This document shows, piece by piece, positions 1-58,453 of a stretch of DNA of 58,453 nucleotides. Position numbers and translations under genes: made by a program. How positions within the stretch are numbered: position 1 is the first letter of the stretch; each line of letters starts with the position of its first letter. Source of the stretch: an uncultured virus (IMG/VR IMGVR_UViG_3300002835_000037) (taxonomy: Duplodnaviria; Heunggongvirae; Uroviricota; Caudoviricetes); the IMG/VR virus record IMGVR_UViG_3300002835_000037; one strand, 5' to 3'. The notes under the pieces were generated by a model that did no database searches, was not told where the DNA came from, and was given only the letters and a program-made list of their open reading frames with translations.

Positions 1-1
1 A

Positions 2-349
2 CATTTTTACCTGGTTCCAAAAATCTTTATCTTCAGGATCTAATACATTTGCTGCTAGTTCTTTTTCTAATTCTGAAACTGTTTCTCTAATTTGTCTTAC
101 TCTAGCTTCTCTTTCTTCTGTAGGAAGAAGCTTGATTTCTGGAGCAAATTCATTAAGGCCTGTTAAATATCTCATTACACCATTAGCTTCAAGACATGCT
201 AATTGTTCATGATGTTTAACACCGTCATATAAAGCTAGACCATATTCTTCAAGACCCATGTTACCTGAATTAGTATCTATAAAAGGTCTAATTGCTAACT
301 TAGTTTTTTTTCTGCTGGTAGTTTCTACCATTGTAAATTTTGTTTCCAT
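2..349 (-). CDS. Conserved crAss-like protein downstream of the MCP (partial; runs off the window start)
   Basis: Hand-translated open frame from ATG 349: METKFTMVETTSRKKTKLAIRPFIDTNSGNMGLEEYG...; position directly after the MCP. Confidence 0.7.
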   Translation of the reverse strand, partial: METKFTMVETTSRKKTKLAIRPFIDTNSGNMGLEEYGLALYDGVKHHEQLACLEANGVMRYLTGLNEFAPEIKLLPTEEREARVRQIRETVSELEKELAANVLDPEDKDFWNQVKM

Positions 350-386
350 GTTGGTTTTTTATTTGTTGGTTATTAAATACAAAGTT

Positions 387-415
387 AAAAAAAGGGAGGA
401 GTTTCCCCCTCCCTT
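387..415 (-). terminator. Intrinsic terminator after the MCP
   Basis: Minus strand AAGGGAGGGG-GAAA-CTCCTCCCTT followed by a T tract. Confidence 0.8.
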
Positions 416-427
416 GTAATTATAAAT

Positions 428-2047
428 TTAGAATGAACCTCCTGTAACAGGATTACGCATAACAATTTTTAATACTTTAGTTGGGTCTTTTACCCATACT
501 GCAGGCATTGTTTGTGTCATCATTACACGGTAACCGTTGAACTGACCAGAAGACTGGAAGCCTTGGCTACGTCCCATGTAGTCCATAGTACCATTTTGAT
601 ACCACCACTTCAATTGATTATCCCAAGACAACTTCAATAAGAAAATATTGTCATTAGTATTATCAGTGATATCAAAAATAATGAATGAATAAGAAGACAA
701 TGGGAAACCATCAATGATTGGGTTTTCAATGTCATTAGTATGAATATTATCAAATGCTGGGTTAAGAACAAACTTAACATTAGCAAGGAATGGAATTACA
801 TATGAAGTATAAGCAAAACCAAAGTTCAAGTCCATACCTTTACCAGTGATTGCTCCGATATCAGCAGCCTGAATAACAAGACCTGATGCTACAGCTTCAC
901 GCTTAATGGCTTCATTAACCATTCTCATACCCCCCATACCAGTTTGAACTATTAGAGAACGTTTTGGATCCGGCCCTTGGAATTCAACCTTACCATTGAA
1001 GAAGTTATAGATTTCTCCACGGAACAAGTCAAGAGTAAAGTTATTTTTGTTGTATACTCTCTTGAAAGAGTTATCCAACTGCTTCCAAAGACCTACAGAC
1101 AATCTAATATCATCTGGACCATCTTGACGAACTCTACCACCTTGTCCCCACATCAAGTAAGTCTCGATGTCAGTTGCAATTTTAGAAAGGTGTGCAGCTT
1201 CCATAGAAGTCAAGAAAGTTCTAGAAAGATCACCATTATCAAAAGCTTTTTTCACTTTATCTTTACCCATAATCTTGATCATATCTTCAAGATTAGAGAT
1301 TGATGGATCTTGGATAGACTTATCAAAAGTTCTCCAGATTTCAGTTACAGGAATAGTACCGTCTGCATTCATACCACCTTTGATCATCAAGTCAGCACGA
1401 GAAGATACTGAATAGTGAACGTGAGCTTCTGCTCCTCCTACAAAGTTGTAGAATTCACGGAATGAAGTTCTAGTAGTAATATCAGAGAATCTTTCTCCAT
1501 ATTCACCACGAGCAGAACCTTTACGGAAAAACTTAGTTCCGTTTGCAAGATACTTGTGATCTAAAAATTTAAAATTGTCATTGTTTACCAATTGTACTGT
1601 GTAAACAAAACCATCACCAAGTGGAAGAATATCTTCATCAGTAATGTACATCTCAACTCCGTTATATTTGTCATAAGTGATGATATCACCATGTCCAAAT
1701 TCACGTCTGTTAAGTTTAATTTTAAAGGTAGAACCATCTGTACCAAGGATTTTAACAGGATCCTCAATGTCTTCAATAATGTAAGGAAGATCAATTGCTA
1801 CAGGTGTTTGCCATCTGTATTCACCTCTGTGGTTGTCCACATTGATCACATTCTTCCCACCAAAACTTGACATTTGGTAAAGAGGCATTTCTACTTTCTG
1901 TGCCATAGCCCAAAGGTCTACAGGACCTAAGTCCATTGGCTCAGCATCTTTAAGCATATTCACCAGGTGGTATGAATCCACATGGGAACTTGCATTGTAA
2001 GCGGTATCTCTGAGGAATATACCATTGTTTAAAACTGGAGTTGCCAT
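428..2047 (-). CDS. Major capsid protein (crAss-like)
   Basis: 539 aa; terL-portal-acidic protein-MCP order; followed by a strong terminator. Confidence 0.85.
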   Translation of the reverse strand: MATPVLNNGIFLRDTAYNASSHVDSYHLVNMLKDAEPMDLGPVDLWAMAQKVEMPLYQMSSFGGKNVINVDNHRGEYRWQTPVAIDLPYIIEDIEDPVKILGTDGSTFKIKLNRREFGHGDIITYDKYNGVEMYITDEDILPLGDGFVYTVQLVNNDNFKFLDHKYLANGTKFFRKGSARGEYGERFSDITTRTSFREFYNFVGGAEAHVHYSVSSRADLMIKGGMNADGTIPVTEIWRTFDKSIQDPSISNLEDMIKIMGKDKVKKAFDNGDLSRTFLTSMEAAHLSKIATDIETYLMWGQGGRVRQDGPDDIRLSVGLWKQLDNSFKRVYNKNNFTLDLFRGEIYNFFNGKVEFQGPDPKRSLIVQTGMGGMRMVNEAIKREAVASGLVIQAADIGAITGKGMDLNFGFAYTSYVIPFLANVKFVLNPAFDNIHTNDIENPIIDGFPLSSYSFIIFDITDNTNDNIFLLKLSWDNQLKWWYQNGTMDYMGRSQGFQSSGQFNGYRVMMTQTMPAVWVKDPTKVLKIVMRNPVTGGSF

Positions 2048-2075
2048 TTGTTATATAAATTTAAATTGTTACTAA

Positions 2076-3335
2076 TTAAAAACGTTTAAACATATTGTTT
2101 GAACGTGATATTGTTTTACCAGGTTTTGAAACTCCTCTCTGTTGAGGTTCGTTATCTACACCTGTTGAAGAAGGATTTTTTCTTGCTTCTTCTGTTTTAA
2201 GTTGCCTTACTGTTTTTTCTACAGCTTGTTTACTACCTTGATCTTTTACTTTGCTTCTATAGCCGTCAGGATCTGAAAGTAACCATAGAGCTTCTGCAAT
2301 CAAATCATGTCTAGGTTCTACAAACTGATATTTCTCTAACAAGTGTCCTAGCAAGTTTGTATTTCTTCCCGAAATAGATGGATAATTAGGTTGAACTAAT
2401 CCTGAATAAAGTTGACTTTGTGTTTTTCTATCTAACTTAATTCCACCTACCTCACCTGTTACAAGAGTATTATAAACATTATCTTGATAAGCTTTAGCTT
2501 GTTCTGCTTGTTGTTGCTTTTTATATTCTTGCTCTGCGAGTTGTCTAGCAACAATATCTTCTTGCATTCTATCAAGTTTAGGTTTAAACTGATTTGCTTT
2601 TTGAGATAGTCTTCCAAGCTCTGACCAATCTTGAATTTCTGCTTCAATTTCTTCAGGTGTACCAAACTGAGTAGCATAGAGATATTGTCTTGCAATTGCG
2701 GCTTGGTCATACTCATTAGAGGGATCTAACTGTCTGATTTCTTCTACATGTGCTAATGTTCTGAAAAGACCTTTTAAGTCTTGGCCTCCGTCAGCTACAT
2801 ATTTTGCTGCATATTGAAGTTCTGGAGGAAGAGATTGAAAAAACTCTTTGGGTGTGTTCTCTCTTATTTTAGCCTCTCTCTCTTGAAAGTTGGCTTCAAA
2901 TAATTCTCTAAAGTCTTTAGTAGTATATTCTTCTAATGATTTATCATCATCAAAAGGAATTAAACTACCTTCCTCAATCATTTTGGTAGCTAGATCATAA
3001 AGTCCGGATTTATCAAGTTTAGGTCTGCCTTTATTACCAGCATCCTCTTCTTGACTAATCAAACTATCTAGTTCAGCAATAGTCTCTTCAACTTCTACTT
3101 GTTTTTCTTCATCAACTCTTTTTTCATCAGCAGTTTTTGAAGAAGGATTGTCAAAGAACGTCATATCTGTTTTTTCAGCCGTAAAAACAGATTTTTTTTC
3201 TGGCTCTTCTTGGTTATCAGGAAGCATTACATTTTCTGCACCTGGTGTTCCAAAAATAGCATCTATATCAATATCAACTTGGCCTACCGTTGTAGTCTCT
3301 TGAACCAGATCATCTGGTTTATTTTCATATTTCAT
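2076..3335 (-). CDS. Acidic/coiled-coil protein between portal and MCP (scaffold-like)
   Basis: 419 aa, acidic N-terminus, Q/E-rich helices; position in the head module. Confidence 0.65.
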   Translation of the reverse strand: MKYENKPDDLVQETTTVGQVDIDIDAIFGTPGAENVMLPDNQEEPEKKSVFTAEKTDMTFFDNPSSKTADEKRVDEEKQVEVEETIAELDSLISQEEDAGNKGRPKLDKSGLYDLATKMIEEGSLIPFDDDKSLEEYTTKDFRELFEANFQEREAKIRENTPKEFFQSLPPELQYAAKYVADGGQDLKGLFRTLAHVEEIRQLDPSNEYDQAAIARQYLYATQFGTPEEIEAEIQDWSELGRLSQKANQFKPKLDRMQEDIVARQLAEQEYKKQQQAEQAKAYQDNVYNTLVTGEVGGIKLDRKTQSQLYSGLVQPNYPSISGRNTNLLGHLLEKYQFVEPRHDLIAEALWLLSDPDGYRSKVKDQGSKQAVEKTVRQLKTEEARKNPSSTGVDNEPQQRGVSKPGKTISRSNNMFKRF

Positions 3336-3426
3336 ACTGTTGGTTTTTTATGTTATACTTTAATATACAAAATAAACTTGGAAAATTTAAAATTTAATAA
3401 AACTTTTTTGCACTATATAGCTAAAG

Positions 3427-6177
3427 TTATTTTTTATCTTTTGTCGGTTTTTGAAAATCATATTTATTCTTGTTTGTCTTAGCAATCTGTAACTGCATAT
3501 CTGCTATCTCTTTTTGAGTTGCCAACTTCTGTTGCTCAATGTTCATCTTCTGAGAATGCTTTACCATATCATCACTTTGCTTTTCTCTTTGAATAGATGT
3601 CTGTTCTTGATATTGTTCGGTTTCTCTAATTTCTTTCATAGCATCTTTAAAGTCAGATTGTTGATTTTGATTTATGTCAACGGTTGACCCATAACCGGCC
3701 GCTCTGATCTCAGCAACTGTAATATCTTTCTGAATAATCTTATCATCTCTTTCAGCAGCAGCTTGGATCTCCATTTGTTTCTGTTTTTCAGCAGCTTGGA
3801 TTTGCTCTTGTTGCATTTTTTGCTGCATTTCCATTTCTTGTTGTTTCTGCTGTTGTTGTTTTTGTTCAGAAAGTTTAAGAACATTGTTTACATCAGCAAT
3901 AGAATCAGATTGAATGATTTTACCTAAATCATATATAGAAGCTCCTGTAGTATTATTATTAATAGCAAACTGTTTAAGTTGTTCTAATACAGCTCTGTTA
4001 TTTGCAGTAGTTGTACAGAAAATATTAAGATCTTTCATTAAAAGATCAGTGCCGTTAATTTGAAACATTACCTTTTCATCAGCTTCTGTTAAATAAGTAA
4101 GTCTTGCAGAAGGCTTTGTAGAATGATAATATTGTGCAAGATCAGTACGCATCTGATGCACTCTAGGCATTAAATAATCACAATGCTGAATAAAGTACAC
4201 TTCTGTTTGTGCATATGATGCGGCTGCTGCTTGTTCTACACCTGTTGCTGTCATTTGAGATAACTGCTGACCCATTCTTTGTGGGTTAACACCAATTACT
4301 TCATAAGCTTGTTGTTTAAAATGATTAGCCAGTTGAACTCTGGACATTAATCTTTCTGTCTGAGATAAATCTAGCTTTTGAAAATGAGCAAAATTTAATG
4401 CATTCTCTGTGTTTGTGATAGAAGTATCTAAAGGAAGCATTTGAAAGTTTTTCATTGCCACATAAGCTTTGGCTAAATTTCCTTTACCCCAATCCTCATT
4501 CATAGAATGACGAGGTAAACTGTTTTGATCCAACATTATAATGGTGCCTAATTCATCTACAAGTATGTCAGCAATTTGATTGTTTACAATATTAAAACCA
4601 ATCTGGTATGGCTTCATTAAATCAATAAGAGCTGTAGATCTTGTATTTCTATCTGAAAAAATACTTCCTTCAACAGGAAGCTTGCATCCATACAAAGAAC
4701 TGTCTCCCTTAAATTGAAATCTTAAAGTTCCAATTTTATGTTTATCTATACCTATGTAAACAGGTGTAAATCCCCCAGGATTATTCATTCCCCAAAACGA
4801 TGGAATATTAGGTCCTATTTTTACACCTCCCCATACTTCATTAATCCAAATCCAATCTATATGCTCACCAAATAATAAATTGTCTTTTGTTTTGTTTTTA
4901 AAGAGACGGTTGTCATATAAAGGTTTATCAGTTATAGTGTAATCTTCACTTACTATCTCTGTAAAGACTTCCCCTATTTCTGAAATTTTAGTTAAATGAC
5001 CAACCTTTTTCTGAGATTTCCAATAAGCAGTAGTTACTCTAAGGAGATAAGCAGTTCCTTCATCATAGTAGTCTTCTCCTTCAGAAAGTATCTGAGTTAT
5101 AACATCTGAACCATCTGTAACATTTCCTGCCATAAAAGACGTATATTGTCTATATGCTAAAGAAGGCATCTGAGTATTCCACTCATGAGATTTAGTAGCA
5201 TCATACAAACTACCATCATTTTGTAATCCTCCAATATTATATGCCGCAGATCTGATAGGATAAACAGATTCTAAAGAAGCTAATTGTTCTTCAGTCATTA
5301 AATAACCATACTTGTCAATAACATCAGATGGTGTAAGCATATCTGTTTTACCTACCCAATTGGCCTGAGATATGTATCTTGAATCAGGAGATTTATGATA
5401 AAATGTAAGCACCGGATTCCATAATTCTACATCATAATCATCCTCCATCATTCTGAAATGCCAAAACTCTCTATCTGTAATAAGCATATCTCGAAAAGCT
5501 CTTTCTTCTAACTCTTCTATTCTAAATCTTTCAGTATCTACTTTATGTTGATGAGTAGCCCATTGTTCTACCATAGATCTATAATCTTTTTGAAAGAATT
5601 TTTCAATCTCAGGTAAAGACTTTATATTATTTGGAGACAGTTGTTGTTGAGCTTCTTCTGATTCAGGATCCAATCCTTGCTCTAACATAGCTGCTATAAT
5701 TTTAGTTTGAGCATCTGCCATTAGAGTATCCTCTATCATTGTTCTTTTTTGCTCAAGCATTTCATTGTATGAATATTCATCAACAGCTCTATATGTTAAT
5801 TTAGTAGATCTCTTAGCAAACTCAGCTACTAAAACATTAATCACATTAGGAATAATAGGATAAAACCTAAGCTCTAGTGCAGAGTCATCTTCTTTAGTGA
5901 GCAATTCAACAATATCTCTATACTCATTATCTTCTTCAACAATATAATCACTTCTATCAATAATACCTTTAGCCAGCTTATAGTTTTTCATCAATCTCCG
6001 AGCATTTCTACGAAGCTGTCTTAGACCATTCCATTCTAACCAATCAAGGTTCCATGCTGCCCATTGTTCATCTTTTTCACTCTTACTAAGAAACTGCAAA
6101 GGCTGTGTAATACTACCTAGTCGGTTATGCTCTGCTTTAGCTCCCTTTTTTAACTGCATTGCGTTATATACTTGCAT
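3427..6177 (-). CDS. Portal protein
   Basis: 916 aa, YPIIPNVINVLVAEF segment, Q-rich C-terminal coiled coil; directly after terL. Confidence 0.85.
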   Translation of the reverse strand: MQVYNAMQLKKGAKAEHNRLGSITQPLQFLSKSEKDEQWAAWNLDWLEWNGLRQLRRNARRLMKNYKLAKGIIDRSDYIVEEDNEYRDIVELLTKEDDSALELRFYPIIPNVINVLVAEFAKRSTKLTYRAVDEYSYNEMLEQKRTMIEDTLMADAQTKIIAAMLEQGLDPESEEAQQQLSPNNIKSLPEIEKFFQKDYRSMVEQWATHQHKVDTERFRIEELEERAFRDMLITDREFWHFRMMEDDYDVELWNPVLTFYHKSPDSRYISQANWVGKTDMLTPSDVIDKYGYLMTEEQLASLESVYPIRSAAYNIGGLQNDGSLYDATKSHEWNTQMPSLAYRQYTSFMAGNVTDGSDVITQILSEGEDYYDEGTAYLLRVTTAYWKSQKKVGHLTKISEIGEVFTEIVSEDYTITDKPLYDNRLFKNKTKDNLLFGEHIDWIWINEVWGGVKIGPNIPSFWGMNNPGGFTPVYIGIDKHKIGTLRFQFKGDSSLYGCKLPVEGSIFSDRNTRSTALIDLMKPYQIGFNIVNNQIADILVDELGTIIMLDQNSLPRHSMNEDWGKGNLAKAYVAMKNFQMLPLDTSITNTENALNFAHFQKLDLSQTERLMSRVQLANHFKQQAYEVIGVNPQRMGQQLSQMTATGVEQAAAASYAQTEVYFIQHCDYLMPRVHQMRTDLAQYYHSTKPSARLTYLTEADEKVMFQINGTDLLMKDLNIFCTTTANNRAVLEQLKQFAINNNTTGASIYDLGKIIQSDSIADVNNVLKLSEQKQQQQKQQEMEMQQKMQQEQIQAAEKQKQMEIQAAAERDDKIIQKDITVAEIRAAGYGSTVDINQNQQSDFKDAMKEIRETEQYQEQTSIQREKQSDDMVKHSQKMNIEQQKLATQKEIADMQLQIAKTNKNKYDFQKPTKDKK

Positions 6178-6182
6178 AGCTT

Positions 6183-8378
6183 CTATTTAATATTTTTAAA
6201 TGCCGATCTTCTAATACCTTGAGAATTTTTCCCCATATTACGAAACGGACTCTTATTTAATTTAAACAAATTATCTGACTTTTGCAAGTTTTTAACTGTA
6301 TCGTCAGTAATATACCTTTTTAAAAAACCTCTGTTAGATTCTTGTATTTTCATGAATGCTACTAAAGCTGCAAAAGAAACAAGTCTATCCACGTTTAAAC
6401 CGGGAGTGTATTCTTGCATTTCTTTAATCAACATAGGATCAGGAATTCTTTCTATTCCATATTTAGTTTTTACAATAGTACCATCGGGTTTTGTTTCAAT
6501 ATCTAATTCTTCTTTAGTAAACTCAATAGCATAACTTAACATATGAGATTTAAATAATATACCCGTGTTTTTCCAACCATATTCTTGATATACATTATTG
6601 TTAGCACTAAGATCTTTTAAAAATAGAATCTGATTTTTAGGAACTAAATATTTTTGTTTTCTTCTTGATATCATGTACTGAATAAAATGAGAAATATTAT
6701 TTTCTACAAGTGTCCATGCATTGTACCATTCAATAATTAGCTCTAGCATTTGATGAGTTCTATTTATGTCATCAAATCTTCCACACCATGCAGCTACTAT
6801 GGTACCTTGTTCTATATAGGTATCTGTTTCACCGCTAGACTCTTTAGTAATTTGTACAGGAGCTTTCATTATATAAATAGAACATAATGATTCAGAAGTA
6901 GTTGTCTTTCCTTCTCCAACAGGGTCAATAGATGCATAATACATTTGAAACTGTGGATTAGGAACAGGTCTTTCCCAAACTACAAGACAGCCTGTCTTAT
7001 CTTCAGTTTTTTTACTTATCGGGAATTGGCTTATTGGTCTTTTGTTACTTGTTTTTACAACAGGTTTTCCGGTCTCATCTGTAGAAATATCTAGATATTC
7101 ACAAGGATATTCTTTTTCTTCAATTCTTCTTTGTTGTGCAGCAAGGAGATGTGTTGGGAATACAGAAACACTTCTGTTTGCAAAAGCCTCATGTATATTT
7201 CTGGGGTGCTGGGAAATTCTTAATTGATACTCTTCTGGAGCCAACTCATCTTTCCATTGTTTAAATTGGTCATTTAATGCTTCTAATGCTTTTTCTACAA
7301 GTGAGTTACCATAGTTATCAATGTACGGAGGCATTGACCATTGTTCGGGAATAAATAAACCTGACAGACCTGTTGTACCTTTGCCATCTATAAGATCTGT
7401 TTCTACTGCATAAATATCTTTAGCTGTTGGATTCAGAATCATATCCTTTAACGGAAGACACTGTCCTAAATCTCCCACAGAACCTGCAGCTATAAACATA
7501 CCTGTAGTAATCATTCCTGATCTCATGGCCGGCCGCATATATTCATATGTTTGATCCATTTTTGGAGCAATACCTGCTTCCTCATGAAAGAAGTATTTTA
7601 CAGGACCCCCTACACCATTTGTAGGATCTTTTTCAAATGACATTCCTTGTATGGTACCTTTTAAACCTACTTCATTTTTTCTGTCTCCTTTTCTTACCTC
7701 AATCTTTTGTTGCCACATCATAACCTTGTCAGGATTCATTGGCCGGTACCATGCAGTATGCTCATTTAAGAATGCAGCATATTCTTCTAAGAATTTCCAA
7801 GATCCTTTTTCATTAATGTAATCTTTAAGGCTGGCACCAATTTTTAAAGTAACCCCTGGTTCAAACCATTGTTGATTTAAAAGCTTACCCATATGATAGT
7901 ATGAAGAAGCTATCTGACGTTTTTTAAGAATGGCAACATGCTTGTAAGAAAGCTCAGCTAATAGTTCATAAAGAGCCATATGATACTGAGCATCTCGGAT
8001 TTTAGCAAAGTCAAACTTCTGTTGTTCTTTATCAAAGATTGGTAAGAAGTTTAACCACATGTAGTACTCTCTTGCTACAAACCAAGTTAAATCTTTGTCC
8101 TTAACAATTATTCCTTTTCGGCATTTATCTTTCTGATCATCCCAATAAGCTATGAAATCCTTTGATTTTAAAGGATGCGCACAGTATATCCCATCTTTTT
8201 TGAACCGCATTGATTCAGATATGAATACTTCATTGGTAGTGTCATTGAAACAATATTTTCCAGGTTCTTTAAACACATTATTGAGAATAAAGTGCTTGAA
8301 GTCTTCTCTGGATTCAAAACTTGTAGTTGACCAGTTTCCATTTTCATAAGTTGGTATGTCTTTATAAAATTCACTCAT
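6183..8378 (-). CDS. terL: Terminase large subunit
   Basis: LKKRQIASS (Walker A-like), FFHEEAG (Walker B), SIDPV nuclease motif, C-terminal DRLVS. Confidence 0.9.
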   Translation of the reverse strand: MSEFYKDIPTYENGNWSTTSFESREDFKHFILNNVFKEPGKYCFNDTTNEVFISESMRFKKDGIYCAHPLKSKDFIAYWDDQKDKCRKGIIVKDKDLTWFVAREYYMWLNFLPIFDKEQQKFDFAKIRDAQYHMALYELLAELSYKHVAILKKRQIASSYYHMGKLLNQQWFEPGVTLKIGASLKDYINEKGSWKFLEEYAAFLNEHTAWYRPMNPDKVMMWQQKIEVRKGDRKNEVGLKGTIQGMSFEKDPTNGVGGPVKYFFHEEAGIAPKMDQTYEYMRPAMRSGMITTGMFIAAGSVGDLGQCLPLKDMILNPTAKDIYAVETDLIDGKGTTGLSGLFIPEQWSMPPYIDNYGNSLVEKALEALNDQFKQWKDELAPEEYQLRISQHPRNIHEAFANRSVSVFPTHLLAAQQRRIEEKEYPCEYLDISTDETGKPVVKTSNKRPISQFPISKKTEDKTGCLVVWERPVPNPQFQMYYASIDPVGEGKTTTSESLCSIYIMKAPVQITKESSGETDTYIEQGTIVAAWCGRFDDINRTHQMLELIIEWYNAWTLVENNISHFIQYMISRRKQKYLVPKNQILFLKDLSANNNVYQEYGWKNTGILFKSHMLSYAIEFTKEELDIETKPDGTIVKTKYGIERIPDPMLIKEMQEYTPGLNVDRLVSFAALVAFMKIQESNRGFLKRYITDDTVKNLQKSDNLFKLNKSPFRNMGKNSQGIRRSAFKNIK

Positions 8379-8893
8379 TACATGTCATATGCTAATCCTT
8401 GACCACCTCTTACTTTACTTGATTGTTCTTCCTGAAGATCTTTATAAGCTCCTTTAAAAGATTGTCTTATTCCTTCATAATTCTTAGCAGCTGCAATAAG
8501 AGAATTGAAATTACCATCTCGACCATGGGTTATTGGTGTAATTTCCATATATCTACCTAATCTATCCAACATAGTTGCAATACCTTTATATGCTCTTGAG
8601 GTTGGTGTTTCATACATCTTTTGACAAAAAGACAAAGCTCTAAAGATTGTGTCATCCTCTGTAGAAAATTCTCCCTTAACTTCTTTTAGTATTAAATGTT
8701 CTTTATCTTGCTCCGGGGTAAAGAAAAAAGGATTCATATCCGGATTAGGGCAGCACATATAAAATAAATACAAGTAAATCTTTAAGTAGTCATCAGGATA
8801 TTCATCCATAACATCTTTTAAAGCTTTCAGTGTATAACAGTGCTCTGTAGGAATAACTTTTCCATTTTGAACATCAAACAATCTTGCAAACAT
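8378..8893 (-). CDS. Hypothetical protein coupled to terL (possible small terminase)
   Basis: 171 aa; TAATG overlap with terL; function inferred from position only. Confidence 0.6.
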   Translation of the reverse strand: MFARLFDVQNGKVIPTEHCYTLKALKDVMDEYPDDYLKIYLYLFYMCCPNPDMNPFFFTPEQDKEHLILKEVKGEFSTEDDTIFRALSFCQKMYETPTSRAYKGIATMLDRLGRYMEITPITHGRDGNFNSLIAAAKNYEGIRQSFKGAYKDLQEEQSSKVRGGQGLAYDM

Positions 8894-8894
8894 T

Positions 8895-9731
8895 TTATTT
8901 CTTTTTTATAAAGTTAGGGTTTTCTTTAACATGATTTATTACCGCAATAACTTCATCATATAAATAAGGCACTCGTACTGGCAAAACATCTTTTACTATA
9001 GGGTTACCATCCTCATCTTTTTTTGCAATAGGATATCCCCATTTATCAACGCCTTCTGTTTCAAAAGTAATATGATGAATAACTATATTTCCAGGAAGCA
9101 TTTTAGGATTGTGCTTTAATATAATATACATATAAATACTCAATTGTAAAGCATAGTGATTAAAATGACAATCATCCAAATTAGAAACTGGATGGAGCAT
9201 CTTCTCTGAGATACCCTCCCAGTTCTTGAATGACTCCATCTTAATTTCTTTATTTGTTTTGTAATCAATAATATTAACTCTTCCGTTTACTACTTCAACT
9301 AAATCTGATTGACCGCAAATACCCGCAGATTTTAAATAAACCATGTGCTCTGGATAAACCCCTGGTTCAAGTTTTTGAGAAGGAGCATGCTTAATACCTT
9401 CTTTCAATGGTAAAGGTTTAAATACAGGTACAGTTGCACCTTCTCTTTCTATTGAAGCTAATGAACATATATCATCCTCTCTTTGGTTATGATACCAAGT
9501 TCCTAGATCTGTAGCTCTCTTAGCTTCATTAACCCATATTTCCTGAATTAGTTTAGGATCTATACCATACCATTTAGATTTAGAATTTTTACTTACCTTT
9601 TCTGAAGTTTTTTTAGCATCAAATGGTTTCTTTAAAGAGGATACCACAGTAGTTACACTATACCAAACAATATCTTGTTCAGCATCTAAACTATTGTAAC
9701 TGTGATCAATTGCATTAAATATTATACTCAT
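8895..9731 (-). CDS. PD-(D/E)XK nuclease
   Basis: GTWYH, GQSDLV...IIDYKT, YALQLSIY motifs. Confidence 0.8.
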   Translation of the reverse strand: MSIIFNAIDHSYNSLDAEQDIVWYSVTTVVSSLKKPFDAKKTSEKVSKNSKSKWYGIDPKLIQEIWVNEAKRATDLGTWYHNQREDDICSLASIEREGATVPVFKPLPLKEGIKHAPSQKLEPGVYPEHMVYLKSAGICGQSDLVEVVNGRVNIIDYKTNKEIKMESFKNWEGISEKMLHPVSNLDDCHFNHYALQLSIYMYIILKHNPKMLPGNIVIHHITFETEGVDKWGYPIAKKDEDGNPIVKDVLPVRVPYLYDEVIAVINHVKENPNFIKKK

Positions 9732-10021
9732 AAGTTATTTATTTTATCTTCTTCCTCTTCTGACATTACAGCACTCCATTTACCTAAAGGACATTCTGTA
9801 GATAAGGATCTAGTTTTAAACGCAAGTGAACATCCACACTCATCACAGCAAGGAGCTGTTTTTGGAACTGCACATTTGGTACCTTTACTAGGACATACCT
9901 CACATACATTCATTCTTACTCTGGATATAGATTCTACATATTCATCTCTTATTACAGCATTTGTAATACCCTCTAAGATTTGATTTCTATTATTCCATAT
10001 CTTTTTGAGACTGTTTTTCAT
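9728..10021 (-). CDS. Small Cys-rich (Zn-binding) protein
   Basis: CxxC...CCxxCGC...CPLGKW; start at ATG 10021 preferred. Confidence 0.7.
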   Translation of the reverse strand: MKNSLKKIWNNRNQILEGITNAVIRDEYVESISRVRMNVCEVCPSKGTKCAVPKTAPCCDECGCSLAFKTRSLSTECPLGKWSAVMSEEEEDKINNL

Positions 10022-10376
10022 ACTTGTCTTTTTTAAATTCTTGTTTTTTAAATTCTTTTTCAATCAACTTCAAGTTAAGCTTTTCTAAAGCTTCTACTTT
10101 TTCCTCAAGCATTTTTTTATTGTAATATGCTTTGAATGTAGAAGTATCATGGGAACTTAATGCTTTTGTATATCGATCAATAGATTTTCTTACTAAACCA
10201 GGCTTAGCAACAAATTGACCTAACCCTTCTACATTAATCCGAGGATGTGACAAATTTGTAATTTCAGTTCTTAAGCTTTTATAAAATGACTGTATTAAAT
10301 CTTCTACCAACTCAGCAGGGATATCAAATTCTTCTGCTAATTCTTTGTAAAGCTCATTAGATTTTTTAGGAATCAC
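9990..10376 (-). CDS. HU/IHF-like DNA-binding protein
   Basis: ELYKELAEE...INVEGLGQF pattern. Confidence 0.65.
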   Translation of the reverse strand: MIPKKSNELYKELAEEFDIPAELVEDLIQSFYKSLRTEITNLSHPRINVEGLGQFVAKPGLVRKSIDRYTKALSSHDTSTFKAYYNKKMLEEKVEALEKLNLKLIEKEFKKQEFKKDKYEKQSQKDME

Positions 10377-10732
10377 TTAGCAAAAAATTTGTAATCTAAA
10401 AGTATACTACCCTCGGATTGAATTTTTAAATCAGGATTTATCATAATTACTTTTTTATTTTTGGAATCCTTAATTATTAAAGATTGCTTCTCACATTTAT
10501 TAATACAATTTCTTACTGTTTGTTCAGACTTAAAAATCATATGTTCATCCGAAGCTTCAAAACAAAAACTAGATAATTCAATAGGTCCTATTATAGTAAG
10601 CAAGGTCAAGCACTCAAAATCTGAATCACTTAATGCTATATTATTAATATAACAATGAGTCAGAATTTGATATTTAATAATCCCATTCTTAGACATGATT
10701 ACTTTTTTCTGTACTTGATTTACCGCTGACAT
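10373..10732 (-). CDS. Hypothetical protein (possible winged HTH)
   Basis: 119 aa; SEQTVRNCINK helix followed by short beta segments. Confidence 0.55.
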   Translation of the reverse strand: MSAVNQVQKKVIMSKNGIIKYQILTHCYINNIALSDSDFECLTLLTIIGPIELSSFCFEASDEHMIFKSEQTVRNCINKCEKQSLIIKDSKNKKVIMINPDLKIQSEGSILLDYKFFAK

Positions 10733-10733
10733 A

Positions 10734-11015
10734 TTATTGTTTTTTTAGCTTTCTTGCATTGTTTGGTTTAACATCTTCTCCGTCTTCTTCTTCCTCTTCC
10801 ATTTCAGAATTTTCCTTTTGTTGCTGCATCATCATAGCAAATTGAATTTGAAGACCGGTTCTTTTAAATCTTACTTCATCAAGCTTAAACAACATTTCTT
10901 CATACTCAAATTGAGCCTTAAGATAAGGCATTGATTCTTGATAGAACTCTAGCATTTCTTTTTTTCTTTCCAATAATTCTTCTTCTGTAATTGGATTTTC
11001 TTTTTGATTTTCCAT
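10734..11015 (-). CDS. Hypothetical protein
   Basis: 93 aa; TATATTTG Bacteroidota-type -7 element upstream. Confidence 0.65.
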   Translation of the reverse strand: MENQKENPITEEELLERKKEMLEFYQESMPYLKAQFEYEEMLFKLDEVRFKRTGLQIQFAMMMQQQKENSEMEEEEEDGEDVKPNNARKLKKQ

Positions 11016-11133
11016 TTTTATATATTTAAAGTTTATGCAAATATATAATAAAAGTTTAAACTGAAAATATTTAAATTAAAAAAGGCTCCCTTTTGGAAGC
11101 CTTGCACATAGTTAGTTTAAGAATCTACTTTTA

Positions 11134-11292
11134 CTATCTATTCTTAATTGTAAAATTTAGTATACTGAGTGAATAAAAATTTCTAGACACGTCTATATCT
11201 ATACTTACTATATCAATGTAAGAAAGTCTAACTCTTATCATGAGTTTATCCCATTGTTTTCTGGAAGTTTTCCAATTATTTCTAAATTTCAT
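11134..11292 (-). CDS. Small hypothetical protein (52 aa) ending the lysis cassette
   Basis: Hand-translated MKFRNNWKTSRKQWDKLMIRVRLSYIDI...; ATGA overlap with the upstream gene. Confidence 0.6.
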   Translation of the reverse strand: MKFRNNWKTSRKQWDKLMIRVRLSYIDIVSIDIDVSRNFYSLSILNFTIKNR

Positions 11293-12098
11293 ACAATGTC
11301 GTTTGATTCAATTAATGTATATGTAAAGTTGTTTCCATGTACAGCTTTTGCTCTACGGCAGATTGCCATAAACTCTTCAAAGTCTGCAGATTTTTTAAAT
11401 ACCTGACATCCTTCAGACCAGTTCTCTACAAATGTTGAATCTGCTCCAGCTTTGTGAATGTTAATTCCAAACAATCCTTCTTGTATTGACTTCTCATCAT
11501 ATACCATATCTTTGTTTGGATCACGGAAAACTTTAACTGGTTTGTTTTGTCCTAGTGCTTCATACTTACCTGCATGAAGTCTCATGATGTGAGAGTTGAT
11601 ATACTGACCCTCAACTAATCTAGCTACACCTGCTTTATTTCCGTACTGCATAACACCTTTCGTTCCTGGATCTGTGGTTGCTGGCCAACTATGAAAATGC
11701 TCTACACCATCAACTGTATAAGTTAAAGTCAAATAATCATCAAATAAGTTAGTTACTTTTTGACCTGTAGAAGAGTTACGTACTCCTATAATATTAAGCA
11801 TTAAGTCTTTACCTTCAAACCACTTGTAACCTTTGGATGCTACTGCAGTTTTTACTTGAGCTGCAGTATATTTAGTAGCAACTGCTGGTTTAGAAACTAC
11901 AGGTTTACTATCTACAGTAATACCCATCTTAGCTAATGTAGCAGGTCCTACAACTCCATCTGGAGTAAGACCATGTTTTTTTTGAAACTCAATAACAGCA
12001 GCTTCTGTTTTTGGTCCAAAGTTTCCTATTTGTTCTACACCTAATACTGCCTGAATTTTCTTAACAGTATCATTGTTGTCTCCTTTTTTAAGTACCAT
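11289..12098 (-). CDS. Peptidoglycan-binding domain + putative cell-wall enzyme domain
   Basis: N-terminal PG_binding_1 (FGPKTEAAV..FQ..GL.PDGVVGPAT); C-terminal INIH...SEGC. Confidence 0.75.
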   Translation of the reverse strand: MVLKKGDNNDTVKKIQAVLGVEQIGNFGPKTEAAVIEFQKKHGLTPDGVVGPATLAKMGITVDSKPVVSKPAVATKYTAAQVKTAVASKGYKWFEGKDLMLNIIGVRNSSTGQKVTNLFDDYLTLTYTVDGVEHFHSWPATTDPGTKGVMQYGNKAGVARLVEGQYINSHIMRLHAGKYEALGQNKPVKVFRDPNKDMVYDEKSIQEGLFGINIHKAGADSTFVENWSEGCQVFKKSADFEEFMAICRRAKAVHGNNFTYTLIESNDIV

Positions 12099-12109
12099 AA
12101 CTATTCTAT

Positions 12110-12568
12110 TTATTTTTTAAAGTATAAGTTTGCTTCTGCCTCTCTTCTTCTCACAAGACCTTTTAATGTTTTACCTCCAGCTTTAACCCATTTCATAAAT
12201 TCTAATCTGATTGATTCGTCTTCTGGATTAGCATTAACCTTTTTCAATAGGGTTGATGACTTTAGATTCCCCGGGCCTAAATTATAAGCAAATGATACTA
12301 GAGCATCGAACTGATTCTGATTGATATCATCACGGCAATATGAATCTACATATTGCTCAAAACTGACAAGCATACTTTGTAATAGTTCCGTACCGCGTGC
12401 TTCAGTGATTGTAGCATCTGCCATTGTTACTTTTTTACCGCCTGGGTAAAATGTTGCTCCATACCCAATGGTTGGAATACCTGCAGGACATTTGTAAGGA
12501 GTTCCTCTAAATCCTTCAAAAGCTTTAATCATATCAATTCCAGCCGTGCCTGTTTTTGTAATTTTCAT
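12110..12568 (-). CDS. Endolysin, GH24 lysozyme
   Basis: FEG...Y.CPAG.PTIGYG, NQNQFDALVSFAYN.G, GLVRRREAE. Confidence 0.92.
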   Translation of the reverse strand: MKITKTGTAGIDMIKAFEGFRGTPYKCPAGIPTIGYGATFYPGGKKVTMADATITEARGTELLQSMLVSFEQYVDSYCRDDINQNQFDALVSFAYNLGPGNLKSSTLLKKVNANPEDESIRLEFMKWVKAGGKTLKGLVRRREAEANLYFKK

Positions 12569-12574
12569 ATCCTT

Positions 12575-13690
12575 TTATTTTTTTTCTTTACTGCCTTCTT
12601 GCGTAGCATACTTGATACCCATGATTGTGCCGACTATTGAAAAGGCATTTGTTAATAATACACTAAACATATTACTCCATGTTGATCCAATGATTTGAGT
12701 ATCTTGATTTGTTATAATTGCAGCCCAGTATAGTACAGTTGTTATAACCCCTACTCCAACTATAACAGCCAACGCAACTTTGACAATGATTTTAATCAGC
12801 TCACTTTGGCTTTTTTTCATCATTACATCTAAGTCATTCAGAGCTGCATCTTTTTCTATCTCAATTGCATTCTTAAGCTTTTGTGAGTTATCAAGTTCTA
12901 CCTGTAAATTTGTTGTTAAGTCGTCTATTTTCTTCTTATTGTTTACAGCCTCAGTGACATCAGTTGCAATTTTAACTACATCGGTGATGTTTCCTTTACT
13001 GTCCATTACAGGATTATAAGATGCTTGCAAGTAAACAGTAGATCCATCTACTTTTCTTCTTTCAAATATTCCATCAAAGAACTTACCCTTTTTCAGACTT
13101 TCCCAAAACTTAGCATATTCATCAGATTTAGAATACTCGTAGCTAACAAAAACACTGTGGTGTTTACCAATGACTTTACTTTTTTCATTGGTTTTATAAC
13201 CCATAGTTTCTAAGAATATAGAATTAACTTCTGTTATAAAACCCTCAATATTAAAACTAATAAGAGCTGTACTTCTGTTAATGGCATCTATTTGTTTCTT
13301 ACTATTGACAATTGCACTAATGTCAGTAGCAATCTTCATTACTTTGGTGATCTTACCATCCTCATTTAAAATAGGATTATAAGTTGCTTGAAGATTAATA
13401 AGACTTCCATCCTTTCTTCTTCTCTCAAATTCTCCAGTGTAATACTTACCACTTCTTAGGATATCCCAAAACTTCTCATATTCAAGTGATCTTGAGTAAT
13501 CATCACATACAAAGATGCTATGATGTTTACCAATGATATCATCATGGTTGCCTTTACCATAACCCATTGCTTCCAAAAAAATGTCATTGACCCCTAGTAT
13601 AATACCAGCAAGGTCAAAGTAGATAATAGCATTACTTCTATTAATGGCTTCTAGTCTACTTAGTAACTCTTCTTTTGGGAGATTTTTCAC
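12575..13690 (-). CDS. Tandem PAS-PAC domain membrane protein (no MCP or kinase output domain)
   Basis: Two repeats AINRS.A.I.F...IGKHHS.FV...FW..L..G....G.FERR..DGS...LQA.YNP; coiled coil; two C-terminal hydrophobic helices; GTG start. Confidence 0.85.
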   Translation of the reverse strand: MKNLPKEELLSRLEAINRSNAIIYFDLAGIILGVNDIFLEAMGYGKGNHDDIIGKHHSIFVCDDYSRSLEYEKFWDILRSGKYYTGEFERRRKDGSLINLQATYNPILNEDGKITKVMKIATDISAIVNSKKQIDAINRSTALISFNIEGFITEVNSIFLETMGYKTNEKSKVIGKHHSVFVSYEYSKSDEYAKFWESLKKGKFFDGIFERRKVDGSTVYLQASYNPVMDSKGNITDVVKIATDVTEAVNNKKKIDDLTTNLQVELDNSQKLKNAIEIEKDAALNDLDVMMKKSQSELIKIIVKVALAVIVGVGVITTVLYWAAIITNQDTQIIGSTWSNMFSVLLTNAFSIVGTIMGIKYATQEGSKEKK

Positions 13691-13699
13691 TGCAAGTTA

Positions 13700-13999
13700 T
13701 TATTTCTTGAACTTTTTAAGCCAAACTTTAGATATCAAATTACCTGCTATTTTCAATAAAGGATTTTGAGCATCAACTGTTACAGTAGTACCTTCTTCAG
13801 TTTTAACTACATTAACATCTAATTTTTCACTATCTAGTTTGAATTCTTTTTTTTCTTCAGTTGCATGAACTTCTACATCAACCTTTGGAGTGTCAATTAC
13901 AACATCAACATTTTTTCCTTCTTTCTTTACTTTAGCAGTGACTTTTTTGGTTTTTACTTCAACCTCAATGTCTTTTACTTTTACTTCTTTCTTAGCCAT
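13700..13999 (-). CDS. Lys/Val/Glu-rich hypothetical protein in the lysis cassette
   Basis: 99 aa ORF, co-oriented and tightly packed. Confidence 0.65.
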   Translation of the reverse strand: MAKKEVKVKDIEVEVKTKKVTAKVKKEGKNVDVVIDTPKVDVEVHATEEKKEFKLDSEKLDVNVVKTEEGTTVTVDAQNPLLKIAGNLISKVWLKKFKK

Positions 14000-14010
14000 T
14001 TTTATTTAAT

Positions 14011-14250
14011 TTAGGGATTTACAATTTCTTCTTCTTTCTTGTCTTCAACAGTTAACTGTGAAGTTGCTACAATAGTAGCACTTACTGTTGCTAAATAAGT
14101 TGCAGTAGTAATTACTGCAGCTGGTAATGTTACTGGTGCAGCAATAATAATTCCTGCTACAGTTCCTGTAATAATAGCCCATCTTTGGACTCTTTTCCAA
14201 AACTCAGGTGTTTTAGCCTTCCATCTTTCTTTAAGGGTTTTCTCTTTCAT
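14011..14250 (-). CDS. Small two-TM holin-like protein
   Basis: RWKAKTPEFWKRVQ followed by two hydrophobic segments. Confidence 0.65.
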   Translation of the reverse strand: MKEKTLKERWKAKTPEFWKRVQRWAIITGTVAGIIIAAPVTLPAAVITTATYLATVSATIVATSQLTVEDKKEEEIVNP

Positions 14251-14779
14251 CTTTGATTGATTTTATTGGTTCATCTTTTACATACTGAGCTAGATATCTT
14301 AGTAGAGGATTATATTCTGTCCAACCCAGTCTTTTAAAATTTTCTAAATTTGATAAGAAAAGATTTATAATTATATAGTTATAGAATCCATAATGCAGCC
14401 ATTCATAGATATTAAAGGTAACTCCAAACACTGGTTTAATCGGAATATTTTCAGCTAATGCATGTGATACACCAATCATTAACATATATACAAACAATTT
14501 AAACCATCCTTTACCGAAAAGTTCTGAATCAAATTTTAAACCTTCTTTTCTGGAAGCTTTAAGACCTGTATAAAACTCTAATATAAAAAGTAAAAGAATA
14601 CCTATACCAACAGGCAATACAATACCAAAAACAGAATTAAAATAATAAGCAATTCCTGCAAAAAAAGCACTTATAATTGTTATAGTGCTGGAAGCTTCTG
14701 GATGAAATGCACTGTTTATAAAATGTGTTGTATCACTGTATCCTGCAGCAAAAACTAATTTGTTAAGTATTGTTTTCAT
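14231..14779 (-). CDS. Holin (phage holin family 4-like)
   Basis: Several TMs; EFYTGLKAS...S..FGKG..KLFVY...SNLENFKRLG. Confidence 0.75.
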   Translation of the reverse strand: MKTILNKLVFAAGYSDTTHFINSAFHPEASSTITIISAFFAGIAYYFNSVFGIVLPVGIGILLLFILEFYTGLKASRKEGLKFDSELFGKGWFKLFVYMLMIGVSHALAENIPIKPVFGVTFNIYEWLHYGFYNYIIINLFLSNLENFKRLGWTEYNPLLRYLAQYVKDEPIKSIKDERENP

Positions 14780-14832
14780 TAGGTTAATAATATAAGTATT
14801 AATGCTTTATTATTGCTGTCGGTTTATTTTGG

Positions 14833-15105
14833 TTAATCAATTTTAAATTTTTGCATACCTTCAATAACTCTTTCCATAAGATTTGCTTCTCCCTCATAGT
14901 TAAGATTTTGAGCAGGAATTTTTTCAAGCAGATAATCAAATCCAAATTTAGCATCATCAGATTGAAATCTGCACATTACAGATATTGCTATATCTAAAAC
15001 ATGTACCTGAATACTATTCTGATCAGGTGTAACATTAGGATCTATTGTGTTAAAACCCAAGGTTGGATCCTCACAAGGGAAAAAATATGTTCCTAGTACT
15101 TTCAT
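14833..15105 (-). CDS. Hypothetical protein
   Basis: 90 aa; TAATG overlap with the upstream gene. Confidence 0.65.
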   Translation of the reverse strand: MKVLGTYFFPCEDPTLGFNTIDPNVTPDQNSIQVHVLDIAISVMCRFQSDDAKFGFDYLLEKIPAQNLNYEGEANLMERVIEGMQKFKID

Positions 15106-15797
15106 TAGTTTAAGGTATTAGTTAAAGGGTTATATGTAAATTTACGCATTACAGGTACTATACGCTCACCTGTATTAGCTATTGAAAAATTAGTAGCATT
15201 ACCAGAAAAATAAGCGAAAACATAATATTGGTTCTGTCTTCTTGTACTTGTCCAAAATTGATCTGCCAATACTGCACCAACTCTATTAAGTGGTGGATAA
15301 TTAAGTGTCTGTTGAACATCACTTAGTATTGGAAATTGTTGCCAGAATTTTAATGATGCTGCCATCCATCCTGTTGTATATGAACCAAGAGAAAAAGTTA
15401 ATGCTGCCGTAAATGGGATTCCTAAATTACCAGCCGCACCGGCCGGGTTAAAACTACCAACACCATTTATATTTAACCCCCAAACAGTATTTGTTTGTGG
15501 TCTCCAAGTATCCCAATTAATAATAATTTCATCAGGAAAAGCTGCTGCTCTATTAGCTGCAGCTGAACCATCTGCTAGAAAATAATTACCCGCTAAATCC
15601 TGATAACCACCATTAACTCCAGTTAACAAATAATCATTCCCAAAAGGATTATTAAAATTTGTTCTAAGAAAAGATGGATTATCTCCCGGTTGAAGCATTG
15701 CATCATCATTTAATGCAGCACTATTTACTAGACCAGATTTCATTAAACCACCTGTATCAGGAGAAGATGATGTTAATAACTGTATTAATGTACTCAT
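15105..15797 (-). CDS. Putative virion/receptor-binding protein with a C-terminal DUF1566/C-type-lectin-like end
   Basis: GW...LNYPPL...FWTST...PVMRKF pattern. Confidence 0.5.
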   Translation of the reverse strand: MSTLIQLLTSSSPDTGGLMKSGLVNSAALNDDAMLQPGDNPSFLRTNFNNPFGNDYLLTGVNGGYQDLAGNYFLADGSAAANRAAAFPDEIIINWDTWRPQTNTVWGLNINGVGSFNPAGAAGNLGIPFTAALTFSLGSYTTGWMAASLKFWQQFPILSDVQQTLNYPPLNRVGAVLADQFWTSTRRQNQYYVFAYFSGNATNFSIANTGERIVPVMRKFTYNPLTNTLN

Positions 15798-15799
15798 TT

Positions 15800-15936
15800 T
15801 TAATATGTTTTGTTCAAAATGAATATATCACTATAGATACTGTTTGCCACATTAGCTGCTCCCCACTGAACAGTAATGTCAAGAGTATTAGGTATGGTGG
15901 ATCAGATTCTGGCTTTATATCTATTCTTGTACTCAT
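15800..15936 (-). pseudogene. Internally deleted virion-gene remnant
   Basis: ATG 15936 (MSTRIDIKPESD) joined out of frame to a start-less C-terminal frame TIPNTLDITVQWGAANVANSIYSDIFILNKTY* whose stop lies 2 nt before the next ATG. Confidence 0.55.
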
Positions 15937-15947
15937 TGTTTTATATA

Positions 15948-17198
15948 TTATCTACTTACTTCTTCCCAATCTAATGAAACGTATGCTCCTAAAGTTCCTC
16001 CTGTAGCATCAATAGCCATTTCAATAACCAATTCAAGAGGTGTATTTGTAAAAGAATTTCTTTCAAGTTGACTAGCAAATATTGCCTCTTTTAATATATT
16101 GATACTTGGAGAACCTTGATTAGATGAATTTACATATCCTTGCGCTAATACTCTACCTCCTGAAACAGACGTTCCTGTAAGGTTATATTCTACAGATGAA
16201 TCTGTTCCTGCTGAAACCCAAGACCCTCCTGTTGTTATAGCAGATTGCACAATTCTCCATGCATAGTTTTTACCATTACCTAATCCTAATATAGATACCG
16301 CTGTAGTTATAATTATAGCATCTAATGCAGTAGTTTTAAGTCTAATTCCTACCATTGGATAATACGTTCCTGCTACAGCAAATGTCCTAGGAGCAGTAAT
16401 AGATGTTCCAATTACTTGTTGAGCTCCTCTAAGTTCATAACCACCTTCAGATATTGCACTAGAACAAACTTGTTTTAATGTACTTGGACTAGCTGTAACT
16501 CCAGTATTAGTTATCTCATATCTTAATGGTAATGAAGCTGTAGTGATATAAGTAGATGTAATAAAATTAGCATGATTAAATCTATGGCATACAATGAAGT
16601 TACCATCTATAATAAAACCTACTCTTACAGTTCCTTCTCCTAGCCACTCAATATCCATGAAAAGAATCTGAGCCTTAGTAATATCTAAAGTTATTCCTGA
16701 TGGACCGTTACCATCCATTGTATCCGCATTCCAAGAAGCTTGATTAACTACTGATTCTGTAACAATACCTGTGACTAAACTTCTTTCAACAAAACTTAAT
16801 GTATCACCATTTAACTGAACATAAATTCCATTATCAGTACCAAAGTATCCTACTCTTTGTCTTAATCTTTGTTGAGCAGGAGCCATTACAAATGTATTCA
16901 TTACAAGTAAAGACTTACCTGGTTGATATGACATTACTTTAAATGTTTCTCTCAGTACTTGTGAACCGCTTGTTGTATTCACATTTAGGTTTACTAAGCC
17001 TTCATTTGCACTAAAAACTGCTGCTCCTCCACTTGCTGTAGATGTAGCCCATAAACCATTATCTCTGTATCTATGTGAAGAGTCAAATAATGTCAATGGT
17101 TGTGCTACTCTTATCCTACCAAATGCATCAGCCAACATTGGATCATTAGCCAATATTGATTGATTAGATATGCTGGAAGTAGATATTATAGTAGCCAT
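15948..17198 (-). CDS. Beta-rich virion structural protein
   Basis: 416 aa Thr/Ser/Gly-rich; DAFGRIRVAQP.TLFDS, YQPGKS, EWLG.G.VR.GF. Confidence 0.7.
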   Translation of the reverse strand: MATIISTSSISNQSILANDPMLADAFGRIRVAQPLTLFDSSHRYRDNGLWATSTASGGAAVFSANEGLVNLNVNTTSGSQVLRETFKVMSYQPGKSLLVMNTFVMAPAQQRLRQRVGYFGTDNGIYVQLNGDTLSFVERSLVTGIVTESVVNQASWNADTMDGNGPSGITLDITKAQILFMDIEWLGEGTVRVGFIIDGNFIVCHRFNHANFITSTYITTASLPLRYEITNTGVTASPSTLKQVCSSAISEGGYELRGAQQVIGTSITAPRTFAVAGTYYPMVGIRLKTTALDAIIITTAVSILGLGNGKNYAWRIVQSAITTGGSWVSAGTDSSVEYNLTGTSVSGGRVLAQGYVNSSNQGSPSINILKEAIFASQLERNSFTNTPLELVIEMAIDATGGTLGAYVSLDWEEVSR

Positions 17199-17200
17199 GC

Positions 17201-17611
17201 TTAATCAGCAACAAATATGATTAACAATTCTGTTCCTGTTCCGTCATACGAGAATACACCAAAATAATTATTTAAAGCATCCGCTGAAAAATTTACAATT
17301 TCTCCTGGACTAATGACTGTACCTAAAACATCTCCATTAGCTAAACCTACGTTAGCTACTGATACAGAATAAATAGGAGCATAAGTACTTAAGTCCCCTG
17401 CAGAAGTTTCTCTTATAAAAAACGGCTTTCTTTCAACACCTGTAGTATTAGTTTCTACAATTTGCAAAGTGCTTTCAGTAGCAAGACCTGTAGTATTAAC
17501 AAGCAAGTTCTGCAAATCTAGCAAAACCGCTTGTAAACCTTTTAGTACATTATGCTGATAAGGAAAATTATTACCTATATTCCCATCACTTTTTGTATTC
17601 CCTATTGACAT
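17201..17611 (-). CDS. Putative virion protein
   Basis: 136 aa in the structural operon. Confidence 0.6.
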   Translation of the reverse strand: MSIGNTKSDGNIGNNFPYQHNVLKGLQAVLLDLQNLLVNTTGLATESTLQIVETNTTGVERKPFFIRETSAGDLSTYAPIYSVSVANVGLANGDVLGTVISPGEIVNFSADALNNYFGVFSYDGTGTELLIIFVAD

Positions 17612-17732
17612 AGTATTTTAATTTTTAATCTGTTGAATTAAATACAATAAACCCATTACATTTAATTGTCAACTATATATTTTTCAAAAACAGTAATAAA
17701 TCTTATTATCCTAATTACTTAGACTAATTAAA

Positions 17733-17999
17733 TTAGTTTCTGCTACGCACACGTCTGTAAAATGGTACTACTTCTACTTGAAAATCTCCAGCAGGTGTAT
17801 CAGGATTATCTACTACAACAAAAGTTCCTGTTGGTATTCCGTTTTCAGCAGCTTTTTGAGCTGAGTCCCATACACCAGTACTCAATAAATTTTGAAGAAG
17901 TTTTGTTAATTCAGCTGCTTTAGCTTGTGGTGATGCACTGTATTCACCAGTTAAATATACAGCTGGTGTGATAGTGTTAATTTTATAAGGTGTACTCAT
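17733..17999 (-). CDS. Hypothetical protein
   Basis: 88 aa ORF. Confidence 0.6.
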   Translation of the reverse strand: MSTPYKINTITPAVYLTGEYSASPQAKAAELTKLLQNLLSTGVWDSAQKAAENGIPTGTFVVVDNPDTPAGDFQVEVVPFYRRVRSRN

Positions 18000-18014
18000 G
18001 ATTTTTTAGTTTAA

Positions 18015-18263
18015 TTATTGAACAATTTTAACTAACAAGTCTCCACCGGAGTTTGTTACATACCAATCACCGGGTTTTAAACCAGCTGCAACAGCCGCTG
18101 CATTATTGGCATAAACTTTTTGTTTAGTAGCCGTTCCAGCATCAAACAAAAATTTTTTTACCGATCTGTTTAGATACTGATACATCTGAGTAAGCTTAGA
18201 TTTGTACTCAGGAAGCGTAGATCTTGCATTATCTACATTTTGATATTCTGGATAAGTTGCCAT
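18015..18263 (-). CDS. Small putative virion protein
   Basis: VYANNAAAVAAGL..GDWY motif of the kind seen in fibre proteins. Confidence 0.6.
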   Translation of the reverse strand: MATYPEYQNVDNARSTLPEYKSKLTQMYQYLNRSVKKFLFDAGTATKQKVYANNAAAVAAGLKPGDWYVTNSGGDLLVKIVQ

Positions 18264-18308
18264 AGTAAATATTTTAATTACATAATAATATACAAAAAAA
18301 TACGGAAT

Positions 18309-18344
18309 AAAAAAAATCCTTAGAGATTTTTCTAAGGATTTTTT
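18309..18344. terminator. Bidirectional intrinsic terminator
   Basis: A tract-TCCTTAGA-gattt-TCTAAGGA-T tract. Confidence 0.75.
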
Positions 18345-18357
18345 ATAGTTACTTTGG

Positions 18358-18552
18358 TTAGCTCAGTAGAGAGCCAATGATGACCCCGATGATAACCATA
18401 CCTATTACTACTATATTGGCCCAGGCTTTACTTACTTTATCTTCATGCCACATGTTTGACAATCTATTAAATGTAGGTTTTCTTAAGTTAGATTGTATAT
18501 AAAACAATATAACCAATAAAAACACCCAGACTGATAGTATTAACGCTTTCAT
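18358..18552 (-). CDS. Small two-TM membrane protein
   Basis: 64 aa with two hydrophobic segments. Confidence 0.6.
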   Translation of the reverse strand: MKALILSVWVFLLVILFYIQSNLRKPTFNRLSNMWHEDKVSKAWANIVVIGMVIIGVIIGSLLS

Positions 18553-18887
18553 TATTCTAAACTATTTATTCTTCTTTGTAAATATACTAATGCTTTTTGT
18601 AAGTCTTCTTTAATCTTGCTAGAATCTTTCTTTCCAGCGCGAGCTAGATACTTAATTACGTTGCCTAAATAGAAATCTTTATCTAATCCCCAAGCCTCTA
18701 AAACATTAAATACCTCATATGTATTATCAGCACCTCCGTAATAAACAGGTCTAGGTAAAGAACCAGGATTTAGTTTTTCAACTCTTTTGGTCCAATCTAT
18801 TTCCATGGCCGTTGGGCAAGTAGCTTTACGAATACTTGTATCCTTTCTATATACATCTTTAGACATATTTTCATAAGGTGTTACCAT
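18552..18887 (-). CDS. DUF3310 (SaV-like) protein
   Basis: P.YYGG...FYLGNVIKYLARAGKK...EDLQKA.VYL. Confidence 0.8.
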   Translation of the reverse strand: MVTPYENMSKDVYRKDTSIRKATCPTAMEIDWTKRVEKLNPGSLPRPVYYGGADNTYEVFNVLEAWGLDKDFYLGNVIKYLARAGKKDSSKIKEDLQKALVYLQRRINSLE

Positions 18888-19159
18888 ACAAATGCAATTG
18901 AATTATCTGTAATTAAAATTCTCATTTTTCCGTCAACCTCAATCTTTTCACCGGTTTCCAAAGCATAAGTTTGAACATACACTATGTCACCAACTTTGAT
19001 ATCAGTAACTTCATCTCCAATAGCAAATACTTCTAGCTTCTGCCATTTCTTCATTGCTTCTTGCATGATCATATCCTCATCCTTCATAGAGAGTTCCACA
19101 GCTGATTTTTTCAACTCAGGAACAGTTATCATAATTCTTTTACCTCTTAGATTTTTCAT
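18881..19159 (-). CDS. groES: GroES-like co-chaperonin
   Basis: LRGKRIMI...VFAIGDEVTDIKVGDIV. Confidence 0.7.
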   Translation of the reverse strand: MKNLRGKRIMITVPELKKSAVELSMKDEDMIMQEAMKKWQKLEVFAIGDEVTDIKVGDIVYVQTYALETGEKIEVDGKMRILITDNSIAFVW

Positions 19160-19176
19160 ATATATGTATTAATTAA

Positions 19177-19368
19177 TTACGCATCATATTTTTTTAAAGA
19201 AGTCAATTTACTATCAACCTTCATTAAATTATTTGTATTTACTAATGAAATCTTAATTTTTTCAAGTAGTCCAACTATTGCAAGATTATCATAAGCTTCT
19301 TCATTGATTCTTACTTCTAGACCTTCGCTTGTTTCAGCAATAGAAATAATAACATTTTTTTCTGACAT
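19177..19368 (-). CDS. Hypothetical protein
   Basis: Likely start MSEKNVII at 19368, downstream of a hairpin. Confidence 0.55.
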   Translation of the reverse strand: MSEKNVIISIAETSEGLEVRINEEAYDNLAIVGLLEKIKISLVNTNNLMKVDSKLTSLKKYDA

Positions 19369-19494
19369 ATTTTTAATTTTAAGCAAAAATACAAACTTTT
19401 TTTGTTTAAAACAAAAACCCCAGATATTTATCTGGGGTCTCTGCAAACAAAACATCAGAAAAGCAAATAAATTAACTTTTTACAAATATATAAA

Positions 19495-20121
19495 TTATTC
19501 ATTATCATAAAACATATTCTCTGTATCTTCAGTACCCCACTTAGTATGACTTTCACAATGATAAAACTTCAGATTGAGTTTATAATCCGGAATAGTTTTA
19601 AAAGGTTCTGATACCATGCTAGGTTCATTCCATAGGATCCTATTATTAGGATATATGCAAAAATGCCCTGAATCTAGTTCTATAACATGACCCATCTTAT
19701 GTTGACTAGGTTCTTCAGCATAAGAAGTAGATATAGTAGCACTACTGTCAGCATTCCAATCAATAGTAAATCTATACCGGCCTTCAACTTTCTCTTTGTT
19801 TTTTAAATAGACCTGGCACCTTTTTCCTTTAAGGAACATGAACTGGGTTACACTAGGACTATAAGAAAAGCAATCCCATAGCTGCAGTATATGAAAATCA
19901 ATGTGCGGGGCTTCAGGTTGCTCAAAAGGTACTAGAGCTGATACAGGTATCTTATCATAAATAGCACCTATATCAGTCATCACCACAAACAAAGCCGCTG
20001 TTCCCTGCAGACTCTTAATAGCAAAAGCCGTCCCCTCAACTAACTCCCCGTGGTGAGCTTCTAGATTATAAAGATACTCCTTCCTAATATAACACTCTAT
20101 AGGGGGGATATTAATATTCAT
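19495..20121 (-). CDS. Hypothetical phage protein
   Basis: Likely start MNINIPP at 20121; TATATTTG element upstream; LQLWDCFS, YPNNRILW. Confidence 0.7.
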   Translation of the reverse strand: MNINIPPIECYIRKEYLYNLEAHHGELVEGTAFAIKSLQGTAALFVVMTDIGAIYDKIPVSALVPFEQPEAPHIDFHILQLWDCFSYSPSVTQFMFLKGKRCQVYLKNKEKVEGRYRFTIDWNADSSATISTSYAEEPSQHKMGHVIELDSGHFCIYPNNRILWNEPSMVSEPFKTIPDYKLNLKFYHCESHTKWGTEDTENMFYDNE

Positions 20122-20189
20122 AAGATCAAGCTTTAATTTATACAAATATAAAAACTTTTTGGAATACTGGTACCACAATATATTAGAAG

Positions 20190-20400
20190 ATGTGGTGGGT
20201 CCTTACTGCGAGACCCCCGGGCCTCTCCGCTCGGCAGGGGTACCCCCTGGTGCTGCAAGATGACCAAATGAATTCGGTCATCTTTTGCAAGAAAATTTTC
20301 TTGTCAGAAAATGTTTCTATTGATGTATCATGCTATGCATGATACTACAGCTAGTTATGTGATCATTGCATGATAACATACCAGCTGGAAAGCTAACCCT
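20190..20400. other. GC-rich, palindrome-rich divergence point (candidate genome end/packaging/origin region)
   Basis: Strand switch; GGGGTACCCC 20237-20246 and several inverted repeats. Confidence 0.45.
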
Positions 20401-20432
20401 TGTCATAATATAAAATCTTTAAATTTTATCTT

Positions 20433-20648
20433 ATGAATAGTTTAGTAACTCGGGTTATAAGTAACCCTCATTCCAAAACAAGTTTTATCTTATACCCAAA
20501 TGGTATGAAACCATTTGTGATAAGTAAAACCAGAGCCAAAGGCCTCAAGGCAGGTAAAACCTTTCTTGTAGACCTTAAGGCAAGCACCACGGGTTTTGTC
20601 TATTCAGTCAAAGTCCATGGTGAGCTAGCAATAAAGAAAGGGAAGTAA
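20433..20648 (+). CDS. Hypothetical early protein
   Basis: 71 aa basic ORF followed by a terminator. Confidence 0.6.
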   Translation: MNSLVTRVISNPHSKTSFILYPNGMKPFVISKTRAKGLKAGKTFLVDLKASTTGFVYSVKVHGELAIKKGK

Positions 20649-20667
20649 TTCCCTTTCTTTCTTTTTT
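20634..20667 (+). terminator. Intrinsic terminator
   Basis: AAGAAAGGGAA-GTAA-TTCCCTTTCTT plus T tract. Confidence 0.75.
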
Positions 20668-20722
20668 CCCTCTTTTTTCTAACCCTAAACTTAAATTGAT
20701 AAATCAATTAAATTAATAAATT

Positions 20723-21238
20723 ATGCTTACAGCAAAATTTCTCAAGATGGGCAAAGGCGGAGCCTTAGCCATCTATGAAGTTCACGGAACTTCATCTGAA
20801 TTAGCCAACTTCGTTAAGGCTAATTATAAAGACAGGGAACCTGCCTTTAAAAGCACCATTGATGGTAAACCCATCACTGATGCTAGTGGCAATAAAGTTC
20901 CACTTTATTTCACTTCTTACCCGTTGCCGGGCAAGAATATGAAGCACCCTTTGTATCAAATACAAATGGGTGCTAATGCAGGTTCATTCACTCTTGATAA
21001 GAGTGACCTGCAATTTGAGATGCTTGTTACCAAAGCCTCCGGAGGAGACTTTGGCCAAGCCTATGCAACTGAAGTTGCAAAGAGGTATGCTGATAGCACA
21101 CCTATCTCATCAGCAGCATCTAGCTTACTAGATGATGATGATGATGAGGCAGATGAAGAGGACTTCACTGCCAAAGCATCTGAAGATGCTAGCTTTGATG
21201 TTGCCGAAGCAACACCCAAAGCAAAGACTACTAAGTAG
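20723..21238 (+). CDS. Hypothetical early protein with an acidic tail
   Basis: 171 aa; poly-Asp/Glu near the C-terminus. Confidence 0.75.
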   Translation: MLTAKFLKMGKGGALAIYEVHGTSSELANFVKANYKDREPAFKSTIDGKPITDASGNKVPLYFTSYPLPGKNMKHPLYQIQMGANAGSFTLDKSDLQFEMLVTKASGGDFGQAYATEVAKRYADSTPISSAASSLLDDDDDEADEEDFTAKASEDASFDVAEATPKAKTTK

Positions 21239-21248
21239 TCTTAGAAAT

Positions 21249-21283
21249 AAAGGATGACTCTTAGGAGTCATTCTTTATTTTTT
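21249..21283 (+). terminator. Intrinsic terminator
   Basis: AAAGGATGACTC-ttag-GAGTCATTCTTT plus T-rich tail. Confidence 0.7.
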
Positions 21284-21706
21284 CCTACCTGAAACATTTC
21301 CCTTTTTTTTCTAACCCATAACCTGAAATGATGATTACACTCTTTATAGAGTGTATAAAGTAGAAACATAAATATTAATATTTAAAAGTTTCTGTATGGA
21401 AATGTGCCTGACATAGGCTCATTAGAATTTAGATACTTGCTACTTGCATGTATCAGGTATCATATTTACTTTATTTCTTTACTGAGATTACTGAGTCTCC
21501 ACCGTGTGGAGCAAGTAGACTTTGGTATTGATAATCAAGTAGTTAAAAAATGCGGAACACGTGTATAGATAGGTGTGTTTTATCTATATACCAACTCTTA
21601 CCTCATTTATACCTTCTATCTAGTTAGTATTTTACTATTATAATACTTAGTATTATATAGATTTTATATAGCTAAACCTAGACTAGTAACCAATTAAAAC
21701 AAACAT

Positions 21707-21976
21707 ATGAAGATTAATGATTCATTTATCATTGGAGTTATTACAGGTAAGTTATCTTCTTTAGCATTCTTACTATTACTTATACATGTAGTTGGTGTTT
21801 CAGATGGAGAAACAAAGACTCCGGGAAACTACACTGATGTAGGCGGTAATATAGACATAGAATATTACTTGGAAGTATCAGAAGATAGTATATGGGTTGA
21901 GGGAGTTCAATCTAAAAAAGTATATTCTGGTAAATACTCAGACCTTGATAGTCTTATTAATGCTGATAACCTATAA
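21707..21976 (+). CDS. Hypothetical membrane-anchored protein
   Basis: N-terminal hydrophobic segment. Confidence 0.65.
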   Translation: MKINDSFIIGVITGKLSSLAFLLLLIHVVGVSDGETKTPGNYTDVGGNIDIEYYLEVSEDSIWVEGVQSKKVYSGKYSDLDSLINADNL

Positions 21977-21987
21977 ATATTTAACCA

Positions 21988-22155
21988 ATGGCAGATTTTA
22001 CAATCACTGAAGATCAAGCCATGTCTATGGGCATGGAAATTAATGACCTTATACACATGAAGTGTAAAGAAGGTTATAAAGTACTACATAAATACCAACA
22101 TCCTGCAGTAGGATTGGTAGTAGTTATGACTCCAGACTACTCTCTTGCAGGGTAG
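21988..22155 (+). CDS. Small hypothetical protein (55 aa)
   Basis: Hand-translated MADFTITEDQAMSMGMEINDLIHMKCKEG... Confidence 0.5.
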   Translation: MADFTITEDQAMSMGMEINDLIHMKCKEGYKVLHKYQHPAVGLVVVMTPDYSLAG

Positions 22156-22374
22156 TCTCTATTTAAACATTCTAGTTATAACCTTAACTGGTAAAACTTG
22201 CACTGATTTGCAGGTAATCCTATACTAGATAGGTTCTTGATTCCACGGGTTGACCACCGTGTAATAAATTAAAAGCGTCATATGAAAACAATTTAAATGT
22301 CCTGTAATGGCATCTCAAATTGTAGGTTTATGAGAGTAAGAACACTACAACCTACTGATGATACTACAAAGTAT

Positions 22375-22403
22375 TAGTCCTGAGTAAGACTATAAATTAC
22401 TTT
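22375..22403 (+). ncRNA. Repeated H-type pseudoknot motif, copy 1 (degenerate tail)
   Basis: TAGTC-CTGAGTAA-GACTA-TAAAT-TACTT. Confidence 0.45.
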
Positions 22404-22405
22404 CT

Positions 22406-22539
22406 TTACTGTTAGCAAACAGTGACAAACCTGTGGGGCTACTATTGGGTTCTATATCTCTCCTGCAAAGAGAGTATAGTGCTGACATATCATTTGCAGT
22501 GATATGAATCCAAAGTTAGTGCAGACTCAAAAATCAGGT
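22406..22539 (+). ncRNA. Hatchet self-cleaving ribozyme
   Basis: UUACUGUU/AACAGUGA P1, CAA linker, ACCUG/CAGGU P2, UGGGGCU and UUAGUGCAGAC core strands, A-rich linker; branched P4. Confidence 0.85.
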
Positions 22540-22629
22540 ATTTTACATATAGTATTGATAAAGCTATGTGAGTTTAATTTAAACTAGGCAGTGTTATACA
22601 CGGGAGTAATCCGGCAGTGTGAACCTGTT

Positions 22630-22746
22630 GACCGCAGCAGTAATATGTGGTATGCCATTATCTATTCTCCTCCACAAGATTCCACTTGGGAGAATACAGC
22701 TGACTGAAGTGGAATTCGGTTTAATTCAAATGAAGACTCAGCGGTC
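22630..22746 (+). ncRNA. Unidentified structured RNA with an 8+9 bp pseudoknot
   Basis: GACCGC/GCGGTC closing stem; TATTCTCC/GGAGAATA and ATTCCACTT/AAGTGGAAT. Confidence 0.45.
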
Positions 22747-22883
22747 TAAATGCAGTGTAGGATACTGTATTACATTTGTCTATTACTTTATTAATACTGA
22801 CTAGATCAGTATAACCATTAACAACATTAATCAAGTCCTGTGTACCTAACACAGGCAAGTCCTCACCAATAAATTTATATCTT

Positions 22884-23120
22884 ATGAATTCAACAGCACA
22901 CATTAGAACTCCTAAGCATGTTAATGTATACATGCCTTCTGATAACACTCTTAATCAAGAGTTAATAAAAACATCAGAAAAACTCTTTAAGCAACCATTA
23001 AATGAATTACAAATTATGGAAATTACCAAAATGAGTAAGGAAAATAAAGAATGGTTGCTTCAACAGTATAAACAAGAAGTAAGCTTCATTAAGGAGCCAG
23101 ATCTTTCTAGTTTATATTAA
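22884..23120 (+). CDS. Hypothetical protein between the two ribozymes
   Basis: 78 aa with an AT-rich leader. Confidence 0.6.
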   Translation: MNSTAHIRTPKHVNVYMPSDNTLNQELIKTSEKLFKQPLNELQIMEITKMSKENKEWLLQQYKQEVSFIKEPDLSSLY

Positions 23121-23126
23121 TGATCT

Positions 23127-23153
23127 TTCCTGAGCATGAATAAAAACTGCTCA
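23127..23153 (+). ncRNA. Repeated H-type pseudoknot motif, copy 2
   Basis: TTC-CTGAGCAT-GAA-TAAAAAC-TGCTCA. Confidence 0.5.
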
Positions 23154-23259
23154 TTTAATACATCAACTGTAAATAACTGCCTGGAGGTTTTTGACCTTTG
23201 CACCTTACGCGGTTTACATACAAGTAGTAATACTTGAGGGGGTTGTTGATGTTAAGCAA

Positions 23260-24015
23260 AGTAGTAATGCACCATTCCTGTTTCCCAATTCAAATATATT
23301 TAGTATATTTGTATTATGAAGATTTCTATATACACCTTGACAGATCCTAATACTAATAAAATTAGATATGTAGGACAAACAAATGATCCTAAAAGAAGAT
23401 TGAGTAGACATATAAACAACTCAAGAGCTTTTAAGGATAAAAGACATATCAGTAATTGGATAAGAAGTTTAACTTCTGCTCCAATAATGGATATAATTGA
23501 AGTTTGTGAGTATTCAATTAGAAATAGTAGAGAAAACTATTGGATTGATTACTATAAGAATCAAGGTTATGATTTATGCAACTCTTCTAATGGTGGTGCA
23601 GGTGCTGGTATTGGTAATAAGAATTGTTTAGGAAGAATTATGTCTGATAAAACAAAACAGAAAATAGCTAATGCAAACAAGAATAATACCAATGGATTAG
23701 GCAATAAAGGAGGAAAACCTTCAAAAACAATTTATCAATATGATAAAAATAAAATACCTATTGCTGTTTATAAATCAATACAAGATGCTGTTAAAGCTAC
23801 TGGATATAACAGAACAACAATAAGAAGAAATATTCAAAATATTAGTTCAAGTAAATTATTTATTTGGACTGATAAACCTTTGCTCTAACTCATCCAAGGG
23901 TGAGCAGTTGTAATAATATTGTAGTCCAGATTAGTTACAGTTAAGCACATTAGCTGTAATGAGTGGCAGCAACCGGAGCTGGAAACTATTATTACAACTG
24001 AGTGCAGAGGGTACT
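23260..24015 (+). ncRNA. Twister ribozyme interrupted by a GIY-YIG gene
   Basis: 5' AGUA-G-UAA-UGCA-CC (23260-23273); 3' CUCA-UCCAAGGG-UGAG (23889-23904), 14-bp P5, UGCA-GAGGG-UACU (24003-24015). Confidence 0.65.
23316..23888 (+). CDS. GIY-YIG homing endonuclease with NUMOD-type DNA-binding repeats
   Basis: SIYTL...RYVGQT...RRLSRH, E..WI; C-terminal IYQYD...YKSI..A. Confidence 0.85.
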   Translation: MKISIYTLTDPNTNKIRYVGQTNDPKRRLSRHINNSRAFKDKRHISNWIRSLTSAPIMDIIEVCEYSIRNSRENYWIDYYKNQGYDLCNSSNGGAGAGIGNKNCLGRIMSDKTKQKIANANKNNTNGLGNKGGKPSKTIYQYDKNKIPIAVYKSIQDAVKATGYNRTTIRRNIQNISSSKLFIWTDKPLL

Positions 24016-24058
24016 CAACTTATAGAAACTTAATTAATAATTTAAAAATAAACTCAAA

Positions 24059-24871
24059 ATGAAAATTCATTTACATTCTAAACCAGGGTTATATGAAGTA
24101 GTAACCTATGGTAGAAACAGTATTACTTGTTCTACCAAGCATAGCACATTTCAAGTACCAAGCAGTGATTTTAAATCATTTGCCGGTGGTAGTTGGAACT
24201 TTAGTGTTACCAAAGATCAGATGGATATATTTCTATCTGTTGTTCAACCTGATAAATATAAGATCCAAGTAGAACAAGAAGATCAAATCTTGACATTAGC
24301 TGCTAGATTAGATATCATTCAAGCTGCTGTTAAAGCACAACAAACTGTTGTTGTTGAAGAAGAACCAGAAGCTTATGAAGATGATTATCCTGATGGTAAT
24401 CCACAAGAACCTACCAAAGAAGAATATGAAAAGTGGTGGAGACAAGAATCTGATAAGAATTATGAATTGAACAATAAGATGAGAAATATTGCACGTCAAG
24501 TGTATTCTCAGAATCTTGACTTTACTCATTTTCAGAATCACAAGGGTATTAAATTTATTATACAACAAGATCATTATGATGATAAAATCAACAGATTTTG
24601 TTGGGATCCTTATGGCTTTGTTAGTAATGGTCACAGTGATATCAGTAGTATTTATAGTGAAGGTGATTGGGGTACAATTAATGGTGGTTGGATTAAAATC
24701 ATAGATGATAATGTGATTTTATATGCTAAATCAGGTGATTATGGTGTATATGATGATGCTATTGCCATAGAGTGTGCAAAGAAAATATTTCCTACAAAGA
24801 AAATACATTCATTTGCCGGCAGACAATGGAATGATGAATTAACTTCAAAATTCTCATTGTATTCTTTTTGA
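24059..24871 (+). CDS. Hypothetical protein with a C-terminal Janus/Ocnus (PHPT1)-like domain
   Basis: GIKFII...HSDI...GGWIKI...ILYAKSGDYG...AI...K.IFP. Confidence 0.6.
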   Translation: MKIHLHSKPGLYEVVTYGRNSITCSTKHSTFQVPSSDFKSFAGGSWNFSVTKDQMDIFLSVVQPDKYKIQVEQEDQILTLAARLDIIQAAVKAQQTVVVEEEPEAYEDDYPDGNPQEPTKEEYEKWWRQESDKNYELNNKMRNIARQVYSQNLDFTHFQNHKGIKFIIQQDHYDDKINRFCWDPYGFVSNGHSDISSIYSEGDWGTINGGWIKIIDDNVILYAKSGDYGVYDDAIAIECAKKIFPTKKIHSFAGRQWNDELTSKFSLYSF

Positions 24872-24876
24872 TCTTG

Positions 24877-24904
24877 TATCCTGAGTATGATATTAAACTA
24901 CTCA
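24877..24904 (+). ncRNA. Repeated H-type pseudoknot motif, copy 3
   Basis: TATC-CTGAGTAT-GATA-TTAAAC-TACTCA. Confidence 0.5.
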
Positions 24905-24995
24905 TTTATTATCTCTCTCTATAGTACAATACTAGTTTCCGGGGAATCAATAATAAAACTAAAAATAAATCATTAATCACTTTAAACATTAAACT

Positions 24996-25907
24996 ATGAG
25001 AAACTTAAGTAACAATGGCCTTAGCATGTCACAGGCACAAACTATCAGTAACCTATGTAATCAAAGAGCTACTGAGATTCAAAGAGAGTTAGACTCTTAT
25101 AACAACTGTAGTAAGACTATTACTATAGATGGTAAAACACATCTTGTTGTTGAACCAAGTCCTGTTCCGGGAGATTTTTTAACTAAGCTCAAGCTTAAAG
25201 CTTCTTTGCATGCTTGCCAGGCTTTCCTTATGGAAGCTATTAAGTCTAAAGATGCTGAAATCAAAAGAATCAAACATGCTCAAGTAGATATCTCTCATTT
25301 AGAGATACCTAAAAGAGAATACATTGAAGACTTTGATATACTTGATAATGTGGAAGAATCCTGGGGATGGCAACAGCTCACAGATACTGAATACTCTGAG
25401 TATTTAGATGCTGAAGCAATGGCTGCTCACTTAGGTCAATTCATTCATAAGAATGGTGTATTAAGTAACTTAAGAAAAGAGCTTCCGGGGATCCCAACCA
25501 TTGAGTGGTTTGAGGTAGAAACTGGTAAGAAAACACCAGTTATGGTTACCAAACACCACAACTCTAATCAGCTTATGAATATTCATGAGACTATTGCAAA
25601 AGAGCATAAGATCTATGAGCAACGTGTAAATTATTACAAAGCTAAGGTTAAAAACCTGGTAAGTGATGAGAATGCACGTATTCAAAAGTATAATGCTGAT
25701 AGAGCAGCTGAGCAAATAAAGCTTGAACAAGAAGTTGAAGCTAAATATGAAGTTGCACGAAATGCATATACTGGAGAAGTTGTTAGATTAAAGATGGAGT
25801 TCAATGCTAAAAGAGAACAAGACATCAAAGCTACTGCAGCATTAAGAATTAATGTTGATCCTAGATTTCAGCCTGTAATTGACATGTTCAATACACCTGA
25901 AAACTAG
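24996..25907 (+). CDS. Coiled-coil hypothetical protein upstream of a structured RNA
   Basis: 303 aa, helical and E/K/A-rich. Confidence 0.8.
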   Translation: MRNLSNNGLSMSQAQTISNLCNQRATEIQRELDSYNNCSKTITIDGKTHLVVEPSPVPGDFLTKLKLKASLHACQAFLMEAIKSKDAEIKRIKHAQVDISHLEIPKREYIEDFDILDNVEESWGWQQLTDTEYSEYLDAEAMAAHLGQFIHKNGVLSNLRKELPGIPTIEWFEVETGKKTPVMVTKHHNSNQLMNIHETIAKEHKIYEQRVNYYKAKVKNLVSDENARIQKYNADRAAEQIKLEQEVEAKYEVARNAYTGEVVRLKMEFNAKREQDIKATAALRINVDPRFQPVIDMFNTPEN

Positions 25908-26114
25908 TAAACTTATAAGGTTATAATTACACAGAGCGTCTCCTTACTGCCCATAGGATATGGGTGCTGCATAAAAAGCAGGTAGTAAAGTGGGTAATGC
26001 CACAGGATGTCCTGATAGGTATGATGTAATGAATGTTGGTCTTGAGTACAACCAACAGTAACTTTAAATTAGGTGAGTAAGAGATAAGCACAAGCTGATT
26101 CTCTTACTCTTTAT

Positions 26115-26370
26115 ACTTAGTGACAGGAATCACATATAAGCAAATTGATAAATGGTTTTGGTACCATAATACAACAAAATAATTTTAAACCGCTTCTCTT
26201 CAAACTTATAAAAACTGAGATAGAACTCATCCGTTAGACAGGTTATTGTGTTATTGAAACACTATTGGCTAACACATTGAGACTTGGTATTTGTATTTGC
26301 CTTTGTAGAAGAGAAGGTCTTTGAATTTGATTTTGTATTTGACATTAGCTATATATTTCTGTCACTAAGT
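26115..26370 (+). ncRNA. Structured element with a TTTGNN hexamer register
   Basis: 16-bp closing stem, 9-bp inner stem, eight in-register hexamers at 26284-26343. Confidence 0.55.
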
Positions 26371-26519
26371 GACTATTTTACTTGGTCTTACATTTGAACC
26401 TAGTAATATTTTAGATATTGTTTCGGTTAAAGATGTGCCAAACTTTGTGATCTATTCAGATTCAGGAGATATTTAATAAACAGGGAGCGTAACAACTCCC
26501 CTTAAAAACTAAAAAAAAG

Positions 26520-26765
26520 ATGAAAAAAGAACTTAAAGACGATTGGACACCACAAGCGGGGGAGTGGGTGTTGGTTAGCAATGATAATGTTGTTTGGGAT
26601 AAAAGGCTGTTTGTTTGTGTTTGGAAAGACAAATACCGATGCGAGGCACTTGGGAGCACGGACTACATAATAGCTTGGCAACACATCCGCCAAATCAAGC
26701 CCGAAACAATGACCTTGCAAGAAGTGAGAGAGGTGTTGGGTAAACCTAATTTGGTTATTGAGTAG
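26520..26765 (+). CDS. Hypothetical protein directly upstream of the attC-like site
   Basis: 81 aa; visibly GC-richer than neighbours. Confidence 0.65.
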   Translation: MKKELKDDWTPQAGEWVLVSNDNVVWDKRLFVCVWKDKYRCEALGSTDYIIAWQHIRQIKPETMTLQEVREVLGKPNLVIE

Positions 26766-26898
26766 TGATAACGGTTTCGGGCTTGCCGTCAGGTTGGGAT
26801 TAATTAGTACAAATTTTAAATTGAAATACAAATGTTAAATAAAGCACTTACATACATAGAAGCACGAATGCCCAACTTGCGGCAAACCCGTGTTATAA
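26766..26898 (+). mobile_element. attC-like recombination site
   Basis: TGATAAC...GTTATAA ends; arms CGGGCTTGCCGTCAGGTTGGG / CCCAACTTGCGGCAAACCCG with one unpaired base. Confidence 0.6.
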
Positions 26899-27074
26899 GC
26901 CGTTTTTTATGCTACTTCGGAGTACATAAGATAAGAATAGGCTTAGGTTGGTCAGGAATTAAAAGATTTGATACTTGCTATCATTGTAAGTATTCAATTT
27001 GGGTTGAAGATATTGAAGGCAATAAAAAGATTAATGCTGAATTACAAAAGCATATTGATAGCAAGTCGTCTTAA
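26832..27074 (+). CDS. Cassette-borne hypothetical protein
   Basis: Start lies inside the attC-like site; C.F..H...C..C motif. Confidence 0.6.
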   Translation: MLNKALTYIEARMPNLRQTRVISRFLCYFGVHKIRIGLGWSGIKRFDTCYHCKYSIWVEDIEGNKKINAELQKHIDSKSS

Positions 27075-27157
27075 AATGACTTATAACTAACAAATACACG
27101 CTATTATTTAGCACCTATACAACAAAAAAAGAAAATAAACGATAAAAACTAAACAAG

Positions 27158-27403
27158 ATGGAAAAAAAGAATTTAAAACAAAGACTTAGTGATCTCTATA
27201 AAGAAAGGGATCGGCTGATAAATCATTTAGATGATATACCTGGTAGTCCATACACAATAATGGAATTATTAGATATTGAATTTCAAATTGGAGCTATAGA
27301 AGATGCATTAGCATTTGAAAAAATGTTACGTCCTTTCAAAATAAGTTTATATGTTTTTATTGCTTTTTCTGTAGGATTACTTATATTTTCTTTATTTAAA
27401 TAA
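27158..27403 (+). CDS. Hypothetical protein with a C-terminal TM
   Basis: 81 aa. Confidence 0.6.
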   Translation: MEKKNLKQRLSDLYKERDRLINHLDDIPGSPYTIMELLDIEFQIGAIEDALAFEKMLRPFKISLYVFIAFSVGLLIFSLFK

Positions 27404-27423
27404 CTTAAATTAAAAACAAACGT

Positions 27424-27735
27424 ATGAAAAAAATTAAATTATCAGCTGTATTGTTTATTACAGCATCTATGTTATTATTTTCTTCTTGTAAAAAAGAAAA
27501 ACCTTGTAATTGTGGGGTCATAACTAATGATGATATAGAAACATCAAATGGTGAATTATACTACACATTGACAATTAAAAATGATTGTTCCGGTAATAGT
27601 CAAAAATTTTATTTTGACTATAATACCTGGTTAAATGCTCCAGTAGGACAAAATTTTTGTGTAACTAATGTTTCAACTTGGATGCCTATTGGTCAAACAA
27701 CAATTGAACAAGTAGAGAATAAAGAAATTATATAA
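27424..27735 (+). CDS. Lipoprotein
   Basis: Signal peptide with LLFSS-C lipobox followed by KKE. Confidence 0.75.
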   Translation: MKKIKLSAVLFITASMLLFSSCKKEKPCNCGVITNDDIETSNGELYYTLTIKNDCSGNSQKFYFDYNTWLNAPVGQNFCVTNVSTWMPIGQTTIEQVENKEII

Positions 27736-27781
27736 TAAACAGGACTTTACCTGTTTTTATTAATCATTAAAACTATAAGTT

Positions 27782-27943
27782 ATGCTCTCATTATTAGCAA
27801 TCCTTTCCATTATTCTATTCCTCGTGGCTATTTATACGCATGAAGTAATAAGAAAAGAATACGGAAATACAATAATTCCAGGGTATTTATATATAATTAT
27901 AGGACTTTCTGGAATTATAGCTGTACTATTATTAGTTAATTAA
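27782..27943 (+). CDS. Small two-TM protein (53 aa)
   Basis: Hand-translated MLSLLAILSIILFLVAIYTHEVIRKEYG... Confidence 0.5.
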   Translation: MLSLLAILSIILFLVAIYTHEVIRKEYGNTIIPGYLYIIIGLSGIIAVLLLVN

Positions 27944-27953
27944 CTTCTAAAAT

Positions 27954-28175
27954 ATGAAAGATAATTTTTTAATATCATCTGTTTTAGGATTTGATCTAAA
28001 AGCAGATATAAAAGACAATCAGGGTATTAGTATATCTTCTGGCATTAAATTAACTATTTATCCATTAGAACAATTAAGAATACCTTCTGCATCAATAAAA
28101 GATAAAAGATTCTTTACTAATTTTAATGAAGACTTGTTTAATAAAATAATTAATCATAGAAAACTTACAACTTAG
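27954..28175 (+). CDS. Hypothetical protein
   Basis: 73 aa. Confidence 0.6.
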   Translation: MKDNFLISSVLGFDLKADIKDNQGISISSGIKLTIYPLEQLRIPSASIKDKRFFTNFNEDLFNKIINHRKLTT

Positions 28176-28176
28176 T

Positions 28177-28596
28177 ATGAGAATATCTGTAACATATGAA
28201 AATTCCGATGTAGCAAAAGCATTGGGTAGGATAATCAAGGATTCAAATTCTGAAGAATTTGTCAAATTGATTACTCCTATGATCTGTACTAGTCAGTATG
28301 CAACTGAATATTTCTTTAAACTTATGTTAGGTAATAAACTACCTGATGTAATACCTGATGGTACATTGTGTAAAGTATCTGTAAATAGTCTTAGTTATAA
28401 TAGTAATAAAGAAGCTATCAAAGAAAGATTTGGTGATGAAGATGGAAAAGTGGTTGTTACTATAAAAGAATTTAGAGGATATCATGAGTATAGTCAGTAT
28501 CATATTGAATATACTGATGTCCTGGATAATGGTACTACAAAAAAGGACACTGTTTATGTTCAACACAAAGATTTGGAAGTAATTGAAGAGTTTTAA
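28177..28596 (+). CDS. Hypothetical protein
   Basis: 139 aa followed by a terminator. Confidence 0.7.
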   Translation: MRISVTYENSDVAKALGRIIKDSNSEEFVKLITPMICTSQYATEYFFKLMLGNKLPDVIPDGTLCKVSVNSLSYNSNKEAIKERFGDEDGKVVVTIKEFRGYHEYSQYHIEYTDVLDNGTTKKDTVYVQHKDLEVIEEF

Positions 28597-28636
28597 GAAG
28601 TGTATTTTGTAAATATGCTTTTCCAAACCAAATGAG

Positions 28637-28659
28637 AGGGGAGAGCAATCTCCCCTTTT
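28637..28659 (+). terminator. Intrinsic terminator
   Basis: AGGGGAGA-GCAA-TCTCCCCT-TTT. Confidence 0.7.
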
Positions 28660-28753
28660 CATTGTTTAGCTATATAGTGCTAAATATTATTATTAAAAGG
28701 CTTAAAGTTTCATTTAGATAGTATATTTTTATCTGCATATTTATTATGTAATA

Positions 28754-29026
28754 ATGCTATATCAACTTCCTAATGGAAAAGTAGTTTATCTTAGTATAGA
28801 AGAATATCTAAATCTTAGTGATGAAGATATTCAATATTTAATGTCTATAGACTACGGTGAATATATGCCTGATCCTTTTGCAGACTCTGCAATTAATAAA
28901 AAATCCAAAGAAGAATATTATGATTTTGAATATTATCCGCAAGATGATGAAGCTATAAACAACATTGCAGCTGATGATATTCCTTTTGATGATATTATTG
29001 ATTTATCAGATAACTTGGATATATAA
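28754..29026 (+). CDS. Acidic hypothetical protein
   Basis: 90 aa, very D/E-rich. Confidence 0.7.
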   Translation: MLYQLPNGKVVYLSIEEYLNLSDEDIQYLMSIDYGEYMPDPFADSAINKKSKEEYYDFEYYPQDDEAINNIAADDIPFDDIIDLSDNLDI

Positions 29027-29049
29027 TCTTATAGATTATTTTACTTATT

Positions 29050-29088
29050 GCTAGCTTGAGTAACTAGCTTTATAGTACATCTACTCAA
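29050..29088 (+). ncRNA. Repeated H-type pseudoknot motif, copy 4
   Basis: GCTAG-CTTGAGTAA-CTAGC-13 nt-TACTCAA. Confidence 0.45.
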
Positions 29089-29127
29089 AACATCAATTTA
29101 TTTATTAACTTTTTTAAAATTTACATT

Positions 29128-29601
29128 ATGAACTCAAAAGTTTTTGTAATGGCCGATGAAACAGGCTCTGTTATTAATGTTTCAGAAAATAATTCAGATT
29201 ATGGTTATGTACGTGTACAACAAACTAGAACTATGATTGATGACAACGGATTTATCCGTAGAAAAAGCATCAGTGCCCTAATGCCCGGGCTATTTGAAGA
29301 TTTAAAAGAAATGAATCTTTATGCTAATCAAGCTTTAGATGGTAAAATTGTTATTGAAGAGTCTTTAAGTCCTTTCAATAAAAAGAATCCAGAACGTGAT
29401 TTGAAAATTGCTGGTGAGACAGGTATTGTATGTACATTAGGTGGACTTCCAATCTACCGTAGAACTAAATTTACATTTAATGAATCAGCAGTAGATGTTA
29501 CTGTAGACCATGACAATGTAGATGAGTTGCGTTCAGCTTATGCTGCTCAAGAGAAAGTTAAAGCTATGCAACCTAATGAAGATTTCTCTATAGAGGGTTA
29601 A
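29128..29601 (+). CDS. Hypothetical protein
   Basis: 157 aa; terminator ACAGAGGGGCA-GCAA-TGTCCCTCTGT follows. Confidence 0.75.
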   Translation: MNSKVFVMADETGSVINVSENNSDYGYVRVQQTRTMIDDNGFIRRKSISALMPGLFEDLKEMNLYANQALDGKIVIEESLSPFNKKNPERDLKIAGETGIVCTLGGLPIYRRTKFTFNESAVDVTVDHDNVDELRSAYAAQEKVKAMQPNEDFSIEG

Positions 29602-29668
29602 TATATCTTTGTTTAAAACTACAGAGGGGCAGCAATGTCCCTCTGTTTTATTTATGAATTAAAAATGT

Positions 29669-30157
29669 ATGATTAAAATGGAAAAGCTAAAAAAACAAAT
29701 CAATGATTATCAGTTGTATACAGGTAATACTTATATGCAATATGAACAGGATACTTACAATTCTTATCAAAACTATCTTTATAAAAGAGCTCTCTATGGA
29801 ATTCAAGCTATAGATGAAAAAGAGCTTACTACTATGTGTAGTAAAAAAAAACAACGGATTGTAAATGTTTATAAAAGAGCTCAATCTGTATTAAACATTG
29901 CTAAACAAAAAGTTACAATTCATTACACTAATTTGTTGTTTAAACAATTGTTTCCAACAAGTCCTTTTACTGAAATGTTATTAAAAGAATCTGAAACAGA
30001 CATTTCTTTTAAAAATACTTTGACATTTAAAGATCTAAACATGAAGAAAGAAGATATTATTTTTATCTTTATGTCTGAAGGTATACTACCAAAAAACTTT
30101 TTAAATCTAACTAAAGAGCCTGTAACGTTACCGAGATTAAAAAATGAAAAAACTTAA
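29669..30157 (+). CDS. Hypothetical protein
   Basis: 162 aa. Confidence 0.7.
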   Translation: MIKMEKLKKQINDYQLYTGNTYMQYEQDTYNSYQNYLYKRALYGIQAIDEKELTTMCSKKKQRIVNVYKRAQSVLNIAKQKVTIHYTNLLFKQLFPTSPFTEMLLKESETDISFKNTLTFKDLNMKKEDIIFIFMSEGILPKNFLNLTKEPVTLPRLKNEKT

Positions 30158-30545
30158 AGAATGTGATGGTTGTCAAAAGATGACTGTTATTTGGAAAAAC
30201 CATGAGGGATTCAGGTATTGCAAACAATGCTGGAGTTGCCACAAAAGCAAAAATAATACACAGAAACCAACAAATTCTGGTATCCCTCTGGTTTCTTCTA
30301 AAAGAAAAAAGAAAGATGCTGAGTATCTCAAACTAAGAGAAAGATATCTTACTGAAAACTCTTTGTGTATGGTGAAGGTGAACGGATGTAGTCATATGGC
30401 TACTGATGTTCACCATACATATGCAGGAGCCAACAGAGATGCTTTCTATTTAGTTCAGAGCACTTGGCGGGCTACTTGTAGAAATTGTCATGATTGGGTG
30501 CACAAATTTCCAAAAGAAGCTAGAATAATGAATTGGTTAAAATGA
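30144..30545 (+). CDS. Zn-binding HNH-like protein
   Basis: CxxC pairs; DVHH...CRNCHDWVH. Confidence 0.7.
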   Translation: MKKLKECDGCQKMTVIWKNHEGFRYCKQCWSCHKSKNNTQKPTNSGIPLVSSKRKKKDAEYLKLRERYLTENSLCMVKVNGCSHMATDVHHTYAGANRDAFYLVQSTWRATCRNCHDWVHKFPKEARIMNWLK

Positions 30546-30557
30546 TTACTAAAATTT

Positions 30558-31301
30558 ATGATTATGAAAATGATTGGAAAAGAATTAAAAATTAAACACG
30601 TATCTGATTACTCAAAATTTGCTGTATTACCTATGAACAGAGGTATTGATAGCAAGCATGTACAAAAAATGATAGCAAGTATCCGTAAAATGGGAGTGCT
30701 TAGATGTGTAATTACTTGCACTACAGATATTATTGAAGGTATACTGAAAACTTACATTATTGATGGTCAGCATTTGGCCACAGCATTAGAAAGAGAAGGT
30801 ATGCCTATACCATACATTGACATTGTAATTGAATCAGAAGAGGATTTAGTTGAGAAAATGGCATATTTAAACAATTCTTCTAAGTCTTGGGACTTGATGA
30901 ATTATATCAATGCTTGGAAAATGATCCGTCCAGATTATATGAAGTTATTCAAATGGAAAAACATGTATGACATAGAGATTACCATGCTTGCTATAATTGG
31001 TGTAAATAATGCAGGAATTAGACAAGGTACTTCAAAAATTAAAACTGGTGAATTCAAGATCACCAACTCTAGAGCAGAGGAGATGTGTAAAGCATTTAAT
31101 GATATCTTTTTAAAGATAGGAATGTCTGATAGAGCAGTAAAGTTTCAGTTTTTGACAGCATTTATGCAAGCATACGGAAATTATAATCATGCTAAAGTAT
31201 TAGCTAACATTGACAAGCATCTCAAAACTGTAAAACTTATGACTACAGGAGATGAGACTGGTCAATATATTAGAAAACAAATCTTTAATTTACCAAAATG
31301 A
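30558..31301 (+). CDS. ParB/Srx-like domain protein
   Basis: NRGID..HV..M..SI, YIIDGQH. Confidence 0.65.
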   Translation: MIMKMIGKELKIKHVSDYSKFAVLPMNRGIDSKHVQKMIASIRKMGVLRCVITCTTDIIEGILKTYIIDGQHLATALEREGMPIPYIDIVIESEEDLVEKMAYLNNSSKSWDLMNYINAWKMIRPDYMKLFKWKNMYDIEITMLAIIGVNNAGIRQGTSKIKTGEFKITNSRAEEMCKAFNDIFLKIGMSDRAVKFQFLTAFMQAYGNYNHAKVLANIDKHLKTVKLMTTGDETGQYIRKQIFNLPK

Positions 31302-32392
31302 CAAAAGATGAAATACAAGCACAAGCTTTAGAAGCTACAAAAACTAAGAATAGATGTAGTATAGTTTTGGGTACCGGAGTAGGTAAAACTTTGGTTGGTC
31401 TTAACCACATGAGTAAGAATTCAACTTCTTTAATGAGAATTCTAGTGGTGGCTCCAAAAAAATCTATTTTTCAATCTTGGAAGGATGATGCTATAAAGTT
31501 TGGCATGGATGATCTTTTATCAAGTATAACATTTACCACATACTTAAGTCTCAACAAGTGTAATCCAAATGATTATGCGTTGGTTTATCTAGATGAAGCT
31601 CATAGTTTACTAGATAGTCACAGAAGTTTTCTTGAAACTTATAAAGGGAAGATACTTGGTCTAACAGGTACTCCTCCTAAGTACAAGAATTCTGAAAAAG
31701 GCCGTCTAGTAGCTGAGTTTTGTCCAGTTGTATTTACTTTTGGTGCAGATGATGCTATAGAAAATAAAATCTTAAATGATTATACCATCTATGTTCACAT
31801 GCTCAAACTAAATAGTGGAAACAATTACTTAGTTGAGAATAAAAACAAAAAATTCCTTACTTCTGAGGAGAAGAATTACAACTATTGGTGCAATAGAATA
31901 GATACAGGAAATGGGCCAGCCCATATTTTAAGAGTTATGAGAATGAAAGCTATGATGGAATATCCTTCCAAAGAAAAATATGCAAAGCTTTTGTTTCACT
32001 CTATAAATAGTAAATGTATCCTTTTTGCTAATACTCAAGATCAAGCTGATAAGCTTTGTTCTAGCAGTTATCACAGTAATAATCCTAAATCAGAAGAAAA
32101 TCTTCAGATGTTTAAGACCGGTCAGATTAATAAATTATCTACTGTGCTTCAATTGAATGAAGGTGTAAATATCCCAAACCTTAAACAAGGCATAATTATG
32201 CATGCTTATGGTAATGAACGTAAGGCTAGTCAGCGTATTGGGAGGCTTCTCAGATTAAACCCTGATGATAAAGCTATAGTACACATATTATGTTATGTAG
32301 ATACCGTAGATGAAAAATGGGTTACTGAAGCTTTGGAAGGTTTTGATCAAAGTAAAATTGTATGGAAAGATTTCGGGGTTAACTTAGGTTAA
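31298..32392 (+). CDS. Superfamily 2 (DEAH) helicase
   Basis: GTGVGKT, DEAH, LTGTP, EGVNIP, QRIGR. Confidence 0.9.
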   Translation: MTKDEIQAQALEATKTKNRCSIVLGTGVGKTLVGLNHMSKNSTSLMRILVVAPKKSIFQSWKDDAIKFGMDDLLSSITFTTYLSLNKCNPNDYALVYLDEAHSLLDSHRSFLETYKGKILGLTGTPPKYKNSEKGRLVAEFCPVVFTFGADDAIENKILNDYTIYVHMLKLNSGNNYLVENKNKKFLTSEEKNYNYWCNRIDTGNGPAHILRVMRMKAMMEYPSKEKYAKLLFHSINSKCILFANTQDQADKLCSSSYHSNNPKSEENLQMFKTGQINKLSTVLQLNEGVNIPNLKQGIIMHAYGNERKASQRIGRLLRLNPDDKAIVHILCYVDTVDEKWVTEALEGFDQSKIVWKDFGVNLG

Positions 32393-32416
32393 CCCTATTT
32401 TTAATTATATTATAGT

Positions 32417-32671
32417 ATGGAAAATACAAAAACACATAAGTTAGTATTGCATAATGATAAATCTAATGATTTTTTATATGTAATAGCTTGCTTGATTAAA
32501 ATATGCAATCAAAATCCAATTCAGGCAGAACAATGCGCTATTTTAACACATTATAAAGGAAAATATCCTATTAAAACAGGAGATTTTAGTGAGTTATTAG
32601 ACTTACATCACTCCTTTAAAGAGTTAGATTTAAAAACTGAAGTTGAAAGTTATGAAAGTTATATGTATTGA
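32417..32671 (+). CDS. clpS: ClpS-like adaptor
   Basis: LVLHND..N.F.YVI..L...C...QAEQCA...HYKGK. Confidence 0.8.
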   Translation: MENTKTHKLVLHNDKSNDFLYVIACLIKICNQNPIQAEQCAILTHYKGKYPIKTGDFSELLDLHHSFKELDLKTEVESYESYMY

Positions 32672-32912
32672 TTCAAGCAACAAACCTGCAAAAATATCAT
32701 TAGATGAATGGGTAAAAGAAGGTGCTGTATATACAGTAATTCTTGCTTTAAATATGGGTTTACAACCGGGAAAAATTGGATTTAAACTTAAAGAAATTCA
32801 GCTAACAGAAAAATCTTTTCCTTATGAATGTTATGATGCATCCAGATTTGTACCAGTAGACTATAATCAACAAGAAGTTTTAGAAGAAAATTTAGAATTA
32901 ACAATCAATTAG
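32652..32912 (+). CDS. Hypothetical protein
   Basis: MKVICID...YDASRF. Confidence 0.65.
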   Translation: MKVICIDSSNKPAKISLDEWVKEGAVYTVILALNMGLQPGKIGFKLKEIQLTEKSFPYECYDASRFVPVDYNQQEVLEENLELTIN

Positions 32913-32913
32913 T

Positions 32914-33363
32914 ATGAAAAAATATAATAAAGATGATGTAATTAATGAGTTATTAAAATTAGCTAACAAACAAAGATTACAAGTAGTAGTTGATCAAAGA
33001 TCTTATCTCATTGCTATTTTAATTTATAAGTTTTCTATGACAGAACAATCTGTTGCTGATGCTACAGGTTTATCTAGAATTAGAGTACATTACAATAAAA
33101 AATTAGCAATTAATTTTTATGAACATGTAAGTTTTCAAAAGCACACCGAGGTATATCAAAATCTATTTCCTTTTGATTTTAATGCAGTTGCTGATAAATT
33201 AACTGAAAAAGCAAAAACTAATAGAAAAAATGAAGTTACTATATTTTTAGATGATGTAACTTTTTCAAAGTTAAAAGATGTAGGTGCCATCTTAGGTCAC
33301 GCACAAATAACAGCTACTATGAAATTATTTATAGAAAAAGGGTTAAGATTATGGGAAAAATGA
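32914..33363 (+). CDS. Hypothetical protein (possible HTH)
   Basis: TEQSVADATGLSR. Confidence 0.6.
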   Translation: MKKYNKDDVINELLKLANKQRLQVVVDQRSYLIAILIYKFSMTEQSVADATGLSRIRVHYNKKLAINFYEHVSFQKHTEVYQNLFPFDFNAVADKLTEKAKTNRKNEVTIFLDDVTFSKLKDVGAILGHAQITATMKLFIEKGLRLWEK

Positions 33364-33548
33364 AAGATTTTTATATCAAATTACTTAATAAAAATAAAGG
33401 TTGTCCTGAGCAAATGACGATTGCAGACATGGTTGAAATGCAAGAATTAAATATGTATAATTGGAAAGAATATGAGCAATTACAAGAAAAAAGGAGAATC
33501 TCCGAAAATGAAAAAAGTAATGGAAACTATGAAAATAAGAGAGATTAA
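33351..33548 (+). CDS. Hypothetical protein
   Basis: 65 aa. Confidence 0.5.
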   Translation: MGKMKDFYIKLLNKNKGCPEQMTIADMVEMQELNMYNWKEYEQLQEKRRISENEKSNGNYENKRD

Positions 33549-33813
33549 ATCAAAAAAAAATATTTCTAAATTTTCAATGACTGAAAAAACAGTAAAAAGA
33601 ATAAATAATGAAGAAGGGGATTAAACCCAATAAGATTAATAAAGATGTTATTTTAAAAAACGTTATTTATAAAAATTATGCTGTCTTCTTGAGAAAAAGA
33701 CTAGGTAAAAAACGGACCATAGGAAAAGTGAAGATTGGTACAGCATAGAGGACTTCTCATCCTCAAATTTAGTCAGGTGGCGTAAAATTGTTAAATACTT
33801 AAAAACAAATAAT

Positions 33814-34164
33814 ATGGAAAATTTACAGAAAGACTTTTTACATTATGAGTTAGCTTTAAAGATGAAGCAACTTGGATTTGATGAACCTTGTTTAGGATAT
33901 TGGAGAAATGAAGATTTACCAAATCCTATAACTATAGGTCAATATACTACTAAAGAAGATATAGAGTATGAAATTAGTGGTCAAGATGAGTATCATAATT
34001 TTAAAAATATAATTGCACTTGCACCACTATACCAACAAGCATTTAGATGGTTATATCAGAAATTAAGTATTGAAAATGGTACAATGCCTTTAAATACTGA
34101 AACTCAACAGTTATTACTAAAAGAATTAATAGACAAAGTGTCATCTAAACACTTGTTGGTATAA
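33814..34164 (+). CDS. Hypothetical protein (N-terminal half of an apparently split gene)
   Basis: YELALKMKQLGFDEPC...APLYQQAFRW. Confidence 0.65.
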   Translation: MENLQKDFLHYELALKMKQLGFDEPCLGYWRNEDLPNPITIGQYTTKEDIEYEISGQDEYHNFKNIIALAPLYQQAFRWLYQKLSIENGTMPLNTETQQLLLKELIDKVSSKHLLV

Positions 34165-34183
34165 TTTTTGTAGAGTATATAGT

Positions 34184-34840
34184 ATGAAAACATACATATA
34201 TGTACTTAAACATCCTGAAACTTTTGAAGTAAAGTATGTTGGTAAAACTAATAATATAAAAAGAAGATTTGCTCAACATAAAAGTAAAAAGTGTTTGGAA
34301 AAAACAGGAAGTAAAAAATTAGCTTCTTGGATATTTAAATTATTGTCAAATGATTTACTTCCTATAATGGAAATTATAGAAGAGTGTAATGATAATTGGG
34401 CAGAAAGAGAAAAATATTGGATTTCTTATTACTCTAACACTAACCTATGTAATTTATCAGAGGGTGGTGAAGGAGTAGGTCACAATAATTCTACTAAAAG
34501 TAAAATTAAAAATGCTTTGCTTGGTAGAAAAAGAAGTGATGAAGAAAAACAAGCAATATCTAAAGCAATGATAGGTTTAAAAAGAGGTAAATATTCTACA
34601 TCTAATGGTCATAAAGAAAGATACAAAAACCTTGAAGAAAGAAAAAAACACTCTATTAAACTTAGAAAAAAAGTAGGACAATATGATTTAGAGAACAATT
34701 TGATACAAGAGTTTGAGTCTGCAAGAGAAGCATCAAGACAACTTAATATAGATTGTGGTTCTATTTCTAAATGTTGTAGAAACAAACAAAAACAATGTAG
34801 TGGATTCACTTTTAAATACATAACAAATGAAAATATTTAA
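34184..34840 (+). CDS. Free-standing GIY-YIG homing endonuclease (NUMOD repeats)
   Basis: YIYVL...KYVGKT...RRF.QH; VGQYDL...EFESAREA. Confidence 0.85.
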   Translation: MKTYIYVLKHPETFEVKYVGKTNNIKRRFAQHKSKKCLEKTGSKKLASWIFKLLSNDLLPIMEIIEECNDNWAEREKYWISYYSNTNLCNLSEGGEGVGHNNSTKSKIKNALLGRKRSDEEKQAISKAMIGLKRGKYSTSNGHKERYKNLEERKKHSIKLRKKVGQYDLENNLIQEFESAREASRQLNIDCGSISKCCRNKQKQCSGFTFKYITNENI

Positions 34841-35135
34841 AGAATTAAAAAAACTTGGTTATATACATTATTCCGCTACTACAATAGAAGAGTTAGATGA
34901 TTTACCATTAAATAGTGCTGAAAGAGTTTCAGAACAAGCTTTGGCTTTAAGATGGTTTAGAGAGAAGTATCAATCACACTCAACTATTACATCTATAAGT
35001 CAAGAATCTTGGCAATGGCACATCACAAAACCTGGAGAATCATTAGGTAAATTATATGATGAAGATTTTTATACTTACGAGGAAGCAGAACTTGCTTGCT
35101 TGGTCAAGTTGATAGATATTATAGAAAATAAATAG
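34827..35135 (+). CDS. Hypothetical protein (C-terminal half of an apparently split gene)
   Basis: LRWFREKY...TYEEAELACLVKLI. Confidence 0.65.
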   Translation: MKIFKELKKLGYIHYSATTIEELDDLPLNSAERVSEQALALRWFREKYQSHSTITSISQESWQWHITKPGESLGKLYDEDFYTYEEAELACLVKLIDIIENK

Positions 35136-35139
35136 TAAT

Positions 35140-35382
35140 ATGGAAAAAATACCAACAGCAGCAGAATGGTTAACATCCTTTGGTGCTGATGCTGATGATA
35201 TGTTTTATAAACACTCAGTAGAAGAAGCAATGATTGAATTTGCTAAACTTCATGTAGAAGCTACATTGAAAGATGTAGAACAACAATTAATTGATGCATT
35301 AGATGATCATTTAATGTTAGAAGAAAATATTTGTGATGTTATAGAAAACATAAATAATTACTCATTAGAAAATGTTAAGTAA
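35140..35382 (+). CDS. Hypothetical protein
   Basis: IPTAAEW...AMIEFAKLHVEA. Confidence 0.65.
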   Translation: MEKIPTAAEWLTSFGADADDMFYKHSVEEAMIEFAKLHVEATLKDVEQQLIDALDDHLMLEENICDVIENINNYSLENVK

Positions 35383-35395
35383 TAAAAAATAAGAA

Positions 35396-36292
35396 ATGAT
35401 TAATAAAATAAATAGAAAGTCTATGATTATTAGACCTTCTTTTAGATCAACTGATTTCTTAACCCCAACTATAATAATGGGTTGCGGTTTTCAATGCTCT
35501 TATTGTTATTGTAAAAGATATAAAACAGAAGGTGTAGATGTAGCAACTAATATTAATGATATACTTACAGAAATTAATCATCATGTATGGTTTGCTGATG
35601 TAGAAAAACCTAATCAAACTCATCCTGAGTTTATAAGTTATGATTTAGGATGTAATTCAGATATGGCTCTACATGCTAAACATTATGACTGGGAAAAAGT
35701 TTTTAGTTTTTTTAGAGATCACCCTCTTGCTATGGGTTCATTTGCTACCAAGTATGTAAATAGTGAATTACTAAAATTTAATCCAGAAGGAAAAATTAGA
35801 ATTAGATTTAGCTTGATGCCAGAAGATTGGCGAGAGTTATTAGAACCAAATACATCAGATATTAATTTAAGGCTTAATGCAGTTCCTAGATTTATAGATG
35901 CTGGTTATGAAGTTCATTTAAACTTTAGTCCTGTTATTGTTCATGACAATTGGTTAGATAAATATAGACATCTATTTAATTTAGTTGCTCATCATGCAAG
36001 AACAAACAATTGGGATAATAACTCTGTTAAGGCTGAAGTAATATTTCTTACTCATAATGAAGGAAAACACAAGTATAATCTAGCTCATAAGCTCCCAGGA
36101 GAACATTTATTATGGGTACCTAAAATACAGGAAAGGAAAATATCACAGTATGGTGGAGAAAATATTAGGTATGAGCATAATAGAAAAGCTGACTATATCA
36201 AACAATTTATTGAACTTCATGATGAGATAATCCCTTGGAATACAATTAGGTATTGTTTTACTTTTTTATTACTTTTGTCTCAAATTGTATAA
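35396..36292 (+). CDS. Spore photoproduct lyase-like radical SAM protein
   Basis: GCGFQCSYCY (CxxxCxxC), FATK, RIRFSLMP, VHLNFSPVI. Confidence 0.8.
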   Translation: MINKINRKSMIIRPSFRSTDFLTPTIIMGCGFQCSYCYCKRYKTEGVDVATNINDILTEINHHVWFADVEKPNQTHPEFISYDLGCNSDMALHAKHYDWEKVFSFFRDHPLAMGSFATKYVNSELLKFNPEGKIRIRFSLMPEDWRELLEPNTSDINLRLNAVPRFIDAGYEVHLNFSPVIVHDNWLDKYRHLFNLVAHHARTNNWDNNSVKAEVIFLTHNEGKHKYNLAHKLPGEHLLWVPKIQERKISQYGGENIRYEHNRKADYIKQFIELHDEIIPWNTIRYCFTFLLLLSQIV

Positions 36293-36294
36293 TT

Positions 36295-36882
36295 ATGGGA
36301 ACAAAAGAAATAAACATTACAGGTCAGAAATTCAATAAGTTAACAGCAATTAATTATGCCGGTAGTGAAAAATGGGTGTTTGAATGTGAATGCGGAAATT
36401 TTATTATTAAAAACGCTAGTGATGTAAAAAGAGGTAAAACAAAATCTTGTTCTAAATTATGTACTACAGGTAATCCAAGTAAACATCCTTTGTATCAAAC
36501 TTGGGATGGAATTAAAAAAAGATGCTATCAAGTAGGAGCAACTGGATACAGTAACTATGGTGGTAGAGGTATTAAGATGTGTGATGAATGGAAAAATTCA
36601 TTTTGGATTTTTGTAAGTGATATGGGTAATAAACCTTTCTCAGCTTCAACAATTGAGAGAATTGATAATAATGCTGACTATTGTAAAGAAAATTGTATTT
36701 GGGCAACTCCTAAAGAACAAGCTTCAAATAGAAGGAATAATATCTATGTCACTTATCAAGATGAAGTCTATACTCTTTATACTATTTGTAAGTTATTAAA
36801 GCTTAAACATAGCACCATTTACTGGAGATTACAAAGAACTTCATTATCTCCACAAGAGTACTTTGAGAAAAACATATTTTAA
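36295..36882 (+). CDS. HNH-type homing endonuclease
   Basis: CECG, W..IKKRC, YGGRGI.MC.EW, IERIDN..DY..ENC.WAT..EQ..NRR; ATG 36295 preferred. Confidence 0.85.
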   Translation: MGTKEINITGQKFNKLTAINYAGSEKWVFECECGNFIIKNASDVKRGKTKSCSKLCTTGNPSKHPLYQTWDGIKKRCYQVGATGYSNYGGRGIKMCDEWKNSFWIFVSDMGNKPFSASTIERIDNNADYCKENCIWATPKEQASNRRNNIYVTYQDEVYTLYTICKLLKLKHSTIYWRLQRTSLSPQEYFEKNIF

Positions 36883-36884
36883 CT

Positions 36885-37163
36885 ATGACACTAAGAGATA
36901 CGGAATTAATAGGTAAAAAACTTGTAAAACATGGATTTTTTAGATCAGCTAAAGATCATCAAGCTTATAGATTTAATGGAGTTAGCGGGTCTATATCATT
37001 ATATTTTAATAAATCAGGAGAAACTTGGAAAGCTTTATTTATTCATGCAATAGATTATCACACATTAGTTGAATTTGATCATCATGAAGCTGTATTTACT
37101 CCAGAGTGGATAATAGAAGAACATAAGAAGTTACAAGCAATATTTAAACTTTTAAGATTATGA
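36885..37163 (+). CDS. Hypothetical protein
   Basis: 92 aa. Confidence 0.65.
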   Translation: MTLRDTELIGKKLVKHGFFRSAKDHQAYRFNGVSGSISLYFNKSGETWKALFIHAIDYHTLVEFDHHEAVFTPEWIIEEHKKLQAIFKLLRL

Positions 37164-37561
37164 TAAAAAATTTTAGTGATGTAAAAATAAAAAAACTTAT
37201 ACAAGATATATGTAATGAGCATGTCGCTGTTTCTAGATCAGAAGATAGCAATATTGGATATTTATGGCTAATGTATGCATCAGGTACGAAAAAAGGTCAG
37301 TTTAGACCATTCATTTTTTTAGCAGAATTAAACTTACTTTTGAAAACTGATTGTATAAAAAAAGATGAACAACATAATTTAATAAAAATGCTTACAAGTT
37401 CTGACTCAGATAATAGTTATCTTACAGCTTATTCCATTATTACTTTAAGAAATCAAAGAATTAAGAATATGGGCTTATGGACTTTAGAAAATGATAAGTA
37501 TAAAGATGTAAATTATATTAGAGATATACTAAATACAGATATGTTTTTACTAAACAGTTAA
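37160..37561 (+). CDS. Hypothetical protein
   Basis: 133 aa; ATGA overlap. Confidence 0.65.
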   Translation: MIKNFSDVKIKKLIQDICNEHVAVSRSEDSNIGYLWLMYASGTKKGQFRPFIFLAELNLLLKTDCIKKDEQHNLIKMLTSSDSDNSYLTAYSIITLRNQRIKNMGLWTLENDKYKDVNYIRDILNTDMFLLNS

Positions 37562-37565
37562 TAAA

Positions 37566-37784
37566 ATGGCAAAAGTAATTTTAGAATATGATTCTATAGA
37601 AGATGCTAGAGCAGCTATAGACGGATGGTATTGGCAAAATGCAATGTGGGAATTAGATCAACACTTAAGATCTGAAATAAAGTATAATGATGTGGTAAAT
37701 GAAGAAACTAAAGATACCTATGATCAAATTAGAAAAAAGATTAGAGAAATTTTAAGTAATAACAATATAAATTTAGACTTATGA
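37566..37784 (+). CDS. Hypothetical protein
   Basis: 72 aa. Confidence 0.65.
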   Translation: MAKVILEYDSIEDARAAIDGWYWQNAMWELDQHLRSEIKYNDVVNEETKDTYDQIRKKIREILSNNNINLDL

Positions 37785-37859
37785 ATGAGACTATTGAAAT
37801 AATAGCTACTACTATCATGGCTTTGAGTTTATTGTTGTTTTTATATAAATTAATAAAAG

Positions 37860-38048
37860 ATGTCTAGATTAAAATGTATTAAATGTGAAAAACCTGCTAC
37901 CACAAGATATAGTCCTGATTTAGACATTGAAGGTATTGGTATGTGTGATGAGCATGAAAAAGAAATAAAACTTGATTTACTTATTGCGCAGTTTGATTCT
38001 AAAGGTTGGGAAAAATTTGAAAAGAAATATTGTAATACTAAAAAGTAA
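37860..38048 (+). CDS. Small Zn-finger protein
   Basis: CIKC...C.EH. Confidence 0.6.
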   Translation: MSRLKCIKCEKPATTRYSPDLDIEGIGMCDEHEKEIKLDLLIAQFDSKGWEKFEKKYCNTKK

Positions 38049-38398
38049 TGTTTTCAGGAAAATTTATAAAAAAAGAAGGAAAGCTTGTTTATAGCCGTAT
38101 TCAGGATAAACTTGCTTATGAAATCTTTGTAGAAGGGTTGTCTGAGAATCAAGAAATTGAAATGTTTCTTGATCTTATAGCGCATGATCATACTAAAGCA
38201 CAACTTGCAAAAGTTCATGCTTGTATTAGAGAATTGGCAAAAGAATCCGGTTATACTTTTGAAGAAATGAAACTGGTTATAAAAGAACAATCTGGACTAA
38301 CTGGTAAGTCTTTTGGAGAGTGTAGTAAGAGTGATTTAATGTTAGCTATTGAAGCATGTATTCAAATAGGCAAAGATCAATTTAATATTAATCTTTAG
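38048..38398 (+). CDS. NinB-like hypothetical protein
   Basis: QLAKVHACIRELA..SGYT.EEMK. Confidence 0.55.
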   Translation: MFSGKFIKKEGKLVYSRIQDKLAYEIFVEGLSENQEIEMFLDLIAHDHTKAQLAKVHACIRELAKESGYTFEEMKLVIKEQSGLTGKSFGECSKSDLMLAIEACIQIGKDQFNINL

Positions 38399-38714
38399 AG
38401 TCGGGTTCAGATTCTTCTGGTTTAACCATATTATCTACATTGATTTCTTTTTCTTCAAAAGCATCATTCAAAGTAGCTTGTCTTTCAATCTCACCTAGTA
38501 ACAAAGTTACTGTATAAAAAGATCTTTGCTCATCTGTCATTTCTGCGTAAGGCTTTTTAATCAATGTTTGTAAAAACTCTTCTGTAATACCTTTTTTTTG
38601 TAATTCTAAAAAAAGATTATATAATAAAGCTTTTACCATGATGTAAAAACTCTTATTGACAGGAACATTGATGATAGCATCATCTTTTATTTCTTTAACT
38701 TTTACTGTACTCAT
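38388..38714 (-). CDS. Hypothetical protein (lone minus-strand gene)
   Basis: Likely start MSTVKVKE at 38714; fills the gap between plus-strand genes. Confidence 0.65.
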   Translation of the reverse strand: MSTVKVKEIKDDAIINVPVNKSFYIMVKALLYNLFLELQKKGITEEFLQTLIKKPYAEMTDEQRSFYTVTLLLGEIERQATLNDAFEEKEINVDNMVKPEESEPDSKD

Positions 38715-38745
38715 AAAATTAATTTTTATCAAAAGTATAAAAAAA

Positions 38746-39444
38746 ATGGATTTATCTGAAATTAAACAAAAAATGTTTGTCAAACTAACTGATAGTGGGT
38801 GGGATAGAATTTTTAAATCTTTTATATTTAGTTCTGAGTTTGATGATATAATATTAAAACTATGGAAGCTAAGCCAAGAAGAAAAAAGGTTTACACCACC
38901 TCTAAAATATTTATTCAGAGCATTTGAAGAATGCCCTTATGATAAACTACAAGTGGTGTTCATAGGACAAGATCCTTATCCAAAACTTGGTGCTGCCGAT
39001 GGTATTGCATTTAGTTGTGCTAATAGTAATAGCATGCAGCCCAGTCTTAAATTTATCTTACAAGAAGTTGACAGAACTGTATACAATAATGATGTGGTAA
39101 GTAAAGATTTGGATCTTAAAAGATGGTCTAATCAAGGAATGCTAATGCTTAACACCGCACTTACTACTGAAGTGCAAAAGATTGGGGCCCATTATGAAAT
39201 ATGGAAATCATTTACTGCATATTTATTAGATTGGTTAAATAACTACAATCCGGGATTAATTTATGTGTACATGGGTAAAAAAGCTGAAGAATGGTCTGAG
39301 CTTACTAATGATAATAATTATAAGTTTACTGTTAAACATCCTGCTTCTGCTGCTTATACTGGCAGTAAATGGGATAGTAATGATATCTTTAATAAGATAT
39401 CTAAAGTTGTAATGGAAAATAATGGTTACAAAATAATTTGGTAA
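38746..39444 (+). CDS. ung: Uracil-DNA glycosylase (family 1)
   Basis: GQDPY, GIAFS, LNTALT, HPAS; start ATG 38746. Confidence 0.9.
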   Translation: MDLSEIKQKMFVKLTDSGWDRIFKSFIFSSEFDDIILKLWKLSQEEKRFTPPLKYLFRAFEECPYDKLQVVFIGQDPYPKLGAADGIAFSCANSNSMQPSLKFILQEVDRTVYNNDVVSKDLDLKRWSNQGMLMLNTALTTEVQKIGAHYEIWKSFTAYLLDWLNNYNPGLIYVYMGKKAEEWSELTNDNNYKFTVKHPASAAYTGSKWDSNDIFNKISKVVMENNGYKIIW

Positions 39445-39445
39445 A

Positions 39446-40033
39446 ATGACAGAAATCTTTAATAAACTCATCAGAGAAGGTTTAACACCTAACACTTTTT
39501 ATGTATTATATTGTGTCAAAGAAAAAATTGTAGTAGGCAACTTTGTAAATAAAGCATTAGAATGCACAAAATTACGAAATGATGGTTGGCTTGATGGAAA
39601 TTTGCAATTAACATCAAAAAGTATTATCTTTATTACTGAAATAGATGGTTATTTCAGAAAAGCAAAAAAGAAAACTACTACAGATTTATTAGGAGATTCT
39701 TTTATTGAAAACATAAAACAATACAATGAGATATTTCCTAATATAAAACTTTCTAGTAGTAAATATGCTAGAGTAAATCCTAAAACTCTTGAGAATGGTT
39801 TTAGATGGTTTTTTGAGAATTATGATTATTCTTGGGAAGTAATTCTTAAAGCTACATTAAAATATGTTAATGAATATAGTATTCGTAGATATGACTATAT
39901 GAGAACATCACAGTATTTTATCAGAAAACAAAATACTGATAAAACTTGGGATTCAGATTTAGCAACTTATTGTGAACTAATAATCAGTGGAGAAGATGAA
40001 GTAATAGATTATTTTAAAGAGAGAGTAGATTAA
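39446..40033 (+). CDS. Hypothetical replication-associated protein
   Basis: 195 aa upstream of DnaB. Confidence 0.65.
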   Translation: MTEIFNKLIREGLTPNTFYVLYCVKEKIVVGNFVNKALECTKLRNDGWLDGNLQLTSKSIIFITEIDGYFRKAKKKTTTDLLGDSFIENIKQYNEIFPNIKLSSSKYARVNPKTLENGFRWFFENYDYSWEVILKATLKYVNEYSIRRYDYMRTSQYFIRKQNTDKTWDSDLATYCELIISGEDEVIDYFKERVD

Positions 40034-40212
40034 TGAAAAATAAAAAGTTTTTAATTGCTTTAGCATTTTTAGGAACTTTGTTAGGTTGGTCTTTAACAGA
40101 TATTTTCATAATTAAGTTAAGTATTTTACAATTTATAGGAATTGAGATACTTATAACTTTATTTCATGGATTATACAACCAAACAAAACTGAACATAATT
40201 AAAAATTCATAA
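40033..40212 (+). CDS. Small membrane protein (59 aa)
   Basis: Hand-translated MKNKKFLIALAFLGTLLGWSL...; TAATG overlap. Confidence 0.5.
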   Translation: MKNKKFLIALAFLGTLLGWSLTDIFIIKLSILQFIGIEILITLFHGLYNQTKLNIIKNS

Positions 40213-40213
40213 T

Positions 40214-41239
40214 ATGAATCAATTCAATGGAGCCGCACCTTTAATACCGGTAAGTGAGAGAGATGCTCTCAAAAAAGCAATTTATAAAATAGATGCTAGA
40301 AGAAAAGGAAGACTGAAGTCATTAAAAAGTGCTTGGCCAAAATTTAATGATGCATTTTGTGATGGATTAGAATGGAGAACTATCACCGTTGTTGGTGCTA
40401 GACCTGGAACAGGTAAAACTTTATTTATGGAACAATTAATTGATGATATTATTCAATTTAATCAAGATCATGAATTTAGAATACTTAAGTTTCAGTTTGA
40501 AATGCTTGATGAAACCAATGGTATTAGAAAGCTTAGTTTAAATACAGGTTATGATTACAATTCTTTAATGAGTAAAGCAGAACCATTAGATGATGCTATA
40601 TTTAACAAATGTGTTAATCTTTATCGCAAATCTGAAAACAGAGATGTTATTGATGTTGTGTATGATCCTTGTACAGTTGATGTAATGTGTGCAACAATAC
40701 ATCATCATATGGAAAAACATGCTGTAATGATTCAAGATAAAGATGGTAAAATGGTTAAAAAGTACAATAACATGCTTGTTACCATAGACCACTCAGCACT
40801 ATTTAAAGTTGCCAAGGGAGAAAAAGATAAGTTTGAGATGCTGTATGCTCTAGGAGAAGCCCTTACTTATATGAAAAAACATTACCCTATAGCTTTTGTG
40901 GTGTTGAGTCAGCTCAATAGAAATATTGATCATCCGGACAGAGCTCGGGATGGAGAATATGGTAATTATGTATTAGATTCTGACTTATTCGGAGCAGATG
41001 CCTTATTGCAACATGCTGATGTAGTATTGGGTATAAATAAACCATCTATTAGAAAGATCAGACAATATGGTCCAGAAAAGTTTATCATTGAAGATGATGA
41101 TACTCTAGTATTTCATTTTCTTAAATCTAGAAATGGTCTTACTAAAATTAGCTTCTTTAAATTAGATAGACAAAACATGAGAATCGTAGAGATGGATCCT
41201 CCAGCACAAGCTACAGCAATGAGTATAAAAAACAAATAA
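40214..41239 (+). CDS. dnaB: DnaB-like replicative helicase
   Basis: GARPGTGKT, FEM, IDH, LSQLNR, ADVV, KSRNG. Confidence 0.9.
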   Translation: MNQFNGAAPLIPVSERDALKKAIYKIDARRKGRLKSLKSAWPKFNDAFCDGLEWRTITVVGARPGTGKTLFMEQLIDDIIQFNQDHEFRILKFQFEMLDETNGIRKLSLNTGYDYNSLMSKAEPLDDAIFNKCVNLYRKSENRDVIDVVYDPCTVDVMCATIHHHMEKHAVMIQDKDGKMVKKYNNMLVTIDHSALFKVAKGEKDKFEMLYALGEALTYMKKHYPIAFVVLSQLNRNIDHPDRARDGEYGNYVLDSDLFGADALLQHADVVLGINKPSIRKIRQYGPEKFIIEDDDTLVFHFLKSRNGLTKISFFKLDRQNMRIVEMDPPAQATAMSIKNK

Positions 41240-41245
41240 TAAATT

Positions 41246-41848
41246 ATGGATAGAAAAAAGAAAGAAAAAGAGTATTTTGCATATCATGCAAACACTTTTA
41301 AGAATTTAAAGCTTGCAAGTCCCAATTTTACATTAAAAATGGCTTTTTATGAAAAAGGTAAATTTGGAAGAAACATTCAGCTTTATGAAAGTGAGCTTAA
41401 AAGAAATGAAGATCTTTATATGGAATTCATTGATGTAATAAGAGATGATCGGGGAAATGAAGTGGATTATTCTCCTATGTTAGAAGACAGACCTCTCTTT
41501 AAATTTAAGGCTAATCCTTTTTTTGCTGAGGAATATGAGCTTAGAGAAAGATCTGGAGGATATTCTGTATACATTATTTCAGTAAGTGAATTGATGGTTA
41601 TACAGGAAGATGGAACTGAAATTTCTTATGCTCTTTATGAGAAAAGAAAAGAAGAGCAAAAAGCAAAAACAGACAGCTTACCTAAATTACAAAGTACATT
41701 ATCAGTATTTCCGGATTTTGAAGAAGAAACTCTTGTCAAAAAATCTGATTTAAGTATTGATATTACACTTGAAGATGAAGAGTCAGTTTCAGATATTCTT
41801 AACAGAATGGCAAAAGATTTTCAAAAATTAGCATTAAAATTTGAATAA
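41246..41848 (+). CDS. Hypothetical protein
   Basis: 200 aa. Confidence 0.7.
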   Translation: MDRKKKEKEYFAYHANTFKNLKLASPNFTLKMAFYEKGKFGRNIQLYESELKRNEDLYMEFIDVIRDDRGNEVDYSPMLEDRPLFKFKANPFFAEEYELRERSGGYSVYIISVSELMVIQEDGTEISYALYEKRKEEQKAKTDSLPKLQSTLSVFPDFEEETLVKKSDLSIDITLEDEESVSDILNRMAKDFQKLALKFE

Positions 41849-41849
41849 C

Positions 41850-42575
41850 ATGAGTATAGTACTTCCAACTAAAAAAGTGCAGGCTGAAAGACAAAATCCT
41901 AAAAGAATTGTGATTTATTCTAAGCCTAAGACTGGTAAAACTACTGCATACGCAGGACTTGAAGATAACCTTATTTTAGATTTAGAGAACGGGACAGACT
42001 TTGTTGAAGCTCTTAAAATAAAAGTAAATAATCTTCAAGAACTTTTGGACACTGGTAAAGCAATCAAAGCTGCAGGTAATCCATACAAGTTTGTTACTAT
42101 TGATACAGTTACAGCCTTAGAAGATATGATACAACCTCTTGCTATCAAACTTTACCGGGCAACACCGATGGGAAAGAACTTTGATGGTGATAATGTAACA
42201 ACACTACCAAATGGGGCAGGTTATTTATATATCCGTCAAGCATTCTTCCAAGTTTTAGATTTTATTGATACATTAGCGCCCACAATTATTCTATCAGGTC
42301 ACATAAAAGACAAAGTGGTAGATGATAAAGGTGAAATGGTCATGTCTGCAAATATAGATTTGACAGGTAAAATAAAATCATTGATTTGTGCAAATGCTGA
42401 TGCTATTGGTTACATGTATAGAAAAGGTAATAAAACTATTTTGTCATTTAAGACTAATGAAGAGGTTACATGTGGTGCAAGACCAGAACATTTACGTAAT
42501 CAAGAAATAGTAATTACTGAAATAATTGATGGAGAGTTAAAAACTTCATGGGAAAAAGTATTCATTAACAAATAA
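41850..42575 (+). CDS. AAA_24/Sak4-like ATPase
   Basis: YSKPKTGKTT, LDLENG, IDTVT, GAGY. Confidence 0.8.
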   Translation: MSIVLPTKKVQAERQNPKRIVIYSKPKTGKTTAYAGLEDNLILDLENGTDFVEALKIKVNNLQELLDTGKAIKAAGNPYKFVTIDTVTALEDMIQPLAIKLYRATPMGKNFDGDNVTTLPNGAGYLYIRQAFFQVLDFIDTLAPTIILSGHIKDKVVDDKGEMVMSANIDLTGKIKSLICANADAIGYMYRKGNKTILSFKTNEEVTCGARPEHLRNQEIVITEIIDGELKTSWEKVFINK

Positions 42576-42586
42576 AATAAAAACAA

Positions 42587-43261
42587 ATGGGATTAAGTAC
42601 AACTGATTTAGGAGGTGGTTCCTCTTTAGCAAAAACAATTGCTCCAGGCAATCATGTTTTAAAAGTAAATAACATTGAATTAGAAGATTTTCGATTCATT
42701 GATGGTGCAAAGCACTTGATATTACATGTAGAAACAGAGCCAATTGAGGGCTTTGAAGGTTTTTTGCTTGATAAAGATGATGAAAGTAAAGGCAGATATA
42801 CCGGTCAAATTGGTAGAGTGAAAGCAAGTCAATATGCTTTTGCTGATGGTGAAACAAAATCTGGTATTAAAATTCAAAGAGATAGATCTGTTTTAATATT
42901 TTTACAGACTTTATCTAAAGCATTAGGAGTAAATGATTGGTTTGCTGAACAAGACGGTAAACATGAAACACTTGAAGACTTTGTTGATGCTTTTAATATT
43001 CAAGCTCCAATTAAAGATAAATATCTTAGGATGTGTGTAGCAGGTAAAGAATACTTGAACAAAGCTGGTTATACTACTTATGATATGTGGTTACCTAAAG
43101 CAGATAATAAAAAGTATGCACTTACTGAGTTAAATTCAGATAAAGTAATCACTTTTGATGAAACTAAGCATTTGAAAAAGTTGGAAGTTAAAGACGTAAA
43201 TAATTTTGGAAATGATGATTTTACGAGTCCTGATATATCTTCTGATTTCAGCCTAGATTAA
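42587..43261 (+). CDS. Putative single-stranded DNA-binding protein
   Basis: After the Sak4-like gene; acidic/aromatic C-terminal tail; terminator at 43270-43300. Confidence 0.55.
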   Translation: MGLSTTDLGGGSSLAKTIAPGNHVLKVNNIELEDFRFIDGAKHLILHVETEPIEGFEGFLLDKDDESKGRYTGQIGRVKASQYAFADGETKSGIKIQRDRSVLIFLQTLSKALGVNDWFAEQDGKHETLEDFVDAFNIQAPIKDKYLRMCVAGKEYLNKAGYTTYDMWLPKADNKKYALTELNSDKVITFDETKHLKKLEVKDVNNFGNDDFTSPDISSDFSLD

Positions 43262-43310
43262 TTAATCTTAGGGGGGAGTCAAAAGCTTCCCCCTATTTTA
43301 TTTTAAAGAT

Positions 43311-44291
43311 ATGATATCTACTAAAAATATAGTTTCTCAATTAGAAGACATACCTAAAGAATGGGTTTTTGAATTTTATCTAAATTTATCTGAAAAACTT
43401 ACTGGTCAAAGTGTAAAAATTAAATCTATTTTTAATAGTAAAGAAAAAACACCTTCAATGTATATTTATTTAGATGATAAGAATACTTATAAATTTAAAG
43501 ACTTTTCATCTGGTAACGGTGGAGATGCTTTAAATCTAGTACAACTTTTATTTAATCTACCTACTAGAGCTAATGCATCATTTAGAATACTTGATGATTA
43601 TTGCGAGTATTTAAAAACTAATGAAAAACCTGTAATACAAGAACTCAAGTCTCACAGTAAGTTTAGAGTAGATGATTATGAAATAAGACATTGGAACAAC
43701 TTAGATCAAAACTATTGGTCTGCTTTCGAAATAGGATCTAAACTTTTAGAACACTATAATGTGGCTCCTCTTAAATTCTATATAATGGTTAAAGAAGATA
43801 ATTTAGGTATACAGTCTAAAATGACAATATCTACTAATTATACTTACGGCTATTTTAAAAAGGATGGTACTTTATATAAAATTTATCAACCTAAAGTAAA
43901 GGATAGTAAATTTATTAAAGTACGGGATTATGTACAAGGTACAGAACAACTAAGAGGTGATAAGCAATTTTTAGTAATTACATCTTCACTAAAAGATTTG
44001 ATGGCTTTTAATAGATTAAATATAAAAGATGTTGAATCTATAGCTCCGGATAGTGAAAATTCAATGATTCCTGTAAACATTATGGTAAATGCTATAAAAC
44101 ATTATAAAAAAGTGTTTTTACTATTTGATAATGACGAGCCTGGTCAAAAAGCAGCTCAAAAATACAAAAGTATGTTTGGAATAGAAATTATAAATCTTCC
44201 TATGGAGAAAGATTTATCTGATTCAGTAAAAGTACATGGTATTGAAGCTGTGAGAAATTTATTATTACCTTTATTAAAAGAAGCATTATGA
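43311..44291 (+). CDS. DNA primase (Toprim)
   Basis: EKTPSM, FKDFSSG.GGD, LFDNDEPG, KDLSD. Confidence 0.85.
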   Translation: MISTKNIVSQLEDIPKEWVFEFYLNLSEKLTGQSVKIKSIFNSKEKTPSMYIYLDDKNTYKFKDFSSGNGGDALNLVQLLFNLPTRANASFRILDDYCEYLKTNEKPVIQELKSHSKFRVDDYEIRHWNNLDQNYWSAFEIGSKLLEHYNVAPLKFYIMVKEDNLGIQSKMTISTNYTYGYFKKDGTLYKIYQPKVKDSKFIKVRDYVQGTEQLRGDKQFLVITSSLKDLMAFNRLNIKDVESIAPDSENSMIPVNIMVNAIKHYKKVFLLFDNDEPGQKAAQKYKSMFGIEIINLPMEKDLSDSVKVHGIEAVRNLLLPLLKEAL

Positions 44292-44713
44292 GTTGGATTC
44301 ATCAAGGTAAAGAATTTGAGGATGGTGATATACCTGCAGGAGCAATTGGATTTATTTATAATATGTCTGCGATCATTAACAATAAATCTGTTTCTTATAT
44401 AGGTAAAAAGAACTTCTTTGCCAATATTAAAAGACCTCTGGGTAAAAAAGCTCTAGCAATGTCTACGGACAAAAGACTAAAGAAGTACAAAAGAGAAATA
44501 AAACCGGATTTTAGAAACTACTACAGCAGTAATAAAATCTTGAAAGATGCTCATAAAGGAGGTGTTATGATTAAAAGGGAAATTCTAATGATTTGCTACT
44601 CAGCAATGGAATTAACTTATCAAGAAGTAAAGCACCAGTTTCAATATGAGGTGCTTGAAAAAGAGGAATATCTTAACGGTAACATTCTTGGCCGCTTCTA
44701 CAAAACAAAATAA
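44288..44713 (+). CDS. GIY-YIG-like nuclease
   Basis: GFIY...YIGKK...YYSS...REIL...N.NILG. Confidence 0.7.
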   Translation: MSWIHQGKEFEDGDIPAGAIGFIYNMSAIINNKSVSYIGKKNFFANIKRPLGKKALAMSTDKRLKKYKREIKPDFRNYYSSNKILKDAHKGGVMIKREILMICYSAMELTYQEVKHQFQYEVLEKEEYLNGNILGRFYKTK

Positions 44714-44714
44714 T

Positions 44715-44930
44715 ATGAATAAAGACAGACATATCTGGGAAGGTTGGACAGTTCAGGCATTTATTGATGACTTAGAACCAACGTTTAACATGATTATGGA
44801 TAATAACTCTTGGCAAAAGCCATTTAAGAGTAAAGAGGAAGTGAAAGCTTGGTGTAAGTCTGAACAGCCTTACTACAAGAAACACATTCCTGAAGTAGCA
44901 AAATATTTTATTCAAAAAGCAAAAGTATGA
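44715..44930 (+). CDS. Hypothetical protein
   Basis: Start MNKDRHIWEGW at 44715. Confidence 0.65.
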   Translation: MNKDRHIWEGWTVQAFIDDLEPTFNMIMDNNSWQKPFKSKEEVKAWCKSEQPYYKKHIPEVAKYFIQKAKV

Positions 44931-45331
44931 CAGAAAATGAAATGACAGGCCTTCTATTTAAGTTGGCTGACCTTGGCATTACTGGTATTAAAGTACATTA
45001 TGATGGTGGAGGAGATTCCGGTTCCATAGAACAAATTGCTTATACTAAAATAAAGTGTGATACTCCAGAAGATGTAAATGATAATGTAGATGTTTGGGAG
45101 TATGATGCAAATTTAGCAAAGTTAGATTCAAGTGCTTATTCTAAAATTGCAGAGTTTGCACATGAAACTATTCTTGATGATATAGAAGACTGGTGGAATA
45201 ATGAAGGTGGTTTTGGAGATTTATGTATATGTGTTCCTTCAGGAAAATATATTGTAAATAATCACGTAAGAATTACTGAAACTGAAGACTATACTCATGA
45301 AGGCAGTTTATTAAATAAAGTAAAAGAGTAA
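44927..45331 (+). CDS. DUF6878-like protein
   Basis: YDGGGDSG.IE; DWWNNEGGFG. Confidence 0.65.
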   Translation: MTENEMTGLLFKLADLGITGIKVHYDGGGDSGSIEQIAYTKIKCDTPEDVNDNVDVWEYDANLAKLDSSAYSKIAEFAHETILDDIEDWWNNEGGFGDLCICVPSGKYIVNNHVRITETEDYTHEGSLLNKVKE

Positions 45332-45678
45332 TGGCACATCCTCTAGAACATTCTAAATCATCTGTTAGAAGATGGAAAGGTCAACTATCTGATTATCAAG
45401 CTATTCACGAGTGGTTAGATGAAACAAAAGGATGGTTAGGCCATTCTTTACATAGAATGTTCCGGCACCATAGTGAAGGAATATTTGAATGTGAAAGAGT
45501 ATTTGGTAAAAGCTTTATTAATTCTGACGGTAAAACAGTATATACTAGATATGTTGCAGAACAACATGTTAAAGAGGATTGCAATGGATATATACCAAGT
45601 GCAAAAGAATGGGTTACGATGATAACTTCAGGAAAAACTGAATCTTGGGCTATAAAAACACTTAAAATAGAAGACTAA
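45331..45678 (+). CDS. DUF6915-like protein
   Basis: MAHP..HS.SS...W.G, HR.FRHH..G, EQHV.ED. Confidence 0.7.
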   Translation: MAHPLEHSKSSVRRWKGQLSDYQAIHEWLDETKGWLGHSLHRMFRHHSEGIFECERVFGKSFINSDGKTVYTRYVAEQHVKEDCNGYIPSAKEWVTMITSGKTESWAIKTLKIED

Positions 45679-45988
45679 TGGAAGATGTAAAGATTAAAAT
45701 AGTTTTTAGAAATGAAACAAATTCTGATGAAAAAGAATTATTTATAGAATTTGAATGTAAAAAAGATGGGGATACAAAAGCTACTAATGTTGGTTTAGAT
45801 CCACTTGTATTTAATACAGAAGCTTCATTTATGGGTAATATGTATATGGATACTCTTAATGTGTTAATGACTATAAAAAAGTTACTTGATAATAAAGAAT
45901 CTTATGAAGGTCTTCACATACTGACTAGAGCAGAGTATAAAGAATATGTAACAAAAGTATTAGGACTAAAAATTGAAGACTAATGGAA
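45664..45988 (+). repeat. 20-bp direct repeats flanking one ORF
   Basis: AAAATAGAAGACTAATGGAA (45664-45683) and AAAATTGAAGACTAATGGAA (45969-45988). Confidence 0.75.
45678..45983 (+). CDS. Hypothetical protein between direct repeats
   Basis: 101 aa; ends LKIED* like the preceding gene. Confidence 0.65.
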   Translation: MEDVKIKIVFRNETNSDEKELFIEFECKKDGDTKATNVGLDPLVFNTEASFMGNMYMDTLNVLMTIKKLLDNKESYEGLHILTRAEYKEYVTKVLGLKIED

Positions 45989-46078
45989 AAACAACTGTTT
46001 ATAATTGATGGTTACAAAATATGGGCAACTTCATATGAAGAAGCTTTAGAACACTACAAAATGATTTTAAAATTTTAA
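45983..46078 (+). CDS. Small hypothetical protein (31 aa)
   Basis: MEKQLFIIDGYKIWATSYEEALEHYKMILKF; TAATG overlap. Confidence 0.5.
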   Translation: MEKQLFIIDGYKIWATSYEEALEHYKMILKF

Positions 46079-46089
46079 ATTATATACCA

Positions 46090-46506
46090 ATGAGTAAAAT
46101 AATTTTTGACAAAGAAGAAACAAAGAATCTGATTAATATGCTTAGATCTTCAGATGCTGATAATCATACTATAGCATTTGAAGCATTAAAAAATGTAAAT
46201 ATACAAAAATACATAGGAGAATTAATTGTAATGTATAAGTTTAGCGGTCATTCTAAAAATACTTGGTCTGAACAGTGTCCTAATGTTTTTAAGAAACTTG
46301 AAGAAGTTATAGTTAGTAAAGGAGGTGTATTAGAAAGCCTGACAAGCCCGCAAACATTAGCAGTACTTACAAAAGTAGTAGGATCTTCTAACTCAATTGA
46401 ACTGTTTATGGAGTATTTTGTAAAAAATATGACGAATGTTCTTGAAGGTATAGGTTATCCTATTGATAAATTTGAAATAACCATTAAACTAAAAGACAAT
46501 GGATAA
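46090..46506 (+). CDS. Hypothetical protein
   Basis: 138 aa. Confidence 0.7.
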   Translation: MSKIIFDKEETKNLINMLRSSDADNHTIAFEALKNVNIQKYIGELIVMYKFSGHSKNTWSEQCPNVFKKLEEVIVSKGGVLESLTSPQTLAVLTKVVGSSNSIELFMEYFVKNMTNVLEGIGYPIDKFEITIKLKDNG

Positions 46507-47803
46507 ACAACAAAGTCTTAGTAAAACGAGTAAAGAGCTAATGTTGAAAGAGCCCTATTATGGGTTCTTTCTCATTATGCTTAATAAAATATGGGACAGT
46601 AAAAGAGTTCCTACAGCAGGTGTAAGTAAGAATGGTATTAATTATCAACTTGCTATTAATCCTAGCTTTTGGGAAAGTCTGAATGATAATCATAGACTTG
46701 GATTATTGAAGCATGAATTGCTTCATATTGCATTTGGACATCTTACAACATTCTTTAAGTTTACTGATAAGAAACTTGCAAATGTTGCAATGGATATGGA
46801 AATCAATCAGTATATTGATAAATCTTGGCTTCCGGGCGGAAATTATACTAAAGAAGAGTTTGATACTCTTAAAGCAAGTATAATGTCTGAATTAGAGAAT
46901 GCTAAGCAAAATAATGCTACTGAGGAAGAGTTACAAATTATTGCAAGTAAACTTCCTCCTAGAGGTATTATGATTGAAGATTATGAGGAATTAAATCTTG
47001 ACTTAAAAGCTGGCTCTAGATACTACTATGATAAACTAAAGCAACTTCAGGACAAAAAAGATCAAGAAGGTAGTTCTGGAAGTTCAGCAATGGACCAACT
47101 TCTTGATGACATAGCAAACGGTGATGTTCCTGATCATAGCACATGGGATGAGTTTGAAAACATTACAGAAGCAGAACAAAAACTGATTGACAAGCAATTG
47201 CAGAAAGTTTTATCCGATGCTAAAGAGCAAACTGTAAAGAAAAGAGGAACAGTCCCTGGTGAAATAGAAGGTGTTATCATTATAGAGGAGATTGTTCCTC
47301 CAAAATTTGACTGGAGAGGTTTTATCAGAAGATTTACAGGAGTAAGTACTAAAGTGTTTACTAAGAAAATCAGAAGAAAAGAAAACCGTAGGTTTGAAGC
47401 TAATCCCGGTCTTAAAGTAAAAATGAGACAACATATGTTGTTAGCCATTGATACTTCAGGATCTGTAAGTGATGATGAGCTTAAAGAATTTATGAGTGAA
47501 ATCTACCATATTTACAAGTGTGGTGTTGATATTACTATTGTACAATGTGATACAAGAATCAGATCAATTGAACCTTACAAAGGTAAATTTGAAATGGTAG
47601 TGCAAGGTAGGGGAGGAACTGAGTTTGACCCTGTCCTAGAGTATTTTAATGAAAACCAAAAGAAATATACTAGCCTGGTATATTTTACTGACGGTGAATG
47701 TTGGACACATGTAAAACCAAAAGGAAATGTTCTTTGGGTTATATCCGAAAGATCACAAATGAATAATGATCTTCCTGGAAAAGTTATTAAATTAGAATTA
47801 TAA
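46499..47803 (+). CDS. Metallopeptidase-like (HExxH) + vWA domain protein (DUF2201-type)
   Basis: KHELLH; DTSGS MIDAS; GRGGTEF; YFTDG. Confidence 0.85.
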   Translation: MDKQQSLSKTSKELMLKEPYYGFFLIMLNKIWDSKRVPTAGVSKNGINYQLAINPSFWESLNDNHRLGLLKHELLHIAFGHLTTFFKFTDKKLANVAMDMEINQYIDKSWLPGGNYTKEEFDTLKASIMSELENAKQNNATEEELQIIASKLPPRGIMIEDYEELNLDLKAGSRYYYDKLKQLQDKKDQEGSSGSSAMDQLLDDIANGDVPDHSTWDEFENITEAEQKLIDKQLQKVLSDAKEQTVKKRGTVPGEIEGVIIIEEIVPPKFDWRGFIRRFTGVSTKVFTKKIRRKENRRFEANPGLKVKMRQHMLLAIDTSGSVSDDELKEFMSEIYHIYKCGVDITIVQCDTRIRSIEPYKGKFEMVVQGRGGTEFDPVLEYFNENQKKYTSLVYFTDGECWTHVKPKGNVLWVISERSQMNNDLPGKVIKLEL

Positions 47804-47814
47804 AAAAAAGAAGT

Positions 47815-50800
47815 ATGAGTCAAGTACAATTAAACGTTGAAGAGTTAAAGGATTTTATTAAGCATATGGTTAAGAATAACCAACACATTCAGTCTGAAGG
47901 AAAAGTTCCTGTGGCAGTGAACATTGAAGGTGATGCTGGGCTTAATTCAAAATAAATGAGTATATTTGTAACATGAAGAAATTAATTTCAGAGTGTTTAC
48001 ACAAAGACTTAAATCAAAAGTGTGGTATTTACAAACTTACTTGTAATGAGCACAGTTATATTGGTAGCAGTATTAATATTTATTATAGGTTGAAAAGACA
48101 TATATCAGATTTGCTAAAAAATAAGCATGCAAATAAGTATATGCAAAATGCTTTTAATAAATATGGAAAGGATAGTTTTATATTTGAAGTAATAGAAGAA
48201 TGTAATAGAGATGTGTTAATTAAAACAGAATCCTATTATATAGAATCTATGTCTCCGGACTTAAACTTTATTCAAAATCCTGTTGCAATGATCCACAGTA
48301 ATGAAACATTACTTAGGATTTCTGCAACATTAAAAGAAGCTTATGCTTCTAAAAGAATAAAAAATCCTATTTCTAAAACTGTTCATCAATATAATATAAA
48401 TGGTTTTTATCTTAAATCTTATGAATCCTGTGCTGAAGCAGAAAAACAATTGAACTTACCAAAAGGAAAAGTTTCAAGAGTAGCTTCAGGAAAAGGATTT
48501 TCTTGTAAAAACTATAGATGGAGTTATGAATTAAAAAATAAACTTGGAGAATCTGTTATTAAACCAGATACAACAAAAAAAGTTTATGTATATGATGAGA
48601 ACAACAACTTAGTTCAAGAATGGCAAAGAGTGGGTAATGTAGCTAGTAATCTAGGTATTAGCTCATCTGCAATGTCTACAAGAATTAAAAAAGGTAATTA
48701 CTATGATGGTTTAAGATATTCATTTAACCCAGGTCCAGGGTAAAAATTGGGTGAATTGCTGGGAGTTCCTAAAGCTTTGTTAGCTACAACATAACCGGAA
48801 ATGGTAAGTGTGAATGCTTGAAAATAACAAAGATGTCCTAATGGATAATCAGCAGCCAAGTCTAGATCTAAATGGTCTGGAAAGGTTCAACGACTAGGTA
48901 TTGAAACTATGTAAATAGAATATAATATACCCAAGAGTGCCCAACACCAAGTAATTGGTGAAGATATAGTCTGAACTATAGTGAAAGCTATAGAAACAAG
49001 GATAAAGAGCCTTGTGATAACAAAATGTGGAAAAACAAGTGCAATTATGCAGTTGGGTAAAGAATTGCAAATGGATGTTGTAAAGTTGAATTTATCTCAA
49101 CTTGAAGAATTAGGTGACTTAGTTGGGTTTCCTGTAAAAGAATTTCAGATACAAAATGCAGAAGGTAAAACTACCTGGATTAATGAATCTCAGATATCTG
49201 CAGCTAGTGCGAAAGGTTATAAGGTTGTTGGAAAAAGAATGTCACATGCTGCTCCTGAATGGATTCAGGGTAAAGGTGAAGGTGGTTTCTTAATCTTAGA
49301 TGACTATACTCGTGCGGATTAACAAAATATGCAGTCTAGTAGTGTTAGTGTGAATAATTTAATTATCTTTGTGATATGGAAAAATTAAACACACAAACTC
49401 TTAAGACCGCATTAAAGAGTATAGGAATCTATAAAATTAAAATTAATGATAAAGAGTACATTGGTAGCTCTTGTAATATTGGTCAAAGATTAAAACATCA
49501 TTTATGGTCTCTTGAAAATTTAAAACACCATAATAGAACAATGCAGAATTTATACAACAAGTATAGTAAAGAAGAAATTTACTTTGAAGTTGTAGAAGAG
49601 TGTTCAGATGAAGTTTTAATTGAGAGAGAAGCTTATTATATTAGCACACTTAATCCATATATAAATCATATACTAGATCCACAAACTCTAGTCAGGGATG
49701 ATGTATGTAAACAAAGGATAAGTGATACTAAGAAAAAAGCTTATGCAAATGGTCTAAAACCTCACAATCTTAAAGCAGTACATAAATATTCACTTGATAA
49801 AGGTGAGTATTTAGAAAGTTTTGATTCTCTTACAGCTGCTGCTAAATCTATTAATGCTAAAAGTATTAATAGTATAAAAGCAGTATGTAATAGTAAGCAA
49901 ACTTCTGCAGGAGGTTATGTTTGGTCTTATAATAAAGTTAATCTAGTTTTTTCTAGAGATAAAAAATATAAGTTAGAACCAGTGTTACAATTTACTATTG
50001 ATAATATTTTTATCAAAAAATGGGAGTCTATAACTGAAGCAAGTAAAGAACTTGGTATCTCTAATATTAATAGAGCAATATCTAGAAATTTAACTGCTGG
50101 GGGTTATAGATGGTCTAAAAAGCATAAAGTGTTTGGTCCGCAATAAATCATGTGAATTCAGGGAAACTCCAGAGATGGACAATCCTGAGCCAAGCCTTAT
50201 AGGGATATAAGGAAGGTGCAACGACTAGTGTATGGAGTCTAGAACAGACAGTAAAACACCAAGAGCGCATGACACATAGAAATATGTGATGATATAGTCT
50301 GAACTGTACATATAATCTAAATGAAAGTACAGAATCTAAGGATAAAGAGCCTTAGAGTTAACAAAATGCAACGCTTTATGCAAGCAACAATGGAGATCCT
50401 AGACAGACAAGAATATGTTTCTTGGAAGTTACCAAAGAACTGGCATGTACTTTTGACTACTAATCCAGACAATGGTGATTACAATGTAACTTCTCTGGAT
50501 GTAGCTCAGAAGACTAGATTTATCTCTGTAGAGTTAAAGTATGATTCTGATGTATGGGCTAAGTGGGCAGAGAAAGCAAGTATTGATGGTAGATGTATTA
50601 ACTTTATGTTGATGCATCCAGAATTGGTAACTCAAAGAGTTAATCCAAGATCTATCACTACATTCTTTAATGCAATTAGTTCTATTCCAAAGTTTGAAGA
50701 TAACTTACCTTTAATTCAAATGATTGGTGAGGGATCTGTTGGACCTGATTTTAGTTCTATGTTTACTATGTTCATTAATAACAAACTTGATAGAATTATT

Positions 50801-51118
50801 AGTCCGGAAGATATCCTAAATAAAGATGAGCAATATGTAATGAACTCTTTAACTAATGCAGTTGGTAAAGATGATGATTTCCGTGCTGATATTTCAAGTA
50901 TTATTGCAACAAGGTTGATTAACTATTCTCTTACTTTAGCTGAAAAAGGATCTGTGGGTAAACCAGTTATTGATAGAATAGCTAAACTTACTACTGATTG
51001 TGATGCATTTACAAATGACCTTAGATATTATATGGTTAAGGAGATTGTCAATGGAAACAAGGTTAAATTTAGCTCATTAATGCTAAATTCAGAGGTGGTG
51101 AAGATGGCTGTCAAGTAA
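47815..51118 (+). CDS. MoxR-like AAA+ ATPase in three exons (47815-47942, 49028-49319, 50369-51118; 389 aa spliced)
   Basis: Splicing restores Walker A GDAGL|GKTS and ILDDYTRAD|QRFMQ; partner vWA gene upstream. Confidence 0.85.
47943..49027 (+). mobile_element. Group I intron 1 (in Walker A)
   Basis: P AATTGCTGGGA, Q AATCAGCAGC, R GTTCAACGACTAG, S AAGATATAGTCT; exon ends in U, intron ends in G. Confidence 0.88.
47973..48743 (+). CDS. Intron-encoded GIY-YIG homing endonuclease
   Basis: GIYKL...YIGSS.NI..R...H. Confidence 0.88.
   Translation: MKKLISECLHKDLNQKCGIYKLTCNEHSYIGSSINIYYRLKRHISDLLKNKHANKYMQNAFNKYGKDSFIFEVIEECNRDVLIKTESYYIESMSPDLNFIQNPVAMIHSNETLLRISATLKEAYASKRIKNPISKTVHQYNINGFYLKSYESCAEAEKQLNLPKGKVSRVASGKGFSCKNYRWSYELKNKLGESVIKPDTTKKVYVYDENNNLVQEWQRVGNVASNLGISSSAMSTRIKKGNYYDGLRYSFNPGPG
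49320..50368 (+). mobile_element. Group I intron 2 (just after Walker B)
   Basis: P AATTCAGGGAA, Q AATCCTGAGC, R GTGCAACGACTAG, S ATGATATAGTCT; U/G boundaries restore the frame. Confidence 0.88.
49376..50146 (+). CDS. Intron-encoded GIY-YIG homing endonuclease
   Basis: GIYKI...YIGSS.NI..R..HH. Confidence 0.88.
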   Translation: MEKLNTQTLKTALKSIGIYKIKINDKEYIGSSCNIGQRLKHHLWSLENLKHHNRTMQNLYNKYSKEEIYFEVVEECSDEVLIEREAYYISTLNPYINHILDPQTLVRDDVCKQRISDTKKKAYANGLKPHNLKAVHKYSLDKGEYLESFDSLTAAAKSINAKSINSIKAVCNSKQTSAGGYVWSYNKVNLVFSRDKKYKLEPVLQFTIDNIFIKKWESITEASKELGISNINRAISRNLTAGGYRWSKKHKVFGPQ

Positions 51119-51177
51119 TTGAAACGTAAAAAGTTTTCCCACTTTTATTAAACAATAATCTAATTAATTCACACATA

Positions 51178-51201
51178 AGGGGAGGTAATGCTCCCCTTTT
51201 T
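51178..51201 (+). terminator. Intrinsic terminator
   Basis: AAGGGGAG-gtaatg-CTCCCCTT-TTT. Confidence 0.7.
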
Positions 51202-51213
51202 AACATTATCATT

Positions 51214-52560
51214 ATGAAAACACAGTTATTTATTTATGATGTTGATGCATCTACAGAGCTAACAATGAAAGTTCAACCTTTATATTGTGGTTCTCAAGAA
51301 AATAACATTTTAGCAATCAGTGATAAAGAATATACTCCTACAAAAGGAGATAAACTTTATTTCCTTCCTGGTGTAAATATTCCCAGAGTAAAGCTTAAAG
51401 ATTTGTATTTGCAACACGGTATTAAAACTGTAAGAGACATTGATCAAGCAACTCATGTATTCTGTGGTAAAAACACCATAAATAAAATTACAAATAATCA
51501 TTGGTATTATTACATGCCTACTGAAACTCTCAAAGCAATTTTAAATGATCCTGAAACTATAATGGATGACTATTATAGAGAAAATCTAGATCAAGCTTTG
51601 GAGTTTTATACAGAGCCTGATGTAGTTGTAGCATATAGTTCGGCAAGTGAGCTTAGAAACGCAGGAGCATCTTTTATTGAAAGACACATTAACGGAAATA
51701 TATTAAGACACTCTAATACTTATTATACAGTAGATGATGAATACAAAGATTTATTTCCAAAAATTCTTAGTATAGAACTTTTTGATGAAAGTGAATTACT
51801 TAAACACATAAATGGTGAAGATGCTGCCACTATAGATGAAACTATGTTTCTGCAGATAAGTGATATGTTTAAAAGCTCTGATAAAGACAACCATATCATA
51901 GCAATGGAAATTATGGCCAATTCTAATTATATGGAAAGTCTATTATACATCGAAATGTTATTTAAAGAGTTTTATAATATAATGTCTGACTGCAATACTA
52001 GAAACCACGTTAATTTCAAATCATTAATTAGTTTTTTAGGTAAGAATAAAAATTACATGCGTACTGATATTGATGATATAGTAAACTCTCTTTTAGATAA
52101 AAATAAGCTTTCTATAGAAAAAGTTGATGTAATCATGAAGTATTATGCTGATGAAATTGCAATGAATGGAGGTACTAGGTATTTTGAAATCAGGAGTTTA
52201 ACTCTAAATAATGATATTGCAAAACTTCTAAATACTGACTATGCTTATCAAACATTCCCTGATTATTTACCTGAAAATACTTCAGAAGTATCTGAAATAT
52301 ACACTGACCTTGCAGATCTTAATTCTTTAGATACAAATACTTCTGAAATTACTGATGAAGTTGAAACAATTGAAGAAGTACTAGAGGAAATATTTATACA
52401 GACTGATGAAAGACTGGATGAACTTAAGTCAGAATTAATAGAATCAGAGGAAGACTTTTCTGTTTCTGAATTAGAATTAAATAAAGAAGACCAGTTAAAA
52501 ACTCAATCAAATAACAATCAAATAGAAGAAAAAAATGGAGATGACTTTGAATGGTTCTGA
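51214..52560 (+). CDS. Hypothetical protein with an acidic tail (possible BRCT-like N-terminal region)
   Basis: 448 aa; YFLPG...IKTVRDIDQATHVF; D/E-rich C-terminus. Confidence 0.7.
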   Translation: MKTQLFIYDVDASTELTMKVQPLYCGSQENNILAISDKEYTPTKGDKLYFLPGVNIPRVKLKDLYLQHGIKTVRDIDQATHVFCGKNTINKITNNHWYYYMPTETLKAILNDPETIMDDYYRENLDQALEFYTEPDVVVAYSSASELRNAGASFIERHINGNILRHSNTYYTVDDEYKDLFPKILSIELFDESELLKHINGEDAATIDETMFLQISDMFKSSDKDNHIIAMEIMANSNYMESLLYIEMLFKEFYNIMSDCNTRNHVNFKSLISFLGKNKNYMRTDIDDIVNSLLDKNKLSIEKVDVIMKYYADEIAMNGGTRYFEIRSLTLNNDIAKLLNTDYAYQTFPDYLPENTSEVSEIYTDLADLNSLDTNTSEITDEVETIEEVLEEIFIQTDERLDELKSELIESEEDFSVSELELNKEDQLKTQSNNNQIEEKNGDDFEWF

Positions 52561-53551
52561 TGAAATAGAAAAATTCTATCAGAAAAAATTTTATTTTAGT
52601 TACAGTGGATTAAATAAATTACTTTATTCTCCTGGACTTTTTTATAATCATTATGTGCTCAATCAGAGAGAAGATAGTACAGACTCACATCTTATAGGGG
52701 GTAGAGTTTTGCACTGTCTTTTATTTGAACCCGAAAAGTATGATGATTATTTTATTTCTTTACCGGGTAAACTCCCTAGTGAAAATCCTAAAAAAATTAT
52801 TGATAATATTTTCAGAATTCATCTTGGATATGGAAATGATTCATTACTTTTGGAAGATTACTCACAAGATATACTTACACAGCTACTTACAGCAAATCTT
52901 TATCAGAATCTTAAAACAGATCAACAAAGGCTTGACAAGATTCTTACAGAAGAACACAAAGAGTATTTTGAATTCCTTAAAAATAGTCTAGATAAATCAA
53001 TAGTTGATCAACCTACTTTGGATGGCTGCAAAGTACAAGTAGAAATACTAAAAAGCAATAGAGATGTAAGAAATCTAATGCAACTAGATAAATCTGAGGA
53101 AGACACTCACATTGAAACCTATAATGAGTTGCATATTAAGGTTGACCATGACAAAATACCTTTTGGTTTACACGGAGTACTTGACAATGTCGTTGTTGAT
53201 AATGAGGCCAAGATAATTTTTATTAATGACCTCAAAACAACTGGTAAATCTATACAAGATTTTCCTGATGCAGTTGATTATTATAAATACTGGATACAAG
53301 CAGTTATTTATACTATTCTGGCAACAGACAAATTTTTAAAAGATAAGCCGAATAAAGAAGCTTGGAAAACTCAAGTAAGCTTTATTGTAATTGACAAATA
53401 TAATTTAGTTTACCCTTTTCAAGTTTCTAACGAGACAATGAGTCAATGGAAAAGTAATTTTAGATCTGTATTAGAAATTGCTAAATGGCATTATATACAG
53501 AAAAAATATGACTTACCATATGACTTAGCAGTAGGTAATTTTAAATTGTAA
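52535..53551 (+). CDS. PD-(D/E)XK exonuclease (RecE/Cas4-like)
   Basis: FSYSGL, G.VLH, GVLDN...INDLKTT, YWIQA..Y. Confidence 0.8.
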   Translation: MEMTLNGSDEIEKFYQKKFYFSYSGLNKLLYSPGLFYNHYVLNQREDSTDSHLIGGRVLHCLLFEPEKYDDYFISLPGKLPSENPKKIIDNIFRIHLGYGNDSLLLEDYSQDILTQLLTANLYQNLKTDQQRLDKILTEEHKEYFEFLKNSLDKSIVDQPTLDGCKVQVEILKSNRDVRNLMQLDKSEEDTHIETYNELHIKVDHDKIPFGLHGVLDNVVVDNEAKIIFINDLKTTGKSIQDFPDAVDYYKYWIQAVIYTILATDKFLKDKPNKEAWKTQVSFIVIDKYNLVYPFQVSNETMSQWKSNFRSVLEIAKWHYIQKKYDLPYDLAVGNFKL

Positions 53552-53556
53552 AACTT

Positions 53557-54123
53557 ATGGTAATAGATGCGCTTTATAGGAAGTATTTCCAAAAATCCAA
53601 GATATTTTTATATCCGCTCTTGGACATTAAAAGAGGTACCAGTGTTGTTCCGAATGAAACTTATGTTTCTTGGAATGGCACTATAAACTCTGAGGATATG
53701 GTATTAGTTTGTGTTTACCCAACTAGAACAGATCAGGAATATTTAAAATTTGAGAAAAATGTTCTTCTCAAACACAATAGATTGGTTGATTTTGTAAAAG
53801 TGGATGACGATAACTTAATAGTTACATTTAATTTTTCTGATTTAAGAGATGATTGGTTCAATTTTTTGAACGGTAAATACAGTAAAATAAATATAAATAC
53901 AAAGCGCAAAATTTTAGATTTTTTTGATAAGAACAGTGGTAATTATGCCTATGTAGAAAGCTATCTGTTTCCAGAAAAGCATTTTGAAACATATGCTAAA
54001 ATTCTAGGAATAGAAACTGAGCTACTGATATCTGTTGGTGAACTTTGCGACAAACCTGATTTAGAAAGAGAAAAATTACTTATGCAGGTCGCAGATTTGG
54101 AAAACATAACTATTATTAATTAA
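53557..54123 (+). CDS. Hypothetical protein
   Basis: 188 aa. Confidence 0.7.
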   Translation: MVIDALYRKYFQKSKIFLYPLLDIKRGTSVVPNETYVSWNGTINSEDMVLVCVYPTRTDQEYLKFEKNVLLKHNRLVDFVKVDDDNLIVTFNFSDLRDDWFNFLNGKYSKININTKRKILDFFDKNSGNYAYVESYLFPEKHFETYAKILGIETELLISVGELCDKPDLEREKLLMQVADLENITIIN

Positions 54124-54144
54124 CTTTGCTAAAAAACCAATAGT

Positions 54145-54495
54145 ATGAGTGAAAACACAATGATGCTTGTAGAAGCAAGCTGGCAAGACAAAACAACTTT
54201 TAGAATGATTCCTATTTCGGAACATTGCCCTTATGTAGAATGCATTTTTGATCCTGAAAGCAAAGTCTTTGTTATAGTATCAAAAATTAAAAAAACTTCT
54301 TTACATATGCTGCCTAAATTAGACGAGTATGGTATTGCTATTTCTGGCAACCGTGGAGCTAAGCAGGAAAGACATAAAATTGAAGTGTTTCAAGAATTCT
54401 ATGTAGAGGATGTAGTTGCTATAGAAGAATTAATCAAAATTTTAGCAGTCAATTCAAAATTTGATTATAAAAAATTTATGACTGACAAAGCATAA
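54145..54495 (+). CDS. Hypothetical protein
   Basis: 116 aa; TAACTTTG element upstream; terminator at 54518-54545. Confidence 0.7.
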   Translation: MSENTMMLVEASWQDKTTFRMIPISEHCPYVECIFDPESKVFVIVSKIKKTSLHMLPKLDEYGIAISGNRGAKQERHKIEVFQEFYVEDVVAIEELIKILAVNSKFDYKKFMTDKA

Positions 54496-54586
54496 ATATT
54501 GTACTTCTAACAAAAATAAGGGAGTGTATTATGCACTCCCTTTTTATTAATTTAAAGAGGGGGAACAGCTTAACTGAACAACACCT

Positions 54587-56584
54587 ATGAGAACACATTG
54601 GGTAATGGACTATGAAACTCTCAGTGATTGTTTCATAGCAGTTTTTGAAGATGTAAAATCTGAACAACAAGAAATTTTTGTCTGTCATCAATCTAGAAAT
54701 GATATTGAAGCTTTAGTAAACTTCTTAAAAAAGAATATTCATTTAGGTGAATGGCACATAAGCTTTAATGGTTTAGGTTTTGATAGCCAAATTACAGAGT
54801 ATGTTATTAGAAATGGAGAGCACTTGCAAAACATGAATGGAGAATCAATTGCAAACTATCTATATAACAAGGCTCAATATGTAATCAATAAGCAAAAGAA
54901 TAATGAATTCTTAGACTTCTCACAGAAAGATCTAAGTATTAATCAAATTGATGTATACAAACTGAATCATTGGGATAACCCAGCTAAGAAATCAAGTTTG
55001 AAATGGATTCAGTTTAGTATGGATTGGCATAATATTATTGATATGCCTATTCATCATAGTGAAAAAGTCAATGCTCATCAAATTCCAATGATAATAAAGT
55101 ATTGTCAAAATGATGTAACTTCAACTAAAGCAATATTACACTTAAGTAAAAGCCAGGTAGAGTTAAGAAAAGTTTTAACACAAGACTATGGTATTGATTT
55201 ATTTTCTGCTTCAGAGCCTAGAATATCCAAGGAATTATTTCTACACTTTTTGAGTAAACAAACCGGTATTAAAAAGTGGGATCTTAAAAACATGAGAACC
55301 CATAGATTAAAGATTTCAGTTGATAATATTATACTTCCTTATATTAAGTTTGAGACAGCTACTTTTCAAAGACTTTTAGATAAGTTCAAAGAAGTAGTTA
55401 TATATCCGGATGAAACAAAAGGTGGTTTTAAATATTCAGTACAATATAAAAGTGTAAAAACAGATTTTGGCCTCGGGGGTATCCATGGAGCCAAAGAAAG
55501 CAAAGTATATGAATCAACCTCTGATATGGTCATTATGACATCAGATGTTGTAAGTTATTATCCTAATCTTGCAATTAGAAATAAATGGGCACCGGCACAT
55601 CTACCTAAAAAAGAGTTTTGTGATCTGTATGAATGGTTTTTTGAAGAAAGAAAGAAGATACCAAAAAAAGATCCTAAAAATTATGTGTACAAGATTATTC
55701 TCAATTCTACATATGGTTTGAGTAATGATGCCAATAGTTTTCTATATGATCCAGAATTTACCATGAAGATTACAATAAATGGTCAGCTAAGTTTGACTAT
55801 GTTGTATGAAATGCTTACAGAAGGTATACCAGGTGCAATACCCTTAATGCAAAATACAGATGGTCTTGAGACAATGATTCCGAGAAAATATGTAGACAAG
55901 TACATGGAAATATGCAAGGAATGGGAAAAGATAACCAGTCTAGAACTTGAGCATGGTGCTTATCAGAAGCTTGTGTTAGGAGATGTAAATAATTACATAG
56001 CTGTATCTGAATACGCAGAAGTCAGCAAAGATGTTTATGAAAAGCTTAAGAAAGATATTCCTCATGACCTCTATAAAGAGGAGAATGGGAAATATTATTA
56101 TGCCGGCACCAAGTGCAAAGGACGTTTTGAGTTTCATAATCTAGCTCTACATAAGAATAAAAGTTTCTTAACCATACCTAAAACATTGTTTTACTACTTT
56201 GTACACGGTATTGAACCCTGGATTACTCTAACATCTACGGATAATATTTTTGATTTTTGTGGTGGTGTAAAAATTAAAGGTGATTGGAAATTTAAGGAAG
56301 TATTCATTGAAATAATGGATGGTGAATATGTTGAAAAACCTTTACAAAATACCCTCCGTTATTATATCTCTAATGTAGGTAGTAAGATTATAAAAGAACA
56401 TAGAACTGATGGAAGAATGATTCAAGTTGAAGCCGGAAGATGGCTCCAAACTGTGTATATTGATCATGTAGAGAAAGACATTTCTGAATATGATATTAAT
56501 TATGATTATTATTTAAATAAGATTAGGAAAGAGATTGAGTCTCTAAATCCTAGTTCAAATCAATTAAGTTTAAATTTGTTTTAG
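54587..56584 (+). CDS. polB: Family B DNA polymerase
   Basis: DYET exonuclease motif, YCQND, DVVSYYPN, KIILNSTYG, NTDG. Confidence 0.9.
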   Translation: MRTHWVMDYETLSDCFIAVFEDVKSEQQEIFVCHQSRNDIEALVNFLKKNIHLGEWHISFNGLGFDSQITEYVIRNGEHLQNMNGESIANYLYNKAQYVINKQKNNEFLDFSQKDLSINQIDVYKLNHWDNPAKKSSLKWIQFSMDWHNIIDMPIHHSEKVNAHQIPMIIKYCQNDVTSTKAILHLSKSQVELRKVLTQDYGIDLFSASEPRISKELFLHFLSKQTGIKKWDLKNMRTHRLKISVDNIILPYIKFETATFQRLLDKFKEVVIYPDETKGGFKYSVQYKSVKTDFGLGGIHGAKESKVYESTSDMVIMTSDVVSYYPNLAIRNKWAPAHLPKKEFCDLYEWFFEERKKIPKKDPKNYVYKIILNSTYGLSNDANSFLYDPEFTMKITINGQLSLTMLYEMLTEGIPGAIPLMQNTDGLETMIPRKYVDKYMEICKEWEKITSLELEHGAYQKLVLGDVNNYIAVSEYAEVSKDVYEKLKKDIPHDLYKEENGKYYYAGTKCKGRFEFHNLALHKNKSFLTIPKTLFYYFVHGIEPWITLTSTDNIFDFCGGVKIKGDWKFKEVFIEIMDGEYVEKPLQNTLRYYISNVGSKIIKEHRTDGRMIQVEAGRWLQTVYIDHVEKDISEYDINYDYYLNKIRKEIESLNPSSNQLSLNLF

Positions 56585-56585
56585 T

Positions 56586-57797
56586 ATGCCAAAGAAAATT
56601 CAAAACACAACAAAAGCACACTTAATAAGTGTGCCATTACCAAACCATGCTGCCACATATACTGTGATCAGTCATCAGTTTGTTATTGATTATGCTTATC
56701 AAGCCCTTGCTGCTGCAGGGTTTGGAATTGTAGAAGAAGAGTACAGATGTACTTCTGATGGGCAAATTGCCCAGGGTATTTATAAATTAAATTTTAATAA
56801 TGATCCTGAATTATCAATGATGTTTGCTTGGACAAACAGTTATAATAAACAAGTAAAGTTTAAATGTGTGGTTGGTGCATATATCAATAACACAGGTGCG
56901 GTGATGATTTCTGGTGAAGTAGGTTCATGGGTTAGAAAACACACTGGTACTGCAGATGTTGAAACCAAAGCTACTATTGATGAATATGTTGCTAATGCAA
57001 ACATGTATTACAATCAACTAGTAGCCGATAAGGCAGTTATGGAAAACATAACCCTTAATAAAAGAAAACAATCTCAGTTATTAGGTGTGCTATTTGCGGA
57101 GTATGAAGTACTTACTACAGAGCAAGCAAGTTCTGTAAGAGATCAAATGAAGAAACCCTTTCATGTATTTAAAAATAGTGATAGTTTGTGGGCCTTTTAT
57201 AACTATGTAACAAATGCTTTGCAATTTTCACATCCAAAAACTTGGATGGAAGATCAAAGGATTCTTCATTATTTCATTTCTACAATTGGAAACTTTCAAC
57301 AGGTTAGTATTCCTCAAACGGTGATACCAGTAACACCTGTAGAAACTCCTGTGGAAGATCCATTAGAAAACAACTATGGGGAACCGGAAAATCAAACTAA
57401 TTTATTAGTTCAGATAGCCGAGATTACAGGTGATGCTAGTGTGCTTGAACCACAAGTTGTAAAAAGCTCATCTGAGCAAGATGAAGACGAGGTTGAAGAA
57501 CCAACAGAAGATGGTTTACCTTATACTTTTTCAGAAACTGTGTATACAGAAGAAGAAATAGTTGAACAATTATACGGGGTTAACAATAATCCTGAAGTAA
57601 GTTTGTCAATTGAATCTGAAGAAGAAGAGGAACCACAAATGGAAGAAAAATTTGAAGCTATAGATTTTCACAATGCTACAATTGAAACAGTTGAAGAAGA
57701 AATATTGATTAAAGAAAGTTTAGATGATGATTTTGATTTTGATTTAAATACTGATGATGCTGAATCTGAAGCAGAAGATGCTACAGATTTCTTTTAA
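56586..57797 (+). CDS. DUF932-like protein with an acidic tail
   Basis: YTVISH, NSYNK, RKHTG, LWAFYN.VT; terminator at 57837-57869. Confidence 0.6.
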   Translation: MPKKIQNTTKAHLISVPLPNHAATYTVISHQFVIDYAYQALAAAGFGIVEEEYRCTSDGQIAQGIYKLNFNNDPELSMMFAWTNSYNKQVKFKCVVGAYINNTGAVMISGEVGSWVRKHTGTADVETKATIDEYVANANMYYNQLVADKAVMENITLNKRKQSQLLGVLFAEYEVLTTEQASSVRDQMKKPFHVFKNSDSLWAFYNYVTNALQFSHPKTWMEDQRILHYFISTIGNFQQVSIPQTVIPVTPVETPVEDPLENNYGEPENQTNLLVQIAEITGDASVLEPQVVKSSSEQDEDEVEEPTEDGLPYTFSETVYTEEEIVEQLYGVNNNPEVSLSIESEEEEEPQMEEKFEAIDFHNATIETVEEEILIKESLDDDFDFDLNTDDAESEAEDATDFF

Positions 57798-57880
57798 TAT
57801 CCTTGTAAGCATATAAGGATTTATTGATTTATCACCAAAAGAGATAGCTTTGGCTATCTCTTTTTTTTTAAATTTGAAAT

Positions 57881-58261
57881 ATGAAAAAACAGTTAAGTAA
57901 AGTAGAAGAATTCCATAACAAGTTTGGAGTTGAGAATGCTCATAAACCAACGCTGGTAGACCAAGAAATTGGCATGTTGAGATTTGAGCTAATGAGAGAA
58001 GAAAATCAAGAGTATCTAGATGCTGTTGATGAAAAAGATTTAGTAGGTATAGCAGATGCATTAGGTGATCAATTGTATATCCTATGTGGTACTATACTAA
58101 AACATGGTATGCAACATATTATAGAAGATGTATTTGAAGAAATACAAGCTAGTAATATGAGCAAGCTAGGTGCAGACGGTAAACCAATTTACAGGGAAGA
58201 TGGTAAAATTTTAAAAGGAGAAAATTACTTCAAGCCTGATATCTCTAAATTTATAAAATAA
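57881..58261 (+). CDS. MazG-like NTP pyrophosphohydrolase
   Basis: EE..EY...ADALGD, SNMSK, REDGKILKG. Confidence 0.85.
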   Translation: MKKQLSKVEEFHNKFGVENAHKPTLVDQEIGMLRFELMREENQEYLDAVDEKDLVGIADALGDQLYILCGTILKHGMQHIIEDVFEEIQASNMSKLGADGKPIYREDGKILKGENYFKPDISKFIK

Positions 58262-58266
58262 AAATT

Positions 58267-58452
58267 ATGCACCCAACAACATTTAAGAAAGCACTTATTG
58301 AAGCTTACCTAGCAGGAGCTGATAGCATGTTTTGTGGTTGTTACGATAGGAAAACAAAAGCTGATGCTAGAGAATGGTTTGACAATCAATATGGTTTAAC
58401 AGAGTCTGATCAAAAATGTGATTGCTGTGAAGAAGAAACTGAAGAAGAATGA
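58267..58452 (+). CDS. Hypothetical protein (may continue past the window end)
   Basis: Open frame to the edge. Confidence 0.55.
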   Translation: MHPTTFKKALIEAYLAGADSMFCGCYDRKTKADAREWFDNQYGLTESDQKCDCCEEETEEE

Positions 58453-58453
58453 A

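Follow-up and report, generated by a model that had tools for sequence, protein, structure and literature searches.

Lysis timing sets the burst size and is, for a lytic phage, the principal life-history decision. Class II holins and pinholins consist of two membrane helices in an N-in/C-in arrangement; in phage 21, for example, the two-helix S21 68 is the pinholin and S21 71 the antiholin form. i-Spanins are composed of an N-terminal membrane anchor and a periplasmic coiled coil. In staphylococci, LytSR together with CidAB/LrgAB couples a sensor input to holin-like and antiholin-like membrane proteins. Lysis inhibition by phage T4 employs the holin T and the antiholins RI (periplasmic) and RIII (cytoplasmic), as outlined in two reports (PMC11413866, PMC8385771). 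Few systems with signal-adjusted lysis are known (T4 and ICP1 lysis inhibition), and these read superinfection from outside the cell.

Here, we describe a protein with two PAS domains, a cytoplasmic linker helix, and a C-terminal membrane hairpin that is encoded in the lysis cassette of an uncultured phage, on a stretch of DNA of 58,453 nt (the window). It resembles T4 RI and RIII in being an accessory phage protein beside holin and endolysin that is optional and would render lysis timing signal-dependent. However, RI reportedly senses in the periplasm and binds one cognate holin, whereas the sensor of the PAS protein is cytoplasmic and fused to a hairpin of its own; moreover, there is no sequence similarity to the T4 antiholins, and the PAS hairpin is invariant beside different holins. 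With S21 68/71 and class II holins, the protein shares the predicted N-in/C-in topology and a second helix with a small/polar face, but it differs from them by about 300 cytoplasmic residues before helix 1, by matching none of their families, and by being optional beside a PF05105 holin. As for the sensory part, MmoS (PDB 3ewk), Aer (8dik), NifL (2gj3, 9qq6), and DosP (9bgv) have the same fold and are the closest sequence relatives, yet the output of the PAS protein is a membrane hairpin instead of a kinase, MCP, or cyclase. LytSR with CidAB/LrgAB, finally, is a cellular, transcriptional two-component arrangement, whereas sensor and membrane part are united in one polypeptide here.

A further point of comparison is provided by Cellulophaga phage phi14:2, whose ‘PAS fold protein’ g078 overlaps, and is located directly before, the GH19 endolysin g077 (NC_021806). 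This is likewise a membrane-anchored PAS protein at an endolysin, in a cultured Crassvirales phage of Bacteroidota, but with the opposite build (209 aa with an N-terminal membrane helix, a coil, and one C-terminal PAS domain). No pairwise similarity to the PAS protein of the window was detectable (best E 5). Judging from the two sequences, g078 is an independent analogue and not a relative, and it offers a cultivable system. In the openly available full-text literature, we found no description of phage lysis cassettes that include a PAS protein. The PAS-hairpin family is genuine and abundant, and no described family accounts for it.

The Phage and Its Habitat

The window encodes a terminase, portal, head, primase, helicase, DNA polymerase, and several homing endonucleases. 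A search for tRNA genes in it gave none, and nothing close to it exists in a set of 50,697 phage records; its terminase shares ca. 25 % identity with the terminases of crAss-like phages and Flavobacterium phage FpV4. The exact cassette sequence is present in 20 lake or freshwater metagenome runs, the records of which are dated 2016–2024 and possibly stem from few campaigns. The source is an uncultured, distant crAss-like phage of lake metagenomes, and its host probably belongs to the Bacteroidota, towards which there is a weak lean. Four MAG bins with relatives carry four labels (Saprospira, Flavobacteriales, Ignavibacteria, and Saccharibacteria), and a host call from these bins was dropped because the labels are too inconsistent for anything beyond this lean.

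Organization of the Lysis Cassette

All genes of the lysis row are located on the minus strand. The first encodes a holin of 182 aa (14231..14779; PF05105 Phage_holin_4_1, E 1.7e-8) and overlaps by 20 nt with the ORF of a 79-aa small membrane protein with a hydrophobic core (tm79; 14011..14250). After a gap of 11 nt follows the ORF of a Lys-rich protein of 99 aa, whose C-terminal helix is basic and amphipathic (13700..13999), and, 9 nt further, the PAS gene (12575..13690). Another 6 nt separate the latter from the gene for a GH24 endolysin (a lysozyme of 152 aa; 12110..12568; PF00959, E 7e-44; phrog_7 endolysin, E 1.3e-54), which in turn is 11 nt away from that of a 269-aa protein with PG_binding_1 and phrog_3000 matches (11289..12098; PF01471, E 6.8e-14; phrog_3000, E 1.2e-32), a second putative wall enzyme. 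A conserved 52-aa ORF (11134..11292), which is found 3′ of endolysins in 23 neighbour sets, ends the row, and 3′ of it lies a terminator-like hairpin (11082..11103) with a nine-pair stem and a T run, identified as a consensus match only. These ORF coordinates agree with the order given in the original prediction, that is, a holin, a small holin-like protein, the Lys-rich and PAS proteins, and the GH24 and PG-binding enzymes, co-oriented and tightly spaced.

The small genes are not peculiar to the window: tm79 comes next after the holin in 27 related neighbour sets, and the Lys-rich protein is kept after tm79 in 26. Neither of the two, nor the 52-aa ORF, matched a family in Pfam or PHROGs. The close packing of the genes and the position of the terminator-like site, which is found only 3′ of the row, suggest one transcription unit. 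A promoter scan gave no excess over shuffles, and no RNA dataset was found among the metagenome runs matching positions 11200–14900. Related cassettes additionally contain spanin-like genes, namely for a lipobox protein anchored at its C-terminus and for proteins in which a coil follows an N-terminal anchor. A predicted complex of the holin, tm79, and residues 246–371 of the PAS protein, computed without controls, received a score of 0.00 and counts as evidence neither way.

Architecture of the PAS Protein

The PAS gene has a GTG start and encodes 371 aa; an internal start at Met291 was ruled out, as Met291 is not conserved. In Pfam, the protein matches PAS_3 (E 2.8e-25), PAS_9 (2.9e-20), and PAS (1.9e-14) over two stretches each as well as PAS_4 (2e-10) over one, with 88.8 bits versus a cut-off of 25.6 for PAS_3 (two stretches) and 72.9 versus 27 for PAS_9. 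Only PAS families were found in this search and no MCP-signal, kinase, GGDEF, or cyclase domain, in line with the initial description as an ORF with two PAS repeats that is devoid of MCP, kinase, and GGDEF domains. The name ‘methyl-accepting chemotaxis protein’, which one source gives, was rejected on these grounds; it derives from the PAS units that MCPs have in common with the protein. No PHROGs family matched the whole protein.

An AlphaFold2 model (20-row alignment, mean pLDDT 84.7) shows two PAS folds, each with a five-stranded antiparallel sheet and flanking helices and each with pLDDT >90. PAS1 comprises residues 13–125 (13316..13654, minus strand; PAS_3 over residues 33–120) and PAS2 residues 138–250 (12941..13279, minus strand; PAS_9 over residues 148–247); the two are 54 % identical, and closer to each other than either is to cellular units. 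They end in D-I-S and D-V-T, the motif by which PAS cores are joined to their output helices. There is no signal peptide, and the PAS domains are cytoplasmic.

In the same model, a single unbroken helix (residues 246–327) combines the cytoplasmic linker (residues 251–304; 12779..12940, minus strand) and the first membrane helix (residues 305–326; 12713..12778, minus strand; mean hydropathy 2.44), and is followed by a turn (328–330) and a second helix (331–363), within which membrane helix 2 spans residues 333–359 (12614..12694, minus strand). The two hydrophobic C-terminal helices that had been proposed are thus recovered. The linker contains the invariant residues I255, L258, L262, L266, S269, A283, L284, and L287; with its heptad-like invariant hydrophobics, it conforms to the coiled coil of the original prediction as far as the helix is concerned, dimerization being only putative. 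Read from the sequence, residues 327–332 (TNQDTQ) form a very short outer loop between the membrane helices. Lys residues occur before the first helix (K292, K293, K300, and K304) and after the second (K360, K368, K370, and K371), and the tail fits a predicted N-in/C-in hairpin with Lys on the cytoplasmic side. The Lys residues of the claimed basic tail are present, but the segment is a mixed Lys/Glu one and the least conserved part of the protein (see below). The second helix is the more polar and the more amphipathic of the two (hydrophobic moment 0.85 versus 0.52), with a polar stripe of S336, N340, S343, T347, S351, G354, and G358 and a GxxxG motif.

Kinship of the Membrane Tail

The hairpin had been described as holin/antiholin-like, and this is borne out for the topology (two helices, N-in/C-in) but not for kinship. 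Even with E up to 10 allowed, searches of Pfam and PHROGs with the whole protein and with the tail returned no holin or antiholin family, and hhalign comparisons of the tail with six neighbouring membrane-protein families revealed no homology (probability ≤1.2 %). The best PHROG match of the tail is phrog_1544, a function-unassigned family, over linker and hairpin (E 8.7e-4). With the tail alone, tblastn against the 50,697 phage records returned nothing at E up to 5, and the best ESM Atlas score, 0.76 for a viral cluster of 104 aa, fell short of the lead threshold. Holins are small membrane proteins with at least one membrane helix and a charged cytoplasmic C-terminus; the PAS protein has two helices and a Lys/Glu tail but comprises 371 aa with a cytoplasmic part of about 300 residues. 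Considered as an i-spanin, it was rejected, since its N-terminus is a soluble PAS pair without signal or anchor and its membrane helices are C-terminal.

Protein Family and Origin

A metagenome protein collection contains 3963 clusters of relatives of the PAS protein at E 0.001. Close relatives are 83–100 % identical, and the best 120 of the 3963 are 87–95 % identical with lengths of 362–379 aa. After clustering at 50 %, the tail occurs in only three representatives (371 aa, 251 aa, and a 230-aa fragment), while the other top matches are long cellular multi-PAS proteins that align over residues 6–305 at most with 27–47 % identity. Eight shorter cellular matches were inspected; each consists of repeats of this same PAS unit, and three end in MCP-like segments. 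Considering that the PAS pair is 35–47 % identical to tandem PAS units of long cellular sensors, it looks as if it was captured from such sensors, with the tail being peculiar to this phage family. The earlier notion of a captured sensor is consistent with both observations.

Besides the two-PAS form, there is a one-PAS form of ca. 250 aa with the same N-terminus and tail. In a sample of 78 viral loci gathered with the hairpin motif, the 71 complete ORFs comprise 53 two-PAS proteins, 17 one-PAS proteins, and one truncated protein; in this exact-motif census, the hairpin was encountered solely in PAS fusions. Hairpin proteins of 81–158 aa were set aside as apparent fragments or broken copies, as their starts lie inside PAS or linker sequence. 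In two Listeria phage records, the match is confined to one PAS domain. The record MT836939 (‘Bacteriophage sp.’; 43 % over the PAS pair) was discarded as well, being a high-GC contig with an ordinary MCP and a GGDEF-EAL protein that is not phage-like.

Linkage to Lysis Genes

Loci were gathered around relatives of the PAS protein (80) and of the window's holin (70) and around the one-PAS form (80). Neighbours were defined by our own longest-ORF calls (622 ORFs in 162 clusters, of which 34 cluster representatives were named with Pfam and PHROGs). This yielded 124 distinct coding sequences of the family from viral contigs (74 two-PAS and 50 one-PAS), 103 of them with at least two ORFs on each side. 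Synteny of homologues with lysis genes had been proposed as a test of the original prediction, and an endolysin is indeed found within three ORFs of the PAS gene in 100 of these 103 loci (within two ORFs in 96, directly adjacent in 58). In two of the three remaining loci, the contig end cuts the neighbourhood; the third (L040) is genuine and has unrelated neighbours. A PF05105 holin or one of the small membrane proteins u91 and tm79 lies within three ORFs in 87/103 loci. As the surveyed loci are mutually related, these counts are not independent trials, and the weight of the linkage lies in its persistence while the partners are exchanged. Five kinds of endolysins occur near the PAS gene (GH24, PG-binding/phrog_3000, Peptidase_M15_3, GH19, and Amidase_2), the neighbouring PF05105 holins fall into three subfamilies, and the gene order changes between loci. 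The one-PAS and two-PAS forms both keep the lysis neighbourhood.

The PAS gene is an optional part of the lysis cassette. Among 46 distinct loci with the window's type of holin, five carry it, 35 do not, and six are too short for a call, absence having been scored only in loci with at least 2.5 kb downstream. Because it is absent from 35 of these 46 loci, its product would modulate lysis rather than be required for it.

Lysis modules are mosaic sites in which accessory genes gather, and adjacency alone may mislead. The protein might accordingly have no part in lysis timing and be a late-expressed membrane sensor in an insertion-tolerant module that serves, for example, to exclude superinfecting phages, to interfere with host signalling, or to control host respiration. 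Its optional presence would suit such a role, as would the highly mosaic nature of the module, which in some loci also holds sugar-metabolism and ribonucleotide reductase genes adjoining the PAS gene; an invariant helix, furthermore, could suit a conserved host target. Against this, the linkage to an endolysin outlasts both order shuffling and enzyme replacement (100/103 loci), and in many loci the PAS gene fits tightly between the genes for a small membrane protein and the endolysin, overlapping them or only a few bases away. We therefore consider a role apart from lysis unlikely.

The nature of the immediate neighbours raises another scenario, in which the protein acts on the endolysin or envelope-disruption step, for example by holding or releasing a wall enzyme at the membrane. 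An endolysin adjoins the PAS gene (58/103) about as often as u91 or tm79 (55/103), and far more often than a PF05105 holin (6/103). However, the neighbouring endolysins represent five unrelated folds beside a nearly unchanged protein, which makes a specific contact improbable, and the GH24 enzyme of the window has no membrane segment. To this scenario we give little credence.

Purifying Selection and the Invariant Second Helix

Selection was assessed from pooled pairwise dN/dS values of 59 distinct protein sequences, with dS near saturation, so that the ratios are approximate. The PAS gene is under very strong purifying selection, with an overall dN/dS of 0.08 at a dS of 0.84. Most regions are close to this value (PAS1 0.077, PAS2 0.081, linker helix 0.082, and helix 1 0.10), whereas residues 336–365 reach only 0.013 (dS 0.90) and the last six residues 0.71. 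Residues 330–363 are invariant or nearly so among the 59 sequences, and helix 1 varies more than helix 2. Between the one-PAS and two-PAS forms, the block of helix 2 is 99.7 % identical, compared with 74 % for the whole 121-aa tail.

A partner-specific antiholin is disfavoured by these data, because helix 2 is invariant beside very varied holins. It is conceivable, in contrast, that the PAS protein is itself hole-forming or depolarizing, that is, a sensor-gated holin or pinholin in which helix 2 would oligomerize into a channel and the PAS domains would hold it shut or open. Several features would fit, including the N-in/C-in two-helix topology, the amphipathic second helix with its stripe of Ser, Thr, Asn, and Gly and its GxxxG motif, and the invariance of this helix. 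Moreover, 16 of the 103 loci lack every named membrane lysis protein within a distance of four ORFs, and, as a collapse of the membrane potential triggers holins, a depolarizing protein could work beside any holin. Nevertheless, the PAS gene is missing from 35/46 loci with the same holin type, where it thus does not supply the essential holin, the window has a PF05105 holin of its own, and the protein, with 371 aa, is far larger than known holins and matches no holin family. On balance, we regard a gated holin as improbable.

The Cue of the PAS Domains

The nearest solved structures by sequence, profile, and fold are the redox sensor MmoS, Aer, NifL, and LOV domains as well as the heme sensors DosP and FixL. 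MmoS was matched with E 3.2e-9 in the sequence search; the profile search reached E 1.6e-26, and Foldseek, in which the top matches are tandem PAS structures, E 1.4e-16. The His and Trp of MmoS and Aer are matched by His57/His178 and Trp75/Trp196, but in both PAS domains of the protein, Arg (Arg90/Arg211) takes the place of the Asn conserved in MmoS and Aer. Other positions of the aligned Aer helix differ as well, and opposite the Aer stretch R-H-P-D, PAS2 has V-S-Y-E. The aligned His, Trp, and Asn positions of MmoS and Aer are presumably flavin contacts. Since the His–His pair, the Trp, and the Arg are invariant in cellular homologues too, the PAS domains likely have a ligand pocket, which might accommodate flavin, heme, or another ligand. 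Redox or oxygen sensing, as originally put forward, is not supported: the nearest relatives are flavin and heme PAS proteins, but the presumed flavin-contacting Asn is replaced by Arg in both domains.

Proposed Role in Lysis Timing

Judged only from gene linkage and architecture, it seems somewhat more plausible than not that the PAS protein is an accessory regulator by which a sensor acts on the lysis step. The time at which the host is lysed would then probably depend on an intracellular signal. The idea that lysis timing is coupled to the host state by a fusion of sensor and membrane part is thereby retained in its general form, on account of lysis-gene linkage and architecture, though not with regard to a redox cue.

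Mechanistically, the ligand or cofactor state of the PAS domains may shift the linker helix, much as PAS domains do in sensor kinases. Such a shift would move helix 1 and alter the packing of the invariant amphipathic helix 2, which could pack with itself, a holin, or a host membrane component. Repacked in this way, helix 2 might advance or delay holin triggering and so set the time of lysis. As the hairpin is invariant while holins and endolysins are swapped, its target would be common to all cassettes and not one cognate holin. We think that the hairpin acts on the energized membrane (i. e., its potential) or on a conserved host protein, which we favour over contact with a cognate holin.

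A bolder version of this regulator would be a holin-independent, sensor-gated trigger: the PAS domains read redox, oxygen, light, or a metabolite, helix 2, switched through the rigid helix, passes between a closed and an oligomeric, ion-conducting state, and the loss of potential fires any holin. Although we deem this version rather unlikely, such a portable ‘lyse now’ or ‘wait’ module would, if true, explain why the hairpin is invariant amid exchanged holins and endolysins.

Implications

The PAS protein is small and modular and thus directly testable by expression; if the proposal of a sensor-coupled lysis regulator is true, it would constitute a ready-made signal-to-lysis switch. A cytoplasmic sensor fused to a membrane element of the lysis cassette would let a phage read the inner state of its host. 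Given the abundance of the family in lake metagenomes and its recurrence over years, the effect on phage–host dynamics in lakes could be large.

Small genes of the lysis cassette

No clear spanin pair was seen in the window, and the product of the Lys-rich 99-aa gene (13700-13999, minus strand), which ends in a basic amphipathic helix at its C-terminus (…LLKIAGNLISKVWLKKFKK), could for this reason be considered a membrane-active, peptide-like stand-in for a spanin. No membrane segment was found in this protein, and related cassettes keep its gene in position after that of tm79, the small membrane protein. In some related loci from other viral contigs, spanin-like genes adjoin the PAS gene itself (L007:1719-2195, L007:2192-2449, L209:1944-2405, and L162:6357-6890). 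One of their products, 158 aa long, bears a lipobox-like signal and is anchored at its C-terminus, resembling a unimolecular spanin; the others (85-153 aa) combine an N-terminal anchor with a coil.

The commonest direct neighbour of the PAS gene in the related loci, found on either side of it, is u91, a two-helix membrane protein of 76-91 aa that is encoded at L006:5999-6274 and in 46 other loci and is absent from the window. Searches of u91 against Pfam and PHROG returned no family match, and no homology to the C-terminal membrane hairpin of the PAS protein was detected. A 52-aa ORF (window 11134-11292, minus strand), likewise devoid of a family match, is conserved 3' of the endolysin genes across 23 neighbour sets from related loci.

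Bordering modules and other genes

In some phages (L058, L037, L035, L020, and relatives), the PAS gene is preceded by genes for ribonucleotide reductase or for sugar-nucleotide enzymes, the latter including a GT2 glycosyltransferase, epimerases, and UDP-glucose dehydrogenase; the lysis module thus adjoins varied auxiliary modules. Elsewhere on the minus strand of the window, a 227-aa protein (19495-20178) matches, at E 5e-68, phrog_3704, which is annotated as 'ferredoxin' and classed as an auxiliary metabolic gene, and a Cys-rich 111-aa protein (…CEVCPSKGTKCAVPKTAPCCDECGC…; 9728-10063), kept across related loci, matches phrog_13558, a family of unassigned function. The replication module carries, on the plus strand, three GIY-YIG-type homing endonuclease genes (23316-23888, 47973-48743, and 49376-50146) and one large HNH endonuclease gene (46499-47803).

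Variation in the PAS repeat

An internal duplication comprising the end of PAS2 and the start of the linker helix is present in P0121, a 279-aa metagenomic relative of the PAS protein. Together with the existence of both one-PAS and two-PAS forms, this duplication suggests that the repeat unit recombines.

What the first reader, a model, noticed from the sequence alone, without database searches (positions are those of the whole stretch)
22406..22539. Hatchet ribozyme with an expanded, branched P4
Seen: all hatchet elements in order (P1, CAA, P2, UGGGGCU, UUAGUGCAGAC, A-rich linker, P2'). P4 (TTGGGTTC/GAATCCAA) carries two extra hairpins, both with UGCA in their loops. Established: hatchet is one of the rarer self-cleaving classes and cuts at the 5' base of P1. 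Predicted cut at about 22405/22406.
Basis: partly seen in the sequence, partly recalled or inferred. Interest (0 to 1): 0.7.

Follow-up and report, generated by a model that had tools for sequence, protein, structure and literature searches.

The report
Hatchet ribozyme heading a phage RNA
This stretch of an uncultured crAss-like phage encodes a genuine hatchet self-cutting RNA whose side arm carries two hairpins with exactly complementary loops, and it sits at the head of a conserved, heavily folded non-coding RNA whose job is unknown.

Summary
Rfam's Hatchet model (RF02678) matches window 22402-22539 (+) end to end at 77.7 bits, against a cut-off of 51 (E 2.4e-14). Every conserved core nucleotide named in the crystal-structure paper is present.

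P4 (TTGGGTTC/GAATCCAA) does branch into two hairpins. The loops CUGCAAA (22463-22469) and UUUGCAG (22493-22499) are exact 7-nt complements. Relatives with the same branched P4 use four other complementary word pairs, and a sixth was seen by eye. Cognate loop pairs match over 7 nt; 20 non-cognate pairs match over at most 4. Earlier notes of this scan reported the same kind of arm on other phage DNA. I found no description of it in print.

There is also something new in the context. In 28 of 34 related IMG/VR contigs, homology begins at the ribozyme's 5' end. It then runs about 326 nt further (22540-22865), through covarying hairpins, a pseudoknot and two loop-loop matches, to a hairpin followed by AAGUCCUCA just before the next gene. 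No Rfam family matches this stretch.

Cleavage has not been observed, because no RNA run was listed. The verdict is a real member of a known ribozyme class with a P4 elaboration I did not find described, and an undescribed leader RNA attached.

The parts
22382..22402 (+). Weak P0-like hairpin (GAGUAA 22382-22387 with UUACUU 22397-22402, 9-nt loop) ending 3 nt before the cut
   Evidence: RNAfold of the 60 nt upstream. Most relatives carry an unrelated hairpin ending 2-5 nt before the cut. Li 2015 section 6 says about 90% of hatchets have a P0 without sequence conservation.
22402..22539 (+). Hatchet self-cleaving ribozyme, full length
   Evidence: Rfam RF02678, 77.7 bits (gathering score 51), E 2.4e-14, model 1-133 (repeated)
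22405..22406 (+). Predicted scissile bond between U(-1) 22405 and U1 22406
   Evidence: U1 pairs with the base before CAA (Zheng 2019 passages). The model alignment places U22406 opposite A22425. Inferred, not observed.
22406..22425 (+). P1, 6 bp (22406-22411 with 22420-22425), with the 8-nt loop L1 UUAGCAAA
   Evidence: On A3, 3 of the 6 pairs show changes on both sides and 92.5% of cells are paired.
22426..22428 (+). Conserved CAA linker (C20-A22 of the solved structure)
   Evidence: Invariant in 34 of 34 aligned sequences
22429..22440 (+). P2 5' strand ACCUG (22429-22433), core UGGG (22434-22437, equivalent to U28-G31 with G31 at 22437), and the P3 5' strand (22437-22440)
   Evidence: P2: 100% of cells paired, 3 of 5 pairs with changes on both sides
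22445..22513 (+). P4 stem (22445-22452 with 22506-22513) enclosing a three-way junction
   Evidence: 4 of 8 P4 pairs show changes on both sides and 91.3% of cells are paired
22453..22478 (+). P4 arm 1: 9 bp with U22457 bulged; 7-nt loop CUGCAAA at 22463-22469
   Evidence: In the inner helix, 5 of 5 pairs show changes on both sides. RNAalifold found the same hairpin independently.
22486..22506 (+). P4 arm 2: 6-7 bp; 7-nt loop UUUGCAG at 22493-22499, the exact complement of the arm 1 loop
   Evidence: On A3, 3 of 6 stem pairs show changes on both sides.
22516..22539 (+). UUAGUGCAGAC core (P3 3' strand 22518-22522; G63-G66 equivalents GCAG 22521-22524), A-rich L2 (A73-A75 equivalents 22531-22533), and the P2 3' strand 22535-22539
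22540..22865 (+). Conserved non-coding structured RNA following the ribozyme. It contains H1 22546-22570, H2 22571-22585, a swappable variable domain 22586-22657, and a pseudoknot (helix A 22663-22670/22689-22696; helix B 22679-22687/22707-22715). It continues with H4 22734-22747 (loop UCAGCG), H5 22749-22771 (loop GUAGGAU), H6 22794-22812 and H7 22837-22855 (loop UACCUAA).
   Evidence: 94.2% of cells paired against 89.9% in shuffles and 35-47% when slid; 17 of 55 pairs show changes on both sides. There is no conserved ORF and no Rfam hit.
22857..22865 (+). Terminal motif AAGUCCUCA right after hairpin H7; the only copy in the window
22884..23120 (+). First ORF after the RNA (78 aa, no family match); ATG 19 nt after the motif

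Best explanation
A functional hatchet ribozyme is transcribed with the rightward (+) arm of a distant crAss-like phage. As the RNA folds, the 2'-oxygen of U22405 attacks the adjacent phosphate. This Mg2+-dependent internal transesterification, with G22437 (the G31 equivalent) in the active site, cuts between 22405 and 22406. The upstream RNA is left with a 2',3'-cyclic phosphate. The downstream RNA begins with a 5'-hydroxyl on U22406 and keeps the whole ribozyme at its 5' end. The far end of P4 is a three-way junction whose two arms most likely lock together through a 7-bp loop-loop helix (CUGCAAA with UUUGCAG). This would stiffen the P3-P4 helix and favour correct folding. The ribozyme and the next 326 nt form one conserved unit. 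The ribozyme most likely sets the 5' end of this folded RNA, separating it from the variable upstream message and giving it an end that 5'-monophosphate-dependent decay does not act on. The unit then acts as a leader for, or a stand-alone RNA in front of, the next gene. Shown here: class membership, the structure, and the linkage of ribozyme and leader. Inferred: the cleavage itself, that the kissing is intramolecular, and any role in stability or expression.
For: Rfam Hatchet scores 77.7 bits against a cut-off of 51, E 2.4e-14, over the full model. All conserved segments named by Zheng 2019 (C20-A22, U28-G31, G63-G66, A73-A75) are present. Of 34 contigs sharing a core 21-mer, 33 give full Hatchet hits; the other is truncated by its contig end. 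On alignment A3 (20 sequences) 87.4% of cells are paired against 72.5% in shuffles, and 24 of 45 pairs show changes on both sides (1 of 500 shuffles reaches that count). Sliding the partners drops pairing to 34-43%. G-U pairs are kept in P1, P3 and P4 (for example 20 of 20 GU at one P3 pair), which marks the + strand as the RNA strand. Position -1 is U 14, A 12, C 7, G 0 in 33 sequences. This matches the finding that C(-1)U and C(-1)A cleave like wild type while C(-1)G is slower (Zheng 2019). For the kissing loops, 18 of 66 distinct P3-P4 inserts have exact 7-nt loop complements using 5 different words. Cognate pairs score 7,7,7,7,7, while 20 non-cognate pairs score at most 4. A sixth word was seen by eye in L382. 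For the unit, BLAST homology starts at 22397-22406 in 28 of 34 loci. All 30 genuine copies of the downstream pseudoknot motif in IMG/VR are preceded by a hatchet. The downstream structure is supported by covariation.
Against: No cleavage product has been seen: no RNA run was listed, so expression and the 5' end are untested. The minimum-free-energy fold of the isolated 138 nt (-38.5 kcal/mol) is not the hatchet fold. It pairs the two 7-nt words as an ordinary nested helix, whereas the hatchet-consistent structure scores -24.2 without tertiary terms. Within the window's own family both loop words are invariant, so covariation of the kiss rests on other lineages. On the MAFFT alignment only 77.9% of kissing cells pair, because other lineages sit shifted by one column. 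In the longer relatives (159-168 nt) the second word lies in an internal loop and matches over only 5-6 nt by my reading. A 7-bp kiss between two adjacent short arms joined by 6 nt may be strained; I could not model it. L1 has 8 nt rather than the consensus 7. The P0 hairpin is weak. The role of the downstream RNA is unknown.
Confidence: 0.85

Rival explanations
1. The ribozyme is real, but the two 7-nt words do not kiss. They form an ordinary nested helix in one long irregular P4 hairpin, or they switch between the two folds.
For: RNAfold's minimum-free-energy and centroid structures of the window sequence pair CUGCAAA with UUUGCAG as a nested helix. The energy favours this fold over the branched one when tertiary terms are ignored.
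Against: The nested fold requires the two arm stems to open, yet both stems covary: arm 1's inner helix in 5 of 5 pairs and arm 2 in 3 of 6 pairs. In lineages with other words (L126, L282, L230, L168) the arm strands are not complementary to each other, while the loops still match over 7 nt.
Confidence: 0.12
2. The complementary loops pair between molecules (loop 1 of one RNA with loop 2 of another). This would make dimers or rings of the processed RNA, in the manner of phi29 packaging RNA.
For: An intramolecular 7-bp kiss between neighbouring 7-9-bp arms looks geometrically tight (inference). Hatchet products exist as a monomer-dimer equilibrium in solution (Zheng 2019).
Against: Nothing here distinguishes intra- from intermolecular pairing. 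The published hatchet dimer uses a different, non-conserved palindrome, and monomeric mutants were fully active (Zheng 2019).
Confidence: 0.1
3. The stretch is an inactive relic, or it is conserved for a DNA-level reason (a recombination or packaging site), and no RNA is cut.
For: No RNA evidence is available. Homology breakpoints at the element's edges could also mark a recombination module.
Against: Every catalytic-core nucleotide is intact and invariant in 34 of 34 sequences. Changes in the helices are compensatory and G-U pairs are kept, which only makes sense for + strand RNA. The score is far above the family cut-off.
Confidence: 0.03

Closest known systems
Hatchet self-cleaving ribozyme, Rfam RF02678 (Weinberg et al. 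2015, not held here; Li et al. 2015 PMC4604424, sections 5-7 read; Zheng et al. 2019 PMC6561176, passages read)
   Same: It has P1-CAA-P2-L2-P3-L3-P4 in the published order, all conserved core nucleotides, a 6-bp P1, and a cut site at the 5' base of P1. It has an upstream P0-like hairpin, a long insert in P4, and a metagenomic phage origin.
   Different: The distal P4 is a three-way junction with two hairpins whose 7-nt loops are exact complements. The constructs studied had the P4 loop replaced by UUCG or GAAA, and the parts I read say nothing about structure there. L1 has 8 nt. Position -1 is U rather than C, a change shown to be tolerated.
Hatchets with 'kissing side-arms' noted earlier in this scan on other crAss-like phage DNA (e1-6130299, e1-7847473)
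   Same: The architecture is the same: a branched P4 with two exactly complementary hairpin loops.
   Different: This is a different phage lineage using its own word pair (CUGCAAA/UUUGCAG). Here the ribozyme is also tied to a conserved 326-nt downstream RNA. Those notes are unchecked AI notes; I repeated the test on my own sample.
ColE1 RNA I / RNA II loop-loop complex and phi29 pRNA (recalled from general knowledge, no call)
   Same: They are fully complementary 7-nt hairpin loops forming a loop-loop helix (ColE1), and a three-way junction carrying two loops that pair (pRNA).
   Different: Both of those act between molecules. Here both loops sit on one ribozyme arm, and whether the pairing is within or between molecules is untested.
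Natural hammerhead ribozymes with stem I / stem II loop contacts (mentioned in Li 2015 section 6)
   Same: Peripheral loops outside the catalytic core make tertiary contacts that speed folding and cleavage in the natural context.
   Different: It is a different ribozyme class. The hammerhead contacts are mostly non-Watson-Crick, whereas here the contact would be a 7-bp Watson-Crick helix.
HDV-like ribozymes (compared in Zheng 2019, discussion)
   Same: The ribozyme lies wholly downstream of its cut site, so it stays on, and defines the 5' end of, the downstream RNA.
   Different: The fold is unrelated. No HDV-type nested double pseudoknot is present.

Membership tests
Hatchet ribozyme (RF02678) | Covariance-model score at or above Rfam's gathering score over the full model | tested here: met
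   77.7 bits against 51, E 2.4e-14, model 1-133 of 133
Hatchet ribozyme (RF02678) | [quoted passage not shown] | tested here: met
   Model alignment. On 20 sequences P1, P2 and P4 covary, and P3 is 100% paired.
Hatchet ribozyme (RF02678) | Highly conserved nucleotides C20-A22, U28-G31, G63-G66 and A73-A75 (numbering of Zheng 2019) | tested here: met
   CAA 22426-22428, UGGG 22434-22437, GCAG 22521-22524, AAA 22531-22533. CAA, UGGG and AAA are invariant in 34 of 34 relatives; GCAG is 90% or more conserved, since one row (L008) is misaligned there.
Hatchet ribozyme (RF02678) | P1 of three or six base pairs (Li 2015: 40% and 59% of members) | tested here: met
   Six model pairs, 22406-22411 with 22420-22425. 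Two further U-A pairs are possible in the loop.
Hatchet ribozyme (RF02678) | Internal loop L3 between P3 and P4 with unpaired residues that dock on L1 (a mutant lacking them is inactive, Zheng 2019) | tested here: met
   ACUA 22441-22444 lies opposite AGUU 22514-22517, unpaired in the model alignment. The docking itself cannot be tested here.
Hatchet ribozyme (RF02678) | P0 hairpin a few nucleotides 5' of the cut (about 90% of members; dispensable) | tested here: inconclusive
   The window has a weak 6-bp hairpin ending 3 nt before the cut. Most of the 19 distinct upstream flanks fold into a hairpin ending 2-5 nt before it.
Hatchet ribozyme (RF02678) | Nucleotide -1 compatible with cleavage | tested here: met
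   The window has U. Relatives have U 14, A 12, C 7, G 0 of 33. C(-1)U and C(-1)A cleave like wild type (Zheng 2019).
Hatchet ribozyme (RF02678) | Mg2+-dependent self-cleavage giving a 2',3'-cyclic phosphate and a 5'-OH at the base of P1 | not testable with these tools
   No RNA-holding run was listed. A bench assay is needed.
Any Rfam family, for the downstream RNA 22540-22865 | Covariance-model match | tested here: not met
   In cmscan of 22250-23320 at E up to 10, only Hatchet is significant. The five other rows score 14-22 bits against cut-offs of 40-53.

The most novel reading that the evidence does not exclude
The hatchet is the built-in 5'-end maker of an undescribed class of large folded phage RNAs. 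In this lineage the RNA is 326 nt long, with a pseudoknot, two loop-loop contacts and a swappable variable domain. In other crAss-like lineages a stretch that differs in sequence and, in the five freshwater lineages examined, is of similar length follows the hatchet. Nearly all of these stretches end in a hairpin followed by GUC(C/G)UCA. On this reading the processed RNA has a job of its own, such as a decoy, a regulator or a scaffold, rather than serving as a passive leader. It would also mean that hatchets in phages exist to release such RNAs.
Probability: 0.25. Interest if true: 0.75.

Novelty: new variant of a known kind. Interest (0 to 1): 0.5.

Why it matters
Hatchet is one of the rarest self-cleaving classes: Li et al. 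2015 knew 210 examples, all from metagenomes. Its natural job is unknown, as it is for most phage-borne small ribozymes.

Two results here make that question testable. First, natural hatchets of several lineages carry a peripheral lock, two complementary loops on a branched P4. The minimal constructs used for kinetics and crystallography had this part removed. It may set folding speed or oligomeric state in vivo, much as peripheral loops do for hammerheads. Second, in this phage group the ribozyme is never separated from a conserved, intricately folded RNA that starts where the cut falls. This points to 5'-end maturation of a specific RNA as the ribozyme's role, and it names an RNA to knock out or express.

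If instead the downstream RNA proves to be an ordinary leader, the find is a well-documented new member of a known class.

Tried and rejected
Public RNA runs: none was listed for window 21000-25000, so no reads were laid.

GenBank phages, blastn 'distant' with 21000-24000: no match.

The window's own assembly is not held. The nearest held record, G001, has no hatchet and does not cover the locus, giving only two matches of about 30 nt, so it says nothing.

The first degenerate scan (GTGGGGC..GTGCAGAC) was mostly chance. Only 10 of 121 loci passed a P2-pairing filter, so a stricter pattern replaced it.

Rfam at E up to 10 gave nothing credible for the downstream RNA. No tRNA or tmRNA was found in the window. 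PHROGs and Pfam named none of the neighbouring small ORFs except the GIY-YIG gene.

Coding reading of 22540-22865: rejected. The longest stop-free stretch changes strand and frame among the 26 relatives, and the ORFs at 22619-22804 and 22721-22948 have no family match.

The idea that AAGUCCUCA pairs with the hatchet core UGGGGCU: rejected. The C-to-G variant (GUCGUCA) occurs in contigs with an unchanged core, and no consistent internal partner exists.

The idea that the motif is a general promoter or ribosome-binding signal of this phage: rejected, because the window holds only one copy.

Sequence homology of the downstream RNA across hatchet lineages: not shown. An nhmmer profile of A2 found only members of the window's own family.

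A tRNA-like sequence that I read by eye just after the motif in L368 is not called by ARAGORN.

The sigma-70 promoter and terminator scan of 20000-24200 gave no more sites than shuffles.

Literature: Weinberg et al. 2015 is not held, so its consensus figure and supplement, which may show P4 detail, were not seen. Three searches turned up no description of P4 kissing loops. 'hatchet + kissing + ribozyme' gave 16 papers (listing read, plus passages of one). 'hatchet ribozyme / three-way junction / loop-loop / Crassvirales' was read as a listing. 'crAss-like + self-cleaving ribozyme' gave 0 papers.

Full report
THE OBSERVATION

Window 22402-22539 (+) reads UUCU UUACUG UUAGCAAA CAGUGA CAA ACCUG UGGGGCU ... 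UUAGUGCAGAC UCAAAAAU CAGGU. Rfam's Hatchet model RF02678 matches it end to end, model positions 1-133 of 133. The score is 77.7 bits against a gathering score of 51, with E 2.4e-14 for the whole 58-kb window (the same hit recurs). The only other Rfam hits in the window are two group I introns far downstream.

MAPPING ONTO THE SOLVED STRUCTURE

Zheng et al. 2019 (PMC6561176; passages read) state that U1 pairs with A19, the base immediately before the conserved C20-A21-A22 linker. They place the conserved residues in four segments: C20-A22, U28-G31, G63-G66 and A73-A75.

- In the window, A22425 precedes CAA (22426-22428) and pairs with U22406.
- The four conserved segments are all present: CAA 22426-22428, UGGG 22434-22437 (the proposed general base G31 is G22437), GCAG 22521-22524, and AAA 22531-22533.
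- P1 has six pairs. Li et al. 2015 (PMC4604424, section 5) report that P1 has three or six pairs in nearly all members.
- Position -1 is U rather than the C of the studied constructs. Zheng et al. found that C(-1)U and C(-1)A cleave like wild type and that C(-1)G is slower.
- Among the window and 32 relatives, -1 is U 14, A 12, C 7 and never G (the misaligned row L008 was left out).
- A weak P0-like hairpin (22382-22387 with 22397-22402) ends 3 nt before the cut. Most relatives carry unrelated hairpins ending 2-5 nt before it. This fits the sequence-free P0 that about 90% of hatchets have (Li 2015 section 6).

RELATIVES

A 21-mer of the core occurs in 34 IMG/VR contigs. Of these, 33 give full-length Hatchet hits of 75.3-86.7 bits (20 of 20, 13 of 14). 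The last one, L036, is cut off by its contig end. Lengths run from 96 to 168 nt. The terminase of the window's phage is most similar, at about 25% identity, to those of crAss-like phages of Bacteroides and Flavobacterium. Portal, major head and DNA polymerase families fit a tailed phage. The ribozyme lies about 2 kb into the rightward gene arm, in an ORF-poor gap.

THE BRANCHED P4

P4 (22445-22452 with 22506-22513) encloses three parts. Arm 1 is 22453-22478, with 9 bp and one bulged U. A 6-nt linker follows. Arm 2 is 22486-22506.

Read in full, the loops are CUGCAAA (22463-22469) and UUUGCAG (22493-22499), exact reverse complements over all seven positions.

To learn whether this is more than a family quirk, I collected hatchets with a stricter pattern. 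Together with the earlier loci this gave 66 distinct P3-P4 inserts from 177 locus entries, where one contig site can appear under several ids.

- With span-limited folding, 45 of the 66 inserts have two or more local hairpins, and 18 of the 66 have an exact 7-nt complement between two hairpin loops.
- Those 18 use five different words: CUGCAAA, CUACCAA, CUACUAA, UUAACAG and UUAUCAG. A sixth pair, CUUCUAA/UUAGAAG, was seen by eye in L382.
- Cognate loop pairs match over 7,7,7,7,7 nt. All 20 non-cognate combinations match over 2-4 nt.
- Representatives of five other lineages (those with the four other words and one AAGG/CCUU lineage) are themselves full Rfam hatchets at 75-84 bits.

On a 20-sequence alignment spanning these lineages (A3), the named structure has 87.4% of cells paired, against 72.5% in shuffles and 34-43% when the partners are slid. 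Twenty-four of 45 pairs show changes on both sides. Arm 1's inner helix covaries at 5 of 5 pairs, P4 at 4 of 8, P2 at 3 of 5, P1 at 3 of 6 and arm 2 at 3 of 6. The kissing helix scores only 77.9% paired there. MAFFT places the loop of other lineages one column off, so the per-sequence count is the better measure.

Results against the kissing model are these.

- RNAfold's minimum-free-energy fold of the window's 138 nt (-38.5 kcal/mol, z -2.46, 3 of 200 shuffles as good) pairs the two words as a nested helix and breaks parts of the hatchet core. The hatchet-consistent branched fold scores -24.2 kcal/mol before any tertiary term, and the two loops alone form a duplex of -7.0.
- The nested alternative needs both arm stems open. 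This is at odds with their covariation, and with lineages whose arm strands cannot pair with each other.
- In the longer relatives (159-168 nt) arm 2 carries an extra helix, and by my reading of the sequences the second word lies in an internal loop, matching over only 5-6 nt.
- Whether the pairing is within one molecule or between two is open.

IS IT KNOWN?

A long P4 insert is ordinary: the natural Ht-1 had 44 nt of P4 replaced by UUCG (Li 2015 section 6). The constructs used for kinetics and crystals lack the distal P4. In what I could read and search I found no mention of a branched P4 with complementary loops. The discovery paper (Weinberg 2015) and its supplement are not held and could show it.

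This scan has already noted the same architecture on other crAss-like phage DNA (e1-6130299 and e1-7847473). I treated those notes as leads and repeated the test on my own sample, with the same outcome.

THE SURROUNDINGS

BLAST of window 19000-27000 against the 34 loci shows homology that begins at 22397-22406 in 28 of 34 loci. In the other six it runs through without a break. Most often it ends at 22865-22893. Upstream flanks fall into several unrelated types. So the conserved unit is the ribozyme plus the next 326 nt (22540-22865).

An alignment of 26 distinct copies (A2) shows the following parts.

- Hairpins H1 and H2.
- A variable domain (22586-22657) replaced by at least six unrelated sequences, or absent, in different relatives.
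- An H-type pseudoknot, helix A 22663-22670/22689-22696 and helix B 22679-22687/22707-22715.
- Hairpins H4 (loop UCAGCG), H5 (loop GUAGGAU), H6 and H7 (loop UACCUAA).
- The motif AAGUCCUCA at 22857-22865.

On this structure 94.2% of cells pair, against 89.9% in shuffles and 35-47% when slid, and 17 of 55 pairs show changes on both sides. H5 has 6 of 8 such pairs, H4 3 of 4, H7 3 of 6, and each pseudoknot helix 2. H1 and H2 hardly vary, and H6 is poorly aligned.

The H5 and H7 loops are complementary over 4-6 nt in 26 of 26 sequences, with one compensatory variant: UGGGAA/UUCCCA in L032 against UAGG/CCUA elsewhere. The H4 loop UCAGC matches GCUGA in the pseudoknot's third loop in 25 of 26.

The stretch folds better than shuffles (z -2.54, 0 of 100). 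It has no conserved reading frame and no Rfam match.

A pattern from the pseudoknot found 74 IMG/VR loci. Thirty of them have the partner strand, and all 30 are preceded by a hatchet. The other 44 lack the partner and are what chance predicts for 15 fixed bases.

A MOTIF SHARED MORE WIDELY

In five other freshwater lineages, the 260-300 nt after the hatchet look unrelated in sequence: an nhmmer profile of A2 finds only the window's own family. Yet each ends in a hairpin followed by (G/A)AGUCCUCA.

Gut crAss-like genomes carry two or three hatchets each. Four of the six hatchet sites that my core pattern found in those loci are followed by a hairpin plus GUCCUCA or GUCGUCA.

Over 34 distinct hatchet units with 400 nt on both sides, GUC(C/G)UCA occurs downstream on the same strand in 32, upstream in 2, and on the opposite strand in 0. 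Most of the 34 are close relatives, so the independent support comes from roughly ten lineages.

The window holds a single copy of the motif, so it is not a general signal of this phage. I found no internal pairing partner for it. What reads it is unknown.

HOW IT MOST LIKELY WORKS

- Established for the class: Mg2+-dependent attack of the 2'-oxygen of nucleotide -1 on the adjacent phosphate, yielding a 2',3'-cyclic phosphate and a 5'-hydroxyl (Li 2015 section 6; Zheng 2019).
- Inferred for this copy: a cut at 22405/22406 during transcription of the rightward arm.
- Inferred from the anatomy: the P4 lock stiffens the P3-P4 helix and shields the ribozyme's folding from variable flanks. The ribozyme also fixes the 5' end of the conserved folded RNA, freeing it from whatever lies upstream.
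- Not shown: expression, cleavage, the oligomeric state, and any function of the downstream RNA. No RNA run was listed.

VERDICT

This is a real member of a known ribozyme class. The branched, loop-locked P4 is a recurrent natural elaboration that I did not find described in print, though this scan has seen it before. The attached 326-nt RNA is undescribed and is the part most worth following up.

Noticed in passing
window 48701-48993 and 50086-50315 (+): Two group I introns (Rfam RF00028, 84.6 and 77.9 bits) lie 1.1 kb apart. Each follows a GIY-YIG homing-endonuclease-like ORF (47973-48743 and 49376-50146) whose 3' end overlaps the intron's first bases. The host gene they interrupt was not worked out.
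   Followed up: partly
window 23155-23262 and 23316-23888 (+): A GIY-YIG/NUMOD1 homing endonuclease gene (23316-23888) is present only in the window and its two nearest relatives (L003, L020). The 108 nt in front of it (23155-23262) are homologous to the sequence that lies immediately upstream of the hatchet in eight other contigs (L007, L009, L010, L011, L016, L017, L028, L032). This looks like a rearrangement carried along with the endonuclease gene.
   Followed up: partly
window 22586-22657 (+): The domain between H2 and the pseudoknot of the downstream RNA is replaced by at least six unrelated sequences, or is missing (L006, L031), among otherwise similar relatives. This is a swappable module inside a conserved RNA.
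   Followed up: partly
window 22857-22865; L366-L370, L383, L385, L387, L388: A hairpin followed by GUC(C/G)UCA ends the stretch after hatchets in 32 of 34 distinct units, including lineages with no other sequence similarity. It usually lies 10-35 nt before a start codon. What reads it is unknown.
   Followed up: partly
L384, L385, L386 (gut crAss-like records G007, G009, G010): Gut crAss-like genomes hold 2-3 hatchets within about 3 kb. Downstream of three of them lies another conserved non-coding stretch shared by all three loci. A tRNA-Leu(UAA) follows in L384 and L385.
   Followed up: no
L368, just after the GAGUCCUCA motif: A sequence with D-loop-like and T-loop-like motifs (read by eye) starts 6 nt after the motif, but ARAGORN does not call it a tRNA.
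   Followed up: partly
L008:2984-3079: One contig shares the 21-mer core but has a 96-nt hatchet with a short unbranched P4 (76.4 bits) and no homology downstream. This shows that the core moves independently of the P4 elaboration and of the leader.
   Followed up: no

Follow-up and report, generated by a model that had tools for sequence, protein, structure and literature searches.

A putative hatchet-processed, possibly circular non-coding RNA encoded by a crAss-like phage of lake water

The window analyzed here is a 58,453-nt stretch of DNA from an uncultured member of the Caudoviricetes (IMG/VR record IMGVR_UViG_3300002835_000037). Its source is a crAss-like phage of lake water, and the locus described below lies on the + strand in the early/replication arm. 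The genes and RNA features at the locus are as follows.

22375-22392, + strand: candidate P0 hairpin UAGUC-CUGAGUAA-GACUA, read from the sequence and lying a few nucleotides upstream of the cut site
22402-22539, + strand: hatchet self-cleaving ribozyme (Rfam RF02678), predicted cut C22404/U22405
22463-22499, + strand: complementary loops in the variable arm of the hatchet, CUGCAAA (22463-22469) and UUUGCAG (22493-22499)
22540-22586, + strand: R1 hairpins directly after the hatchet, a nearly invariant block in 33 units
22587-22655, + strand: variable arm (columns 218-293 of alignment A2)
22656-22722, + strand: almost invariant core, with little or no change across all 33 units
22734-22747, + strand: hairpin with conserved loop UCAGCG (column pairs 378-389 and 380-387)
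22750-22770, + strand: hairpin whose conserved loop, UAGGA, may kiss that of the last hairpin
22794-22812, + strand: variable hairpin AUACUGA-CUAGA-UCAGUAU
22833-22865, + strand: last hairpin, CCUGUG-UACCUAA-CACAGG (22837-22855), with an AAGUCCU word on either side and closing the unit at ...CAAGUCCUCA
22884-23120, + strand: gene for a 78-aa protein with no Pfam or PHROG family
23130-23155, + strand: stem-loop GAGCA...UGCUC after the 78-aa gene, read from the sequence
23159-23262, + strand: module T, a movable folded RNA with covariation support, formerly called a twister
23263-23290, + strand: conserved box AAUGCACCAUUCCUG.UUCCCAA..., shortened in the window by insertion of the endonuclease gene
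23316-23888, + strand: GIY-YIG/NUMOD1 homing endonuclease gene (Pfam PF01541, 2.8e-10, and PF07453; PHROG homing endonuclease)

The region 21900-23400 has no match in the GenBank phage collection, and the nearest virus record is without it. Scanning for sigma-70 promoters and terminators returned sites no more numerous than in shuffled sequences and did not call the stem-loop at 23130-23155, which recurs behind other genes in relatives and in the X16 contig. The box at 23263-23290 gives 24-28 nt matches at 92-96% identity in many relatives, where it continues as a hairpin CCUGA-UUCCCAAGG-UCAGG. The homing endonuclease gene is a lineage-specific insertion that is absent from the equivalent place in relatives L009, L023 and others.

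The ribozyme at the head of the locus matches RF02678 over its full length (model positions 1-133 of 133), scoring 77.7 bits where the gathering score is 51, with an E value of 2.4e-14, which upholds the hatchet that the original prediction had placed at the 5′ side. Hatchet self-cleavage depends on Mg2+ and leaves a 2′,3′-cyclic phosphate and a 5′-hydroxyl. The unpaired 'aUCu' of the model aligns to 22402-22405, and the 'UC' at 22403-22404 that precedes P1 is invariant in all 33 distinct units. Since hatchets, as described by Li et al. (2015, PMC4604424), have C at position -1 and are cut at the base of P1 on its 5′ side, the scissile bond is predicted to be C22404/U22405 with the 5′-hydroxyl on U22405, one base away from the earlier estimate of about 22406. 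Homology among relatives begins at 22402-22403 in most loci. Scans of 16 and of 14 related loci found a hatchet at the equivalent place in 7 and 6 of them, respectively, and five of five relatives' records, two of them at least 97% complete, contain exactly one each. Li et al. also report that about 90% of hatchets have a P0 hairpin upstream of the cut; in relatives of the window other hairpins occupy this position. The window's hatchet resembles those described there in matching the model from end to end, all four stems included, in its C at -1 and in a candidate hairpin just upstream, and known hatchets, like this one, come from metagenomic, phage-like DNA only. It differs in its constant attachment to a folded, conserved ~330-nt domain and in having a variable arm with complementary loops, whose two words are exact complements and are invariant or nearly so across 33 units.

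The hatchet and the ~330-nt domain together form a conserved unit of ~460 nt that runs from 22405 to ~22865. With the core pattern as probe, the unit was retrieved from 26 viral and 36 metagenome stretches representing 51 distinct loci; relatives' units are 415-489 nt long with a median GC of 0.357. In every locus with enough upstream DNA a single hatchet sits ~285 to 146 nt before the core. Conservation begins at 'UC' and ends at 'CCUCA', and the sequence beyond ...CCUCA is unrelated between relatives. At least 90% of the sampled words are present in each of fifteen DNA runs, and the DNA comes from metagenomes of lakes or other fresh water.

Comparison of 33 distinct units gives the anatomy of the predicted RNA. 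The 464-nt unit folds with a z score of -2.8, and none of 100 shuffled sequences is equally stable; double-sided changes keep pairing in 15 of 84 predicted pairs among the 33 units. The R1 block contains two predicted helices in which changes are mostly one-sided. The variable arm that follows is substituted in relatives by unrelated hairpin sets of different lengths. Within the core a candidate H-type pseudoknot can be drawn from AUUCUCC (22664-22670) with GGAGAAU (22689-22695) and from UUCCACUU (22680-22687) with AAGUGGAA (22707-22714); the core is without variation, and hence these pairings carry no covariation signal. Downstream of the core, both listed column pairs of the UCAGCG hairpin have double-sided changes in 3 of 33 units, and 6 of 7 pairs of the UAGGA hairpin have them in 5-9 of 33. 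The hairpin at 22794-22812 is missing from some relatives and reads AUAUUGA...UCAAUAU in others. The last hairpin is at least 90% conserved in the 33 units, with compensatory changes at three stem pairs. Its loop (CCUA, 22845-22848) probably kisses that of the UAGGA hairpin (22759-22763): in one relative (L072) the UAGGA-hairpin loop has become UGGGAA while the loop of the last hairpin has become UUCCCA.

Several other candidate features within the unit were considered and set aside. A hatchet-like substrate site after 22783, where 22781-22810 resembles 22395-22423 with a score of 26 against 16.7 ± 3.3, is weak, as 19 of 1000 shuffles reach this score, the P2 strand is missing and the likeness is not kept in relatives. 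A predicted long-range helix between GGGGCU (22435-22440) and AGUCCU near the 3′ end clashes with hatchet stems and has one-sided changes only; as an alternative post-cleavage fold it could be entertained only as an idea. Open frames of 61 and 75 aa over 22619-22948 were rejected as genes, since they are conserved in the translations of both strands and have stops in relatives; the 61-aa frame over the core is accordingly read as RNA rather than protein.

The downstream 78-aa ORF named in the original prediction is real and conserved. Intact homologues at 46% identity occur in five relatives (L009, L010, L022, L023 and L027), with weaker ones in L003, L033 and L041. In other relatives the unit is followed by a 44-aa gene, a 51-aa gene or none, and with downstream genes this varied the RNA is more than a leader for any single one of them.

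Module T, farther downstream, is a well-supported folded element in its own right. It consists of three helices (23160-23167/23245-23252, 23175-23179/23210-23214 and 23184-23188/23202-23206), an extra hairpin (23221-23226/23231-23236) and a tail GCAAAG complementary to the loop sequence CUUUGC. Across 13 distinct copies, 99.4% of cells are paired in 28 pairs and four pairs have double-sided changes, a result equaled by none of 500 shuffles. Helices 1-3 are 100% paired with at least one double-sided pair each, as would fit the three stems P1, P2 and P4 of a twister. Among the 51 distinct loci, 11 have module T directly against the 5′ side of the hatchet and 7, the window included, have it downstream; from the available flanks of the other 33 it is absent. 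It occurs once per locus, with 14 copies in 50 sources detected by a model built from T, all in a single phage lineage.

The resemblance of T to type-P1 twisters (RF03160) includes the stacked P1-P2-P4 outline, a UA step between the 5′ strands of P1 and P2, and a loop able to pair with the 3′ strand beside P1. These likenesses are offset by the lack of a covariance-model match, by the absence of the conserved C of PK1 from 10 of 13 copies, by a hairpin in the wrong strand and by a conserved tail at the 3′ end that is complementary to the loop. Apart from the hatchet, no ribozyme family, twister and twister-sister included, matches at gathering score anywhere in the window, no ribozyme family beyond the hatchet matches at E ≤ 10 in 21500-24500, and no Rfam family of any kind matches the 201 bases of 23120-23320 at that threshold. 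Twister-P1 likewise returns nothing at E ≤ 1 in five relatives' records, two of which carry T. The twister call is thus not borne out for RF03160, RF02684 or RF03154 in the window, in the 3-kb region or in the 201 bases. In twisters an 'NC' just 3′ of the P2 5′ strand pairs with the P4 loop to form PK1 (PMC11662667), whereas at the corresponding columns 24-25 of T ten of the 13 distinct copies have AG, two have CG and one has CC. At the PK2 site RRCC faces GGUU with 96.2% of cells paired and one-sided changes only, and the loop has an alternative partner in the 3′ tail, where CUUUGC and GCAAAG are both invariant. Auxiliary twister stems (P3 and P5) sit only in L2 (PMC6154101, PMC11662667), but the extra hairpin of T lies at 23221-23236, in the 3′ segment that separates P2 from P1. 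The 'ACUGCC' box that looks twister-like in the window reads ACCGAG or ACUGCG in other copies. Judged by these comparisons, T stands as an independent and movable module of folded RNA, not recognizable as a twister.

Two readings of T as a ribozyme need to be weighed. The original prediction proposed that the hatchet and a twister release an RNA of ~860 nt (22406-23265) containing the folded domains and the 78-aa gene, with 5′-hydroxyl and cyclic-phosphate ends through which it would be ligated or stabilized. This model draws on a real hatchet, on a real folded T with a twister-like P1-P2-P4 outline and possible pairing between a loop and the 3′ strand, and on the downstream position of T in the window and six other distinct loci; self-cleaving ribozymes reportedly cluster, according to Weinberg et al. 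in 2015. We nevertheless consider it very improbable. No twister is matched at E ≤ 10 in the 201 bases or at E ≤ 1 in T-carrying relatives, the ACUGCC box is not kept, and the extra hairpin is misplaced. Type-P1 twisters cut near their own 5′ ends, at U5-A6 in env22 and U6-A7 in rice according to a review (PMC6154101), and a cut would therefore be expected here at ~U23170/A23171 rather than at 23265; positions 23262-23265 are simply the 3′ border of the folded element T. Since T is upstream in 11, downstream in 7 and missing in 33 of 51 loci, the 860-nt bracket is not a conserved unit, and the proposed RNA with joined ends at 22406 and 23265 is left without both a conserved position for T and a detectable twister. 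The other reading takes T as a new, twister-shaped class of self-cleaving RNA. It concerns T only, is compatible with the explanation we prefer for the unit, and seems to us unlikely, though less so than the twister. Where T abuts the hatchet, such a pair would free T as a ~105-nt RNA with two ligatable ends; in the window, T would cut the transcript after the 78-aa gene. The compact fold of three helices plus a hairpin, its covariation and two possible pseudoknots speak for this idea, as do long invariant single strands (UGUAAAU, UACAUA, GRGGGGG and AAGCAAAGU) and the placement of T, in 11 distinct loci, no more than 4 nt from the point where a hatchet would cut. New ribozyme classes are said to have been discovered by Weinberg et al. 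in 2015 through just such neighborhoods. Against it, cleavage is a prediction only, no family matches at E ≤ 10, many conserved folded phage RNAs are not ribozymes, and only one phage lineage, with 14 copies in 50 sources, carries T.

With the two-ribozyme bracket set aside, the explanation that best accounts for the locus as a whole is a phage-encoded, hatchet-processed non-coding RNA, highly folded and probably circularized, in which one hatchet heads the conserved domain; we put its probability at roughly 0.55. In the mechanism that we propose, the + strand transcript would cut itself at C22404/U22405, as expected from membership in the hatchet family. The cut would drop the upstream sequence, which varies between relatives, and leave a 5′-hydroxyl RNA that starts with the ribozyme and runs on through the invariant core, the covarying hairpins and the last hairpin with its probable loop kiss to ...CAAGUCCUCA. 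An RtcB-type ligase of the host may then close the unit into a circle of ~380-460 nt, a step to which we assign about even odds. 'UC' stands at both borders of the unit, so that joining ...CCUC to UUUACUG would rebuild the hatchet cut site. No RtcB or PF09414 RNA ligase was found among the 59 scanned ORFs of the window or in five relatives' records when these families were searched, which for RtcB agrees with the original prediction. At the 3′ border, as in the stretch that contains T, no ribozyme of a known family is seen: no Rfam family matches 22530-22900 at E ≤ 10.

RNA data are consistent with expression of this unit and may point to its closure. RNA-library contigs from four lake or freshwater studies cover 22417-22783 with word depths of 7-215, and one 316-nt RNA contig (depth 70) joins the 22690-22783 part back to 22406 onward. 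The order 3′ part to hatchet start occurs in none of the 51 DNA loci. This contig comes from one run; 132 of its 316 letters are unaccounted for, and the junction could thus lie anywhere from 22783 to ~22865. RNA libraries can contain DNA. The RNA contigs derive from relatives (8-9% of sampled words), and for this reason their restriction to conserved parts is uninformative on transcript ends, and the lack of contigs over the 78-aa gene, T and the endonuclease gene carries no weight. Contig ends were likewise rejected as RNA ends, because the starts at 22417 follow a polymorphic C/T site at 22416 and the ends at 22689 are 30-letter overlaps that reflect breaks in the assembly graph. The earlier suggestion of a self-processing and perhaps circular RNA is favored, by the RNA libraries and the back-join, for the shorter unit; for the form of ~860 nt it is not.

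Two alternatives would do without a circle. The hatchet may simply trim the 5′ end of an mRNA, leaving a linear leader in which the ~330-nt domain is a cis-acting 5′ UTR that stabilizes the message, through its 5′-hydroxyl and structure, or controls translation of the small gene. The unit lies on the coding strand of the early arm, an ATG follows ...CCUCA after ~15-35 nt of A-rich sequence in most of the 31 listed units, and ribozymes that aid translation of a downstream frame are on record for RNA viruses (PMC13725137). Yet the following gene varies, about 5 of the 31 units (L028, L070, L071, L091, L101, L108) have no frame of at least 20 aa, the core is invariant compared with 46% identity for the 78-aa protein, so that the RNA is far better conserved than the neighboring proteins, and one RNA contig is permuted. 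We regard a linear leader as possible but doubtful. A little less probable again is that the back-join stems from an unsampled relative with tandem units or from an artefact of assembly or reverse transcription. The contig is a lone one from one run, and rearrangements in the DNA of relatives, such as 22158 joined to 23113, also appear in other contigs of that run. Such an origin is difficult to reconcile with the 51 distinct DNA loci and five whole records, in which there is no second hatchet, tandem unit or permuted order, no hatchet after the core and, among the loci, no 3′ part of the unit before a hatchet. It also has to contend with the depth of 70, with a 31-letter graph that cannot bridge the two places through 7-8 shared letters, and with the independent finding of circular hatchet RNAs in the Lee et al. 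preprint.

That preprint (Lee et al. 2022, 10.1101/2022.07.19.500677) provides a close parallel to a circularized unit. In it, 34 clusters of circular RNAs with a single ribozyme carry the hatchet; these RNAs measure 357-567 nt, come mostly from freshwater metatranscriptomes and have a median GC of 35%. The circles described there and the unit in the window are alike in having one hatchet, one polarity, very strong Rfam scores and branched folds. The sizes (357-567 nt for the circles, 415-489 nt for the units), GC (35% and 0.357) and freshwater habitat also correspond. They differ in that the circles are presented there as candidate viroid-like replicators, while the unit is known from DNA copies at no fewer than 51 distinct loci, at a fixed place in crAss-like genomes. 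A viroid-like replicator would exist as RNA only, whereas the unit is present as DNA in 51 distinct loci and 15 DNA runs. On these grounds the circularized unit may be the DNA-encoded source of the freshwater hatchet 'viroid-like' circles, a link drawn from size, GC and habitat. Taken together, a joint reading can be put forward tentatively: freshwater hatchet circles could be transcripts of lake crAss-like phage DNA and not autonomous replicators, a single hatchet could define both ends of the ~460-nt unit, the sealed 'UC' junction could rebuild the cut site such that the ring may open and reseal, and T could be a further, undescribed class of self-cleaving RNA.

Since their description in 2015, hatchet ribozymes have, to our knowledge, been without an assigned partner or biological role. 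Our literature search returned no paper combining hatchet, crAss-like and ribozyme, and neither a biological role nor a partner domain is given in the hatchet literature retrieved. A more general lesson of the locus is that picking out a second ribozyme by inspection, on the strength of a handful of twister-like words, fails here. The hatchet is now tied to a conserved RNA domain, to a fixed place, to a defined phage group and to RNA present in lake libraries. If the unit is indeed the source of the freshwater hatchet circles, an entire group of candidate viroid-like agents would have to be reclassified as circular RNAs that phages encode. Were this true, phages of Bacteroidota would offer a route through cultivable hosts to study the function of such RNAs.

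In the original prediction, an RNA of about 860 nt with ligatable ends would be released by two cuts, one made by a hatchet ribozyme near 22406 and the other by a twister at 23265. That observation is half right: the two-ribozyme bracket is wrong, and the locus is interesting for a different, shorter RNA. The principal features of the window are these:

428-2047, - strand: crassvirus-type major capsid protein (PF23898, 3e-31)
22402-22539, + strand: hatchet ribozyme (RF02678; Rfam 77.7 bits, gathering score 51, E 2.4e-14)
23316-23888: GIY-YIG gene, a lineage-specific insertion that interrupts a conserved box
48701-48993: group I intron (84.6 bits)
50086-50315: group I intron (77.9 bits)

The hatchet is borne out by an Rfam match that covers RF02678 from end to end. 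Hatchet ribozymes are described as cleaving 3′ of the C at position -1 to leave a 2′,3′-cyclic phosphate and a 5′-OH (Li et al. 2015, PMC4604424), and because the model's unpaired 'aUCu', four positions long, aligns with 22402-22405, the scissile bond is predicted to be C22404/U22405, one base from the site first proposed. Self-cleavage is highly probable from membership of the family. Within the ribozyme, the hairpin loops of the variable arm, CUGCAAA (22463-22469) and UUUGCAG (22493-22499), are exact complements and are conserved in relatives.

In all, 110 loci were gathered from IMG/VR and metagenomes via neighbouring proteins, a word from module T (a folded RNA at 23159-23262) and a word from the core described below; 63 stretches bear the core, 51 of them distinct. 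Every distinct locus reaching far enough upstream has one hatchet, about 285-146 nt 5′ of the core, followed in constant order by a block R1, the core, a block R3 and a last hairpin. In an alignment of 33 distinct units, conservation starts at the 'UC' preceding the cut and stops at ...CAAGUCCUCA (22865); beyond this the sequences are unrelated, and on the 5′ side relatives carry at least four unrelated modules. Units are 415-489 nt long with a median GC of 0.357 (460 nt and 0.378 in the window). Immediately 3′ of the hatchet, two conserved hairpins precede a variable arm that unrelated hairpins replace in relatives. The 67-nt core (22656-22722), almost invariant across the 33 units, can form a candidate H-type pseudoknot, and after it stand a UCAGCG-loop hairpin, a UAGGA-loop hairpin, a variable hairpin and the last hairpin, which has an AAGUCCU word on either side. 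Of 84 pairs predicted by RNAalifold, 15 show changes on both sides; because part of the hatchet comes out misfolded, the prediction is relied on for the hairpins only. In one relative (L072) the UAGGA loop becomes UGGGAA and the CCUA loop of the last hairpin becomes UUCCCA with loop complementarity retained, a single event involving several bases, which connects the last hairpin with this fold. The domain 3′ of the hatchet matches no Rfam family at E≤10. Frames of 61 and 75 aa over it were rejected as genes, being artefacts of nucleotide conservation. The 78-aa gene is real, with intact frames at 46% identity in relatives; in other relatives the unit is followed by a gene of 44 aa or of 51 aa, or by none.

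The twister reading of T was not confirmed. Rfam searches of the whole window gave, hatchet aside, no match at gathering score to twister, twister-sister or other ribozyme models; at E≤10 there was no twister or further ribozyme model in 21500-24500 and no ribozyme model in 23120-23320 searched alone, and the Twister-P1 model found nothing at E≤1 in the records of five relatives, two of them T carriers. Other copies do not preserve the twister-like words (ACUGCC ... GAGGGGG beside a 7-8 bp closing helix) and have ACCGAG or ACUGCG for ACUGCC. Type-P1 twisters are reviewed as cleaving near their own 5′ end (PMC6154101), and such a cut in T would fall at about 23170, not 23265. T is nevertheless a genuine folded RNA: over 13 distinct copies its 28 pairs are 99.4% paired, four with double-sided changes, 0 of 500 shuffles did as well, and shifting pairing partners by 1-3 columns left 34-42% paired. 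Its fold consists of a closing helix, a stacked pair of inner helices and a side hairpin, with long single-stranded stretches that do not vary and, at the 3′ end, a tail whose GCAAAG complements the inner loop CUUUGC. The P1-P2-P4 outline and loop-to-strand contact resemble a twister, but by the published definition (PMC11662667) 10 of 13 copies lack the C of the first pseudoknot, and the additional hairpin sits in the wrong strand. We file T as an unclassified RNA module.

The position of T argues against the bracket. In 11 of the 51 distinct loci T sits immediately 5′ of the hatchet, its tail stopping 2-3 nt short of the cut (...AAGCAAAGU-UC^A); it lies several hundred bases 3′ in seven (the window, its near-identical twin L049, L050, L086, L095, L098 and L106), and is missing from the available flanks of 33. 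A search with T's own model found at most one copy per locus (14 in 50 sources), and exactly one hatchet is present in each of the records of five relatives, of which two are 97% complete or more. Since T is mobile or absent and relatives have a single hatchet, there is no conserved two-ribozyme bracket and the 860-nt span is no unit. The same slots, either 5′ of the hatchet or between a stem-loop and the conserved box, are taken in relatives by no fewer than three further folded modules, unrelated and about 110 nt long (L004 2335-2447, L009 4672-4780, L023 ~7146-7260), none with an Rfam match at gathering score; this suggests that these phages shuffle members of a set of small RNA modules. 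That box (window 23263-23290; L009 4781-4830) closes in relatives as a hairpin, CCUGA-UUCCCAAGG-UCAGG, whose loop UCCCAA complements UUGGGA of the core (22686-22691); its 3′ half was lost in the window through the endonuclease gene insertion. A 24-nt direct repeat of 75% identity (UCCUGAG...) lies just 5′ of the hatchet (22378-22401) and of T (23128-23151), 750 nt apart, and may be due to chance.

Six metatranscriptome runs shared 8-9% of the sampled words, and four, from four studies, were mapped onto the window. Their contigs span 22417-22783 at word depths of 7-215, and one small library (6.9 million letters) gave a 275-nt contig at depth 51. Cover is confined to conserved parts because the contigs derive from relatives, and since contigs end at polymorphic sites or 30-letter overlaps they attest presence in RNA libraries rather than transcript ends. 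A 316-nt contig of one library, X16 (depth 70), runs 22690-22783, 22406-22457, 22507-22544, the back-join of '378', with 132 letters unaccounted for; this permuted order occurs in none of the 51 distinct DNA loci. If the hatchet arm is short there, about 83 letters separate 22783 from 22406, against 82-85 nt from 22784 to the unit end, so the junction may sit at the conserved end of the unit. Another X16 contig joins 22158 to 23113 and continues into a pre-hatchet module of L004 type, indicating a relative without the window's upstream stretch and with the stem-loop 5′ of its hatchet.

In the preprint of Lee et al., 34 clusters of circular RNAs with one ribozyme carry a hatchet. These RNAs measure 357-567 nt, come mostly from freshwater metatranscriptomes, have a median GC of 35% and give the strongest Rfam scores in that set; as presented there, they are not tied to phage DNA. 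One-ribozyme circles might be DNA-encoded, according to a later opinion paper (PMC11721086), and our literature search found no paper connecting hatchets with crAss-like phages. The window represents a crAss-like phage of fresh water; DNA runs containing it are lake or freshwater metagenomes. Structural genes occupy its - strand as far as about 20180, and replication genes the + strand beyond. A 371-aa protein encoded within the structural arm (12575-13690, -) has two PAS domains, which is unusual for a phage, and a frame at the turn between the arms (19495-20178, -) matches a PHROG family annotated as ferredoxin (5e-68). Both group I introns lie within 1.6 kb, each adjoining a GIY-YIG/NUMOD1 frame (47973-48743; 49376-50146), and presumably split one gene.

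No second hatchet occurs in the 51 distinct DNA loci or five relatives' records, no other known ribozyme at the 3′ border (Rfam, 22530-22900, E≤10), and neither a phage RtcB nor a PF09414 ligase was seen among the scanned window ORFs or in those records, in agreement with the RtcB absence first noted for the window. 'UC' stands at both borders, and joining ...CCUC to UUUACUG would restore the hatchet site, an observation rather than a mechanism. We put the odds that the unit is closed into a circle at about even. The odds are good that it is an RNA in its own right, conserved, non-coding and about 460 nt long, whose 5′ end the hatchet would trim.

Follow-up and report, generated by a model that had tools for sequence, protein, structure and literature searches.

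A GIY-YIG homing endonuclease gene splits one copy of a twister-like RNA element dispersed among tailed phages

How does a homing endonuclease gene come to lie between the two halves of what resembles a small self-cleaving ribozyme, and what becomes of the divided RNA? The question is raised by the window, the whole stretch of 58,453 nucleotides that was analysed, in which positions 23260-24015 hold two halves of a twister-like RNA element with an intact GIY-YIG/NUMOD1 gene (23316-23888) between them. Homing endonucleases shelter in self-splicing introns and inteins; the conserved sites that they target lie in genes for proteins and rRNA and at the insertion points of introns. To our knowledge, none has been described inside a small self-cleaving ribozyme, and no published case of a homing endonuclease gene splitting a small self-cleaving-type RNA was found. 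A preliminary description had proposed a twister ribozyme interrupted at its variable P3, both pseudoknots being satisfied, by an endonuclease that either homes into the ribozyme or is regulated by it. Every sequence feature that it listed in 23260-24015 is present where it was placed; its interpretations fared unequally.

All features of the locus lie on the + strand. The intact 5' strand of the element (23260-23273) comprises the P1 5' strand AGUA (23260-23263), G23264, the cut site U23265/A23266 (predicted from a sequence match only) followed by A23267, the P2 5' strand UGCA (23268-23271) and CC (23272-23273), which is the T2 partner. An orphan remnant of the recipient allele follows (23274-23288), consisting of L2 AUU, CCUGU as the 5' side of P4, and the seven bases UUCCCAA with which L4 begins; the P4 partner ACAGG has been lost. 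The conserved leader of the endonuclease cassette (23289-23315), with TATATTTG immediately 5' of the ATG, precedes the free-standing, intact ORF of 190 amino acids (23316-23888). The twister 5' part recurs as a degenerate second copy (23875-23888), which codes for the last codons and stop of this ORF and includes a decoy strand, CCUUUGC (23877-23883), complementary to 24004-24010. Beyond it lie a donor-type local hairpin P4' (23889-23904), with stem CUCA/UGAG (23889-23892/23901-23904) and loop L4' UCCAAGGG, which departs from the family consensus loop UUCCCAAGG; P5 (23905-24000), assigned from sequence and fold, with a 14-bp base (23905-23918/23987-24000) and a variable distal part; and the 3' strand (24001-24015), made up of AG, the P2 3' strand UGCA (24003-24006), GAGGG (24007-24011), which is the T1 partner and holds the candidate catalytic G, and the P1 3' strand UACU (24012-24015). 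CCAA flanks the ORF on both sides (23285-23288 and 23894-23897). Within the window, TAATGCACC occurs exactly once, as does the 18-nt 3' core even with up to three mismatches allowed (0.00 expected from shuffles).

The ORF matches the Pfam families GIY-YIG (PF01541; E 2.8e-10, 40.8 bits against a cutoff of 22.6) and NUMOD1 (PF07453; E 3.9e-5, 24.2 bits against a cutoff of 22.8), as well as PHROG 314 and 5123, both annotated 'homing endonuclease', and its relatives at 53-100% identity have open frames. That a homing endonuclease gene interrupts a ribozyme-like RNA gene, as first described, was confirmed. A PDB sequence search with the endonuclease gave no meaningful match, tblastn against phage records gave only distant matches (28-41% identity), and blastn of 22300-25000 against cultured or deposited phages gave no match.

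The 18-nt 3' core, ACAACTGAGTGCAGAGGG, is found exactly in at least 121 viral loci, among which 92 distinct elements have an invariant core; these 92 also contain exact TAATGCACC and CCAAGG, neither of which was part of the family search pattern. The family layout is P1, U^AA, a 4-bp P2, CC, P4 with loop UUCCCAAGG, a long P5, AG, P2', GAGGG and P1'. Among 36 compact uninterrupted members, compensatory changes affect five of five P4 pairs (98.9% of cells paired), five of five P1 pairs differ in both of their bases, the four pairs of P2 never vary, and the base of P5 is invariant and its distal pairs covary; the covariation score is 0.250 versus 0.106 in shuffles, with none of 500 shuffles as high. 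The U^A-A step and GAGGG are also invariant in this alignment, as a match of sequence. T1 is complementary in 36/36 members and never varies, and T2 is CC/GG, which is complementary and compensatory relative to GC/GC but differs from the conserved GC; a scan of viral contigs found the first T2 base to be other than C at two loci, U in both (a U.G pair). Since T1, T2 and P2 do not vary in the sample, covariation is uninformative about the pseudoknots. Judged by these comparisons, this large phage family is real and behaves as RNA.

The essential stems of twister are P1, P2 (four pairs) and P4 in set order, with P3 and P5 optional, and P4 is extended by a G-C pair that is essentially invariant, along with a U.A pair, around the T1 bases (extracts of PMC5408937). 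The family resembles twister type P1 (RF03160), as outlined in those extracts, in P1, the U^AA loop, the 4-bp P2, the UCCCAA-type L4, the optional P5, GAGGG, the complementarity of both pseudoknots, and its location between phage genes adjoining other self-cleaving ribozymes. It differs in having CC/GG instead of GC/GC at T2, one extra U in L4 relative to the twister consensus, an L4-closing pair that is C-G (32/36), A-U (3/36) or U-A (1/36) instead of near-invariant G-C, always a long P5 and never P3, in going unscored by Rfam, and in that its cleavage is a prediction. The Rfam models twister-P1, -P3 and -P5 matched none of 22 uninterrupted loci at E<=10 (L003 and L007 whole, L003:2470-2630, and 20 compact members), none of 17 syntenic loci or of another 20 when the gathering threshold was applied, and neither the window at the gathering threshold nor 23150-24100 at E<=10. 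No such model scores any family member, so 'twister-type' is a label of anatomy, and a large twister-type family appears to be missed by current Rfam models.

That silence, together with the unusual L4-closing pair, extra U and T2, is what would be expected if the family did not cleave itself and were instead a twister lookalike, a structured and conserved leader or a signal for processing (the site of a protein or an RNase), the endonuclease then targeting conserved non-coding DNA. The same could be said of copies that keep the 18-nt core without L1 or L4: 3'-part-only copies (L032, L035, L100 and L117, with no 5' half within the available flanking DNA) and fully paired 'closed helix' copies (L029 and L037). 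These six show that the 3' module can persist without the ribozyme core, which the explanation favoured below leaves unexplained. We nevertheless consider a family of such signals improbable, because in order, spacing and identity U^AA, the 4-bp P2, UCCCAA, the two bases of T2 and GAGGG agree with the core of twister (extracts of PMC5408937), the T2 change is compensatory, the elements adjoin Hatchet ribozymes, clustering of this kind being a reported tendency of self-cleaving ribozymes (an extract of PMC10085705), and none of the unpaired loop bases varies among 92 elements whose stems covary, a pattern that catalytic cores typically show.

Against a sequence profile of the 36 uninterrupted relatives, the window reaches 75.2 bits, over the full length, once 23289-23897 is deleted. 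For natural members withheld from the profile the scores are 57-76 bits, and none of 200 shuffles exceeds 0.6 bits. With the deletion first proposed, 23274-23887, the score is 54.1 bits. The joined halves thus score with a family-specific profile, which speaks against the refutation first set out; the silence of the Rfam models on the uninterrupted alleles agrees in spirit with it, and the twister identity first put forward holds by anatomy only.

Related phages with the same gene order exist in three states: without the element (L006), with an intact element (L003, L004/5, L007, L008, L009/10 and L012), and with a split element (the window, L001 and L002). The neighbouring gene led to six distinct uninterrupted alleles, and in every one the core is that of the consensus. 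In L004 and L009 the match to the window covers both flanks and skips 23289-23893, L003 also matches the flanks without 23289-23893, and L009 matches 23262-23288. The 5' flank of the window is itself joined to an empty allele in the lake DNA run X10, from which a contig matches to 23288 and continues with GGACAGGCAGTTGT, an uninterrupted allele with P4 CCUGU/ACAGG. Empty alleles, which had been called for, are therefore abundant, both in syntenic phages and in X10. Comparison with them places the DNA insertion inside loop L4, after CCCAA (23288|23289), and not at the variable P3 as had been thought; the insert is similar to a P3/L2 insert in predicted RNA topology alone, not in its DNA insertion point.

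The cassette extends over approximately 23289-23897, and its 3' end bears the degenerate second copy of the element 5' part, which supplies the last codons of the ORF, the stop codon and a new local P4 hairpin, so that the insertion is accompanied by a partial duplication. The degenerate copy (23875-23888) aligns with a near-intact copy in L141 (CCTAATGCAC then TAA) and with L099/L151; the same P4'/L4' is found in L150 and L099, and variants of it in L141 and L151-L153. Such a degenerate downstream copy would be consistent with self-immunity of the invaded allele.

The same endonuclease gene (53-92% alike) occupies the same junction in L141, L150, L151, L152 and L153, which have in common with the window only the segment from 23262 to about 23920 plus a 22-nt core, their flanks being unmatched. 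The upstream P4 strand varies by locus (CCTGT, CTCAC, CTCAT, CCTAC, CCGGT) and the downstream P4'/L4' travels with the gene, a signature of co-conversion. Recurrence of the gene at one junction amid unrelated surroundings makes homing of the endonuclease into the ribozyme, one of the two possibilities first raised, the best reading. These comparisons indicate that the endonuclease gene hops between RNA genes of the twister-like family. The enzyme would cut uninterrupted copies of the element, and double-strand-break repair would copy the cassette in across short homology arms formed by the conserved ribozyme halves; the gene would thereby move among element copies beside unrelated genes in different phages.

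An arrangement without homing, in which the twister-like RNA is itself part of a mobile cassette (for example as a 3' processing or stabilising signal) and both travel together, would agree with the extent of the segment common to the non-syntenic invaded loci, which runs from the 5' half through the gene and P4' into the beginning of P5, and with the ending of the ORF within an element copy in every lineage. It is very improbable, however, because besides the window only four contigs among the family loci carry such a gene and more than 100 copies are without it, because invaded loci are unlike one another in P5, P1 and the upstream P4 strand, those of the window matching local uninterrupted alleles, and because syntenic relatives have an intact element without the gene. 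The explanation that we favour, and regard as probable in its entirety by a modest measure, is that a twister-type RNA element widespread in tailed phages of fresh water has, in its copy in the window, been invaded by a homing endonuclease gene whose cassette lies in L4, with cleavage most likely lost or reduced.

The fate of the split RNA may be judged from its fold and from its relatives. The window keeps every candidate catalytic base and the complementarity of P1 and P2 across the insert, and the minimum free energy structure of the joined halves (-48.0 kcal/mol) consists of P1, P2, P4 and P5, stems that form in the window only when the halves are joined. Locally, in contrast to this just -48.0 kcal/mol, the fold of 23866-24020 pairs the decoy strand 23877-23883 with 24004-24010 (-52.1 kcal/mol, z -4.17, equalled by 0/200 shuffles), and the same pairing recurs in the minimum free energy structure of 768 nt. 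Both pseudoknots had been described as satisfied; UCC/GGG and CC/GG are indeed complementary, but L4' lacks one C of T1, offering just CC and a possible U.G pair. The downstream L4' departs from (U)UCCCAAGG in all six invaded lineages, the CCC run being kept in L151 alone, and GAGGG is altered in three of the six (GAGGA, GAGTG, GATGGG); the three lineages nearest the window retain it.

A discontinuous twister might still function if the distant 5' strand docked on P4', P5 and the 3' strand after transcription of the ORF, cut at U23265/A23266 and so made the 5' end of the endonuclease message, the message itself occupying a tolerated L2/P3-like position. The fold of the joined halves and the presence of all candidate catalytic bases and of both complementarities speak for this, as does the complete local P4 hairpin brought by the cassette, which leaves just one strand to be recruited from afar. 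In addition, 18 members of the family have a P4/L4 region that accommodates structured inserts of 87-263 nt, TAATGCACC and GAGGG are retained in the window, L150 and L141, and extracts of a published high-throughput assay report no correlation of L2 length with cleavage and a tolerance of numerous imperfections and of L2 insertions in twisters (PMC11662667), so that, given the retained catalytic bases, residual activity is possible. We regard continued function as unlikely all the same: L4' lacks one C of T1, pseudoknots being reported among the parts least tolerant of change (extracts of PMC11662667), the predicted decoy helix is more stable than the twister secondary structure and would be the first to form in transcription, and L151, L152 and L153 have mutated GAGGG and/or L4, as expected without selection to cleave. 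That the 5' strand ahead of the gene is conserved needs no selection, since this strand comes from each recipient.

Under the favoured explanation of an invaded copy, the only intact 5' strand now lies 615 nt 5' of its partners, L4' is short of one C, and the decayed copy would form a stable local helix with the 3' strand; on these three grounds, self-cleavage at U23265/A23266 has most likely been lost or strongly reduced, and the 3' module would persist as a stable three-way hairpin 3' of the endonuclease ORF. The split ribozyme is therefore probably impaired, as judged by its non-consensus L4', the modelled decoy helix and the GAGGG mutations in three of the six lineages. Regulation of the gene by the ribozyme, the other possibility first raised, finds no support here.

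Several known systems share parts of this arrangement. Phage group I introns carry the genes for I-TevI and other GIY-YIG endonucleases in their peripheral loops; likewise, the locus described here combines a GIY-YIG domain and a small DNA-binding module with a selfish gene in a catalytic-RNA gene and presence/absence polymorphism, but its host is a non-coding intergenic RNA rather than an intron, with partial duplication of the ribozyme, and because twister does not splice, the inserted gene is never removed from the RNA, unlike in I-TevI introns. T4-like phages have free-standing homing endonuclease genes (Seg, Mob) that undergo intronless homing, and resemble this locus in the position of a free-standing GIY-YIG gene between genes, break repair with co-converted flanks, and a short leader of its own; the target here differs in being a dispersed multi-copy RNA element beside unrelated genes, the conserved RNA core of which, in place of flanking genes, would give homology. 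In the Didymium twin-ribozyme intron, a lariat-capping ribozyme of demonstrated function is located 5' of the I-DirI gene inside a splicing group I intron. There, as here, a small-ribozyme cut site lies directly 5' of a homing-endonuclease ORF and could set the 5' end of the message, but the window has no intron, and its cut site is predicted. The discontinuous hammerhead in mammalian Clec2 3' UTRs, of demonstrated activity, likewise has the parts of a small self-cleaving ribozyme several hundred nt apart; it belongs to another ribozyme class, its insert is not a mobile gene, and cleavage in the window is predicted. Penelope-like retroelements have a GIY-YIG domain and hammerhead motifs, and so unite a GIY-YIG nuclease and a small self-cleaving ribozyme in one mobile element, but they are eukaryotic, and their ribozyme lies in the element's own repeats and is not a split target (extracts of PMC4209133).

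The gene appears to home into the invariant core of an RNA of small self-cleaving type, present in more than 100 dispersed copies by unrelated genes in many lake phages, and such a dispersed RNA target would offer a selfish gene many ready landing sites within and between genomes. Invaded copies, which decay at L4 and GAGGG, may serve as a natural experiment on the dispensable features of the twister core, and near-collinear phages with no, intact and split elements as another on the purpose of phage self-cleaving ribozymes. If the split twister still works, the twin-ribozyme intron would have a counterpart among small self-cleaving ribozymes and a homing endonuclease gene a true 'home' in one of them, the ribozyme halves doubling as portable homology arms by which the gene hops among more than 100 copies in unrelated phages.

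The leader after CCCAA is near-identical in L141, L150 and L151, and its ATG-proximal part is also found in L152 and L153; this leader (23289-23315), with TATATTTG, may hold a promoter. An I-TevI-style cleavage-site motif 5' of the insertion was considered and rejected, the sequence there not being conserved between loci, and because of this variation no claim is made about the cut site of the enzyme. Two metatranscriptome runs, read as small shares and assembled contigs from which ends, strand and cleavage cannot be discerned, yielded a 234-nt contig inside the ORF (23448-23681), a 111-nt contig on the Hatchet element, and others on other family members, all possibly carried over from DNA and counted here for neither transcription nor cutting. 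Endonuclease relatives of at most 33% identity in L142/L155, L143/L157, L154 and L156 are located outside family elements; the occurrence of TAATGCACT at the end of the distant gene in L143 is a coincidence, there being no element downstream. Two more GIY-YIG genes, approximately 33% identical, sit in family elements of L147, which also has a hammerhead-like motif that scores under the Rfam gathering score.

The two halves of a twister-like RNA lie in the window as the preliminary description laid them out, and inspection of the sequence found every feature named for them. The 5' strand (23260-23273) consists of AGUA, G, the U23265/A23266 step, A, UGCA and CC, and is followed by an intact ORF of 190 amino acids (23316-23888). 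Directly 3' of the stop codon is a hairpin, CUCA/UGAG with loop UCCAAGGG, then a 14-bp helix (23905-23918 with 23987-24000) and a 3' strand of AG, UGCA, GAGGG and UACU, the last base of which is 24015. The ORF encodes a GIY-YIG and NUMOD1 protein (Pfam E values of 2.8e-10 and 3.9e-5, both over the curated cutoffs) that is labelled a homing endonuclease by PHROGs. The window belongs to a tailed phage, encoding a terminase, a portal, a head protein and a DNA polymerase, and the records of the runs containing it give its source as lake water. Rfam detects no twister in the window at the gathering threshold, nor around the site at E<=10; the other RNAs that it detects there are three, a Hatchet ribozyme and two group I introns.

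With the 270-aa protein whose gene lies immediately 3' of the element as query, viral contigs yielded 17 loci. This gene follows an uninterrupted element in L003, L004/L005, L007, L008, L009/L010 and L012; the split form is present in L001 and L002, and L006 has the same neighbourhood with no element whatever. From 5' to 3', the uninterrupted element comprises TAATGCACC, 3-4 bases, a 4-5-bp hairpin stem with loop TTCCCAAGG, a helix starting CAGTTGTA, then AG, TGCA and GAGGG(G). Another uninterrupted allele is found in a contig of the lake DNA run X10, which tracks the window to 23288 and thereafter reads GGACAGGCAGTTGT; because its P4 is CCUGU/ACAGG, the CTGT upstream of the ORF is the P4 strand that the recipient already had. 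In syntenic relatives that lack the gene, both flanks of the window are matched and 23289-23893 is skipped: L009 matches 23262-23288 and picks up again at 23991, and L004 matches 23894-23918 and then 23990 onward. These empty alleles, anticipated in the preliminary description, place the DNA insertion in loop L4 after CCCAA, with partial duplication, and not at P3 as had been proposed there.

At its 3' end the cassette (endonuclease gene, leader and duplicate, approximately 23289-23897) repeats the 5' part of the element in degenerate form. The duplicate is close to intact in L141 (CCTAATGCAC, TAA, CTCA, then a loop) and has decayed in the window to CCTTTGCTC, TAA and CTCA. The ORF takes its final codons and its stop codon from the duplicate, and a whole local P4 hairpin of donor type, CUCA/UGAG, comes next. 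Against a sequence profile of 36 natural family members, the window minus 23289-23897 scored 75.2 bits over the full length, natural members outside the profile scored 57-76 bits, also full length, and the local downstream copy alone scored 47.2 bits from profile position 30 only, with 200 shuffles at 0.6 bits or less. The deletion originally suggested for joining the halves (23274-23887) gave a full-length match with this profile as well, but at 54.1 bits, below the range of the natural members.

With the ORF intact and gene-less alleles in existence, a homing endonuclease gene has invaded the gene of a twister-type RNA, as first described. That the endonuclease gene homes into such genes is very probable: in five of five loci with unmatched flanks, related genes, whose proteins are 90% (L150), 73% (L141), 63% (L151), 54% (L152) and 53% (L153) identical to that of the window, occupy the same junction of a family element. 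These loci resemble the window from 23262-23265, where the 5' half starts, to no further than approximately 23915-23924, just inside P5, and the 22-nt 3' core is matched as well; their flanks have no match to the window, and the proteins upstream in L141 have no counterpart in it. The upstream P4 strand is locus-specific (CCTGT, CTCAC, CTCAT, CCTAC, CCGGT), and the leader and the downstream hairpin and loop (P4'/L4') move along with the gene, the pattern expected from co-conversion in double-strand-break repair. Two more GIY-YIG genes, about 33% identical, are found in tandem within family elements of L147, one of them in the conserved P4 extension; here too the 5' part is partially copied upstream, and at the stop codon a complete element begins. 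The order at 685-2165 of L147 is partial 5' copy, GIY-YIG gene, complete short-P5 element, second GIY-YIG gene and second element, after which comes a hammerhead-like core, CTGATGAG ... CGAAAC, below the Rfam gathering score. More distant endonuclease relatives (L142/L155, L143/L157, L154 and L156) have no adjoining family element, and among the matches listed for family loci only four contigs besides the window have such a gene. Full-text literature searches, largely outside subscription journals, turned up no natural instance of a small self-cleaving ribozyme that houses a homing endonuclease gene, which does not prove absence in print; the papers that mention GIY-YIG together with self-cleaving ribozymes deal with Penelope-like elements and other subjects.

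The 18-nt 3' core occurs in at least 121 viral stretches in a scan of viral contigs. Exact TAATGCACC and CCAAGG, both outside the search pattern, accompany it in at least 92 distinct elements among the core-scan matches listed and the earlier loci. Among the matches listed, 118 distinct 5' regions were classified by script: 70 are compact canonical elements, 28 combine the canonical loop with another upstream arrangement, the P4 5' strand and L4 being separated in most of them by a structured, conserved insert of 87-263 nt, and the other 20 are linked to an endonuclease, decayed or 3'-only. In 18 distinct members with this insert (L064, L132, L125, L059, L118, L094, L087, L026 and others) a conserved module, GTGGATATAAAGACTTCTTAG ... 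CTAAGATGTGAAACCAC, precedes a second hairpin. Only P5 and the 18-nt 3' core are kept in L032, L035/L137, L100 and L117, no 5' half being present in the available sequence of L032, L035, L100 and L117. In L029 (two copies) and L037, with which L074 is grouped, the 5' strand reads CCCTTTGCAC and can pair along its whole length with TGCAGAGGG, and these copies lack the pseudoknot loop. The 3'-only and fully paired copies would be non-cleaving forms keeping the 3' module, which suggests that this module does not depend on ribozyme chemistry to persist, or to function.

The family element is a conserved RNA fold. When base pairs were counted in an alignment of 36 compact members, P4 had compensatory changes in five of five pairs (98.9% of cells paired), P1 had both sides changed in five of five pairs (68.9% of cells paired), and P5 covaried at three distal pairs. 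P2, T1, T2 and the base of P5 are invariant in these members, and covariation there is neutral, neither for nor against. The covariation score of the whole structure was 0.250 versus a shuffled mean of 0.106, with none of 500 shuffles as high, and fell to 0.028-0.074 with slid partners.

According to the review PMC5408937, the twister core is built on three essential stems, P1, P4 and a four-pair P2, to which P3 and P5 may be added; it has a scissile U-A step adjoining P1, conserved bases in L1 and L4, a pseudoknot T1 of three pairs joining L4 with L1, and a pseudoknot T2 joining the conserved GC of L2 with two bulged L4 bases. The family resembles it in U^AA, a 4-bp P2, GAGGG and an L4 that contains UCCCAA, and the bases that would form each pseudoknot are complementary. 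However, its T2 is CC/GG, compensatory relative to the canonical GC/GC (only two variants, both U.G, appeared in a dedicated scan of viral contigs), its L4 has one extra U, and its L4-closing pair is not the near-invariant G-C. Rfam twister models matched none of 22 uninterrupted loci at E<=10, and 37 additional scans of loci gave no twister at the gathering threshold. Because the layout matches the core but departs in four ways, Rfam included, the family is best called twister-type by anatomy, a candidate ribozyme that is not a member by curated models; the original name thus holds for the anatomy, but not in the sense of a catalogued twister or one scored by an Rfam twister model. PMC10085705 reports that bacterial twister and hammerhead ribozymes cluster mutually and near phage genes, and that searches for new twister permutations gave no good candidates.

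The split copy is more likely to be impaired than functional, as predicted folding and loop sequences suggest. In the local fold of 23866-24020 (MFE -52.1 kcal/mol, z -4.17, none of 200 shuffles folding as well), the decayed copy at 23877-23883 pairs with the 3' strand at 24004-24010, a pairing that recurs when the 768-nt RNA is folded to its MFE; the MFE of the joined halves is only -48.0 kcal/mol. L4' of the window is short of one C of T1. The downstream loop is off consensus in six of six invaded lineages, the CCC run being kept only in L151, and GAGGG is altered in three of the six (GAGGA, GAGTG, GATGGG); the consensus is kept in all six distinct uninterrupted alleles found via the neighbouring gene. 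Each recipient contributes its own upstream 5' strand, so that selection is not required to account for the conservation of that strand. Residual self-cleavage is unlikely, even with all candidate catalytic bases and P1/P2 complementarity retained in the window, large inserts near L4 tolerated by natural family members, and imperfections and L2 length broadly tolerated in twister, pseudoknots and catalytic residues excepted, in the high-throughput data of PMC11662667. Speculatively, the degenerate downstream copy may keep the invaded allele from rebuilding the enzyme's target.

Other RNA motifs and endonuclease genes are found nearby. The Hatchet ribozyme (22402-22539, + strand; 77.7 bits, gathering score 51) is on the same strand as the twister-like 5' half and precedes it by about 720 nt, and a Hatchet is also upstream of the element in L001, L002, L004, L005, L006, L009, L010 and L032; a 111-nt RNA-library contig falls on that of the window, which is no proof of transcription. 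Endonuclease genes are abundant at 46499-51118 and 34184-34840 of the window, including an HNH ORF (46499-47803), a GIY-YIG ORF (34184-34840), and two GIY-YIG ORFs (47973-48743 and 49376-50146) that overlap the 5' ends of the group I introns predicted by Rfam at 48701-48993 and 50086-50315, respectively. A hairpin motif, CAAGGGTTGCAACCTTGTGAGAGTAC, occurs shortly upstream of the element in L004 (~2721-2747), L009 (~2754-2780), L012 (~2655-2681) and L008 (~2485-2511), and immediately before the gene leader in L006 (~2012-2038), where the element is absent. Several unrelated loci have another hairpin, CCTGAGCATG...AAACTGCTC(A), 60-110 nt before the 5' half of the element (23129-23153 of the window; also L008, L054, L089, L116, L069 and L108), which may represent a terminator or a further small RNA module. 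A direct repeat, AAGTAGTAAT, is present twice in the window (23222-23243 and 23259-23268), the upstream copy being followed by CTTGAGGGGG; in L018 and L091 the element follows a similar TTGAGGGGG...TAAGCAAAGT module, and a P0-like hairpin or a remnant would be possible readings. At 1226-1283 of L096, about 150 nt before a compact family member, is a match to the Pistol ribozyme that stays below threshold (25.4 bits versus a gathering score of 34.5).
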